This document shows positions 1-64,000 of a stretch of 64,000 bases of DNA, one piece after another. The notes under the pieces are model-generated. The model was not told the DNA's origin and did not search any database. It was given only the letters and a program-made list of their open reading frames with translations. The translations under genes and the position numbers were made by a program. This DNA is from Podarcis filfolensis (Eukaryota): the NCBI GenBank assembly GCA_964270895.1, contig OZ185436.1; one strand, given 5' to 3'. Numbering within the stretch: position 1 is the first letter of the stretch; the number at the start of each line of letters is the position of its first letter.

Positions 1-931
1 TTTGCTGTAGGGAGAAAATTATTTCATGCTTGCTTGAACTGAATGCAGTCAGTTACATATAAATGTGGTAGCATTTTTATCATATAGAAGGATGAGCCTA
101 ATTGTTATGATGAAATCACTATCAGTGCTGGCATTAGGCAGTGTGGTGACCTAGGTGAAGGATTAAAATTGAGCACTGCCACAAAAGGAACTTCTCAGCC
201 AGGTTACCTCACCTCATCCATCTCATAAAGCCATGAGGCTCTTGAAGCTCCAGTAGGACATCCACCCTCACAAGCTGACACCTCGGAATGTCATAGTAAT
301 CCACAAGGATTGATTTCTGATGTGGAATACTGTTGTTCCTCTGGTGCACAATTATACTCAGCTTTCCTTATGTTCTGATTCAATCTAATTTATTTTGAGC
401 CAGAAAAGAAATTGGCGGCTAGATACAAACTCCAGTAAAACTAGGCAGAGAGGATGAAAAAGAAAAGAAAAGAGGTAGAATGTGCATCTGAGCGCTGACA
501 CTGTAGGAAACCCTGTACCGCTTATGACCCCAAGTCGTCACAATATTGTCAGCACAACACTCCCCTCAATGGGATGCGCATTCTAATGTGCATCCCCATC
601 CACAGCCATACTAGTCAACACAGGTGCATGAGCCCACCATTATAATGCAATTGGTTTGTGTAGCTGCTTTTTCAGCACCCCATACCCTAAGCCACATAAA
701 TTGTTTGGGAAAGCGAGCATATCTGAGCTACTCCGCTGGTGTCCAGTGGAAAGGGTACTCCTGAATAGTCTGGTGACTGCTTAAGAGCATCAGAAGTATA
801 AACCTCTTTGAGGGGAGAAAGGCACAGGTTCCATGCACACCCAGCCTTCTACAAATACCATTCCTCAGCTCTCCCTGCCTCCTGGGTGTCTTACGTCCCT
901 CTGTATTTCTAGGACTAGCCATGGCCCTATG

Positions 932-973
<42 letters not shown>
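932..973 (+). repeat. (ATC)14 microsatellite
   Basis: Direct count; it produces the poly-D in ORF 728..988. Confidence 0.95.
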
Positions 974-1159
974 TGCTGACCTACCCACACTTCACAGCCT
1001 TTCCCAGGGCCTTTTCTAAGTTTGCGGGGGTATCTTGCCTATTGACTACTTAATTCTTTCTCTTTGAATCTCATCTGACCTCTATCTTTCCCTGTATGGT
1101 TCCAGAACTCCAGAAGGATGACCACCACTGCAGTTATGGGAATCTGTTGATAATCTCAG

Positions 1160-1322
1160 CATGGGTGTAGCCAGGATTTATTTTAGAGGGGGCAGGCTTT
1201 ATGTTTACGGGGCAGAGCCAAGTTATCTGTGACGCAACTGCTCAGTCAGTTAAGTATTTTTATTTATTTACTTGATTTCTGGGGCAGGTGGGTGGATGAG
1301 CTGTCCTCCTGCCATGCCCATG
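1160..1322. mobile_element. Degenerate non-autonomous DNA transposon (MITE)
   Basis: Imperfect inverted ends catgggtgtagccagg ... cctgccatgcccatg; superfamily uncertain. Confidence 0.5.
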
Positions 1323-1468
1323 AATCTCAGCCCCAGCCAGAGTTTCTCAAAGCTTTCCTCTTTTAAAGAATGGCAAGAAATTTCACACAATCCATTAATA
1401 TGTCTAGGCGGGTCAATATTTCTATCCTTCAATTTCAGGTAAAGGGTCAATTCTACCAGGTTACATAT

Positions 1469-1814
1469 AAAGGTAAAAAGGTAAAGGACCTCTGGATGGT
1501 TAAGTCCAGTCAAAGGTGACTATGGGGTTGCGGTGCTCATCTTGCTTTCCAGGTCATGTGGCCAACAGGACTAAACCGCTTCTGGTGCAATGGGACACCG
1601 TGACAGAAACCAGAGCCCACAGAAATGCCGTTTACCTTCCCGCCACAGCTGTACCTATTTATTTACTTTCACCGGCATGCTTTCAAACTGCTAGGTTGGC
1701 AGGAGCTGGGACAGAGCAACGGGAGCTCACTCCGCTGCAGGGATTCTAACCACCAACCTTCTGATTGGCAAGCCCAAGAGGTTCAGTGGTTTAGACCACA
1801 GTAATGCTGCCCCC
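1469..1814 (-). mobile_element. Sauria SINE (Squam1), internally deleted
   Basis: Reverse complement of the copy at 4205-4559, with (ACCTTT)-type tail (aaaggtaaaaaggtaaagg on +) and tRNA-derived head. Confidence 0.88.
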
Positions 1815-2049
1815 TTTTCTAAAGTCATATGTTTAGGAGAACAAGGAGGGAGGCTTGCTTTTTCGATTTGTTTTTGCAATCCCCCCTCGCCCCCTTCCTT
1901 AAATCCCAATTGCAATGTGCTATAAAATGGAAATGGTAGGTGGAAAAGATGCCTGCGAAGAGTTACAGGTGCTGTGAAGAGGGCGAAATGTCTCTCATCA
2001 TGCCCATAGCCAGGGGTAGGTGGGGGTCCTTTCCCTGATCCTTCCAATC

Positions 2050-2150
2050 AGTCTCTCAGCCTGACCTTCCTAACAGGGTTGTTGTGAGGATAAAATGGGG
2101 GGGAACATGTATGCCACCTTGAGTTCCTTGGAGCAGAGGTGGGATATATA
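2050..2150 (+). mobile_element. Squam3-type SINE 3' fragment
   Basis: tctctcagcctgaccttcctaacagggttgttgtgaggataaaatggg...gccaccttgagttccttggag...gtgggatata resembles the recalled 3' half of this family. Confidence 0.65.
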
Positions 2151-2593
2151 TATATGATGCTGCTAATGCAATTTTATTTAGTATGAATCAGCACTCCAAG
2201 ACCCTCAAACCGTGAGTTGGGATCACAGCAATCCTCATGGTAAACCATGCTAGTTGAAACAGTAGGGAAAAGCACCAACAGGGACAGCACAGGCGGCATA
2301 AACAAAATTCCACCTTGATTTGTACCTGACTTTTGTAAGCACTGATGCCTGAATTTCTGGCTTAGTCGACAGCATGTGAAATCAGCCCTGTGAAAAACAC
2401 CTCCTGAATATGCCCTTTGTGCCTTTTGTTTTTTAAAAAGTGCAATCCTGTGGTCTAGAAACTTGCTTTCCTTAAAATGTAGCCTACACTGGTTGGTTGA
2501 CCAGAAACTTTGCTGGAAGCCAAATTCCCAATGCATATGCACATGTGCATGAAGGTCCCTGCCCTTCATCGGAGGAAAGCATTTTGGCAAACA

Positions 2594-2608
2594 CTGCCAT
2601 CTACTGGC
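2594..2608 (-). promoter_or_regulatory. CTCF core motif (GCCAGTAGATGGCAG on minus strand)
   Basis: Exact match to the CCASYAGRKGGCRS consensus, in unique sequence next to a small CpG-containing patch (about 2645-2715). Binding not shown. Confidence 0.5.
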
Positions 2609-3746
2609 TACTGCACTTAAATTTACTAAACTGCCTCATCTAACCAGCGAGCGGAAACAAAAATGTTTTATGTAATTAACGAATAAGTGAAAGGTATAAA
2701 TGGTGGTCGCGTTAAACAGAAATAGATAAAGAAATTATCCAGGGAAACATGAGGCCTTTTAATGCAAAAGTGTGCATTAGTCTATTATATGACTCTCTTG
2801 CACACAGCATGGAAGTGCCAAACTATATATATTAGCTTGTCTAGGAGAACAACCTGTATAACTGCTGGGCATCTTGCTGTATTTTCTCACTCTCCTGGGA
2901 ATGTATGTCGGCATATTTTCAATAAAACACCTTCTTAGCAGTAATGGGCCACTGTTCTCATTTCAGTGGTCCCCAAGGTTTCGTGATACAGTATATTTAG
3001 CTGACTTGCAGTTCAAATTCACCTCCAGCATTAAAAAAAAAAGCTTAAAAATATACAGTCATAAAAACGCTTCCACACCTTTGTAAATGCAAAGAGAAGA
3101 GAGAACATTAAAGCTTTCTAAATGAAAGAAAATGATAGTTTGCATTGTTTCATAAATAGATGTTCTGTGATGCAGCTTGTGAGGTAAGGTAAGGACTACA
3201 CAGTGTAAGATATAGGACTGCACTAGACTTACTCATGACACACAACAAGAAAGGAATTTCTGAAGTAGTGCCTTGAGACTTCAGTATTCGTTTATAAGTT
3301 AATGGGTGTCACAATAGCTCCCCATGTACTGTATCTAAAAATCAATACAGCAACGGAAGACAAAGAAATATAGCTTCATAACCCCAAATTTTCTTACTCT
3401 AAAGTAGTCCTAAGGATAACTCCACTAACTTTCATGGGATTTGTCCAAGATAATAGTTCTAAGGTTAGCCGACTATTGATAGTTATCATATTTTCTAAGA
3501 AATTCTTTGGAACAAGTTTTCCACAAAAGACAACACATTGATGGCAGTTAATAAAATTGCTTCCTTATAGTCCTCTAATACATAGGAGACCTTTTCTGCA
3601 GTTACATCATCTCCAGTCATCCCTATGTAAAACACAACAATGCACAAACCTCATGGCTGGGCTAGTCAGGTTCTCCTCTTTTCCAAAAGAGGGACACTAA
3701 ACTGTAAGTCAGAGCTTTTCCAAAAGAGGGACACTACACTGTAAGT

Positions 3747-3944
3747 CAGAGCTTTCCAAATTTTTCATGTTGGTGACATACTTTTTGGACATGCATCATT
3801 TTGTGACGCAGCAATTCAGTTTTACTTGTAAACCGGAGGTTAAACTAACCCTTTTCCAGCCCCGGGAGGAGCATGGGGATCATTCCCGAGACACACTGCA
3901 GCTGACACACGAACAGGTCACGACATGCAGTTTGGAAAGCTCTG
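3747..3944. mobile_element. hAT-type MITE
   Basis: TIRs cagagctttccaaa / tttggaaagctctg; perfect 8-bp TSD CTGTAAGT at 3739-3746 and 3945-3952; same family as 63745-63950. Confidence 0.9.
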
Positions 3945-4204
3945 CTGTAAGTGTAAGAAACCAGCTTTTAACATTATATCCAGGGCTGGCCCAAGACATT
4001 ATGCTGCCTGAGGCAGGATGGGACCCCTCCACATACAGAAACTCACCACACCAATGTCCTCCACCACACGAGAGTAATGTGGTAGTTCAGAGGCCCAGGA
4101 CAGGCTGTCTGGCACCCATAGCTGTGCCCTCCAACAGAGGGAAATGGCTTTGGAGGAACGAGCCAGGAGGCTGCTGATACCCCCCTGCCCAGTATCTGCC
4201 ATCT

Positions 4205-4559
4205 GAGACAGTTGCTGTGGTCTAAACCACAGAGCCTAGGGCTTGCCGATCGGAAGGTCGGCAGTTCAAATCCCCACGATGGGGTGAACTCCCGTTGTTC
4301 GGTCCCAGCTCCTGCCCACCTAGCAGTTCGAAAGCACAAAGTGCAAGTAGATAAATAGGTACCGCTCTGGCAGGAAGGTAAACGGCGTTTCCGTGCGCTG
4401 CTCTGGTTCGCCAGAAGCGGCTTAGTCATGCTGGCCACATGATCTGGAAGCTGTCGGCAGACAAATGCCGGCTCCCTCGGCCTATACAGCAAGATGAGCG
4501 CGCAACCTCAGGGTTGTCCGCGACTGGACCTAATGGTCAGGGGTACTTTTACCTTTTTT
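4205..4559 (+). mobile_element. Sauria SINE (Squam1), near full length
   Basis: tRNA-like head with B-box-like ggttcaaatcc variant, body ctagcagttcgaaagcac...gtagataaataggtacc, tail ttttacctttt. Confidence 0.92.
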
Positions 4560-5934
4560 AGTGAGTTAAAACCACACAGTAATGGGGAAGGCAAAGGCCA
4601 TCATCTCAGGATTCTCAGTATGTCCAGGAAGATGGGTGGGCTACTCAAACCATTTTTTTTTCTTTTAATGAAGAATACGCTAAAACTCTGGTTACCAGAA
4701 ACTAATAAGGAGCTGTAATAATACAAATGATTAAATTTTCTAGAAAATGCTTTGCAACTTAATATACATGAGTAAAAATAGAGTGTAAATCTTGCTACCC
4801 AGCAAAAAAAAAAAATCTCCCTTTTAATCGCTTTACACCTTCAGCATGTAATAGTTTGGAAAAATCCTAGGATATAATTATATATCTTGGCTTGGCACGT
4901 TAATAGCTATTCCCTTCATTTACTGATTTCTTTTTTACTGGTCAATTTACTATTTTACTGTGCTGAGCTTACTGGCCTATTTCACAGGATCACCACCTTC
5001 ATGCAATATATGAGCTGGGGGTGGGGGTGGGGAGAGGGACAGTTTGAAATCCTAGCAAGAGAACTGAAATGCAGCAAACATGTGCATGCTAGTATGGAAA
5101 CCATGTATGTATTTGTATGAAGAGGGGTGGCAGATAGGTGTGTGTAAGGAAGCATCAAGTTCAGATGTTGAGAAAGACACAGCAACATGCTCCCAACCAC
5201 CACCTTGTCCAGCGCACCTGTGAGGAACAGCACCGAAGCTCTGGCTTCCATTTTAAACTAACCACAACTTGCTGTGATATCTGAACCTGGACAAACTGTG
5301 GTTAGTCTCAGCTAAGGTTTGTTAGAATTTTATGCTGCCATAGTCATACATCAGGGGGAAAGGGCCAAAGAGTCTCTGCTGCTGAACTGTGACCTCTGAA
5401 CCCCAAATATCCAGTTTTAGGAGGACAAAAGCACCCCACTGTGTGTACACAGTGAGGCACTTTTGGCACGTCTCCAGTTTAGAAAGATTCGCTTCGACAA
5501 AGCTTGCAGAATCTTAAGACTTAGTCATCCTCCTACCACATTGTTTTACGTAGAGTTGGACTTAGCATAGAGCGACCATCTGTACATCTCCTGGACTCTG
5601 AAACCCTTTGCTGATATGCAGAACTCCTTACCTAGGGTGTCTCTATCTGGCCCTGGAAATAATTATAGGGTGGCCAATGTCGCCCATGCCCTCCTCAGAC
5701 AAATTTGCAAATGGCAACAGAGCCACTGCTATTCTTATCATGTTACAAGGGAACTACTGCTATGTTCTGAGCTATGTGAATTTTAAAGGAGGCTGAAAGA
5801 AGATGCATAGTAGTCCCACCTTGGCACACTTATATGCTTGTAATGTAAGAAGGCATACCACCTTGGCTAACATGCTACTACACTGGAGTGTGCCTAGAAT
5901 AATGGTTCATTCTAGCCGTGATGCTCTGTATTTT

Positions 5935-6238
5935 CATAGAATCGTAGAGTTGGAAAGGACCCTGAGGGTTATCTAGTCCAACCCCCGGCAATGCAGGAAT
6001 CGAAACGAAAGCATCCATAACAGATGGACATCCAACCTCTGCATCAAAAACCCCAAGGAAGGAGAGTCCACCAACTCCCCAAGAGTGTCCACTACATTAC
6101 AGAAAAAGCTTTTACCATCAGAAAGTTCTTCCTGATGTTTAGTCAGAATCTCTTTTCTTGTGGTTCAGGCCCTATCCTCCAGAGCAAGAGAAAACAAGCT
6201 TCCATGCGACAGCCCTTTAGATATTTGAATATAACCTT
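5935..6238 (-). mobile_element. CR1 LINE 3' fragment
   Basis: tcatagaatcgtagagttggaaaggaccctgagg...tctagtccaaccc is the reverse complement of the CR1 (ATTCTRTG)n 3' end. Confidence 0.8.
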
Positions 6239-8303
6239 CAGCCAGGCTGTGCTTAAAGCAAGACAGATGATGTCAAAATCAGAGACCAAAAGTTTATTTC
6301 GAACGCAACACAGAAAGGAACATCTGTCTGTAATACGGCCACAACTCTGAAATGAAACCAGAGTTCTTTAATAGCAGCATCTCTGACCTATGTTTTACTT
6401 CTCCTTTGTAAGGCAGCCCCCTCCAGCTGCACAGCAACTTCTAGCTTGACCCTGGGCCTCTCTTTTCAGAATCCACTGATAGAAAAAAGCAAAATGAACT
6501 GGATTAACAGTGGAGCTTCCTGTAGTGCCCTAGGCTTTAGTTGGAGAGTGACCAACGCTGCTCAGCTGCAGTGAGATCTGAGGAGCTTACAGCCCGAGGT
6601 GATAGTATGGCTGGAGGCACTTCTTGTTTTACACTGCCTCTGTGGAGAACGGCAGTTTTAGCTGTTGAAATATGGTTGCAGAGCTACACCAAAATTCTGC
6701 AATGATGGGCAAAACTGGAAGAAACAAACTCATTTTTTTATGAAGCAACCTCTTGTGTAACACACAGTGATATCAATATAAACAAGCCCGAGAAGAACAG
6801 AAGCCGTTCTGGAAAATGTTCCACATTGAGCAGAAACGCAAGCATTCCTCATTAGTGTACCAGATCTGACAATCCCTAATGTTTCCTGTTGATAGATACC
6901 AGCATGTATTGACACAAGCTTCATGTGTTTCTTTTTGAGACTTGTGGTTTAGCAGTTTGTCAAAACAGGATATTATTTAAATACACAAAAGTTACCAACT
7001 GATACTCGGAAGATGAGATATGGGTGTGCCGCTTCTGCAGCTAAATTTGTAGACTGAGAAACTAATAATGTTACCCTGCTTCGTTTAAAATATTTAAAAG
7101 CCGTCGACAACCTGCTATATTTATATAATCAGCTTGGAAGACAAACATCTAAGCAAAATGACTGTCGCTTTCTATGAATTACTGAACATGTGTAATTCAT
7201 TTGCCAGTAATATTGTCTGAACTCAACTCCAATTAAACAAACGAAAACACCTGCTTTGCACATATATCTTTTGGTACCTCAAGGGGAAAGATTCATCAGT
7301 GTAACAATGTTGTACAATCTGGTTCATGTGCCTGCGCTAACAATACAAATTTATTGATTTACAAAAAAATACACAGGAGATGGAAACACCATTTAATCTT
7401 CTAATGCATTTCTTCTTTTTTTGACAGAGAGAGAGAGATGCTTTCATAAAAATAAAGAAATGAGTTTGCTTTTATAAAAATAAAGAGATGAGGTCTCATA
7501 GAGAAACTGACAACATTCGTGACAAGTCTTAAGTAGCATATTCCTGATATCAGAATTTTGTTTTAGCGACCTGCTAGTAATGTTTTTACACAGTTCTTCA
7601 GGGATGCTAGGAAGAATTGCTGAAGGCTGCATGCTGAGAAACAGAAACAGAATGTGTGTGTGTTGCCAAAACAATGCAGTTCGCGACCAAAAGAGCAAGG
7701 GAGGCACAAATTATCTTCAGTCAGGTGCCTGATCCTCTTCGCTGTTTGGTAATAATTTATATTGCATTTTGATTATGCAAAGATGGTAGCTAACTGCAGT
7801 TCATTTTCTTAAAAAAACCAAACCCAAACAAAACAGGTAACTGAGGCTGAGAGTGACATATGGAAGGTTACAAACAGGATTTATGGTGACTCTAGGATTT
7901 CAACCACTCAAATCAATGGACCACATTAAACCTCATGGAATAATTGAAACACTGGTGCTTAAGAGACTTTTTTGTGCACCAGAGGCATGCTCAGTGCACA
8001 ATACATCTGCAAGCTACACAAGCACCACGCTGATCCCTGCTAGTGCAAATATCAAGCAACAGACCAGCAGGATCAGTAAAAATGATGCAGTCCTGCCACT
8101 ATATAGGATGATGAAGAAGAAAGAGGATGAGATGCCACCTTGCTGAAGGCCCCATAAACTTTGCAGCCAGTTCTGCTCTGGCAACCTGTCCTAGCCATTT
8201 CTGTTTTAGCACAACGCTGGATAGTCAGCCATGTTGGAAGCTGTTGTCTAGATGAAACCTATGGACAGTCAGTAGTTGTATTTGTATTTCACTACCAGAG
8301 TCA

Positions 8304-8946
8304 TCACCTCCTGGCAAATAGAAGGGGAAGAAATGGAGGCAGTGAGAGATTTTACTTTCTTGGGCTCCATGATCACTGCAGATGGTGAGAGCAGCCACGA
8401 AATTAAAAGACGCCTGCTTCTTGGGAGAAAAGCAATGACAAACCTAGGCAGCATCTTAAAAAGCAGAGACATCACCTTGCCAACAAAGGTCCGTATAGTT
8501 AAAGCTATGGTTTTCCCAGCAGTGATGTATAGAAGTGAAAGCTGGACCATAAAGAAGGCTGATTGCCGAAGAATTGATGCTTTTGAATTATGGTGCTGGA
8601 GGAGACTCTTGAGAGTCCCATGGACTGCAAGAAGATCAAACCTCTCCATTCTGAAGGAAATCAGCCCTGAGTGCTCACTGGAAGGACAGATCGTGAAGCC
8701 GAGGCTCCAATACTTTGGCCACCTCATGAGAAGAGAAGACTCCCTGGAAAAGACCCTGATGTTGGGAAAGATGGAGGGCACAAGGAGAAGGGGACGACAG
8801 AGGACGAGATGGTTGGACAGTGTTCTCAAAGCTACCAGCATGAGTTTGACCAAACTGCGGGAGGCAGTGGAAGACAGGAGTGCCTGGTGTGCTCTGGTCC
8901 ATGGGGTCACGAAGAGTCGGACATGACTAAACGACTAAACAACAAC
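8304..8946 (+). mobile_element. Bov-B (RTE-BovB) LINE, 5'-truncated, about 640 bp
   Basis: Encodes the C-terminal part of the Bov-B ORF (EIKRRLLLGRKAMTNL...RIDAFELWCWRRLLRVPWTARRSN), has a (CAA)n tail, and is flanked by direct repeat CAGAGTCA (8296-8303 / 8949-8956). Confidence 0.95.
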
Positions 8947-9129
8947 AGCAGAGTCAATGATTTGGCATAGTGAGGAAGCTCAGCTTGTACGAGAGCGCAT
9001 GAGTGCATATATTTCAGTTTCTGGCATACAAAAAATGTGGGTAACCAAAAAATGTGCAAATGCCAGCAATCCCGCCTCCTGTAGCACCATGGAAATAGAA
9101 TTCAGAAAGACCCTTCATTTCCTCCAATA

Positions 9130-9380
9130 TAGTCATACCTTGGTTGTTGAACACCCTGGAACTCAGACGTTTTGGTTCCCGAATGCCTCAAACCTGGAAG
9201 TGATTGTTCCGGTTTGCAAACGTTCTTTGGGAACCCACACATCTGACGGGGCTTCCGCGGCTTCTGATTGGCTGCAGGAGCTTCCTGCAGCCGATCAGAA
9301 GCCGCAATTTGGTTTTCAAATATTTTGGAAGTCAAACGGACTTCCGCAATGGATTCTGTTGGACTTCCAAGGTGTGACTG
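9130..9380. mobile_element. Tc1/mariner (Tigger-like) MITE
   Basis: TIR-like ends tagtcataccttgg / ccaaggtgtgactg flanked by TA on both sides. Confidence 0.8.
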
Positions 9381-12300
9381 TACTGCATTTCATTGTGGCT
9401 TCTATCCATGCTGTGTTCCAAGATCTCAAGATTCAGACAAACCTGCATTAGAAGTACAGATTCTACTCTTTGAGCAATGGCTCAAGCAATGTAATTTCAT
9501 AGATCCTGCTTCCTCATGTCTTCCATTCCATTCTCTCATCTCACATCCAACTTGGCCTTAATGCTACCTGTCAAGTTACTACCAGTGTTTCAGGAATGCT
9601 CTGTCAGAGTCTTTGTAGTTCAGCAAATTCCCATTTCCCACCCTCTAACAGCCTGTAATCAAGAAGCCATCTACCACCTCCCTGCAAAGACACTTACAGC
9701 TAACTACTCTTCATGTCTTCTTTTCAAAGTTTGATGAACACAGTCGCTGAAACAGTGGTTTTGATATAAACAAGTGCTCTTTCTGTGGCAAAAGTGGGTG
9801 GAAGGGTCACATGTCGTGTCAGCCAGTAAGTGGGTGACCTGAATACTCAACCAAGGTCCCTTGAACAAAGTTCCAATAAGGTTTCCATGCAAGAAAGGTG
9901 ATCAACATCTGCCAACACCTACTCTATCACCGAAGAGTGATTGTGCTGAGATGTGGACTTGATATCCGCTGCATTTCCAATCACCTATTGAAAGATGATT
10001 ATGACTGAGGTTATCAAATGTGCTCCTGGATAGGGCTCCTGCTTCTTTAGGAGCTCTAAGATGGGGGGAAGTTCGTAAAGTGCAACTCCTCCCATCAAGG
10101 AATCAGTAATAATCAGAGAAGATGTGTCTCCCAAATATCACTATGGTGTGCAATGTATCAAAGACACAGAAGCCCTGACCAGTTTGAAAGTGGCACTAAG
10201 CTACTCTCTGCCTACACACAGTGCATGGAGACTGAATAAATAACAACCTTGTGCAAGCGTGGTACCTCAAAGTGTGTGCTGGATCTGGCCCTGAGAAATA
10301 AGGGTTCAAATCCCATGAAATTTCTGGGTAGCCCGGATGCAAACTAGCAAACATAGGAAGTGTCACATAGCTTCGGAGTTGTGAGGTTGATTTGAAAAGC
10401 CTGCCAAGTGACTGATATGCAGTGAAACCACTGTATAAACTCCTCCTGAAAACAAGGTCTAAGGTTGGATTACGGCTTACCAGCATCTTCTTGTGTGAAT
10501 CCTCTCCCAGCCAATATACACTAACTGCCTATTGTATCCATCTTAACTGACATCAATCTGGCAGATAAATCCTATATAGAATGCCCATTTTTTATTTTTA
10601 AAAAATCCCATTAAATCCCATATTTTCCATTTCTTCTGCCCAATTCAGCTCTTACTCTCCCATCCTATTCCCCCCCCCCACCAGCCACATCTTCAACACA
10701 CTTCTCTTACAACAATTCCTGCCCAACTACTGCTTTTTCTATCCCAGGTCTCCTCTGAACAATCTGTCCTCTCCTCCCCACAAGCACTATTTTGGGCATT
10801 CTCCCACCTGCCCCCCCAACCAAGTTGAGGTTGGGGGCACAAGGGAACCAGAGGGGAAAAGCCCCATTACACTAGTGGAAGTCCTTGCATGGGCATCCAC
10901 TAGAGGGGCCAGTGAGTTGAATCTGGCCCTTGTCTCTCTGTCCATGCAGTTTGATTTCACCATCAGGCGACTGACAGAGTGGACAGCTAAGCTGGTCTGC
11001 AAGTAGTGGGGAGAATAAGAATCTGGTCTGCTGGCCAAATCCTGTTCCCAACCCCATATCACAATTAAGCTATTTAAGCAATTTAAATAAAATGTGTACA
11101 GAACCGTGTGTGGGTGTGTGTTAGAGAACCTTACTAATGGCCAAAGCTATCAAACAATAATGCTGAAAGTCTCACACTTCTGGAGTCAGGATGTTCGGCT
11201 GCTGCAATGGCTTTTGAAACGAAACCCCAATTGCCAAAGCTAAGTGTGGTATTTCATAAGAGAGAGGGCCCCTCCAAGTCACTTGCAGGGAACTAGAAAC
11301 TCAACGTATCTGCAGCTGTCACCATTGTTGGTCTGCGGCAGCTCTCAACAAGAGAAAACATTCTGAATTTCTTCCTAGGGCTGATGCAACTAAGGAAGCT
11401 GTTAAGTGAGCAACAAGTTGGAAGTTCCTTAAAAAAAAGGAAGAATAGTGGCTGCATCCAGCTGCTCTTTCTTATGCTGTGCAGCTGCCATCTACTGAGA
11501 TGTGAACAACTTTATTGCATTCTGAAAGCAATGCATAGTATCTGTGTATATATGTGTGTGCGCGCATGTATGAGAGAGATGTGTCAGTGCCCTTGGCATA
11601 CTATGCGAGATAAAAAGCTTGTTGAGACTGTTAACTCAGAAATGCATGTCACTACTATGGGTTTATAAACAGTCTTTCATCCTAATCTCATGTACATGTA
11701 GTGTGGTGGTGTGGACACCCAGGCTCCACAGAACGATGCAAGGCAACATTACAAAATACATTGTTTTAGGCTGCTATGTATTACCCACGAATGAAAAACA
11801 CAAGTACATGTAGGCAGACAGGCTGGTAGCTTTTGCTAGACGGAAATACTTCCACCTAAAAGAGACCAGAGGTTCTCTTTAACTACTGATAAATGGATGC
11901 TAAAGAATATCCTGCTCATAACGGGAGCTCTTCTCTTGCTCTCCACATCATGTAGATTTGGAATGTGTTATTCATGAACCAGCCCTTGTGTTGCCTTTAA
12001 CATATAGTGGCTCTGCAGTCAACTACTAATGCAATGTCCTAATGATTTCTCTTTCCCCTGATTATGGTGAGAAGGTACAGGATCAGGGAAAAACTACTAA
12101 GTGGATCTGGAAGATGAGAGGTAAATTTGACCATGGCTAGCCAGGCACAAACGTACATCTGTTTTATACCAATTTTACTGCCACGACATCTCCCAAAGTA
12201 TCCTGGGTACTGAAGTTAAAGAAAGACATGAGAATTCTGTTAGATACTCCTGGTCCCACTCACAGAACTACAGTCACCATGTTTTGTGGGAATAATGAAT

Positions 12301-13551
12301 CAGTTTAAGTCACTAGATAAGTCCAACACTGCAAAAACTGGTGAACCAAAGGAGCCAGCAATCCTCATATGTGGCTGTTAAGTGGCATGTGAATTATTCT
12401 TTTCAAAGGACTGGCTGTGACAAGTTTAAATAAATAGAGCTATACCTGAGGGCACAGGAACAAATGAAGAAGCTACAGCAAAGGGGGGCATTTTTAAAAG
12501 CCACTTAAACAAGAGGCTTATTGTTCACATCTCCAGACGAGTCAAATGATGATAAATATTGAGTACAGGAAGTTAATCTGTATCCGCACTGTTTGAATAA
12601 ACATAGAGTTAAAAGGAAAATCAATGCTGAACCTTGACTCTTGCCAAGATTTCTTTTCTTTCCTTCTTTTTTACTTGCTGGTCCTTAGTCACATTGTGCT
12701 TTATTGGGGCCTTTTCTTTATACCATCTTGTCTGTCTTTTCCATCTTGTCCTTACGATCTTGTCTTCCTGTGTAAATTTCTGTTCCACAGCAAAAGGGCA
12801 CAAAAAGGGGCTATAATACTGCGAAGAGTCACAAACCAATAAAGACAGGTCATTTGTGCTCTTCTCCAAAATTTAGCAGGATGCGGTCTATAACCTTTGC
12901 AGATATCCTCTAATTCAGGGCTGGGAAGCCTGTTGGCCTTCCAAGTGCTGCTGTACTCCATCTCTCATCCAGAATGGCCAGTGGATAGGGGTGATGGGAG
13001 TTGTGGTTGTGGCTCAGCACTTATGGCCACAGGCTCCCCACTCTTGTTCTATGTTCATCTCACGTTTGCTGCTCAATGCAGCCTACTGGAAAGGCTTCCC
13101 ACTAGAGCAGGGCTGCACAATGGAAACATGGTCCAGACATGCATGGTGACTAGTCCATCCCCCCCTCCATGTTTTTGCATTCTCAGGAAGGCAGTAAAAA
13201 GAGGTTTATCATGCCCCACTTGGATGCTGGGTTGTGTTTGGCTTCACAAGTAGTGCAGGCCCTAAAAGAGGATATTAGTAATCACAGCAAGCCCCTAACC
13301 CAGTAACAAGTCCTCATCCACTTCTCAAGCTCTCACAAAGTGCCAGCTAGAAGCTGTGACAACTAAGCAGTAGTAAATAATTCAAATGTACAGCTTGGAA
13401 TGAACACTGGAAGAAATTATGCGTTATCTCAGCTTTATCATGCTAGTTTTTCATTCTAACCCGAAATATTGACGTTCACCTACACTGGACACCAATAACT
13501 ACAGAGAAACAAAAACTTACTAGCTGATGATTTAATTGTTCATTTTCTACA

Positions 13552-13810
13552 GGGACAATCAGCCAGGTCGTGCATCCACAGCAGTGGCCAGAGGAGGAAT
13601 GACTGATGAGAGCAGCGCAGAGAGAAGGAACGCCATGGTACACCTGCAGCAGAGCAGCTGGTCACCTCCATTTGCCCCAGTTGCAATAATACATCTCTCC
13701 CATGTCGGTCTCTACAGTCCCAGCAGTCATTGTAACTCTCCAACTGTTTGACTTCACCCCCAAAGGAACACTCTTCCGTTGTCTCCTGAGGACAGATGGA
13801 TGCCAACAAC
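13552..13810 (+). mobile_element. RTE-clade LINE (non-BovB) 3' fragment
   Basis: Degenerate C-terminal coding region plus 3' end gacttcacccccaaagg...gacagatggatgccaacaac; homologous to 25160-25516. Confidence 0.8.
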
Positions 13811-15336
13811 AGGTAATAGGAGACTAGAGAGAACGTAGCTCTTTCAAAAAACTTATAGAGCCACTTCTTCCCCCCTCTATTTTAAATGGAAAAGCTGGGG
13901 TCACACTTTTATGGACAGTGGCTTGGATCAGCTGGCTGCATGTTTTCTGCAATCCATATTCATATTTAGAACCTTCCTAGCTTAAAAAATAGTGGCACCA
14001 AGCAGCCAATGAATTTCTTCACAGGAAGGCAAAGTGATTTCTATGCATCTCTTACTTAAATGCAAATATTTCCAAGTCAATGCGTGCAAGGTATTTGAGA
14101 ATCCCTCAATGACGGGTGCCAGGGAGGCTTATTATGAAAGCATAAAATGATTGTTGGTTCAGGTTTGGATCAGAGTAGAAATGAATGTTCAGGCTGCTTA
14201 TTATTTCCCACCTGAACTGGCTTGTCCATTCCTGATGCCAACACCCCTGTTGGTAATATAGGTTTTTCACAGAGAGAATTAATTCTGCTTTTGAATTTAA
14301 TTTCCATTTTCTTCATTTAGGCATTATTACTTTCTATATAATCAGGTGTAAGCATCACACATACAGGACTGCGGACCTGGGACTGTGAATGCAGCTGTGT
14401 AGGCAGCGAAATATTTTGTTTTCAAATTCATTTGTGCACTTTTCTCAAAATTACTGCTATCTGCAGATTTTCTGAAATATCTGCCCTGCTGTTCATAAGC
14501 CATAAAATATAATCTGCCTTTTGTAGGACCCCAATTGGTAAATTGCATTAAAAAAATTAGGCTGGCGACTCCTTATTAGATGTTGAGCATTAAGACTGAG
14601 CACAGCCAGTGATACATTAAAGGAATGCTAGATAGGCCACCTTGTGCTAGAGTTGCTTTGAAATAACTTTTGCTTCATCAATTAACAATAAAAATAATCA
14701 AAGGAATAGCATGTTGTCAACAAAGAGGTTCTTTTTAATAACAGGATTCAGAGACTAATTTCAGGTATTTATTTTGGCTGCTTTTATGTGTGAATTTGCT
14801 ACCTCCTCTTTTTTCCTAAAGCCCACAACAGCAAGCGTTGCTACTTAAAGACACATGCAAGGTTTAGATAGAAGTTAACCATTACACTTGCTTTTGGACA
14901 TTTGTACACCTGAGAAAACAGTGAGCCTAAACGGGTCTTGGTTCCTCATTCACACATCTTAATGTCCAGCACATCTCTATTAATTTGAGATGCACAAGCT
15001 ACACCTCAGGGGTGTGTACATCTCACCGTAGAGACAGATGCTAAAGGACTCGTTTTGGGCATTAGAGGATGGCCTGGGGCATTTGAATTTCCAGTATCCT
15101 CACTGCTCTCAACATCTCCCAACATTTGAAGCCAGCCTGCACTCAGCTCTCACCTGTGGCTCCTTAGAAGCTGTCAGCATGTGATGCAACCACACCCTGG
15201 GAACAGCTTTGACAGGCCGGCTAAACCAGGTGAAGGTTAGCTGATGGGTCTCAAAACCTCTGTGTTAGGGACTTCCGCTGCATGCAAAGGCAGGATCCAA
15301 TGGATTGAATGGACAAGACCAACAATGGGTCCAGTA

Positions 15337-15510
15337 CAGGCAATCCTCATTTTGTGCATTTTGGACCCCTGCACATGTCAGCAGAGCCTACTCTGCCCCA
15401 CCCCTTTTTGTGATGACTTTAAAACATTTTGGGGCTTCTTCTGGACTCGGTGCCGTGTGTGCAAGCACGATCGCACAACCTTCGGACGCGGCTAAATAAG
15501 TTGTTGCCTA
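15337..15510. mobile_element. Degenerate Tc1/mariner-type MITE nested in the RTE-derived element
   Basis: TA|caggcaatcc ... gttgccta ends; interrupts host sequence ggtccag / atcaagaagg. Confidence 0.5.
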
Positions 15511-16030
15511 ATCAAGAAGGTGATTTCAGCATGTGCTGTAGTAGGAAGTGAGGCAGATGGGGCTCGTCAACCTGGGAAGGTAGGCCATCTAGGATAGGGG
15601 TCCTCAAACTTTTTAAACAGGGGGCCAGTTCACTGTCCATCAGACACTATTGGGGGCTGGACCAGAGAGGTGCCAGAAACATGCTTTCTCCGTGTGTGTG
15701 TGTGTATTTAAAAAAAACACCTTGTTTCAAAATAATAGCCAGAACAGACCCGCAACAGGCACTATCTGTAATAATATAAGTTACCTATTCATCACCTTAA
15801 TACTTCATTTCTTCTGGGTTATTTTTGATGTTGTTTTTTCCTCATGCATATGACTTTCTCTGCATTGAAGTTTATTTTCTATTTACATGGAGATTCCCTT
15901 GTACAATAAACTGTTGTGATTCAGATTTCTCTTCTTGCTAATTCTAATTGCATACTTTGCCTGTGTTTTTGGTGCTTCCCTAACTTTTAAGGTTGCCAAG
16001 GCAGTCGACTGGGACCCACGTGTGCGTTAA

Positions 16031-16483
16031 GGAGGCAACCGGCCAGCGAGGCGCTGCTCTGGGGGGCACGGAGCTGGCCTGAGGGGAAGGGAGATGGGGA
16101 AGGGCTGGCGTGGAGGCAACCAGCCGGTGAGGTGCTGCTCTGGGGGGCACGGAGCTGGCCTGAGGGGAAGGGAGATGGGGAAGGGCTGGCGTGGAGGCAA
16201 CCAGCCGGTGAGGTGCTGCTCTGGGGGGCACGGAGCTGGCCTGAGGGGAAGGGAGGAGGGGGAAGGGCTGGCATAGAGTAAGGTTACCAGACGTCCCCGT
16301 TCCCTGGGGACAGTCCCCGGATTTACAAACCAGTCCCCATACAAAATCCATTGAAGTTGAAAAGTGTCCCCGGATTCAATGAAAAAAATCTGGTAACCTT
16401 AGCGTAGAGGCAACCAGCTGGCGAGGCGCTGCCCTGAGGAGCACAGAGCCGGCCTGAGGGGAAGGGAGGAGGGTAAGGGCAGG
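16031..16483 (+). repeat. GC-rich 81-bp minisatellite, about 4 units, inside the hAT element
   Basis: ggaggcaacc recurs at 16031, 16112 and 16193 (period 81); the fourth unit is split by the 123-bp MITE. Confidence 0.92.
16279..16401. mobile_element. 123-bp hAT-type MITE nested in the minisatellite
   Basis: Perfect 13-bp TIR taaggttaccaga / tctggtaacctta; 8-bp TSD gcatagag (16271-16278) / gcgtagag (16402-16409). Confidence 0.9.
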
Positions 16484-17780
16484 CTTGGAAGGGGTTCATT
16501 CGCCGCCATCCCTCCCTCTGGCAGCTTAAAGGGGCAGCGCACAGTTATCAAGCAGCTGGCGCCGGCGGTAGCAACTGCATTACCAGGGCTTTGTTACCCG
16601 CATGCGCTTTTACCTCAGGTCTCTTCCTGCCCAGCTGCTTCCGAGACTCAGGCGTTGCGGGTGGGCTGGGGTCAGGACCCTGGCAGGCCAGATCTGGCTC
16701 TCGGACAGTAGTTTGAGGACCCCTGATCTAGGAGAAGGAAAACTCTGATCCCAAACCTCCACTCCATTGTGGGATATTTTCGGAAGAAGAAAAGCCTAAG
16801 GAGTAAACCCTACACAAATCCTTTGGACTACATCAGCAAGACTGAGAAGGAGATCATGCTGCCTGGGCAGCCCAGGACCTCCATACACACTGCCCAGGCT
16901 TGTGACCTGGAGATGTTACTTCGGTGCTGCTAACACAGTGGTTTGACGTCACCACCAGAGACACACTCCATTGTCTCTCAAGATAGGAGGTCAACAGTCT
17001 TTACTTTGACCTCAACCATCCAACCATTTTCTTCACCTCATCCAGTAAATCTCTTTCTAGTAGGGATTAATGCAGGGGGAGGGGATCTTGCACCCAGATT
17101 TATTTGTTTGTTTAAATAAAACACATTGCTTTTTACAGGAAAAAGTGTCAAGGAGGCTACCAACACCTTTAGAATACAAAAAGACTGTGAAAGTTCAAAA
17201 AAGGAAAAAAAGCATACATAGTACTAAAAGCATTCCTCTACTAGTAATCAGTAACAAGGAGAATATCCTTCCCTATCCAACATAAATACAAACACTGAGA
17301 ACTGGCCAAAAATCAAGCCACAAGAAGATCCGAATGTCTGGGAAAATGTACTTTGCAAGGTGGTGGAGGACAAACAAATGATCAATCTACAGGTAGGTAT
17401 CTCACCACTAAAGTTCAAGCATGCATAAATTTCAAGCCTTGCCAGGTGCATGATGGAATCACAAGGAGCAAATCCACTCATCACATACTATTTCACCTAT
17501 TCCCAATATTATGCTCCAGTGCTGAAGTCATGAGGCAACCCCCTACTTCACTAGAGATCTAGAAGCGCATTCAAGCTCTGAATAACTTCCTTTCAGGGTT
17601 ATAACTGATCTGAATGACTTACAGAGCTGATAAGGATTTTGGAAATATATGAATAACAGAAGACACTGCCATAGTACCCCCAACAAATGTCTTATTTATT
17701 CTACAGCAACTGCACCTTTAGAATGAAATAAGAATTATGCAGGTGTGCCCCAAATACCCTGTGCCTTCGCACTCTGACTC

Positions 17781-18245
17781 ATTATTTGTTTAATATATTT
17801 TTACCCCACCTTTTAGGGCAAGTCTTCGCAAGATGGCATACAGTAAACAAGTTGAAATAAAAGTACTTGAATATTATTATAATAACCTCCCACAGTAAAA
17901 AATAGATAGGGGACAAACGATAAAGTGAATAAAGAGCTTTACATAATAAAAAGGTCCATAAAGACCGCTTAAAAGCCGCAAGAGAGGTTGTCAAGTGGAA
18001 TTCTCGGGACAGGAGGAGGAAATTCCACAATTGTGGGAGTGCCAATAGAAAGGCCCTGCCCTGGAAACCCCAAAACAGGGTCTCTGATCCAGGGTCGTGA
18101 GGATGTAGATGGTCCTTCAATTAGCCCAGCCCCAAACCATTTAGGGATTTAAAAGTTAAAACTACCACTTTAACCTGAAGCGAGAAATGAATGGGCAAAT
18201 GACACAGCTGTTGCAAGGGAGTTATGATACATAACCCCTCACAAT
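17781..18245 (-). mobile_element. L2 LINE 3' fragment
   Basis: Minus-strand translations LPIHFSLQVKVVVLTFKSLNGLG and RAFLLALPQLWN...SLAAFKRSLWTFL match the L2 ORF2 C-terminus pattern. Confidence 0.8.
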
Positions 18246-18728
18246 CATTTGGGTCACTGAATTTTGCAAAAGGTGAGGTTTCCAGACTACCTTTAAAGGC
18301 AGCCTTTTGCAAAGATCCTTAGCCTAGACTGGATATATTATAACCTATGTGCGCACAACTGAGGCCAAGTCCTCTTGCTCCAGACACGGTTGTGGTTGGT
18401 GAACAACCCTAAGGTAGTAAAGGCACTCACAGATAGCCACTGCAGGCACTTGAGCCATCACAGATAACAATGGATCCAGGAGTACCCTCCCCACCGCAAC
18501 CGAATATCTGATTCTTCAAGGCAAGTATAATCCCATCCAAAGCTGTCTGCAATTCTTTATCCAAATAAGTGGTCCTCCCAAAAACAGTTCTTCTGTTTTA
18601 TATGGATTAATATTCAAGGGTTGTTGTTTTTTTCTCATGCATCTCAGAACTGCCTCTAGAATGAAACCTGTTCAAGGTTTCCATTGCCTCCCTGGCATTA
18701 ACAGATGCATACTAGTGACACTTTAGCC

Positions 18729-19044
18729 CATGGGTAGGCAAACTAAGGCCCAGGGGCCGGATCCGGCCCAATCGCTTTCTAAATCAGGCCCGCGTACAGT
18801 CCGGAAATCAGCGTGTTTTTACATGAGTAGAATGTGTCCTTTTATTTAAAATGCATCTCTGGGTTATTTGTGGGGGCTGCCTGGTGTTTTTACATGAGTA
18901 GAATGTGTGCTTTTATTTAAAATGCATCTCTGGGTTATTTGTGGGGCATAGGAATTCGTTCATTCCCCCTCCAAAAAAATATAGTCCGGCCCCCCACAAG
19001 GTCTGAGGGACAGTGGACCTGCTGAAAAAGTTTGCTGAGCCCTG
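18729..19044. mobile_element. hAT-type MITE with internal direct duplication of about 70 bp
   Basis: Ends catgggtaggcaaact / agtttgctgagccctg; gtgtttttacatgagtagaatgtgt...gggttatttgtgggg occurs twice; TSD imperfect. Confidence 0.8.
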
Positions 19045-20284
19045 CGTAGCCCAAACTCTTGGGTGACCTCTCCAAGCAGTTTCAAACAAATGTTAAAAAG
19101 TAGGGGAGACTGGCCAGAACTCCATTGCACCCCAAAAGCCAACAACCCTGAGATGGAACAGTAGTACCCTACAAATATTTTTTTTCTTACTATGTTGAAG
19201 CGTTATATCTTCTAACTTTTAGTGGTTTGGGATTTGTGTGCCATAAATGCTACACCCAAAATGAACAGGCTCTGATGAAGCAAGCACCAACAAATGTAAA
19301 AGCATACTGGTGTGTTTTCCCCCATTATCCCAGTGGGTGAATTTTATTTATTTTATTTTTTTAGTCAACCTGACAACAGCCATAAAACTGTCAGGTTCTA
19401 AGGCCACTTTCCCAAATGACATTTTTAATTGTTTCTCTTGGTGTTAATTTCACTCACTCTGCTGCAAAGCACTTGCTGCCCTGTGACTTCAATATTAGCT
19501 CTGGAGGTTTAAACACATGAGGCAAACAGCTGCTGTCTGCAGCTCAAACAATTTCTCTGGTAAAATTCTTTTCTTACAAATGGCCGTAACTCAAGCATTT
19601 ATGGCAAAGTTCATGGTTCAGGGCAAAAAAATTCTACTCTCTGATCATCACTGCAGATTTCTTATGAGCCCCATGAATCTTTACTGTGTTCACTCTCCAT
19701 GGTTCACACAAGGGCCACAATGTAGATTTCAATTATGTATATGTTATTTGGGGGGGGGGGATTAAGCTTGTGCTTTACTTCAAAAGAGCGCAAATGCTCC
19801 ATATATCAATGAGAGTTTGTCCTCTGATATTAGGGACAAATGCCTCAAAAAATTTTTTGAAATGTATACGTACAAATGCACACCTATGAGTGTAAAGTAG
19901 GTAGGTAGGTAGCTGGACAGACATATGCACACTAGAATATGAGAGGAGGTGGGAAGTGGCAGTGAGTCCTGTGAGTCCGGCCCCCTGCCTTGCAGGCCTT
20001 TCCCCACCTGGCCTGAGAAAGCAGGGCCCAGACTAACTCCAGTTACAGAAGCTGAGGCTCCTGAGGAGGCTAGAGACCATCTTGGCTGCCTCTCAGTGCA
20101 GACTCAGGTCATCGAGCCTGAGCTTCCACAGCTGCCACCTACCATGAACCACCACTGGCAAGATCGGCAGCAACAGCAGCAGATAACTTTTAAGCTAATG
20201 ATAATATTTTATTCTCTACTTATGCTGTTTTAAATGTGCATTTTGTATTTGACTTCCTTTAGTAATGCTTTATTTTGAAATGTT

Positions 20285-20310
20285 ACACACACACACACAC
20301 ACACACACAC
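20285..20310 (+). repeat. (AC)13 microsatellite
   Basis: Direct count. Confidence 0.95.
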
Positions 20311-20383
20311 TTTACCATGTTAAATGTGCATTCTGTAGTTGACCACCTTTGTAATGCTTCATTTTGATATCTTTAAGATAATA

Positions 20384-20586
20384 CAGTGGTACTTCCGGTT
20401 GCGAATGGGATCCGTCCCAGAGGTGTGGCTGTATCCCGAAGTTTTCGCAACTGGAAAGACTGCTTTTGTGCCTGCGGCGGTAGACAGCTTCTGCGCATGC
20501 GCGAGCGGCAAAACACTTCCGGGTTTGCAGCTTTTGCAACCCGGAGTTCACGTTACCCGAGGGTAATGTAACCTGAGGTTCCACTG
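20384..20586. mobile_element. Tc1/mariner (Tigger-like) MITE
   Basis: TA|cagtggtac ... gttccactg|TA; CpG-rich interior. Confidence 0.82.
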
Positions 20587-23500
20587 TACTTAAGTTTATT
20601 CTGGATTGTTTTATTTGATGCTATAGTGTGCTGCAAGCCACTTTGAGGAGTTTTTTTTCTTAATAATATAAAGCGGTATAGAAATGGAATGAATAATAAT
20701 ACATTTTGAAGAAACCAACTTGCATTCAGCAGTCTCTGTACTTTATAGAAATACAGTCTTGGAACATTTATTAAAAACTAAAATATATTCTTAACAAAAT
20801 TTGAAAAGTACTGTTTACATTAAAGTAGGAAAACTTTTTATTAAGAAACAAGCGGGTTGGTGCAATCACTTAGACACACTCCATGCCCAAGTCACATTTT
20901 TCTGGAAGTGGTTGCTCCTGATGAAGACCAACTCCACAAGAGTGTTTTTATCCTTCAAAAACAAAATAACATTGGGTATACAGAAGTGCGTTATAGTAGC
21001 AGGATTAAATAACATATGCTGATATTTTACAGGAGCAAATTAAGGCACAATATTGTTGATCACATCATAACTTCCACTGAATGTTGGCACTGCCCTGTTC
21101 TAGTCACCCTGCTCTAGCCACGCGGAAGAGCCGAAACAGTGAAGAAGGTTGCTGGTTGCAGCACCATGGAGAGCAACTTCTTCGACATGGGTTGGAAGTG
21201 AACTCAGGCCTTTTGGGCCTCTTCCTCCAGTCCCTCTCTCAGGACTCCTCCCTCTTATGAAGAATTAGTCCCTTCAAGGGCCAACCCTCGGGCCTGAAGA
21301 TGAGGAACTTGTGCTCCATGGCCTCCTGCTTATAGGCCCCGGGGCTGTCACAACTGGTTTAATGGGCTCCAGCCTGCCATGCCCAGGCTCCTTGGCCCCC
21401 TGGTCACATCAAATTCAGAGCCAGGACTATCTCAGTCACTGCTGGACCCTAGGGTCATTGCAGGTGATTATTATTGAAAAGTGAGCACTTGTACTATTTG
21501 AGAAAAGGAGAAGAGCAAAATTGGATCTACAAGCAAAGGCACTTAGATTGCCTGGAGCAGAGGTTCCCTATTATGGTGGGGGAGACAGGACATCTGGGCT
21601 CAATGCCATCCATCATAGGACAGTATTGAACCCAGCTTGGGATCCAGAGGGTATCCCACTGGCCTCATTTCAGAGCACCCTGCTGGCTTCCTCTAGTGTA
21701 GATACTGGCAAGAGGCAGGCTCAGCCAGGAGAACCGGGAGCAGGAGCACTTCCACCTGATCCAACCCCAGCCAGATGCTAAGGGTTTTTGGGTTGCTCTG
21801 TTTGTCACAAATAAATGCACGGTAATGCACATACTGCATTTTAGTTAAACTATACATGTATTTTATCTTGTCAAAAAGCAAGAGATAAATATTCTTCATC
21901 CTATGCAACTAAAAGTTTCAAGTGATACCATACTGATAACGCACACAACACAACCTTAAGCATGTTTACATGCTGAGTTCAGTGGCTCTGACTCCACAGT
22001 AACTGTGACGAGGATTGTAGCCTTAAATCAAATGCTTGTGGTTGCTTATGTCTGAAATGAAAAGACAGAGATGGCCATGCTTCTTTAGTTCTTAAGCTTA
22101 TATTTACTTCATTATACTTTAATCCACTATCCTCTGATATGGAGATGGTTAGAAGAGTCACAAAAACAAAATATATCTTAAGACTATAAGGCTGATACAT
22201 TCCACAAAAGTTTAAAATGGGAAATGTCCTATTTAAAAATATGGAGAACTTCTAAAAATGACAGCCATCTGATGTATGAAAATTATTCACAACCAAAAAC
22301 AGACAGTCTGGAAATAACCAGGATGACTTCATTTAGACAGAATTGCCCAAATCTGTTTCTAATATACACAGTACACATAATAAATTTTTACAATATGACA
22401 AGGAAAACAAACTTAATAAAAGTTCCTGATCTTTTTTAACACAAGCATGCTATAGCCACGTTATGTTTATAATATTTTATCCATGATATCACGGCTAAGT
22501 AACAAAATCTAAGCAACACAAAATCAGTTACTAGGTATGACTTCACCACACAACTACCGTAACTACACTGGTTATGTACATAAAAACCACACTATCCATA
22601 TGCCTATCTCTACAGCTGGAAGAAGGGCTGAAGGATTGCCTGGAATCCCACTTTTCACAAATGTTCCCCAGTAGGCCTGATGGGGGACTCCCATCTCTGA
22701 TCTCATAGCCTGACAGGATTAAAAACTCCAGTCTGGCTTTAGGTCTATTCTTGGGAAGTGGGGACAGGGAAAAAAGCACCAGAGCAGCTTCTAGGCAGTT
22801 CTCATTACATAGATGGCCGCAATAACAGAATAGCTGGAATAAGCTGTAGTTCTGCCTGTCCCCACTTGCCAGCTGAATATGATTGCTCTGCATCATCAAG
22901 AAAAGAAAGGAAAGGATACATTACAGTGTGACATACTGGTAACCCAACCAGTACTGGCCCTGTGCAAATGCAGAACCTGGGAGCATCAGTGTTCTAGCAT
23001 ATTCTACAAATATTGCATCTTGTCTCCAGTCTTTCAGAGACGCCAGTGTATACTGTATAGTGTGGCTGTACATTGGTGGAAGGCCAGTGTGCAAATGCTC
23101 CATGCACAAACGTTGTGGATATATGCTAGCCAGTGTCCTGGAATATTTTTGTAAATTTTGTCAACCACTATTGGGGACCAGCTGTTAGTAAAGCAGTCTA
23201 CACACTACACACACAGTTGCAAATTCTGTCTTCTTATCAATCTACTGTCCTGCTTAAAAAGTGGCAATAAACTTCACAGGATCAGTATGAATTTGTAAAA
23301 ACAAAAAAAAAAAAAAAAAAGGAGAGAGAGATTTTATCCTATTTTAGTTCATCCGCTGTTATTTGATAAATGCTTCTAAACCTTTTGGCAAACAGTATCG
23401 GCAGGAAAAGCAAAGATGTCTTATGATCACAGAAGGCAATTTTCTTCAAGGATTGAACTTTGCAAATATATCCCCATGGGTCCCATGGTTCTTCAATCTT

Positions 23501-24048
23501 GCCCCTTTACAGTCTCAGCTGGCATTCCTGCCTGGGCATCTTGCCAAGTGGACTGGACTGCCCCTTATTGTTGCTTCTGTTCTTAAGACACCTGCACCAA
23601 CTGCTGTTATTCTTGGCTTCAGGAAATTTTCTGCCCACTGGACAAGCTCCAGTGCTGTGCAGTAATACGATGCAGATTGCAGCACTCTAGGATGCATGTG
23701 TCAAAACAGTGCCATGGTTTGTAGCAGATACTGGAAATGGGAGGTGGGAACCAGTAGTAGAAAAATGCTGCCTACTCAAATTGACAGAAAAGTGACCTCT
23801 GCACTATGTCAGAAATTCCTCTAGACTTACCAAATAACTGAGTGTGTTTTTATCATACACAGCGAGATTCATGTGGAAAATGGAAACACTATATCACTTG
23901 ACCTCAGATTGCTTCCCTTTTCAACCACAGATGAACACCATGAATAAAATTCTAAATCAACTTAAGATGTATTTTTAGCAGCCTCTCATTCTTTTCTTTA
24001 AAAAAGTGAGAGGTAGTTTTATGTTTAGATGAATAAATCAAGTAAGAA

Positions 24049-24108
<60 letters not shown>
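24049..24108 (+). repeat. (TATC)15 microsatellite
   Basis: Direct count. Confidence 0.95.
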
Positions 24109-24109
<1 letters not shown>

Positions 24110-24639
24110 GTAGTTGAAGTTTACCATTGCTACAGATGATCTTTTGGTCTCTCAAAGATTTTACTTATTGGCTACGTTTGGACAGCATACCAAACTATAG
24201 TTTAGCATGACAAGAAGCAGCAGCAGCAAACCTCTGGCTTTCAGCTCACCTACTTCCCCTCTCCCTCCATCCAACCACAATAAGTTTGGAAGTTTTCCCT
24301 TTTGTTTTTGCTTGTTTTTGCAGTGAGTCCTGGTTTTTGAACCAACAAACAGTTAATGTTAACAATGGTTTCTTGAAAGCGCACTGACTTGAAGATTCAA
24401 TTCAATGCATGGCATCATCATATATTTGACTACTTTGTCTTGACATGATTTAGCTGAAATCAAATGGTTGTAAAGCTCTAATGAGCTCTATAAAAAGGGG
24501 CATGGTGGTTGTATTTTTGCATTAATCAAGATCCCAGAGCTGTTTAGCGTATATTAATAAAAAAAATCAGTATACAATCCTAAACAATCAACTAAAAAAA
24601 CTACTACTGCACCAACATGGAAATACAATTAACTACCTC

Positions 24640-25055
24640 CAAAGACCTGGGTAAAAAGCTATGTCTTTACTTGATGCTGGAATGAAGGGGCCATCTGAAC
24701 CTCCTAGGGGAGAGAATTCCATGTTTGGGTGCTGCTACTGAGAAGTCCCTGTACCTGCTGGCAAGACAGTTAAGAGTTAAAGTATTTGCATGCTTGATCT
24801 CAGAGCCCAGGCTGGCTGATATAGAGAGCGGCACTCCATCAATCAAGTTTCTTGGTCCCAAGTTTTAAAGGGATTTATGCATTAACGTCAACACCTTGAA
24901 GCCCAGTAACAGAGAGGCAACCAGGGCTGATCCTTCAGAACAGGTGCTATCCGATTCGATACAAATGCGCCAGCCAGAATTCACATGGACGCATTCTGCA
25001 CTAGTAGCAGTTTCCAAACTATCTTCAAAGCTAGCCCCACATAAAGAACATTAAT
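24640..25055 (-). mobile_element. Old L2 LINE fragment
   Basis: Minus translation RDFSVAAPKHGILSP and the pattern aacaccttgaa...ttcaaagctagccccac...agaacatta parallel the L2 at 46.8-48.5 kb. Confidence 0.7.
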
Positions 25056-25159
25056 CTAAATGTGATTCTCAGGGCCATTTCCATGGTCAATTTGTAGGAA
25101 ACTTGAGTGTACGCTCAAAATGGAACTAAAATCAAACCTGGATCCCCCACTACGACTTC

Positions 25160-25516
25160 AGGCACCCGGGCTGTTGGCAGACCAACTCTGCACACATGAC
25201 ATGAAGGCTGGCAACATCAACCCTGTCGCGTGGGAACCCCTTGGAGATGACTGCAGTGAATGGAGACAGAGAGTCAGGTTGTGTATCCATAGTAGTAATC
25301 AGAGGAGGAATGATGGCTGGGAGGAGCACAGAGAGAAGAATCACCACGGTGCATCTGCAGCAACACAACTGGACACCTTCAATTGCCCCAGTTGCAAAAA
25401 ACCCAAAAAACATATTGGTCTCTACATCCACAGCAGGCACTGTAATCTTCTAAAAGTCTGACTTTACTGCCAAAGACGGACCCCTCCATTGGCTCTGAAG
25501 ACAGGTACATGCCAAC
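25160..25516 (+). mobile_element. RTE-clade LINE 3' fragment
   Basis: Translation DMKAGNINP..WE.L.DD.S.WRQ...TFNCPSCKK..KHIGLYIHSRHCN is typical of an RTE ORF C-terminus; tail ends gacaggtacatgccaacc. Confidence 0.85.
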
Positions 25517-26417
25517 CAATTACTCAGCTCTGAACTCTCTTATTCCCTTATTCCACAATTTCTCATCTCACTCTTTGCCACTAAAGGCCATTATCAAAAA
25601 ATTCGTAATGTTGGAATTCTTGATCATGGAATTGCACAAAGCAAGCAAACTATTTGAGATTTTTAAAATTAATTTTTCACAGTCGATATTTTTTAATTCA
25701 CAGCATATACAACTCCACCTACCTGCACAAGAAGAATACATGTGAAGCTAATGAGTTCTGAGCAAGTTCAAATACAGGAATCTTGAGAAGTATCTCAAAA
25801 GCAGGTGTTTTTCTTAAAGATCTCTAACTCCTCATACAGGATCATGCCAATGGTAAGGATCACCCATAGTCCCAAAATTATAATCAGTCAATGCAAATAA
25901 ATTCTGCAGAATGTAGCAAATTTGTTTGCCAGCATTCATACGTTGAATCAGCAGTGCCCTGATCTCTGCACATTGAACACCATCTCCACATCAGGTATGA
26001 CTGGTGCTTCCGCAGCATCAGTAACTTCAGTAATACATTATCAAATGTAACTCGATGTATTAAACTGTCTTCACCATGGCAAGCTACAATCTTGAGTCTT
26101 GACAGCTCTGATGTAATCATACATGTAAAGACCCCAGACTACACAATTGTTGAAATGCCTCATGCCTACAACCAATCTGTTGCTTTTACAAGTTTAATCT
26201 CAGTATTAAGGAGCTGATTGTGGAACCATGTTGATACAACATCTTCAACCCAGCTGTACATCATATAAACCACTATAGGTGGTGTCAAGCTCCCATGATT
26301 CCTAGTAATACTGCATACCTTTAACTCCATAATCTATAATACTACAAAATACAGCTCTCTCTTTTTCTCTCTCCAAAGCACAAGTGGACTATCAGCAAGG
26401 GTCCGACTGTGTTATTC

Positions 26418-26733
26418 NNNNNNNNNNNNNNNNNNNNNNNNNNNNNNNNNNNNNNNNNNNNNNNNNNNNNNNNNNNNNNNNNNNNNNNNNNNNNNNNNNN
26501 NNNNNNNNNNNNNNNNNNNNNNNNNNNNNNNNNNNNNNNNNNNNNNNNNNNNNNNNNNNNNNNNNNNNNNNNNNNNNNNNNNNNNNNNNNNNNNNNNNNN
26601 NNNNNNNNNNNNNNNNNNNNNNNNNNNNNNNNNNNNNNNNNNNNNNNNNNNNNNNNNNNNNNNNNNNNNNNNNNNNNNNNNNNNNNNNNNNNNNNNNNNN
26701 NNNNNNNNNNNNNNNNNNNNNNNNNNNNNNNNN
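26418..26733. other. Assembly gap (316 N)
   Basis: Run of N. Confidence 0.99.
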
Positions 26734-27178
26734 TATGTTTCATTTGTTTTCTTCCTCCATAATGTTTATAACGAATCCACAGATATGTTCCGGCACATTG
26801 TGTAGCCTTGCAACCTCTATAAACACAATCTGCCAGGAAACAAGTCACTTTGGAATGATGATAAAATAAACATTTTACCTGCATGAAAAACACCTGTTAA
26901 AAGAGGAGTGGGAATGTCACAGGAAGTCGGCAGGCAACCAATTTTTTTTTTTTAACTGCACAGCAATTTATTGCAACAATAACTTGATCAGATTTATGTT
27001 GGAACTAGGTCATCTGAAGGGATCTAGACCTCTCATAGTTTGGAGAAAAGCAGGGTTTTTTGTAGCTTGCCAAAAATATAATGATGCTAGACCAGTTTTA
27101 TGCCGGACCCCAGGGCCTGACAGCCATATAGTATGTAAGACAAAGTAATACCCACGCTCAGATGTGAGTACATCTCTG

Positions 27179-27406
27179 TGAGTCATGTATCTCTGTGAGT
27201 CACTGATCTGGGCAAACGTTTTGGGATTGGAAGCAAGCCCAGAACAGTGACTCATGCAGGAAATCAACAGGCAGCCTCCTCTAAGGCTGAATAGTGCTGA
27301 TGAACTGTTGCTTCTGATGTGATCTGGTCCAATGCGATTAGGTGGCAAAATGCCCCCCCCCCGCCCAGCATTTGTTTGTTAAGAGATATGCTCGGAACAT
27401 GACTCA
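27179..27406. promoter_or_regulatory. Cluster of four perfect AP-1 sites (candidate enhancer)
   Basis: TGAGTCA at 27179-27185 and 27196-27202; TGACTCA at 27248-27254 and 27400-27406. Confidence 0.5.
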
Positions 27407-30336
27407 CACAGAGACACAGTAGCAACCTCTCTTGTGTGTGGATCTCTTGGAGATCACAGAAGCCTTTAATTAGTTAATTATTTACTAACAGCACAAAGTT
27501 AGGAAATGACCACCCTAGAACAATAAGGACTGAAGAAAGAATCTGTACATTAAGTATTAACATGGTAGTTTGACCCTATGTGGGCAGGAATTTTACAGCC
27601 ATTTTTCTCATGCTCCGGAATTCCGTTCCCTAGGATATCTGCCTGGCCTTCTGATGATACATTAAGACACGTCTATTTTGATTAACTTCTGCAGTAGTGT
27701 TTTGTTTGTGATGATCTCTCTCTACTGTTTGGGGATGTTTGTGTAAGTTTCTCTGCTGTTTTTTAAAAAAGTATGTTGTTATTGTATTTGCTTTGATGTT
27801 TATTGTTTATAAGCAGCTTTGGGTTTTACTTTTCAACAGAAAGAGAGGGGAAAAATATGTGTTTGTTTTTTTGAAGTCCAAATCAGTAAGTAATCTGTGT
27901 GCTGCTGACCCTGATTCAGAGCAAGTCTGGACTGTGTGGACACACCAATGGATTGCAATGCCCAACTTGTTGGTCACGTGATTCCACTATAGCGACAGAA
28001 GCACAAGTCTGGAGTTCATATGGCTCAAAAGGATGTAGCCAATTGATTAAATAATAATAATAATAATCCTGAAATCCTAAGTGCAGGAACTTACATCGAT
28101 TTAAGTTAAGCTGATGTAAGTTACCTCTGTTCCAAACTCCATTGAGCCTGTGCAAGACTGGTTGAGGAAAAACAAGACTTGAAAATAGAGTTTGGCTAAC
28201 ATCACCCTTTTTGCCAGCATATGTTCTGCTGGAATGCCAGCAGAACTCATAAGTGATCTGAAAGAGGTTTGGAATTGGTGTCCTACCCCTATCCCACCAC
28301 ACACCCTTCTTTTGGACTTACACCTGTTTAAGTTCTGTCAGCTGAGCCAAGTTGGACAGACAACCCAAGACCCGCCTTTTCTAAACTCAGTCATCTCAGA
28401 GGATCTTGTGCTTGGACTGCACTGCACGTTTTATGTTTATGTCACTGTTTTTCTGTTACTACTCTCTCAATTCATTTAACACTGAATAACAAATGGCATG
28501 TTAATATTACCAAATTGTACAAAGCAAGATACCCCGAGATGCTGCTTTAGACCTTTTGAAAAGTATTTTTGGCCCCAATGTCCAACTTTCTTTTGAGCAC
28601 ACAATATAACATTTTAAGGCAAATTTTACTGCTGCCAAAATACACATACTGTTTTATTTTCTTAAAGCAAAAGTGTGTCTCTTGATTTTCTTCCAATTTA
28701 TAAATTCATGCCAACAACTAAAACACCCAAAGATCGGGGGGGGGGGGGAGGTAGTCTCAAAAGTCAATGGTTAAAAGTACATATTGTAATCAAGGAAAGA
28801 TCTATTCCTAGGCATACACATCCTGCCCAGGCGAAGATATAAATCTCCAGGGCTAACTCAGACCAGCAAAATAGTTATTTTATTTTACATTATGAAATAG
28901 AAGTACACCAGTGGCAAATATTTTCACAGAGAGCTTTAATCTCGATTCTCTACCCATTTTGTTTTTGTGGTTTTGATATTTTTATGGTCTTCTAATTTCT
29001 GGCTATTAAAATCAGATCATTGAAACTTTCTGAATTTCTTTTGTTTGTATTATTAGGCTGCAAAAGCAGAGACCTTTGCCAAATAAAAGACAGAGTTGTA
29101 TACTATCTATGCTTAAAAATGTGAGTCAGAGGATTTGTATTGGGAGGTTTATTTTTTTAAAAAACCTAGCAGAATCCCACATCTCAGACAAAATGCTTAT
29201 ATACAAAACATATGAAATGTGCTAGAACATGTCTCCAATAATAGCTGTCAAGGTCAACAGGTAACAAAAGAAATTCTACAGGATGACAGTCAACTGGATT
29301 GTATCCTTGTGTCAAAATCAATGGCCACAGATAGACCAGCACTATTGTATGCAAAGCGCTGAATCCTTCAGTGGTGAGTCGCTAGGAATGGAAGAAATTA
29401 ACAGATTTTCTCCCTTAGTTTTTACCTGTTCAGCTCACCTCTCAACCACAAATTAAACAGTGTGAGACTGAATCTTCACTTAACACTATCCTTGCATGTG
29501 TATATACAACAGTCAGCGAGTCTATCAAACTGGCCCATTTCCTTGATTATCAGTTCACAAGTTTAGGGGGAAGCCAGCCTAACCAAATTGCACAGCAAAA
29601 CATTCCAAATTAACATTCTACCCCACTCACATGTTTCAAGCAAACAGAAGCAAAAGTGCACTGCAGAGTTTGGACTAGATGACCCCGCCCCGGGGGGGGG
29701 GGGTTTCCCTCCAACTCTACAATTCTATGAGATAAATCTTTTGTGTTTTTTTGTCCATGTATTTCTTATTTTCATGTTTTTTTTTAATGCACCAAAGCTA
29801 GGGAACACAGACTTTCATATGTAAATTTTGGTTAAGTCCCTAATATAAATCTTAAAGCAAATCTTAAAGCACCCAGCAATAGGTACCTAAAATAGCAAAT
29901 AATATGTCCAAATTAATTTTTGAAAAATATTGCCTGAAAAATTATTAATCGCTGTTTTAAAAATCTAGTTAACACTGTCGAAAAAAGGACAAAGAGCTTA
30001 GTTTATTTGTTAAGTGCCAGAAGAATTTAGCCCAAGAATAAATGAAATCATGACAAATTTAGACAGTTGACTGTTGATAGAGATGATACAAAACACAAGG
30101 ATATTCAATATTTCATATTGTCAAGTAGCATGAGAAAGGGTCCATGTATATTTGTAAATGTTTCCTTAACAATTTCTCTTCCATGCTCAGACACTTTCAA
30201 AATACATATCTTTATTGTGCCATTGGGATCACAGTGTCTGTTATATTCAAGAGTAGGTTTAAGGATGCAAAAGCTCAAAGAGCAAGGGTGGAAAAAGAAT
30301 GGGCAGTCATTTGAATCAGTGAGTGACAGGTTGGAC

Positions 30337-30580
30337 NNNNNNNNNNNNNNNNNNNNNNNNNNNNNNNNNNNNNNNNNNNNNNNNNNNNNNNNNNNNNNNN
30401 NNNNNNNNNNNNNNNNNNNNNNNNNNNNNNNNNNNNNNNNNNNNNNNNNNNNNNNNNNNNNNNNNNNNNNNNNNNNNNNNNNNNNNNNNNNNNNNNNNNN
30501 NNNNNNNNNNNNNNNNNNNNNNNNNNNNNNNNNNNNNNNNNNNNNNNNNNNNNNNNNNNNNNNNNNNNNNNNNNNNNNNN
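30337..30580. other. Assembly gap (244 N)
   Basis: Run of N. Confidence 0.99.
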
Positions 30581-32437
30581 TCCTCTGGAGCAATTCTTAA
30601 GACATCTGCACAACAAAGCACTTCTTCTAGTACCTGACACTGGGCCTCGCTAGCACAATATCTCATTAAAAATGTCCCCAGTAGAAGAGTCTATTAAAAG
30701 GCAAATGGATCAGCAATAGATTGACCAAAATAACTTCAAAATATTTTTGAAGTTCTAACAAAACAGCATGGATTCAGCGTTCTGTTCTTTCACAACAATG
30801 CTTTAAAATATGCATTTGCTCAGAGACAGAACACCCACTCCTCCTGAAAGAATATCAATTAATGATAAACAGAGAGTTGGGGTTCAGCCATGGAGTTGAA
30901 CGTAACCGTGTGACCTCGGAGTTCTGACCATGCCTCTACAGCCCAGCTGTCCTGTAATCGTGAGCCATCAGCTTAATATGCCAAGCTTAGTGCATCCATG
31001 CATAAAACCAGGTTAACAACATACACTTTATATGTTTTAAGCATTGTTCCTTAAAAATAACTTTGGAGGAAAACATGATTTCAAGTAATTATACAAGATA
31101 CCTTACTGTGGGGGGGGGAATTCTGAACCTTGGTTTGGATCTTAAAATAATCAGGCAGAAAGAATGTTTACTGTTCCCCCATCTCTCCTGCAGCTGCCTG
31201 TCCTACTCCCCACAAGCCTATCCAGGTGATCAGTGTGGGATGGGATCCTAAGTAATGTGCAATGGGATGGATGAGGAGGCTGGATCGCCTCACACAGGCA
31301 AGTCTGGACCTGATTTTGGAAGATTCTCTGCAGCAGATTCCCTGTGCTTCATATGCTACGATGTTCAGGATGTCTCCCTGACTCCTCAGGGGCACAGATA
31401 GCTACCGGGGAGTGAAGGGGAAGGTAAACTTCCTTCTGTGGCCTTCCTCCCATTCATATATTTTAGGAATGAAGCCAAGGATTCCATTTTTTCCTTTAGA
31501 AAAAAATATCACCGAGATTATCTACAGATACTTCTTGAAATGGATAAAGTCCTGGATATAATTAAACGAAACTACCGGAATTTGTATCTGAACTGGATGT
31601 GCTTCCCTTAGAAAGACAAGTGGCAAATGTCAATATAAACAATAAACCATCAGTGGTATGTGAATAAACTAAGCTAACCTTAGCAAATCCCTAATACTTT
31701 TACGATTTAATTACCATTCCTCCAAACTGTATGCCAAATCAGTAGTTGACACACGTCTATTTTCTTGATACAACATGATGAAAAACTACTTGATATGCAG
31801 CAACACAGAGTAAAAGAATGGACAGATTTCCTTGCAAATATTACTCAGCATATATTGAGGTTCTAATAGCACATACATGCTTCTTAATATGGTAAACAAA
31901 CGGTTCTGAGAAACTTCCAAACACAAAGGTCTATTCACCAAAACTTATCAACAAAACAAGATTTGCTTCACTAACTTTGAAGTAGAGTTAGCACATAGAC
32001 CTTATTTCAAAGGATTATTAATTCTTCTAGAAATCTTTTACATAAGAGCACAGTGACTCTTCATTTTTTTAGAGTATCAGAGATCCAAGGTAGATTGGTG
32101 GATACTTATCATTCCAGAAATCGCTCTTCTTCAATGGGGACCTCCAACATAGGAAGTTGAGAACTGAACTTGGGACTTTCTGTCACTGATCTACAGCCCT
32201 TCCCCGCATATCCTTTCAAGACCTTTGTTTAACAGTTTAACTGGTAAAATCAAGTCTCAAGAGCACTTACTATTGATACATTTACACCATGACTACCACA
32301 CCACTAAGCATGACTGAGACAATGGTGACATCAACAGAGTATTTTTAAAAAAATCTGCTACTACAAGTTTCCATGCCAATTGATCCTATTAAAACACATC
32401 AAGGAATAAGTACATTGTTGTTGTTATAATGTCTTAC

Positions 32438-32510
32438 CTGAAGGGATGGTTGTTTCTCATTCCTCTTGGGAGACTTCAGCCCACTAATTTGTTGTTGTTG
32501 CTGCTGCTGC

Positions 32511-32543
<33 letters not shown>

Positions 32544-32572
32544 AACAAAAGCTGCCTTGCTACCTGAAGAGC
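32438..32572 (-). CDS. FOXP1: FOXP1 internal coding exon (N-terminal Q-rich region), 45 codons: [45 protein letters not shown]
   Basis: Minus strand has acceptor tttctatcattattttccttcag|GCT and donor CTTCAG|gtaaga; 135 nt, phase 0/0. The translation matches the recalled human FOXP1 [34 protein letters not shown] apart from Q number and V>I, D>E, A>S. It differs from the recalled FOXP2 ([30 protein letters not shown]) and FOXP4 equivalents. Confidence 0.97.
32489..32542 (-). repeat. FOXP1: Coding polyglutamine repeat (CAG)5(CAA)3(CAG)6(CAA)4
   Basis: Counted directly: 18 Gln codons with synonymous CAA interruptions. Confidence 0.97.
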
Positions 32573-32923
32573 CTGAAGGAAAATAATGATAGAAATAAGT
32601 TTCACCAATCATAAATTATTGGTTTATCTTATGTATAAATGGCATACTCACCAAAGAAACCACCAGAATTTGATTGTCATTGGAGTACAGCAATGACACA
32701 ATAATATTCACACTAACAAACCCTAGAAAACCAAAGCCCAAATGTTCATATGGTACTGATAGTGCCTCATTTAGCACAAAAATGAACTGACTCTAGTTGA
32801 TGGCTTGTGCTAATAAACTGTTTTCAATAATGTATCTATAATTCAACACTCTGACCCTATCCTGGGGGGGGGGGAGGTGGACTGCAACTTTCACATTAAA
32901 GAGTGTCAGTTTATCAGACTGTA

Positions 32924-33144
32924 TGTAGATGTCCAAACTTTTTTCCAAAAAGGGCCAGATTTGATGAAGTGAAGGGCCGTGAGGGCCGACCAAAGGGTCA
33001 ACCAAAGTTGTTAACCTTTTCTTAGGATTGAAGTTGTTGAGGTATTTTTAGGATTTTACCCCAAGAAATAAACTGCCACAGGGGCCAGATTAAACTGACT
33101 GGCGGGACAGATTAGGCCCCCGAAACGGACTTTGGACATGCCTG
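32924..33144. mobile_element. hAT-type MITE (left end degenerate)
   Basis: Inverted ends ...atgtccaaact / actttggacatgcctg; no clean TSD. Confidence 0.6.
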
Positions 33145-33207
33145 GTATATTGCAATCTGATGTAAGAAATCACGGTTTCTGTAGCAGGTGTAGAAATATG
33201 AAAATAA

Positions 33208-33255
<48 letters not shown>

Positions 33256-33298
33256 TTTTATTTATACCCTGCCCTCCCCAGCCAAGGCTGGGCTCAGA
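33208..33298 (-). mobile_element. L2 3' terminus with (AAT)n microsatellite tail
   Basis: (aat)16 followed by ttttatttataccctgccctccccagcc..., like the L2 end at 46786-46870. Confidence 0.65.
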
Positions 33299-33514
33299 AA
33301 ATGTTGGTAGTGGTCTCAGCCTCCTCTCAAAGCTTTCTCAAAGCACATAAGTACACATTCCTCTAGTGCAGGGTTGGCTTACCACTGTTGGTAAACCAGC
33401 CCTGTTGTTGTTGTTATGACTCCAACCTCGATTAGCCCCAACCACTATGGAAAGGGATTATGGGGAGTCCAACAACATCTAGAGGGCCACATATTAGCCA
33501 GTCACACCCTAGAG

Positions 33515-33652
33515 CAGTGGTTCTCAACCTGTGGGCCCCCAGATGTTGTTGGACTACAACTCCCATCATCCCTGAGCTCTGGCCTTGCTAGCTCGGGGTG
33601 ATGGGAGTTGTAGTTCAACAACATCTGGGGACCCACAGGTTGAGAAAGGCTG
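33515..33652. mobile_element. 138-bp palindromic hAT-type MITE
   Basis: TIRs cagtggttctcaacctgtggg / cccacaggttgagaaaggctg; perfect 8-bp TSD CCCTAGAG at 33507-33514 and 33653-33660. Confidence 0.92.
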
Positions 33653-36600
33653 CCCTAGAGAAACAGATAGATTGTGAAACAGGGTTGGTTTGTTTTCTAC
33701 TGTTCCCTAGTGAAAACAGAAGAGGGGTTGTGTTATTTCCTTCTTTGTACATTACTTTTCCTCATGGGATTCTACTGAGGGAGGCATCAAGAGCAGACTG
33801 ACTCACATTCTCCCATCTTCCCTCTCTTCATTATGAGGTAAGATAAACATTCTGAACAAGGAAATCGTACGGTTATCTGAGCACAGGATCTTCCATGCCC
33901 TGAAAGATCAAACCCTCTTCAATGCTTTACAAGGAAGGTGGATAATAAATTCTCAGCTTTTCTCCGTGGCTTATGCCCATGATATTTATAGAGTGATTGG
34001 TCTTATTTTGTATTATATATGCATTACATATTTAAGCAGAGTGCTGAAAACTGGTCCTGCCTTTTCAGAAGTAAGGCCCTGCCCCAGACTGCTGTAGAAA
34101 CATTAGATGCTAAGATGACAAGTAGGGTCCTTCCTAGTTCAAACCAAAAATGGATTTGGTGAGTGTATTATTCTGCTTCCAGCAATGTTCAAAAACATAC
34201 CTGGGAAATTCATAAACATGGTTTGATATGGAGACAGCCATATCCCGATGTCTGTCCTTAGCATTTAAATATCAGAGGTATGACATCTCTTAATGTCTTT
34301 TTGAAGGAATTCTGGCTCATATATATATTGATAGTCTTCTCCTCATTTTGAAATATCTAAGCATTTGCTCATCTCCACATTTTGCAACTATCTATGCCAT
34401 AAAAGTTAATTGTGCAGCCTGTGAAAAATAATTGCTTCCTGCCAAAACAAAGCAGCCCTTTCAGAAACTAATAGAGAAGATGCAAATCCCCTGCAAGTCC
34501 GCACAGTGATGAAAACAGACTCCACCCTTCAGACAGGTTGACCACACCTGGCAGTGTGGGCTCAGCAGGAAGCAGCATCCTGAATACATGGCAACTCAGG
34601 GCCTGTTTCCTAATACCTGATGAGAAGTTAGCAAAGCACATAAACAGCAGCAAAGGCTGGATTTATGAAAGATCAGTAATGACTGGTTATATATATATAT
34701 ATCTCAAAGAGGGAAAGTCGGTGGTAACAGTGCTAGAATTGGAAATACGTTTGGAATTGTTGAAGAGGAAGCCAGGTGACATAAACAGGAGGCTGGGGAA
34801 AAGATCACAAAGAGATGCAAGAAGTGTTTCCCTACCCAGCTCACTCTCAGAAGCCTGAAGCACTCACCAACATTTCAGATGCAAAGAAGAAAGCCTGCCT
34901 GTAGGAGCCAGAAGGAAATTAATGTCTGCAGGAGGACAGCTGGAAGCTTAGATGCCTCAAGGAGTTGCCTCTTGCTTGCTGCCTCATTGGAGGATTCACC
35001 ATTGCTGGACTCAAGGGTTTCCTTGTCTCCTTGGAGACGTTCAGTACATGCGTAGGTGTTAACAGTGGGAACAGTGAAGACTTCATTAATGTAAAACAAG
35101 AAAGAAATAGTCCCTGTGCAAGATGCCTACACGGAAGGAGGAGAGTGAGGCATCCACACTTCCTTCTGCATATGTTCACCGAAATGTTTAGCAAACGCAG
35201 ATTTCACTGCATTCTTGAATTAATTGAAGGGCATCTTTAGTTCTACAAGTCAGGAAGCATGAACCCTCAGAAAGCTGGAAAGATATGGTGACAAGGTAGG
35301 GGAATCTTATAAAGCAAGTCACAGTTGCAGCTGATGGTACTTAGCAGAGGCCCAGAATACTACGCATCCATTTCTACTCTTGAGGCCCCATCTGGAGGGA
35401 CCCCTTGGAAATCTAAATATGGAAGTTTTCCAACATGGGAAGAACATTCAGCTGACATACAAGCAACATTTCAGTTCTGATACCTGGAAATATAAGTGAT
35501 TCAGCGGTAAGACTTCAGTGGATGGATGGAAGTCTAATAATATATAGTTAGTACATTTACCTGTTGGAATGCTAAACTGAAGATAGATATTTCTGGTTCA
35601 CATTTGGGAGGTATAGAACACTATCCTTGGTACTCATGCTCTCCTCCATATGGCAGAAAGGGAAGCTTTGAGTCTCCTAGATGATAGTTTACTAAAGGAG
35701 AAAGACTTTTGAGCAATACAGTTATCAATGTGAAGCTGGCTCCATTTGGTACCTTAAACAACTAGGGCTGCACTCTTAACTGTACGTACCTGGAAGTAAG
35801 TGCCACTAAGAAACTTAGCGCTTCATTGATATCCTCAAAATGTGATATTGCTTTCTATCTGTTCTGGCAAAAGAACCCCACATGTTGGTTAAAACCAGTT
35901 TGGTTTTTTTAATGTCCCCAGAAGAGTTAGCCTTGCAAGAAATGCCTCATTTCTCAACTGAGAGTGACTGTGAAGTTGAGACTCTGAGGCGGCGAACCCT
36001 TAAGGCCATCTTTCTTGTATTCATGGGGTCTTCTCACATGAGCATCTGTCAGGATCCCTATGAGTATATACCTCCCAGAAGGTTACCACAAGAGATCTTT
36101 TTCTGCATTAGGAAAGGGTGTTTGTAAGCAAATGAGAAGGAAACAGCTTCAAGATATAATGCATAGCTCAAATTAGGAAAGAACCACACAAAGAAACTTG
36201 AGCTAAAGCAAAAAGAAAATCCAATAAATATTAAAGAAGTGGGGAAGGGGTCCAGTTTTGCTTCATTTCTAAAATGTGAGTTTCTGGGGTTAAACTTGCC
36301 TTGAACTTGCTTGGAAGACCTCATGGCTACTCTAGTTGTGGGCTAGTTGCGGCTACATTTTGGCAACAGAAAGGTACTTTGCACATGCTTCAAGGCCACA
36401 CTCAGTTATTAATTCATAAGGTCTAGCTAGGATCAAGAGTCAGTGAACATAGGTTCAAATTAAGCCCCAGGGGACCCTCTGAAAGCAGGCAGAAAGAACA
36501 ATTGAAGTTGGCAGCAACTTAGTGGAACAGAGACAGAAAAAACACATTACCCTTTCCCTCATATTGAATTTTGAGTTATAGAAAACGTTGGGGAGAAAGT

Positions 36601-37794
36601 CCTACTAGTAACAATCAGCACAATAAAGTCCTTACTGTCAAACCATGCAGTCTCTTCAGTGGTTCAGAGTAGCCCTCACTAGTCCTCTAATTTCATCTGA
36701 GCCTTTCCCCCTTCACTCCTAACCTGAGATCAAACCTGCTTGCCCTGCAATTCTAAAGGCTAATCAACAGTCATCGCTCCTCTGGAGCCAGAGAAGAAAA
36801 GAGAGGATCACTGAAAAGAAAGCAAGATGGCTAGCATAGTAGGAGAAGTGCTTGCCTTTCTTTCTTTCTCACCTCCTCTAAGCCATTTCAAGACTATTTG
36901 GAGTGCCTTTGTGAAATTAGCTTGCTGATCTCCATTCAACGTCGATGGATACCAGCCCTTATAATACTGGCACTTGTAGTCTAATCCAGTCTGACAAATG
37001 CTGCTTGAGAGAGAAGCACAGAACTAAGCAAGCCCTATATCTTTGTTAGTATGTAGACACAGCAGTTGGTATGCTACAGGGATGCCAGTAGGATTTTCTG
37101 GGCCCAGCACACTGTAGGGGTATTGGGCACAACATTTGCAGGTGTTTTATTTATATGTATAGGTGCCATTCTTTGGGGGTGGTGTATTGTGATTTAAATA
37201 GAAATATAATACTTTATACCATAGTGGGGAAGACTGTGAACAGGTCAGATGACTTCTTACTCCTGTTTGGATCGCTTTACTTTGGCAAGCATCAAGCAGG
37301 GATGGGAAACTGGTTTTATATATATAATGATGTCTGGCAGGCAGAATGTTAACCGATGAAGCTTTTCGCATAATTGTATTTCCACACTAGAAAATGCTTA
37401 ACCTGATGGATTTCTGCCTGCCATGTGGATTTTAAAAGCCAACCATAATGCCAACCATAAACCATTGCAAGTTGTAAAAATGTTATGGTACTGAAGGTCT
37501 TTTATCAATGTGTCTTAAGATGCCAAAACTACATTTAGCTTGAACTGAGTGGCGTGTGTATGTGTGTGTGTATAAAGACATTTATAGCAACCAAGGTTCA
37601 AATCCATTGCTTGGATAAATTCAAGATTAAAGTGTTAAAAGGCAGTTTGTTCTAAGAGTATTTAACAAAATTTACGCATAGCTTGGTTACAATACAACCT
37701 CAAAGCAATTTAATATAACAACTATATAATAACTTAAACACCAGGCTTTCTGTCAGATAAGAGCTTGCTCCCCTGTAGTACTGGCAGTATCCCT

Positions 37795-38385
37795 CATAAC
37801 ACTAGAGCTAAAGGACATTAAGTTGAACGCTGGAAGATTCAGGACAGACAGAAAGGAATTTCTTCACATAACTCGAGAGTTAAACAACGTAATTTTCTCC
37901 CACAAGATGTAGTGATGGCTACCAACTAGGATGACGCTGAAAGAGGATTGATTATGCAACTGCATTGAGGGTAAGGATATTAGTGGTCACTAGACTCCCT
38001 GGAAAAGTTCCTGATGTTGGGAGAGATTGAGGGCACAAGGAGAAGGGGATGACAGAGGATGACATGGTTGGACAGTGTTCTTGAAGCTACTAACATGAGT
38101 TTGACCAAACTACAGGAGGCAGTGGAAGACAGGAGTGCCTGGCGTGCTCTGGTCCATGGGGTCATGAAGAGTCGGACACGACTAAACGACTAAACAACAA
38201 AGGCAACATTACTATATTCTGCCTCCACCACCAGGATGTATGTTTCTGAATACCAGTTGTTGGGAAACACAAGTGTTATTACACTTCGGGTCCTGCTTGT
38301 GGGCTTCCCATAAGTATCTGGTTGGCCACCGTATGGATGCTGGATTAGACAGCCTGATCCAACAGAGCTCTTAAATCTTTATCTT
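37795..38385 (+). mobile_element. CR1 LINE 3' fragment interrupted by Bov-B
   Basis: ggaagattcaggacagac...cccacaagatgtagtgatggctaccaac upstream; the 3' UTR ttctgaataccagttg...ggtcctgcttgtgggcttcccat...tggttggccac resumes after 38200. Confidence 0.75.
37993..38200 (+). mobile_element. Bov-B LINE 3' fragment (about 208 bp)
   Basis: Near-identical to 8738-8946; ends gactaaacgactaaacaacaa. Confidence 0.92.
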
Positions 38386-38787
38386 AATGTTTAGCATGAA
38401 ACTAATCCCAGGTTAGAAAGAACATGAACTCCTGTCTTTGCTACCACCTTATGCATTTGGGTGGACATGCTATTGCCCAGTCACACAGTAGCTATGTTAT
38501 TAACTGTACACGTTATGAGCTAGTATTATACAACCCCCTTCAAGATGCATACAGTAACTTCTAATAATTTTCAATGCAGCAAACAGGATAGCACGTTCAT
38601 AAAGTATTGAGCACACAAACCAGCAAATTTAAGTAAGCACATGTGCCGGGATTACAGTATACGAAAATCTGTAATGTAATAAATGACCTTCTTATACACA
38701 GGATCTCAGCTTTCCTACCTTATTATAGGTATTCTCTTTACCTAATATGTATTCCCATCAATATTTCCTTCAAACACACAAAAAGAG

Positions 38788-38972
38788 AAGGACTGTAGCT
38801 CAATGGTAGAACACTTCCTTCCACTCAGAAGGTTCTATTCCTGGTGGCTTCGGGTAGGGCTGAGAAAGGTTCCTCTTTGGAACACCTAAAGAGCTACTGT
38901 TAGTCAGAGTAGACAACATTGAGCCAGATGGACCAAAAGTCTGACTCAGTAGAAGGTAGCTTCCTATGTTCT
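38788..38972 (+). mobile_element. Squam2-type tRNA-derived SINE
   Basis: A-box-like gtagctcaatggtaga; 3' gacaacattgagccagatggacc...tctgactcagtagaaggtagcttcctatgttc. Confidence 0.75.
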
Positions 38973-39879
38973 CCATAATCAGTGCTCTATAATAAATGCA
39001 CGGAAGTGTGATGGGAATAGGGTGCAACTAGTGTGAGGGCAACTCTTTCCTAGTCCGTTAGCTCCATTTAGCAACTGTCATAAAGCAGTAGAAGAAGAAA
39101 GCTTCTGGAGAGAAGCTGAGAAGCTGGGCTGTGGATGGGACTAAGGGGAGAGGTGGGGAGGAAGATATGACAGAGGTTTATAAAAAGTGGACACAGCAGT
39201 GTTTTCCCATCCAAAATTAGAGCTTGGGATCATCTGATAAAACTAATACGCATTAGATTCAGAGCAGAAATATACTACCACAACAGATAGTGTTGGCTCC
39301 TAGATGGCTTTAGAATCTCTATGGACCTTCGGTCTGCTCTGGCTGTGCTCTTTATATGTTCCTGATATGTCACTGAGAAAACAGTACCGTGACACAATGA
39401 CAAGGAAGACGTTGGGTGACACATGGAGACTAAGCAGACTAGAGCCTACACTAAATATGTAGTGATGCACCTTGAAACACTAAAGAAGGTTCCTCATGAA
39501 AGCCAACACAAGTGCTTTCAGAATGACGAGGCTTCCCTGAAACAATCAGCTCTTTTCTCCCATCTCAGCGCAGATCCTCCAACGTTTGCTTAGAGACTTT
39601 TGGTCTACAAGTCCCACCTCATGTCTACTTACCCAGGCATATGACAGCTGAAAAACACTGTTCCTGGCAACTTAGGGATCACTGGTTGAGAAGAACTTAC
39701 TTCTTATTTGTTTGTTTTGAAATGTTTTAAACATGCCACCCTGGGCTCCTTCAGGAGGAAGGGCAGATAATAAATCAAATGAGAAGTCATACTGTTCCCA
39801 CGCAAGAAATAAGTTCCTCATGCATATTTTTATTGGTGAGATATTGACACACTGGGCATAAAGACTGCTAAGCTGATAA

Positions 39880-40029
39880 TATACTCATACAGGTGCATAT
39901 ACACCTTGAGTATAACTATGCAGCTCTTGTCACCTCATCTCAGAAACAGTATTATAGAAATAGGAGAAATTGCAAAAAAGACCACAAATATATTAGGAAT
40001 ATAAAGCAGCAATCATACAAAGAAAGGTT

Positions 40030-40033
<4 letters not shown>
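39880..40033 (+). mobile_element. Old CR1 ORF2 fragment
   Basis: Translation HLEY...SYKERLG matches the CR1 ORF2 PHLEYCVQFW...YEERL region. Confidence 0.65.

Positions 40034-40064
<31 letters not shown>
40034..40064 (+). repeat. (AC)15 microsatellite
   Basis: Direct count. Confidence 0.95.
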
Positions 40065-40066
<2 letters not shown>

Positions 40067-40091
40067 TTTGCTAGTATTTAACCTGAATGTG

Positions 40092-40150
40092 CTATGGTCC
40101 GTGGGGTCACAAAGAGTCGGACATGACTAAACGACTAAACAACAACAACA
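40092..40150 (+). mobile_element. Extremely 5'-truncated Bov-B insertion (about 59 bp)
   Basis: tggtccgtggggtcacaaagagtcggacatgactaaacgactaaac(aac)n flanked by acctgaatgtg (40081-40091) / atctgaatgtg (40151-40161). Confidence 0.88.
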
Positions 40151-40733
40151 ATCTGAATGTGTACATGGAGGGAGTTCACTGTCATTTCTGCATTCATGTA
40201 GGTGGCTTTTACAGCACTAAATGGTTAAAAAGAAAAGCTGGTTTACATGTATGAACTGGTCTACACTGTCTGAAATCTTAAACTGCCAGAGGCTGGTAGA
40301 TGGATGGGAAGGAAAGTACCATGTGCTATTAAAACCTCTTGAAGCATTTGTGCATAGCTATAAATGGATTAATAGACTGGCTTAGAGCACCTTTTGAGCT
40401 TCCTAAATTGTTCCTGAAGACACTGAAACAGCAGAACTTTCCCTTTCCTTATCCTGCTCCATGTTTTGTTTTGTTTTTTTGTGTGAACCCAATCCAGATC
40501 CCCGGAAGAGAGCATGACCTTTAACCTAGATAACGGAACAGAAGTACAGCAGCCAGTCACTTAATATTATAGACAAGGCGATCTAATACATCCATTGATA
40601 CTGACGGGCAATTCCAGGAGACCAGGAGAGATTTTGAAAGCAAGTCCATCTATTAAATTTGTACCTGCCCACCCAATGTGAAATTCCTTTCATGTGCCTG
40701 TCAGTTCTTTGTAATTCAGTGAAATCAACCAAA

Positions 40734-40910
40734 NNNNNNNNNNNNNNNNNNNNNNNNNNNNNNNNNNNNNNNNNNNNNNNNNNNNNNNNNNNNNNNNNNN
40801 NNNNNNNNNNNNNNNNNNNNNNNNNNNNNNNNNNNNNNNNNNNNNNNNNNNNNNNNNNNNNNNNNNNNNNNNNNNNNNNNNNNNNNNNNNNNNNNNNNNN
40901 NNNNNNNNNN
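40734..40910. other. Assembly gap (177 N)
   Basis: Run of N. Confidence 0.99.
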
Positions 40911-42959
40911 AATTTAGTTCACAGGGTTTTTTTTCCTCACAGAAAAAAACTACTTAACATTCTCCTGAGCTATCATTAAGGAACAGTGCACTGTACACAA
41001 TGAGATTCAAAAGAACAGTGTTAAAAAAGAAAGGGGCGCCTGTAATAGATTTAACATGGGCGCAAGCTCCACACGCTCACTGCAAACACTTAGCAGCCAA
41101 TAGGGGTGACAGCATAACTGCACTGTCAATATTTTGCTCCAAAGTCAGCATCCATCCCTCCACAAGATTGCAAGTACTTCTCATTTAGGCAAGCACCTAG
41201 CTGATGTGTTAAAAGGAAAAGCAAACGACATTTTCCATGGAGGTGGAGAAGTAAGCATAATTATGATAAATCCAATCTAAGTCCCATGAGGTTGGCACTC
41301 CACTGATAGGATATACAAAGCAACAGATTAATTTTTGGCTGGGAACTGTTTGAGTTTTCAGAAAGTTGAAGGCACAGAACACACAAAACTGTTGACTCAC
41401 TTTAAGCTTCCTCCTCTCTCTCTCTCTCTCCCCCCCCCTTTAAAATGATACACAATTTCCCCTTATTAAACATGGGAGAAAAACAATGCTCTTATTATTT
41501 TCCATGTATCTTTTATTAAGCCACAAAGAAAACAAGAGTTTGGCCACATGTTTGTTTGCTTGAGCTACTCCCTTTCCCTTCTGATAAATAATCAAGCCGG
41601 CCATCCAGAAAAAACAAAACCAGTGAGCTGGGAAATCTGATGGTCATCCAATAGACTGAGATACCAAGAAAGGCAGCAGACCACTTTTCCCACAGTGGGT
41701 TTTGCTGGCCAGCACCTACACTGACATCTGAGTAAATAACTTTAGTCACTCTTTCCATCTTCCCTATGCAGTTAATCTTGCTGTTAAACAAATTGTCCCC
41801 GAGGCAGCTGCAAAATATTGTTGTTTTCCCCACTGCATACTTTGGAATATTGCAAAAAAAAAAAGAAAAAGAAAAAGAAAAAAAATAGAGTTTTTCCACA
41901 AGCATGCATATTCTTAAAACGTTTGTGGCACATGCAGTTGGTCAAAATATATGTTTCTGTTCTTAAAAGTCTTAACATGGAACAGACCTCATAGAGATTT
42001 TTGTTTTTTCCCCCAATAGCCTCTCTGAGGATGCTTATTCAGACTATACATTCTTCATGCCCTCTTGCGCTTCGTGGATATGACAACGACTGCTTCAAGT
42101 GATTGGACAAAAAGTTAGATATCTGTGTTGGTGGACTTTCCTGGACACAGTACAAATTCCAAACAAACAACGCAAACCCCCCCTCAAACCTACACAATTT
42201 ATTAAGCCACGTGAACAAAAAGGAGAGGCACGGAACATGTGTTACAGCACTAGCTACAGATATTAAGCAGCATTACCTCTGGATTGAGCCAGGTGTCATA
42301 AATATTACAGACCCTGAAAATCTGAAGCAAAATCTCTGGCTTTAAAGTTAACACCTATTTTTAAACACCAGTCTGCTCTCTTTTTCTTCCCTCAAATCTT
42401 CCTGTAGCACTAGAAGTCTAGACAGCAGTCATACCACAGAGATAACACCCATGCTCATCTCAGCAGCCTGATTTTTCTTTATCGTTTGATTTGTTCAAAT
42501 ATTAACAAACGGAAAGACAACCACAAGGGAAAGGCATTTCTAAAGATGCCTACCCTCCTCAAACTCCCTCCTGCCCCTCCCTTTCCTTGCTGCCATTCCT
42601 TCTAAACTTAAGCCAGTAACAGGACAACACACAGACAAAACACATCACAAACTTACACACGCTCTAAGCGAAAGCCGTCCCTCCTCAAACAACAGTCAGC
42701 ACAGGACTTCTTGAGAAATACATTTGAAAAACAGAGCATCCCAAAGGAGGGGGGGGGGGCGAGTTAGCAGAAGGCAGCTCCCATTTCGTCTTGTTTTCCT
42801 GCCCAACAAGGCAGTAAACAACGTGAATCATCTTATTTTGCTCTCAAGCCTCAGCAATTAAATTTTCCTAGAGCAAAAGAATGCCTCTGCAAGCGAGATA
42901 GCAAGTTAAAAGTTCACCATAGCTACATGTTGTACACCCCCCCCCTCGAGCATTTAAAC

Positions 42960-43203
42960 AGAAAATATGGAGAGTTTAACAGAGCACTCTTACTGTCTGT
43001 CTCTAGTTTGCCGTCTCCTTGCTGAAGATGTATTCTGGCTGTTTCTCTGAAGCAGGGGGTTGAAGAATGGTAAAAAGATGTTTGAATAAACAGGAAGTGC
43101 TGTGCAGCTGAAGCACACACTGAAGGGAAAACACACTGGAGCACTGCCCTTTGTAGGCAACAACGGGAGGCTTGCCTCCACAGTAGCAACGTCTGCTTTT
43201 ATG
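42960..43203 (-). promoter_or_regulatory. FOXP1: Putative FOXP1 internal promoter and alternative first exon (non-coding in this species)
   Basis: Minus-strand translation gives pieces LQCVFPS / VLQLHSTSCLFKHLF / FYHSSTP / ASEKQPEYIFSKET / RQTVR / KLSIFS across shifting frames. These are collinear with the alternative N-terminus of a human FOXP1 isoform (recalled as MFQCVFPSSVLQPHSTSCLFKHLFYHSATPASQKQPEPIYSKKTEIQRQTVRAPFAKLFIFS). A CATAAAA box lies at 43197-43203; candidate donors are ACA|gtaaga (exon end 42994) and TCT|gtttaa (exon end 42960). Confidence 0.75.
43085..43099 (+). promoter_or_regulatory. FOX:ETS composite motif AATAAACAGGAAGTG
   Basis: Forkhead site (ATAAACA) overlaps an ETS core (CAGGAAGT); read directly. 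Function is inferred. Confidence 0.6.
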
Positions 43204-46200
43204 AAATGACAAAGAAACCACAAGAATTTAAGCAATTCCTCCCCCCCCCCCCCAATCTGCAAAGCTGATAGATCAGCTGGAGCTTGCAGGTAATTTCAAA
43301 GTCGTGTTTAACACTCCAAAAAAATTATATTAATTCTACCTTATTAAAGCAGCTGGCTGACGTACAGAAATCATATATACATATACATATATATGTGTGT
43401 AAAACTCAACGAAACAGCAGCAAATGCATCTTAGCTATGCAGCTAGGCAAATTCTTTATTTGTACATAGTTTTGGAAAGCTTGTTTTTCACACTCTTTGT
43501 GGTACCCACGCGCTTATGTCAATAAATGTCTGTTAAGGTTGGCGAGACTTCACAGCAATTATTCAAATTCCTTCATAACATGCCCCCCCGGCCCATTTAA
43601 AATAAATTAGACTTTTGAATCTAAGATCTTAGCAGTGTGCATTCAATATGTTCCAGCAGATGCATTCTCTTTCTTGGTTTCCTTTCAGTCACTAAAACAA
43701 AGTACCTATTTAAGTCCAGATGACTAAGTAAACTCCCTTCCCTTCAACACCACCAGCCCTCTTCCCCCACCCTCAGCCTTAATTATCAAAAGTCATGTCT
43801 TTTGACATGGGGGGGGGCAGAGATACTGTCAATGTAAGTATACTGGGTTTCGTATTTACGAACAGCAGAACAACCATATTCAACAAACCATTTTTCTAAA
43901 GGAAAAAAAAGACAGGGAGGGAAAGAACAGGAACACCCCCCCCCCCATTTTTAAGAAAATGTATTGCTGTTGTGGCAATGTGCTACAACCACTGATATTT
44001 GTTATTTAGCACAAACTCTCGGACTGTCTGTCATTCTGGGTGCTAATGCTCAGCTAAAATAACTCATTGGGAGCTGTCAATGGGATGTTTACACAGGACG
44101 CAATCTTTTCTTCATACAAGGGGATTCCCCCCCCCCTTTTTTACACTGGAATTCATCTTCTTTTGATCTCACATTCAAAGCAACAGCAGCTTGATAGACA
44201 TGCAAGTCTGAAAGCAAATCCAGACGCTGAAGATAAACCGCCAGAGTATGACAGGCAGGAGCATCTAAAGCTTATAAAAATGAAGAGAACAGCATGTCGT
44301 CTGAGTATTACAATAGCAGAAATCAAGAGACATATTAGGTGGAACTGATCAGCCACAAAAACCGTTCAAAAGGCAGATCATAGAAACAGAAAGACTAGGC
44401 AAAGTGGTGGTGGGAGGAGAGAGAGAGAGAGAATGGGAAAGATCTGCTTTAAAGAGGCCTCACCTTCTCTCTAAGCACTACAAGCTTTCTGCTCCTGGCA
44501 TGCAAAGTGGAGGAAATTGAGGGTTTCTTGTAAAAAGCCTTTACTAACTCAGCAGTTCTCACCTTTAGCTCACCAGTTAATCTTTTAATTAGGCTTCTCA
44601 ATTATGTAGGCCAAACATTTTTTTATTATTATTAATTTTCTTCTTCTTTAAATGCACAGTATGTGTGTTGCTTCTCTTTCCTGCTGTAGGTGTTATGGGT
44701 TAGTTTATCTGTAGAAACTTAGGCTGAGATCCGATACACAGTTAAGCACGCTTTAGTGCCCACTGATTCTAGTGGGACTTAAGACACCGTTAAATATCTC
44801 TGGATTGCACCCCTTATACGGTAGCCATAATGAGACTGTAGTACTCATTAATTGTGAAATCGCTTGGAAATGCCACCCATTTATGTTTCCAGGCCCTTAA
44901 GAGCGCCACTTCTTCAAAATTGGTTGGCAATCTGATTAGCTGCTGGGTTCTCTCTCTACATTGTTAAAAGACTCTACTTTGTTATTGGATATTACTTAAA
45001 TTGAACTATCCCCGAGACAGTTAAATACCAGAGGAGAAAATGCTTATGTGGAAATGATCACTAAAACTTTCTTGAGGAAAATCCATACATTTTTAATTCC
45101 TCCCCCTTCTGTATAAGCCTCTTACTTTAATTGAAGTTGCTGAATATAATGAAAAAGTAATTCTCAAACAATTTTGTACTTAGAGATGTTTGTTAACAAA
45201 CACCGAATGAGCAGGCAGTGTTAGGTTAAAGGGCAGCAGAATTCCACATTATAATTTAGCCTGTGGTTATTTCTGATTAAGAACACCCTCCGGGACAGCA
45301 AAGGAAGATCTTCTTTTGCAGCAGGCATAGCTTTTAAAATTAGCCTCTTCTGCATAATAAACCAACAGAAAAACAGTGGATTCGAAGATGCACTGAAACA
45401 ATTTAAAGTGTTGCAATCAGTTACAATGTGCTTTCTGGGGTGGAAAGCTATATGAACCAAAAGACAGAGCAAAACCCACCTTTTTGAGCAGCTCGCGCCC
45501 CAATTGTAAATATTAAAAAGAAAAATGCATCCTGGATTCTAAAACTGTTATAAGAAAGTCACCTTCTGTCATGCTTATGTAGCTATCTAATGAGCTAAAG
45601 GCTGATTATTTATCTTTAAACTGTACTAGTTTAATCTTTTAAGGTCACCACTAATCTGCTTCAACCTTTTTTAAAAATAACAGCTTTCAAGACTTGCCGC
45701 TGGAACTCACTAAACCTGGAGGCTGAATGTCATTGGAAGCGAAGCCTTTACCTGAAGCAGCTAGCTGTGCAATGTAAACACTGAGCAAAAATTCTCTGGT
45801 AAACCAAGAGGCAAACTACAAAGTCTGCATGCTGAGAATGCAGTCCATAACAAGGCTAATCTTACACCATTCCAAAGAAATAAATAATTATCATGATCAC
45901 CATGCAAGGTGACTATCCTTATTTTCTCTAGCGTGTGACTGAGGTTAGATACTGTTCTTGGCAATAATAATTTTGCCTGAACCTCCAGTTGCATTTATTA
46001 AGAAGTGTACGCAAAAGAGTGGTGACCAGGCTGTATTCCCAAGGAGGTTTGTTATTACTTTTATTTTTACCCTCAGCCGTCTTGTGGACTTGAATGTCAC
46101 CATGGACCTTGAATGTGAAACAGCTTCAAGCTAATAGCTCTAATTGCTTGAAGATGTGCAGGCAGGTGAAACCTGATCTCCCCTGGCCACTGGAGAGACC

Positions 46201-46547
46201 AGGAACAACACAAGAATGTTTACATAGTGGGTTGAGTTTAATAGACAGTAGAGCTGGGTTTCAGACAGCTAGCAAAAATGCAGCTAATAGGTGACCTCTT
46301 AAATGTAGCCCCCCCTCCCTCTAGTAAAAAAAGGCCATTTTCATTTATTAAAAAGGGAACATGCTAAATGCCAAGGTTATCTGCCTGTCTGGATGCAGCC
46401 CAGGTTAAGATGCACCTGATGTGAAACTTTATCTCTGCAAAACACAAAAGACGTCTAACATGTCAGGGCTCAGTGAGATTCAAAGTGATGTCACATTAAT
46501 CGTGAACCGAATATTTTACAGGACTGGCCTTTCCAGATTGTCTAGAA

Positions 46548-46676
46548 CAGGGGGTAGCCAACGTGACAGCCTCCATATGTTGTTGGATTCCAGTCCCATA
46601 AGATCCACACAGTAGTGAGGGATAATGGTAGCTGAAGTCCAGCAACATCTGGTGGGCCAAGGGTTAGCCAAACCTG
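46548..46676. mobile_element. Degenerate hAT-type MITE
   Basis: cagggggtagccaac ... gggttagccaaacctg with internal atgttgttgga / tccagcaacat inverted arms, like 33515-33652. Confidence 0.6.
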
Positions 46677-46785
46677 GATGGATGGATAGACAGACAGACA
46701 GACAGACAGGCATATATATATAGCAAACAGCGCAACTGGAAACATCTGTGGAAAACAATGAACATATTAACCCTCCTCTGTGGAG

Positions 46786-48470
46786 TAATAATAATAATAA
46801 TAATAATAATTTTGTTATTTATACCCTGCCCATCTGGCTGGGTTTCCCCAGCCACTCTGGATGGCTTACAGAATGTATAAAACATAGTAAAATATAAAAC
46901 ATTAAAAACATCCCAATACAAGGCTGCCTTCATATGTCTGCTAAAAGTTATGTAGTTCTTTATCTCCTTGACATCTGAAGGTAAGGCGTTGCACAGAGAG
47001 AGTGCCACTACCGAGAAGGCCCTCTGCCTGGTTCCCTGTAAGTTCACTTCTTGCACTTCTTGCACTGAGTTCACTTCTTGCACTGAGGGAAGACCCTCAG
47101 AGGAGGACTTCAGTGTCCAGGCTAAATGATCGGGGTGGAGATGCTGCTTCAGGTGTACTGGGCTGAGGCCATTTAAAGCTTTAAAGTTTAGCGCCAACAC
47201 CTTGAACTGTGCTCAGAAACATACTGGGAGCCAGAGAAGATCATTTAGGACAGATGTTATGTGGTCTTGGCGGCCACTCCCAGTCACCAGTCTAGCTGCC
47301 ACATTCTGGATTAGTTGTTGTTTCTGAGTCACCTTCAAAGGTAGCCCCACAAAGAGCACATTGCAGTAGTCCAAGCGGGAGATAACTAGAGCATGCACCA
47401 CTCTGGTGAGACAGTCCACAGGCAGGTAGGATCTCAGCCTGCATACCTGATGGAGCTGGTATCCAGCTGCCCTAGACACAGAACTGACCTGTGCCTCCAT
47501 GGACAGCTCTGATTCAAAAATAACTCCCAGGCTGTGCACCTGGTCCTTTAGGGGCACAGTTATCCCATTCAGGACTAGGGAGTCCCGTCCCCCCCGCTGT
47601 CCCCCCAAAACATTACTTCTGTCTTGTCAGGATTCAACCTCAATCCTTTAGTCTCCAACCACCCGCAGACACTCACACAGAACATTCACTGCCTTCACTG
47701 GTTCTGATTTGAAAGCGAGATAGAGCTGGGTATCATCCATATACTGGTGAAGACCCAGCCCAACCCCCCTGATTATCTCTCCTAACAGCTTCATATAGAC
47801 ATTGAAAAGCATGGGGGAGAGCCCTGAGGCACCCCACAAGTGAGAGCCCAGGGGTCTGAACACTCATCTCTCAACACCACTTTCTGGACATGACCAAGGA
47901 AAAAGGAGCAGAACCACTATAAAACAGTGCCCCCAGCTTCCAACCCCTCTAGCCAGTCCAGAAGGATACCACGGTATCAAAAGCCGCTGAGAGATTCAGC
48001 AGAACTAGGAAACAGCTTTCACCTTTCTCCCTAGCCCACTGGGGATCATCAACCAGCGCGACCAAAGAAGTTTCAGTCCCATGATGACGCCTGAATGCAA
48101 ATTGGAAGGAATCCAAATGGTCTGCATCCTCCAGGTGTTCGTGGAGTTGTTCAGCAACCGCCTGTTCAATCACCTTGCCCAGGAATGGATGATTTGAGAC
48201 TGGACGATAGCTGGCAATAGTGGTTTAATAACTGCTTCTTTCAGTGTCCGGGAATTCTCCCTCAAAGAGGGAATCATTCACCACCTGGCGGAGCCCATCG
48301 CCCAGAGCTTTCCTGCTCACTTTTATGATCCAAGATGGGCAAGGATTGAGGAGACAGGTGGTCAGTTTCATTCATCCAACCGGCCTGTCCACATCCTCAG
48401 AAGTAACAGATTGGAATTGATCCCATGCAACTTGCCTAGACAGGACTCTAATGCTCTCCCGGTCTTGCTT
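46786..48470 (-). mobile_element. L2 LINE, 5'-truncated, degenerate ORF2 (RT domain), about 1.7 kb
   Basis: Minus translations Q.AFRRHHGTETSL, LLNLSAAFDTV, LSPMLFNVYM, HQYMDDTQLY (YADD box), LVISRLDYCN, RAFSVVALSLCNALP; multiple frameshifts; (TTA)n tail. Confidence 0.93.
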
Positions 48471-48637
48471 CCATGGTGGAGTCTACTTCTTTCCGAATCT
48501 GGTGCTTACTCCCAAGTAGCTGAGTAAAGACTGTGCAGGCTTGCACTGCAATCCTAAGCATTTTTACTCAGAACTAAGTCCTACTGAGTTCAATAGGATT
48601 TACTCTCTGGTATGTTCCTGATAATTCTCAGAGTTTC

Positions 48638-48675
<38 letters not shown>
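48638..48675 (+). repeat. (TAT)n microsatellite
   Basis: Direct observation, about 12 units. Confidence 0.9.
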
Positions 48676-48676
<1 letters not shown>

Positions 48677-49666
48677 TCATATTTTTCCCTGGCAGGGACT
48701 CAAGGAAGCTTACAGCTAAAATGTTACTTCATTCCATCTATCTCTTGAAGGTGTTGTACACAACCCCTTCCCTTACACATTTTTTCTTTACAACAATCCT
48801 GTGAGGATGGCTCAAGGTGACAGATGTACATGTGTATATGACATGTATGTGTGCAGCAGATCAAACATGGGAGAAGCTTCCTGATGTAGAATCTAATGTC
48901 TCCATTTTCATCTGACAAATGTTGGAGGGTATGTGATTTTGACACACAGGTTTGCTTCCATGATGTCTAGTTTGGCCTAGAGGACAGCAGAATCTGGGCT
49001 GCAGGAAAATAAAACCACTTTCCAAGAAGCAGCAGGGCACTAAAATGTATTTGAACAGGTCATTTCACAATCTGTATGACAGAAAACAAAATGGGGGTGG
49101 GGTGGGGTGGAGGAAGGTAGTTCAACTTCTGCCAGAGGTCAAAGCACAAAAAGGTGTTTACCAAGAGGTGTAGTCTTGAAAGTAAACACTCTAGGTCAGC
49201 AATATACAAAGACTTAATAGCTTTGAATTTTTTTTGCAAAATCCTAAAGCAAGCCTTACATGGCTTGAAACTTGCTGGGAGCTCTGCTATATGTTACAAA
49301 TTTGTCGCACTTAACAAAAAGGAAAGGGAGACATTTATAGGGATTCTGGGTTCTTGCTTGAAAAACCAGAAAGGTAAGGAGGAACAGAGACACTGAAGAA
49401 AATGTAGGAAGGGGTTACTTCTAGCAAGGAAAACAAAGGTGGAATAGATCGTATAATAGGAGTTTAGCAACACTACAAAAAAATGAGGAAACGATGGCCT
49501 GAAATATTTTTAGATAAAACAACAGTATCAGTGTAGAAAGTTAATCATCAACCAACCAGCCAACCAACCAACCAACCAAAAAACAAATGGAAATGCATAG
49601 TAAAAAAGAATCCTATGAATAAACAAAATCAAAACACGTTATTAAAAGAAATGTGCAGTTTTGCAA

Positions 49667-49866
49667 NNNNNNNNNNNNNNNNNNNNNNNNNNNNNNNNNN
49701 NNNNNNNNNNNNNNNNNNNNNNNNNNNNNNNNNNNNNNNNNNNNNNNNNNNNNNNNNNNNNNNNNNNNNNNNNNNNNNNNNNNNNNNNNNNNNNNNNNNN
49801 NNNNNNNNNNNNNNNNNNNNNNNNNNNNNNNNNNNNNNNNNNNNNNNNNNNNNNNNNNNNNNNNNN
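49667..49866. other. Assembly gap (about 200 N)
   Basis: Run of N. Confidence 0.98.
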
Positions 49867-50239
49867 TGTGGAAAAGGCAGGGACGTAGAGGGGAGGGGAG
49901 CACGTTTCTTATTAAACCTGGCAAAAAAGAGAGGCAGCAGCATGCGCTTTTCAATTAATTACAGTGAGATGTAATGATTAATCACATTTGTACATGATCC
50001 ACTGGATGCGCCCTAACAGAGGCAGCACACAAGTGTAAGCTTCCCAAGGAAGTGGTCCAAACGGCAGCTATACTGCCACGATAAGCCCTTTGGGAACTGG
50101 GGAAAAGGAAAGAACCAGGGCAATTCTTTTTGCAACATTCAGATCAAGAACAGAGGAGCCAAGAGGCCTCCTCTGCTTTACCCAGACAAGCAACAACAGG
50201 GGGGGAAACAACCCACCTTTTTTAGGTTAGGAGTTAGAA

Positions 50240-50470
50240 AATAACTCACATGACTCTTATTTATTTCTCTTTCATAATCCCTCCAAGGAGCTCAGGTGAC
50301 ATGAATGAAGGTTGTATTTTACAGACTACTTTTCTCACAACTATTCTGCTAGGAACATGAGGCGGAGAGTGTGGTTAGACCAATGCCATCAAGGAAGCTT
50401 TGTAGCTGAGAAAGGATCTGAACCCACATCTCCCTGGTCCAGGTCCAACAACAAACAACTACACCACATT
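50240..50470 (-). mobile_element. Old Squam3-type SINE
   Basis: ccaaggagctcagg...gaagctttgtagctgagaaaggatctgaaccc...ctggtccaggtccaac...actacaccacattg is the reverse complement of a tRNA-derived head and body. Confidence 0.55.
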
Positions 50471-51011
50471 GAAACTTACGAGGGGCTTACACCTCCTCAA
50501 CTTTTCAGTGCCAAACATCAATGGCAGATCCCTGACTCTTTTTTTTTTTGTCTTTTCCGCTTTCAGGGCTGTTACCTTGAGAGTATTTGCAATGTGACAA
50601 CGTCAAATCTATCCAGGGCATCATTCTGGACATAAGTTGTGTTGACAGATTACGTTCATATATCTTAACCTTAGGCTTCCCTGCAAGGAGATCTTTGAAA
50701 AAAGGTTGTTCGCCTCTGCAAAAGATCCCACTAGCACAGTGCTGTCATGTGAAGGTAAGAGGAGTATGCCAAATAATCTAACACCCAGATTTAAATATGA
50801 TTTAACCAAATCTATATATAATTTAAATATTCATTAGTTTGATTTGATTCATATGCACCCTAATATTGTCTAATGCTCCAAGGTGGGTTATAAATGCACC
50901 TTGTGAGGTTTTATTCAATTGGCAATCTTATATATGTCTCATCACAGGCAACACGTTCTCCCGTATTATTCAAGAAATGAACAAATCTGTTTTTCCACAA
51001 ATGTATTTTAG

Positions 51012-51463
51012 NNNNNNNNNNNNNNNNNNNNNNNNNNNNNNNNNNNNNNNNNNNNNNNNNNNNNNNNNNNNNNNNNNNNNNNNNNNNNNNNNNNNNNNNN
51101 NNNNNNNNNNNNNNNNNNNNNNNNNNNNNNNNNNNNNNNNNNNNNNNNNNNNNNNNNNNNNNNNNNNNNNNNNNNNNNNNNNNNNNNNNNNNNNNNNNNN
51201 NNNNNNNNNNNNNNNNNNNNNNNNNNNNNNNNNNNNNNNNNNNNNNNNNNNNNNNNNNNNNNNNNNNNNNNNNNNNNNNNNNNNNNNNNNNNNNNNNNNN
51301 NNNNNNNNNNNNNNNNNNNNNNNNNNNNNNNNNNNNNNNNNNNNNNNNNNNNNNNNNNNNNNNNNNNNNNNNNNNNNNNNNNNNNNNNNNNNNNNNNNNN
51401 NNNNNNNNNNNNNNNNNNNNNNNNNNNNNNNNNNNNNNNNNNNNNNNNNNNNNNNNNNNNNNN
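51012..51463. other. Assembly gap (452 N)
   Basis: Run of N. Confidence 0.99.
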
Positions 51464-52584
51464 TGGAATAAATACCGCAATGAGATTTTTGCATACTCAA
51501 TTGAAGGACTGGTTTTTACATTATTTTTATAAAATGAAACTATTTCTTCCCCTCTCTATCACATCCTCTTTACACATGCGGAGGAAAGTATAACACAGAA
51601 GGTTACCACAAACACATTTTGTCACCAGACAGGATTCTTCCACATCACAACCCAGAATCCACATTTTCAGATTCATAATACTATCATAGCACAGAAGAAA
51701 GATTAGCCACCCTTTCTTTTTACCAGTTCTACCCCTCGATTTATGAAGCACCCCGTTGTGTTAACAAGTCCTTTCATTATAGCTAGAAAAATAAGAACAA
51801 TGCACTCTAACGCATTGTTCAAGCTCACACCTGAGATGCTGTTGGGAAATAAAATATATACTATACAACAAAATTCTGAAGGTAGGTGTAAGAAGAATGG
51901 GTGAATGATGTAATAAGACAGGGTGAAGGATCTTCCACCAACTTGCTAGGGCAATCCTACTCATTCTTCAGGCATGGGCCAGGATGGTGCTGCATGTATA
52001 AAACTATGAATTAGTTCTGGCTCATAATTAGCTCGCTCTGTCACTTGCCTCGCCTTGCCGTTTTTGCTGCCAATTTTTAATTGTGTTTCCATCTTTTCAG
52101 GCTCAGTGTAAAAACAAGAAAATAAGAAAATTAATCCACACCAATGCTAACAGGCACATTAAGAGAGCACCCCAATTTAACTGGCTTTAGCATGTTATAA
52201 CACTTGGGGAAACAGTAGCACTTAGCATGAAGGTGATGAATTGCCCAAACATTGCAACTGAATTTATACCTAAAGCCCAAATGAGGGCCATCACAACTCT
52301 TTGCGTCCGACTCTGTTTCCGGTCCTCAGTTCTACATCTATGGGCTGCAACCGACAGACAGAAAGTGTGGGGCAGACCCAAGCTCTGGTGACAGCAGCAT
52401 GGGAAACAAATAGAGACACCTGCCATTCTCAGCAGTGCAGCTTTTAACAATACAGGCACTGATGGAAAGGAAATATGTGTCCATGCTTTTATTTCTTTAC
52501 CAATCAATCTTTCCTCCGAGCTCAAGATGACCTAAATGCTTCTCTCCCCCCGCCCCCCTAATTTTATCTTTGTCACAACTATAA

Positions 52585-52706
52585 GAGGTAGATTTGACTG
52601 TGTGTGAGGGACACTGGCTTAAAGTCACCCTGTGAGCTTCATGGCTGAACGGGGAATTTGAACCCTGGTCTCCCAGGTCCTATTTTGGCACTGTAACCAT
52701 TATAAT
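52585..52706 (-). mobile_element. Squam3-type SINE 5' fragment
   Basis: Minus strand ggacctgggagaccagggttcaaattccccgttcagccatgaagctcacagggtgac contains a B-box. Confidence 0.75.
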
Positions 52707-53148
52707 GCATTAGGCATCTATAAAAGTCACTTTCCTGGGTTCTTCCCACATTGTAGCATCATGCAACAATGAAGACAAGAAACAGAATTTGGAGGAGGCT
52801 CACACAAATAGGAACAATAGTGATTCTGAGTGGCTCCTACATAGCTCTATGACACAAAGTAGATGGACAGAGAAACACATCAAGAATGTTGTAGAAGGCA
52901 CAAAAGTTTGACAAAGAGTGGATTTATCTCTCATTCCAACCAAGTCTCTCAGTACGTATCATTACTTAAGCTCATGTGAGGAAATGGCTGTCATTCACTT
53001 CCATGGGGAAAATAAGTTTTCTATTTTGCAGACACTAATACTGTGCTAGTCAAATCAACCACTGACATTAAGCGTCCAAACTTCCACTAAGAGGGATCTC
53101 AGGACAGGGTGCAATCAATATACTTGGATGAGGAGCTGCATCTTATTA

Positions 53149-53366
53149 CAGTGGTATCTCTGGTTACGAACTTAATTCGTTCCAGAGGTCGGTTCTTAAC
53201 CTGAAACTGTTCTTAACCTGGGGGACCACTTTAGCTAATGGGGCCTCCCGCTGCGGCCGCCGCACAATTTCTGTTCTCATCCTGAGGTAAAATTCTTAAC
53301 CCGAGGTACTACTTCCGGGTTAGCAGAGTCTGTAACCCGAGGTGTTTGCAACCCGAGGTACCACAG
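53149..53366. mobile_element. Tc1/mariner (Tigger-like) MITE
   Basis: TA|cagtggtatctc ... gaggtaccacag|TA; same family as 60407-60610. Confidence 0.88.
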
Positions 53367-55019
53367 TATATAGGGACAGTTCCCCAAGTAAGTTCTAATA
53401 TTATATCTGATCTATTCAGCAAAGTGCTGAGGTGGGACTCTTTTCTTAATATAGCAGGTGGGAGAGGCTACTGGAAGAAAGAAGAAGAATACACAAAATA
53501 TGAGAAGCCAGGGACAGCGAAACTGGCAAACTGAGCTTTTAAGAGTCAAACAATAGATTGTAAGATAACCGCCTTCTCATTAAACAATGATGTTAACCCT
53601 ACTGCCTCTGTTAGCCTCTCCTAACAGATGGAAAACATCCATCTCTCAGGTTATCTAACTTAACCCCATAACACACAAAAATGTGAGAATGTGTGTTTCG
53701 TTTGCAAGCAGGAAAGTGTTCTTTTTCTTTCATATCAATGGCACAATAATCATTTCTTCAGTTTCACTCCATAAACGCTAAGATCAATAGCAGTTGGCAG
53801 AACCATTGAGGAACTGTGATGTCTAAGGTTTTCAAACTTGCTTACTGTGAGAAATATAATTACGTTTTTGTTTTTTTAAAAAACCCTCTATTTGAAATAA
53901 CTCTACATAGAGAAAGGAGACTATGTCTTTACTGTGATCAAATGTGTTAAGTTGCTATGGCATAAATTAAAAGAATCCTAAAAATTGTATTTGCCAGAGA
54001 TTTCTGGTTGTTGTTTTTTTAAAAAAAACAACCCTCTCAAAAAAAGGCAATTTTTTTATTTCCTTGAGGAAAACCATCAAGTTTACATTATTTCCAACTC
54101 ATTTAAATGTACACTATAATGCACACAAAATGAGAGATAAAATTATACTATGCCAGTGATTAATCCTGTTCAGGATGAGCACAAGACACTACAAGACCTA
54201 AAAAAGTGACTCAACCCTAAGACCAATAAGACCCTAAGATCAGTTGGAAACTGCCACTGTCTTCTCATTATTCTCAGAGTCTGGGGCAAAAAGTCAAATG
54301 AGATCTTCTCTAGAAAACGTGACGTCAATATATGTGAATGCCCTATAATGCTCTGGAAGAGAACAATCAAAGGGCAGAGACTCACATCCTGGCAAGTATT
54401 ATGTTTAGCCCAGAGAAGAGAAGATTGAGGGGAGGGAGGACAGTGGTCTTCAAATATATGCAAGTATAGAGACAATGGAACATACGTCCTTTCTGTTGCT
54501 CCAGAGGGTGAAACTAGAACCAATGGGCTGCATCCAACTCTTCAGAGCTTCTGTGAATGCAACAAAACTTCCTCTTCTGTAGGGGGACTGTCAGAACCGT
54601 ATTATGGGGTCACACAGAGGGGAAATGGAAATGCTGTTGCACCAGCAAGGTCCCACTGGAACAGCATTGGCTACAACTCATTGGATAGAAATTATTGTGA
54701 ATTGTACTTTGCATTTTATTTTATTTTTTATATAAACGATTTTAGAGTACTTGGTTGAATGGTATACAATGTTAATTAATTAATTAATTGATTGATTGAT
54801 TGATTATGGTGATGATATAATGATGTCTGCTACTGCTTTCGAAAACTCCACACTCTGCATCTTGTTGCCCCATATATGCTTGGAACTGACACCCAAACTA
54901 CTTGTGTGAGCCCACCTCCCTTCAAATCATTTCTCAAAACCCACCTTTCTCACAACCCCATAGTTTCCATGCCTTTGGGGGTGGGGAATGGCAACCAGGA
55001 AACAGGAGAGGAGGGGAGC

Positions 55020-56190
55020 AAATGAGCACGTGGAGAGATTAGATGAGAATTGCAGGATGGTAAATTAATCAAGTAAGATGGGGAAACTTAAGGTAAGGGT
55101 AGATGGAAAAGTTAAAATAAGGACTACTGATAGAGGGAATGAGGGAGAGAGAACGGAGGAGAGATCAGACAAGATGGTTTAAATTTTAGCATTGCAGAAG
55201 TGGGCCTTGGGTAGTGTTGAAAGGGAGGAGCCAACAGGAGAGGCCTTAGTAGAACATCAAAGGTAGAGAAGAGATACTGACAAGTCCTAGAGATGAGATT
55301 GCACAGGTACGTATAGTGGTTCTGCTTGGTCAAGTAAATAATAAATGAAAAGGAGAAGTGGGAAAAGTCAGCCAACTTCTGTTCTCCAGAGGCATTCAGC
55401 TGCAAAAGAACATGAGCGAAAATATCAAATGGAGGCAGTGAGCCAGGGCTGAAGGTGGGAGGAGTAAATAGTATTATGGAATGTCCTTCTTGGTAAGGCA
55501 CATTCACATAATTGATGTTTAAGCAGATTTTTTTAAAAAAAAATCCTGTTCACCCAGAAATTTGGGGGCTGAAATATATTGTTTCCAGCAAGCATGAAAT
55601 ACTAGTTGTGACGATATTTGTTTGTAGTTAATGCACTGTGTTTCTTGTTTGGCTGTTTGTCTCCATGGGTTCATTTGAGAAGAAGAATGGGATAAAAATC
55701 TAATAAATTTAAAATATGTCTGGAGGGTTGAGTAAATATTTCAAGAATTGAACATAGGGATGAAGTTAAGGTGACAACTGCAAAGTCTACAGAACAGACA
55801 GAAGCAGTAGAGGAGTTAGGACAATGATTCAGAGAAGGCCACTAGATCAATGGACTGAAGGTCACAGAAGGAGCTGGAAGCAGCACATTGCAAGGATGGG
55901 CTGTGTAGAATATTGAAAGGGAGAAGTGACAATTCCACAGAAAAATGGTCATATGCAGAGCAGTTCCTGATGAAGACAATATGAAGAAAGTGCCAAGTCA
56001 GCATGTGGGAGAGTCAGTCCAGAGGTGAAGGCTGACTGAAGCAGCTGGAGCCGAAGAAAATCAGTGTTGAAATAACACAGGAGCAGGGTATCAAAGCTAT
56101 CAGAGGAGCTATCAGAGTAGAAGTAAGTCAGTCAGGCACCAGGGTCTAAGATGAAGGCTGAGAGGAGCCAGGAGGGTGACACAGAATAGA
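55020..56190 (-). mobile_element. Ancient fragmented L2 (endonuclease to RT region)
   Basis: Purine-rich plus strand; minus translation HIVFIRNCS...DHFSV...FCDLQSIDL resembles the L2 endonuclease end (TLDLVF...SDH...FRDLQSID). Highly diverged. Confidence 0.55.
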
Positions 56191-56199
56191 AAAACAGAA

Positions 56200-56810
56200 A
56201 TATATAGGACATGTAAAGGTCCGTCTAGTCCACCATCCTATTCTCTCAGTGGTCAATCAGATGCCTGTGGGAAGTACACAAGCAGGATATGAGCAGAAGA
56301 GCACCAGAAATTCTCAGCAACTGGTATTCAAGGGCATATTGCCTTTGTCAGTGGAGGCGAAACATAGCCATCGTGGCTATTAGCTGTTGATAGTCTTATC
56401 CTCCATGAATTTGTTTAATTCTCTTTTAAAGCCTTCCAAGTTGGTGGCCATCCTGGCTTCCTGTGGGAGCAAATTCTCAAATAACTCTAATGGGTTAATG
56501 TGATTCGTAGAAGCCATGCTGGTTCTACTTCAGCAAGGTTTGTTCTTCTATATGCTTGGTCATTTTAGATTTAACAATAAAGATGTTAAATCCTGCATTT
56601 TCCAGGATCCATGCTGGACCTCTTTTTAGAAACTGGTGTTAGACTGGCTGCTTTCTAGTCTATGAAGGTATGAAGACTGGTCTTAGGGACAAATTACATA
56701 TTTTTGTAAGAGGCCCAGCAATTTCACATTTGAATTCTTCGTGAACTCTTGGGCGGATGCTGTCTGGACAATGATTTGTCAGGTTTTATTTTGGCTATTA
56801 GACCTAGAAA
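56200..56810 (-). mobile_element. CR1 LINE fragments (3' UTR and ORF2 remnants)
   Basis: ggtccgtctagtccaccatcct...cagatgcctgtgggaag...caactggtattc...ctccatgaatttg...ccaagttggtggccat is the reverse complement of the CR1 at 37.8-38.4 kb. Confidence 0.72.
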
Positions 56811-59800
56811 CCCACAAAATGAACTTTAAAGGTAGAAAATGTCTCCCATACTTCTGATACTATCCAAAATAAGGTACAAAACCAAGATTGTGCAAATATG
56901 CTCTAGGCTAAAGATGTGGATTAGTAGTTTCCATCTTGGCTCATCGAAGATGCACACCCAACTAGTATGAAAACAAACAGGAAGGAGCCAGTCTGCCAAC
57001 CGCATAAACTAGTCACATCTCTTCGCGGAAGGCCACATCATACATGTCTTGGCTATAGAGGTATGTGGTCTCTTCAAACAGCCGATAAAACCCTTATACA
57101 GAAACTCCTCCTATGTCAGAGAACTTCAATGCACACAGGAGGAGTTCATTCACCACAATGCCAGAGACAGCTCTGTGTGTGGATTTCCATTGCTTGCTAT
57201 ATAGCTAGGCTCAATATTGCAGAGTGGTGTAATATGACCTCTCAACATTCTGCATGTGCAATGGAGCACCTGAGGCACTCTGTCTGAATGCAAAAGATCT
57301 CTATTTATTATATATAACTGGTAGTTCCTCTTCAAAAGAGAGGTGATGAAAAGGAAAAGGTGGGGGAACGACCCTTCAAACTATATTCTGGAAATGTAAC
57401 TGCATTCTCCATATATACCATTAACACTCCTATACATAGTGAAGCTTTTAAAAATGGAGGCTCAGTCATTATTCATATTGTATTATTGCTTCTCCATTTG
57501 AGCAGACATCACTTGATGCCCACAATTAATGAGCTCTAGTCCTTTTTCTAATTAAGGAACAAAGATTCGTGTGTGCTGGATATAGAAAGCCACTGTCTAC
57601 AAAAAGCATTTAAACAAGAGAAAAATCCTTCTAATTACCTTAAAATAGGACTTTTGATATCTCTGAACATAATAGGATCAAGAAATTAGAGCACTTGCAA
57701 CATCAGTTGCAAATAAGCTTTTAATAAACATTATGCAAAGGTAATGGTATTCTTTACTACCGCCCCACCCCCACCCCCACCAAATAATAGAAACTTATAT
57801 CACTTCTTACATTTTTTTGTAATTAATGTTTTGTAATGAAAATGCACCACATAAATTATATTATGACTATGGGACATCATATCTGAAAAGCGGAAAAATT
57901 AGAAGGTAGCTATTAGAGTATAAAATATCTTTAGACTACAGTCGATTAGGATTCAAACATGTAATTAAGAAAGTCAGAAAGATAACCTCACTTTATACAG
58001 TAATTAGGGCGGTTGGAAATAGGATCCCATCTCTTAAAGTGTTACAAATACACCACACCACTAAATAATCCGTATTGCTGGGGAAGAATACTTGCTATCA
58101 AGGGCAAAGCTGCTATACGCTGAGGTAACAGCAAATGACAGACTGTTGTTCAAGTCCATTAGCTGCTATGTGATAGTAGCACATTCACTAGCCCACGACC
58201 TGTGAAAAATCTTAGATCTCTTTAAATCTTTGAATTGGATTGCTGCATTAATTCTTAAGAACTGCAATCCTTCAACCAAGTCAAATTACCCTCATTAACC
58301 GGGGGGGGGGGGGGAGAGAAACTGCCTCTGCAATGTTTTTTAGAAAAAGATATTTATTACCTATAATCACTTTCCCTTACTGCTCCTAGAAGTATTAAAA
58401 ATGGGTGGGAGAAGAAAAGAAAAAACTTTGGGGGAGGGGGGAGAAACCCAGACACTATTTCAGACATTAGGTGGGAATGTTAATAAACTCTACAGTCCTG
58501 TATGGAAATTAAAATGCACATAGATAAAGGTACTGGAACAAAAGGAATCTCAATTAATCTTGAGGAAAGGATAAAGATTTGGAATGATCTTTGTCTGCCT
58601 CTGACACAAACACAATAGGTGGGGTAGAAATTCTCCCATTATCTGAGGCTTGATTAGAACACTACTTCATAATTAGACATGTTAGAAGTATTGTCATCAA
58701 CCAGAAGATTCATGTACTAACTAAAAGGTCTCAGAAGCCAGTTCAAGACTTCTACTCATTAACAACATCTGCTATTAATGTTTAACTCTCATAAACATGC
58801 ACAAGGGCATTCAGCATACAATAAAGATTTAAAACAAATATTTTGTTGTTCTGTTTTTGCCCTTGCAGAGATCTGTGACAACCCCACAAATGCTGAGCAC
58901 TTTTAAAAAACAACTAGGCAAGATAACAGAAGGGTATTTGTTCTTTGCAAGAGACAATCTTGCTCTTTCAGCAGGGTAGAATCATTTAATAGAAAACCGG
59001 GGGGGGGGGGGGAGAGAGAAAGAGAGAGACATACATTTACAGTGCTCCCTCCCCCTCAGGCACATTACTTTGCAGATCTTTATTTTTAAAAAGCAGAAAA
59101 TAAAAATGCACACACATCTCGAGTTTGCATTAACTGTTAGAATGAGGAGTGAGTTGTGGAAAGGGGGTTTATGGAAGGTAAATCATTACCCGACTGGATA
59201 ACGAAATGCAGAGGCTTTGCCTCCACATCTAGCTACCACCAAGGCTGGTGCCCCTGCCATCCCCAACGATGTGAGAGGACAAGAAGTATGGGCAGCAAAA
59301 CAACTGTGTAACAGTGTTTTTGCATGGTGCACAAATTAACCCCACTGGGAGAACTGTAGCCAAGGCCCTAGTATTTTTCCTTCCTTCTTTCTTTATCTAT
59401 GTTAAGTTTCTCTTAAATGGTATTTACAGCAGTGCTCAGCAACTGGAAGCCACTGGGCCAGATCTGGCCTCTGAGGTAGCTTTACCCTGAACAGGGCCAA
59501 AGGTGGCTCCAATCTTTAAAAAACAAAAACCCTTTCCTAAATAAAACAGAATGCAGCATTAGGGCCAAAACAGATGAGATGTGGTGCCCGTGAACTGAAT
59601 CAGGGTGGTGGCATGGTGAGACAGAGGAAAACGTTAAGTCATATGCTTTGACCGAGTGCAAAAATGTTGAAATCGAATCTCTCTCAAAAAAGAAGGCCTT
59701 GCTCTAACCTGAAGTAGGCTGCATATCAATAGAAGCTTCAAATATATTTCAGTCAACTGGATGTTTTTGTGCTTGGTCCAGTAAAGTATACATTTTATGA

Positions 59801-60406
59801 TCAGATTTGTAGACTTAAGAGTCTGTATAAACAAGTGTTCAAAAGAATTGCCATTTTTGCTCCCCAAGGTAAGGATGATTTGATGCCAACATTTAAATAT
59901 TATGAGCATATATGGTTGTTTTTGGTGCAAAAAAGCTTGAATGATATAAAGATGCATAATTTATTTAGTTTAGTTTATTCATCAGGATTTATATACTGCT
60001 TAATAAAAACAAATAAATCTGTATACATAAAATTATATAAAATATTCATTAAAACAGCCAAACTAGTTTGGTTATTGCAATTTTACCTATGTGGTTCCAT
60101 TTCAATATGTGTACTTATATTATTTTCTATTAATTCCATTAAACCATTAAATAATACACTTATATTATAGTAGGATAGTAGATGCAAATATTATGCATAT
60201 GTATGACAAAACAAGCAAAAGGAACCATTAGTAAGTACTGACAAAAAATATAAATATGTACATGTAAACATTCTAAGTGTGTCCCGCCCCCCCTTAATTG
60301 ACTCTTGCTTTACTTTTCATTTATCTCCAATCAAATAAGTATGAAAGACATGTTGGCCATCTTTATAGGTTTATTTACGTTCTCCTCCCCCTGACAAGAA
60401 TGATTA

Positions 60407-60610
60407 CAGTGGTACCTCAGGTTAAGAACTTAATTCGTTCCAGAGATCCGTTCTTAACCTGAAACTGTTCTTAACCTGAGGTGCCGCTGCCACCGTGCCG
60501 CCGCCATGCGATTTCTGTTCTCATCCTGAAGCAAAGTTATTAACCTGAGGTACTATTTCTGGGTTAGCGGAGTCTGTAACCTGAAGCGTCTGTAACCCAA
60601 GGTACCAATG
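60407..60610. mobile_element. Tc1/mariner (Tigger-like) MITE
   Basis: TA|cagtggtacctc ... aaggtaccaatg|TA; aligns along its length with 53149-53366. Confidence 0.88.
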
Positions 60611-62018
60611 TATTTGAAAAAAGCAGGGAGTCCATGTTCTTTTTCTACTACCGTATTTCTGTTGAACTCTTTTTATAAAGCCTTATAAAATTGAAATGTA
60701 AGAGGGAATATGATGAAATGGTATTCATAGCAAAAGCTTCTGCTCGCCAGCATTTTACACACAGACATGTGCATCTTCATTTCTATGCCATACCTCTGCA
60801 CACTCTGATGGGTCCACTGGCTGTCTACTAGTCATTAAAAAGGGGAATCCACTCATCACATAGAACAGTTTTGACAGGGCTTGCATGCAGAGGGCTGGTA
60901 TAATGGTTTTAAACATTTGATTTGATGCTCATCACCAATTGCCAATGAACAGGATGTGCCATTTAAACAAATATCTCTATATTTACACAAAAGTAAGCGC
61001 AGCCTTGCTTGGTTCCCTTGTACAGCTTGAACCCAACTGTTAGCTCGAATGTATGAACAGGAGAAAATGCTCAATGTTATAAAGGTAAAAGTCTAGCTGT
61101 TCTTACAACTCTATCCTGGGGAATTCAGTGCTGATAGAGCCAAGCCATGATTACAGCAAGGCCTTATGTGATACTGGCTTTTGATGTGACGATGTTGCAA
61201 AGACACGTCTGGGAGATATGCATACTCCTGAAGTTAAGACAACAGCAGCAGCAAAAACCTACTTCAAGTGAGGCAGATGTGGAGGAAAGTGAAATTCTTA
61301 ATTGTTCTTCTATGTGCCTTTAAATCTGGCAACCTCCTGGTTGGAAGACAAGGTCATTCTTCATTTTTGCCAGAGGGAGGAGCTTTGTACTCTCCAGACT
61401 AGGACAGGAGGAGTAGGAAAACTTGCATCTTGCCTGTTGCCTTGGATTCCTTTCTTCCAGTGCTCATTCAAGTCTACACCACCCCTTCTCCTTTCTTAGG
61501 GCTGCTTGCCTGCCCCTGAAACTGGAAGAAATGCATGGGACGAAGAGGAGAGAAGGGGCAGGAGAGGAAAGAGAGAAGGGCAATGTTGCCAAGATGGAGG
61601 TAGGGATACTGCCTACACGGGATGATGTCAAAAGGCCCAATGCAGAGAGTCCTCTCAAACCTGGAACCATTCCTAAATACTGTACAATATCAGAACTTCA
61701 GAAATCTGAAGACAAAACCAGGATATTTCTCAGCTACTGCCCACAATTAAAGAGCCAAGTCATGGACTCAGATCCTATACTTAGAGCTTAGGGAGAGGCC
61801 TAGAGACTGGCTGTCAATGGCTATTTTAGTACCATGTAACAAAGATGCCTCAGCGTGATGTGTAACATATTTAAGATAGGGGCACTTAATGGCTCCTCCT
61901 CCATCCCTTGCTTGCTACCTCCCCTTTGTACCAGGCAAGCCAAACCAAAACCAATAATCAAAGCCTCAACTGGAATTCCAACCCCAGCAATAACTTTCAA
62001 CAATAATGGTAATTGCGG

Positions 62019-62190
62019 AAGCAATACAGCTCAGTAGCAGAACACATACTTTCTCAGGTTCAAACTCTGGCCTTTTTAGATAGAATGGGAAAGGCTCCTG
62101 TCTGAAACCCTGGAGACCTTCTGCCATTAAGTGCAGACAACACTATGATCGATGGATCCATTGGCCTGACTAACTATAAAGCTGCTAGAG
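62019..62190 (+). mobile_element. Degenerate Squam2-type SINE
   Basis: cagctcagtagcaga...caggttcaaactc...tgaaaccctggaga...gacaacact...gatggatccattggcctgact; similar to 38788-38972. Confidence 0.65.
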
Positions 62191-63744
62191 ATGGTCCTTT
62201 GTTCCAGTATATAGATATTTTCATACGTAAGGGTGGTTATTCAAGGGGATGAGTATATATGATTGGACAGGTGAACACATTGCAAAGGCAAGGAATGTTA
62301 GTATTAAAACTGGAAACTGTGAATGAAAAGCATGGCACAAGAGAAAGTGTATCTTTCATTGCACCAGCCAATGGTTAAAAATACAGTATACACAAGTTTT
62401 TGAAGCACATGTTCTTCTTCAGACATGGATACTGAAAACCAAAATAAAGTACAATTAAAAGTTGCCACATGTCCAGACAGTTGATTACCAGTCTGTGGCT
62501 CATCCAGAAATATGAAGCTCATGGAGAAATACACTGTTAACATTTATTGATTACAGGGAAAACAGAATTTTCTGAGCATAATGAATATGTTGTTCAGTGG
62601 AAAAATAATTGAAAGATAAGCTGCATGCCAATTTTAAATAAAGTGTATTCATATGCTGTGTATAGAGCTTGCAGATTTTATTCCATACTGCTTTTCTCCT
62701 GTAGAAGCCCAATATTTACTGCTAGCCTTCAAATTCACTTTCATATTTGCACCTGCAAAGTTGTTTGTACATTAAGCGTTTAGAATATACCCAAGGTAAC
62801 CAGGACATAAGGAGGGGGGCACTTTCTTATGGGCAAAAATGTGCACATATGCTACAAACAAGCACATGCATGTATGAGTGTAAGACCAGGGGATGAAAGA
62901 AAAATTATGTTTGCCTAAAATGCATATTTACATTATGAGAGTTCTGAAAAGACTTTCAGAGCAGTTTTTTATAATACCCCTCTGGAAATCTTTAAGATCA
63001 TTTACATGGAGTAAAGTGTTCTTATGTTATATAGAAGCCACAAGTGTGAAAGTTCACTCCACTAGCTTAAAGTTAGGCAATCATAATATATGTCACAAGG
63101 AGAATCCCATGAGCAGAGATATGTATTTCAAGGATAGCCTTTAACACAGACATGGACTGTGACTCCTCAGCTTCAACCTTTGAACAGCCTTCGGCATTAC
63201 CTTGATCATAGGAATTGTGGTTTAAATAGTTGCCGCCATCTTGGATCCAAAAGGTAGGTGGTATTAGATTACTAAATGCAATTTATTTTACTGCGCAGGG
63301 TTTCCCTGCTGCTGCAGGAATCCATAAGCTTTCCTATAGAGAGCACCGTTCGAAGCAGAGCCATTCATTTGGATTTCAACAACACGATAACAAATAAGAA
63401 TACATAAGAGGAAACTGGCTTTGGTTACAGTAGGCTGCAGTGCTGATTCAGATGTTGACAGCTGACCCTGTAGCCTGCCAGTGGTCAACTGACCTCCAAA
63501 ATCAACAGGAGGCAAAATGCCCTTTTAAGTCCTTCTTTCTAGACAGGTCTAGCAATCTGTCCTGCATCTCCTCTCCAACTTGTCAGTTAATATATTTCTT
63601 GCCTCTGACCCTCCATTCCTGTTTTCCTAATCTGGTAATTAACCTCCAAGCTGTATGACTACGCTTCCCACCTGTGCCCCATGTGACCACCTCCTTACCT
63701 GAGAATAGTTGCAATTGAAGGGGTGGGACAAAGTCCCTCTAAAA

Positions 63745-63950
63745 CAGAGCTTTCCTAACTGTGTGTTGTGACACATTAGTGTATTGGCTGCAGTGCGTAG
63801 GTGTGTCACGCAAACGCTCCCCATGCTCCTCCTAGGGCTGGAAAGGGGTTATTTTAAACTCCGGTTTGCTAGTAAAACTGAATTACTGTGTCGCGAAATG
63901 ATGCATGTCTAAAAAGTGTGTCACCAGCATGAAAAGTTTGGAAAGCTCTA
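63745..63950. mobile_element. hAT-type MITE, inverted copy of the 3747-3944 family
   Basis: Ends cagagctttcc / tttggaaagctcta; interior is the reverse complement of 3747-3944; TSD ctctaaaa / ctcgaaca (6/8). Confidence 0.88.
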
Positions 63951-64000
63951 CTCGAACACAGTGTGTCTCAATCAGGGAGCATGCCGTCCTAACGGGGTAT

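Follow-up and report, generated by a model that had tools for sequence, protein, structure and literature searches.

A non-coding orthologue of FOXP1 alternative exon 6b in the lizard Podarcis filfolensis and its possible use as an untranslated leader exon

Introduction

FOXP1 is a neurodevelopmental disease gene, and its short isoforms are relevant to B-cell lymphoma. Brown et al. 2016 (Haematologica 101:861) reportedly described transcripts from internal promoters that encode an N-terminally truncated FOXP1.

The closest described systems are the alternative 5' ends of the mammalian gene. In human lymphomas, 5'RACE from exon 7 often recovered an "alternative exon 6b", which is common to the Ensembl transcripts FOXP1-009 and FOXP1-011, the latter with a predicted product of 76 kDa (Rouhigharabaei et al. 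2014, PMC3887110). Alternate FOXP1 5' exons and internal promoters have been reported as conserved in mouse (PMC7145990). The internal-promoter isoform FOXP1-iso/FOXP1S, which is N-terminally truncated, is found in human B cells and lymphoma and was reported from mouse A20 cells; in human numbering, the FOXP1 Met pair is in exon 8, which directly follows the polyQ exon (van Keimpema et al. 2017, PMC5394978). Human exon 6b and the internal FOXP1 promoters are already published, and the lizard block described here is not new in kind. The lizard block was compared with non-human mammal-type sequences and with P0002, an open reading frame (ORF) on a spliced contig, and human exon 6b was taken from its published description.

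Results

Identity and conservation of the block

The window analysed here is the whole 64-kb stretch of Podarcis filfolensis DNA (contig OZ185436.1), and its minus strand carries a FOXP1 exon 6b-like block that precedes the FOXP1 polyQ exon by 10.4 kb (Table 1). Coordinates in the text follow the minus strand unless given otherwise. A sequence-only reading of the window had reported the minus-strand triplets GTG CTC CAG TGT GTT TTC CCT TCA, which are present as described and start with the GTG at 43144-43142.

Table 1. Coordinates of the lizard features in the window
Feature	Coordinates	Strand	Basis or remark
Neighbouring, more strongly conserved non-coding element	43954..44400	-	600 nt upstream of block
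ATG-free interval, 420 nt, sense strand	42954..43373	-	interval ranking, dinucleotide shuffles
Exon 6b-orthologous block and sequence just upstream	42958..43340	-	blastn, alignment A1, phmmer
Run of 13 G, lizard only, inserted in conserved block	43241..43253	-	alignment A1
CATAAAA, TATA-like box	43197..43203	-	direct reading
GTG where the P0002 lineage has ATG	43142..43144	-	triplet and protein comparison
23-nt core, identical in 6/6 species	43077..43099	-	alignment A1
TAG, mammals have CAA or CAG there	43003..43005	-	in frame with polyQ exon if donor 42994 is used
Candidate donor ACA/GTAAGA, last exon base 42994	42988..42997	-	best donor score in 43500-42800
Orthologue of the exon-6b donor, degenerate TCT/GTTTAA, exon end 42960	42951..42963	-	alignment A1
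FOXP1 polyQ exon (human exon 7)	32438..32572	-	reads ALQVARQ at start, 18 Q

The block has 76-82% identity to five amniote contigs, three of them mammal-type (including the Iberian desman) and two sauropsid-type. With blastn against L001-L007, identities were 76-81% over spans of 260-390 nt, with E-values reaching 1e-64 to 1e-80, and over the longer spans of about 350-390 nt the DNA identity is 76-82%; against the three mammal-type contigs they were 76-77% over about 390 nt, and in all three the alignment ended at 42958, at the mammalian donor GT. Alignment A1 comprises six species, the lizard, L001, L002, L003, L004 and L006, the last being the genome of Galemys pyrenaicus, the Iberian desman (GCA_019455555.1). 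Its tree separates the lizard, L001 and L002 from L003, L004 and L006 with 100% support, and the terms used here follow that split: L001 and L002 are called sauropsid-type by their grouping with the lizard, and L003 and L004 mammal-type by their grouping with the desman. L002 aligns to the window over the coordinates, and with the identity, also seen for the 20-kb contigs L007-L009, whose proteins fall into one 90% cluster with its protein P0007; L002/L007 is GC-rich and recurs in many metagenome assemblies, which would suit a bird. The conserved blocks that flank the exon 6b block are collinear among the lizard, the desman contig and the bird-like contig.

At the protein level, an exhaustive phmmer search of 1.8 billion representative proteins with the lizard frame-3 piece returned eight matches (P0001-P0008), among them P0001 (E = 3.6e-20) and P0002 (E = 1e-13; 62% identity across 72 residues in a single frame). 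P0004 and P0005 matched in 10 and 8 short stretches of long proteins, probably through repeats or low complexity, and were not considered further. When the 74-residue lizard piece was used in a length-limited word search, nothing was returned, which the length window of that search accounts for.

That the resemblance arose by chance, or that the broken frame described below is an assembly artefact, is so improbable that it can practically be dismissed, and no point in its support was found. Chance would have to produce phmmer E-values of 1e-13 to 1e-20 against 1.8 billion proteins, besides the blastn values above, and an artefact would have to recur in the 18 public runs, from six studies, in which the 244-nt stretch is present. 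In addition, a contig from an independent public run (X1) is letter-identical to the window over 254 nt (42977-43230), so the broken lizard frames are not an assembly slip. Its homology identifies the block as the lizard counterpart, by orthology, of mammalian FOXP1 alternative exon 6b. It aligns to amniote contigs on both the mammal-type and the sauropsid-type side, and the view of the block as an old element agrees with its occurrence in the lizard, in two sauropsid-type and in three mammal-type contigs.

The mammalian counterpart

P0002 reads MFQCVFSSSVLQPHSTSCLF...KLFIFS joined to ALQVARQ, and its block-derived peptide is MFQCVFSSSVLQPHSTSCLFKHLFYHSATPASQKQPEPIYSKKTEIQRQTVRAPFAKLFIFS, followed by ALQVARQ. 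Both P0002 and P0008, the desman model, have the FIFS/ALQVARQ junction, with the block spliced to ALQVARQ at TCT/GTAAGT. The mammalian peptide cited in the sequence-only reading is therefore real, since P0002 matches it, joined to ALQVARQ, except at one residue (S for P). Like human exon 6b, the lizard block shares its strand with the polyQ exon and lies upstream of it, its sequence is homologous to the segment of the P0002 transcript that is spliced to ALQVARQ, and its flanking blocks keep the same order; it differs in that the lizard copy has no ATG, its frames are closed and its orthologous donor is degenerate.

The desman gene model KAG8510598.1 (L006:3001-27413, Galemys pyrenaicus) is named "40S ribosomal protein SA", and in it the exon-6b-like peptide runs directly into the FOXP1 polyQ exon. 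This model appears to be mis-named.

Coding capacity

At the position of the P0002 start codon, the triplet is GTG in the lizard, L001 and L006, GAG in L002, CTG in L003 and CGG in L004, and among the proteins the residue is V in P0026 and P0027, L in P0003 and P0025, and M in P0002 only. The ATG is absent in nine of the ten sampled lineages, five of these nine being mammal-type, and an intact ORF across most amniotes is thus not what these lineages show. The GTG is likely the ancestral triplet, judging from this comparison. Across the 185 nt homologous to the P0002 ORF, the six species differ by nine indels, all of 1 or 2 nt, none a multiple of three and spread over both clades. Four such frame-breaking indels of 1-2 nt, near 43120, 43077, 43055 and 42987, separate the lizard from the mammals.

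All three minus-strand frames of the lizard contain stops, and each is closed before either candidate donor. With the phase worked out from the coordinates, use of donor 42994 would place the TAG (43005-43003) in the FOXP1 frame three codons before the junction, use of donor 42960 would place a TAA (42992-42990) in that frame ten codons before it, and translation begun at the lizard GTG would enter the polyQ exon out of frame. No ORF that begins with ATG is in phase with the polyQ exon in the six aligned species, and the lizard lacks both marks of a coding alternative N-terminus like that of the P0002 lineage and of Ensembl FOXP1-011, an ATG and an open frame into ALQVARQ. Because it has no ATG and has an in-frame stop before either donor, the lizard block, as its frames read, cannot code for protein. 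At the triplet 43005-43003, the three sauropsid-type sequences each have a different stop, TAG in the lizard, TAA in L001 and TGA in L002; three of the four T-R-R triplets are stops, and this pattern is not significant and may be due to chance.

The mammal-type ORFs P0006, P0008, P0024, P0026 and P0027 each use a different mix of frames across the block, which rules out a conserved protein. Since all the indels are of 1-2 nt and the ATG occurs in P0002 only, the alignment indicates a block that is non-coding in origin, with coding use gained in one lineage; what is conserved is its nucleotide sequence rather than its codons, and the N-terminal peptide of the P0002 lineage is, on this comparison, a recent lineage-specific gain. 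The earlier description of a broken lizard frame thus stands in full, with the GTG at the ATG position, the four frame-breaking indels and the TAG, and so do the proposals of nucleotide-level constraint and of a lineage-specific peptide, given the indel sizes, the frames that differ between species and the nine lineages without the ATG.

The same observations bear on the idea of a decayed coding exon, in which the lizard would have lost an ancestral amniote alternative N-terminus by frameshifts and a stop. The lizard translation does follow the P0002 peptide closely in pieces, at the identity given above. However, the ATG is missing from the other lineages too, including the five mammal-type ones, the frames differ even among mammals, and the short indels occur in both clades. 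A decayed exon is accordingly largely refuted and very improbable.

Splice donors, the polyQ exon and the predicted start

At the exon-6b donor position, the mammal-type sequences have TCT/GTAAGT, whereas the lizard has GTTTAA, L001 GCAAGC and L002 GCGAGC, and the lizard TCT/GTTTAA falls outside the 15 best donor scores. The candidate donor at 42994 is 34 nt upstream of the orthologous one; its sequence, GACAGTAAGA, is identical in the lizard, L001 and L002, whereas mammals have GTGCG there. From these scores and alignments, ACA/GTAAGA at 42994 is the likelier lizard donor than the degenerate orthologous site. The X1 contig ends at neither candidate donor, may be DNA and is uninformative on splicing.

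The polyQ exon, to which exon 6b is spliced in mammals, is preceded in the lizard by an AG acceptor before 32572 and followed by GTAAGA after 32438. Besides this exon, a motif search in all frames of the window outside its five N runs found no canonical FOXP1 coding exon, and neither the first FOXP1 coding exon nor the exon with the Met pair was found in that search. The polyQ exon has no in-frame ATG. It does contain an out-of-frame ATG (32460-32458), formed by the Asn-Glu codons AAT GAG, which any transcript started from exon 6b must pass before it reaches the Met pair of the following exon. The sequence-only reading had placed the start of translation at the Met pair of "the next exon", which is one exon off, since the next exon is polyQ exon 7 and the Met pair is in human exon 8.

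The ATG-free interval

The absence of ATG noted earlier for 43260-42960 holds and extends further, with the minus strand being ATG-free from 43373 to 42954. This 420-nt interval ranks first of 2441 N-free intervals on both strands of the window; its dinucleotide shuffles held a mean of 4.9 ATG, with zero ATG in 13 of 5000, and its count of CAT is six. The homologous interval also ranks first in L001, L002, L003, L004 and L007 (five of the six distinct orthologous contigs), and it ranks second to third, depending on ties, in the 30-kb locus of the desman (L006). It is the longest ATG-free interval of the bird-like 20-kb contig. Five other conserved blocks of the same intron have 1.1-2.2 ATG per 100 nt.

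No other trinucleotide tested is as extreme as ATG in either the lizard or the bird-like contig, and TGA and GAT, close behind it, are also scarce in the block, so the ATG depletion is partly compositional. Sense-strand upstream ATGs, which a 5' leader is expected to avoid, are thus absent from a block where TGA and GAT are scarce as well, and the depletion fits, and is supportive of, a 5' leader.

Promoter marks and RNA structure

The CATAAAA that had been placed about 60 nt upstream of the GTG is present, 59 nt upstream (43203-43197). An A-rich box occurs there in the lizard, L001 and L002 only (CATAAAAGC, AGTAAAAGC and AATAAAAGC, respectively), the mammal-type contigs have GTGAGAGC or GCGAGAGC at this position, and the P0002 reading frame runs through it, unbroken further upstream on the spliced contig. 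As a core-promoter TATA box, CATAAAA therefore lacks conservation, with no conserved box in the mammal-type sequences. There is no CpG island at the block in the lizard; the desman contig has a weak local rise in CpG only and the bird-like contig is CpG-rich throughout, and no weight was given to either. An Rfam scan of 42000-44500 had no match in the block at E <= 1, and RNAalifold on alignment A1 gave no covariation support (covariation term +0.32), so the idea of a structured RNA was dropped.

Other conserved elements of the intron

The invariant 23-nt core of the block holds a forkhead-type site, TGTTTAT (43092-43086), followed by TCAAACA; by chance, the block would be expected to contain about 0.8 such sites. 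The neighbouring element at 44400-43954 has 86-89% identity over about 445 nt to L001, L004, L006 and L007, with a run of 62 nt (44362-44301) that is identical in the lizard and two mammals. Unlike the exon 6b block, it has ten sense-strand ATGs, and it may be an enhancer. Both this element and the exon 6b block, otherwise conserved, carry inserted runs of 13-14 G that are found in the lizard only.

Further blocks of the FOXP1 intron are conserved with the desman and/or the bird-like contig, at 58851-57451, 51010-50798, 46390-46070, 45781-45050 and 41826-41442, as well as at 35168-34888, 30681-30581, 26417-26097 and 23977-23515. Long reverse-transcriptase-like open frames, probably of a retroelement, occupy the minus strand of the intron at 46600-48500, upstream of conserved blocks.

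Discussion

Here it is proposed, with moderate confidence, that the block is a non-coding orthologue of exon 6b in which the ATG was gained in the P0002 lineage, and that in the lizard it would serve as an untranslated leader spliced from 42994 to 32572 in an mRNA for a truncated FOXP1. The exon would come after the first coding exon and before the polyQ exon, and the ancestral block would have been non-coding, as it appears to be in eight other sampled amniote lineages besides the lizard. In the lizard it would form an alternative untranslated 5' leader exon, probably with a start site of its own nearby, which would be spliced from ACA/GTAAGA to the polyQ exon. The resulting mRNA would be without the normal start codon, and by analogy with human FOXP1-iso, translation would begin at the conserved Met pair one exon downstream of the polyQ exon, giving a FOXP1 that lacks its first ~100 residues and, with them, the polyQ tract. 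The predicted lizard mRNA resembles that of FOXP1-iso/FOXP1S in omitting the first coding exon, including the polyQ exon and starting at the Met pair of the exon that follows; it differs in that FOXP1-iso/FOXP1S was shown in human B cells and lymphoma, whereas the lizard outcome is a prediction from sequence.

As a possible though less likely alternative, the block may be only a conserved regulatory element of the intron, an enhancer for instance, that is unspliced in the lizard and perhaps in sauropsids generally, use as an exon being a mammalian development. This alternative gains from the density of conserved blocks in the surroundings, several of which have 82-89% identity; because the intron is full of such blocks, several of them better conserved, conservation alone is no mark of an exon. 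Against exon use in the lizard, the strong GTAAGT donor occurs only in mammal-type sequences and is lost in all three sauropsid-type sequences, the lizard included. The forkhead-type motif in the invariant core also suits an enhancer, as do the lack of a spliced ORF in the bird-like cluster (a word search with the ORF P0007 found no spliced sauropsid variants, a weak negative) and the zero reads on 42400-43900 in three bulk RNA runs (X21-X23) that are no test of expression. Like the conserved non-coding elements of developmental transcription-factor loci, the lizard block is deeply conserved without a reading frame and clustered with others in a large intron; unlike its neighbours, it has no sense-strand ATGs, and in mammals it is part of a spliced mRNA. 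An enhancer leaves unexplained why the block coincides with the longest sense-strand ATG-free interval of the lizard window and of the bird-like 20-kb contig, when the other conserved blocks have a normal ATG density, and why all three sauropsid-type sequences share one identical, usable donor. On balance, a leader exon with its donor at 42994 is reasonably favoured over an element that acts as an enhancer only.

The leader exon may also be part of something broader, and it is tentatively suggested that exon 6b and an adjacent internal start site form an amniote-wide device, more than 300 million years old, for making a truncated FOXP1 without polyQ. The constraint on the leader would then reflect a function of its own, the "oncogenic" small isoform of human lymphoma would be a conserved physiological isoform, and the human-type N-terminal peptide would be a young by-product. 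The leader might act in FOX autoregulation through the TGTTTAT core, or it might govern how initiation gets past the out-of-frame ATG in the polyQ exon.

If the leader is conserved as a non-coding exon from lizard to mammals, the class of internal transcripts to which it belongs is likely to be ancient and physiological, and the N-terminus annotated as an alternative in one mammalian lineage is not deeply conserved. This shallow conservation of the alternative N-terminus would be useful for the curation of FOXP1 isoforms and for the interpretation of variants in exon 6b, and the finding is, in this sense, a modest refinement of known biology.
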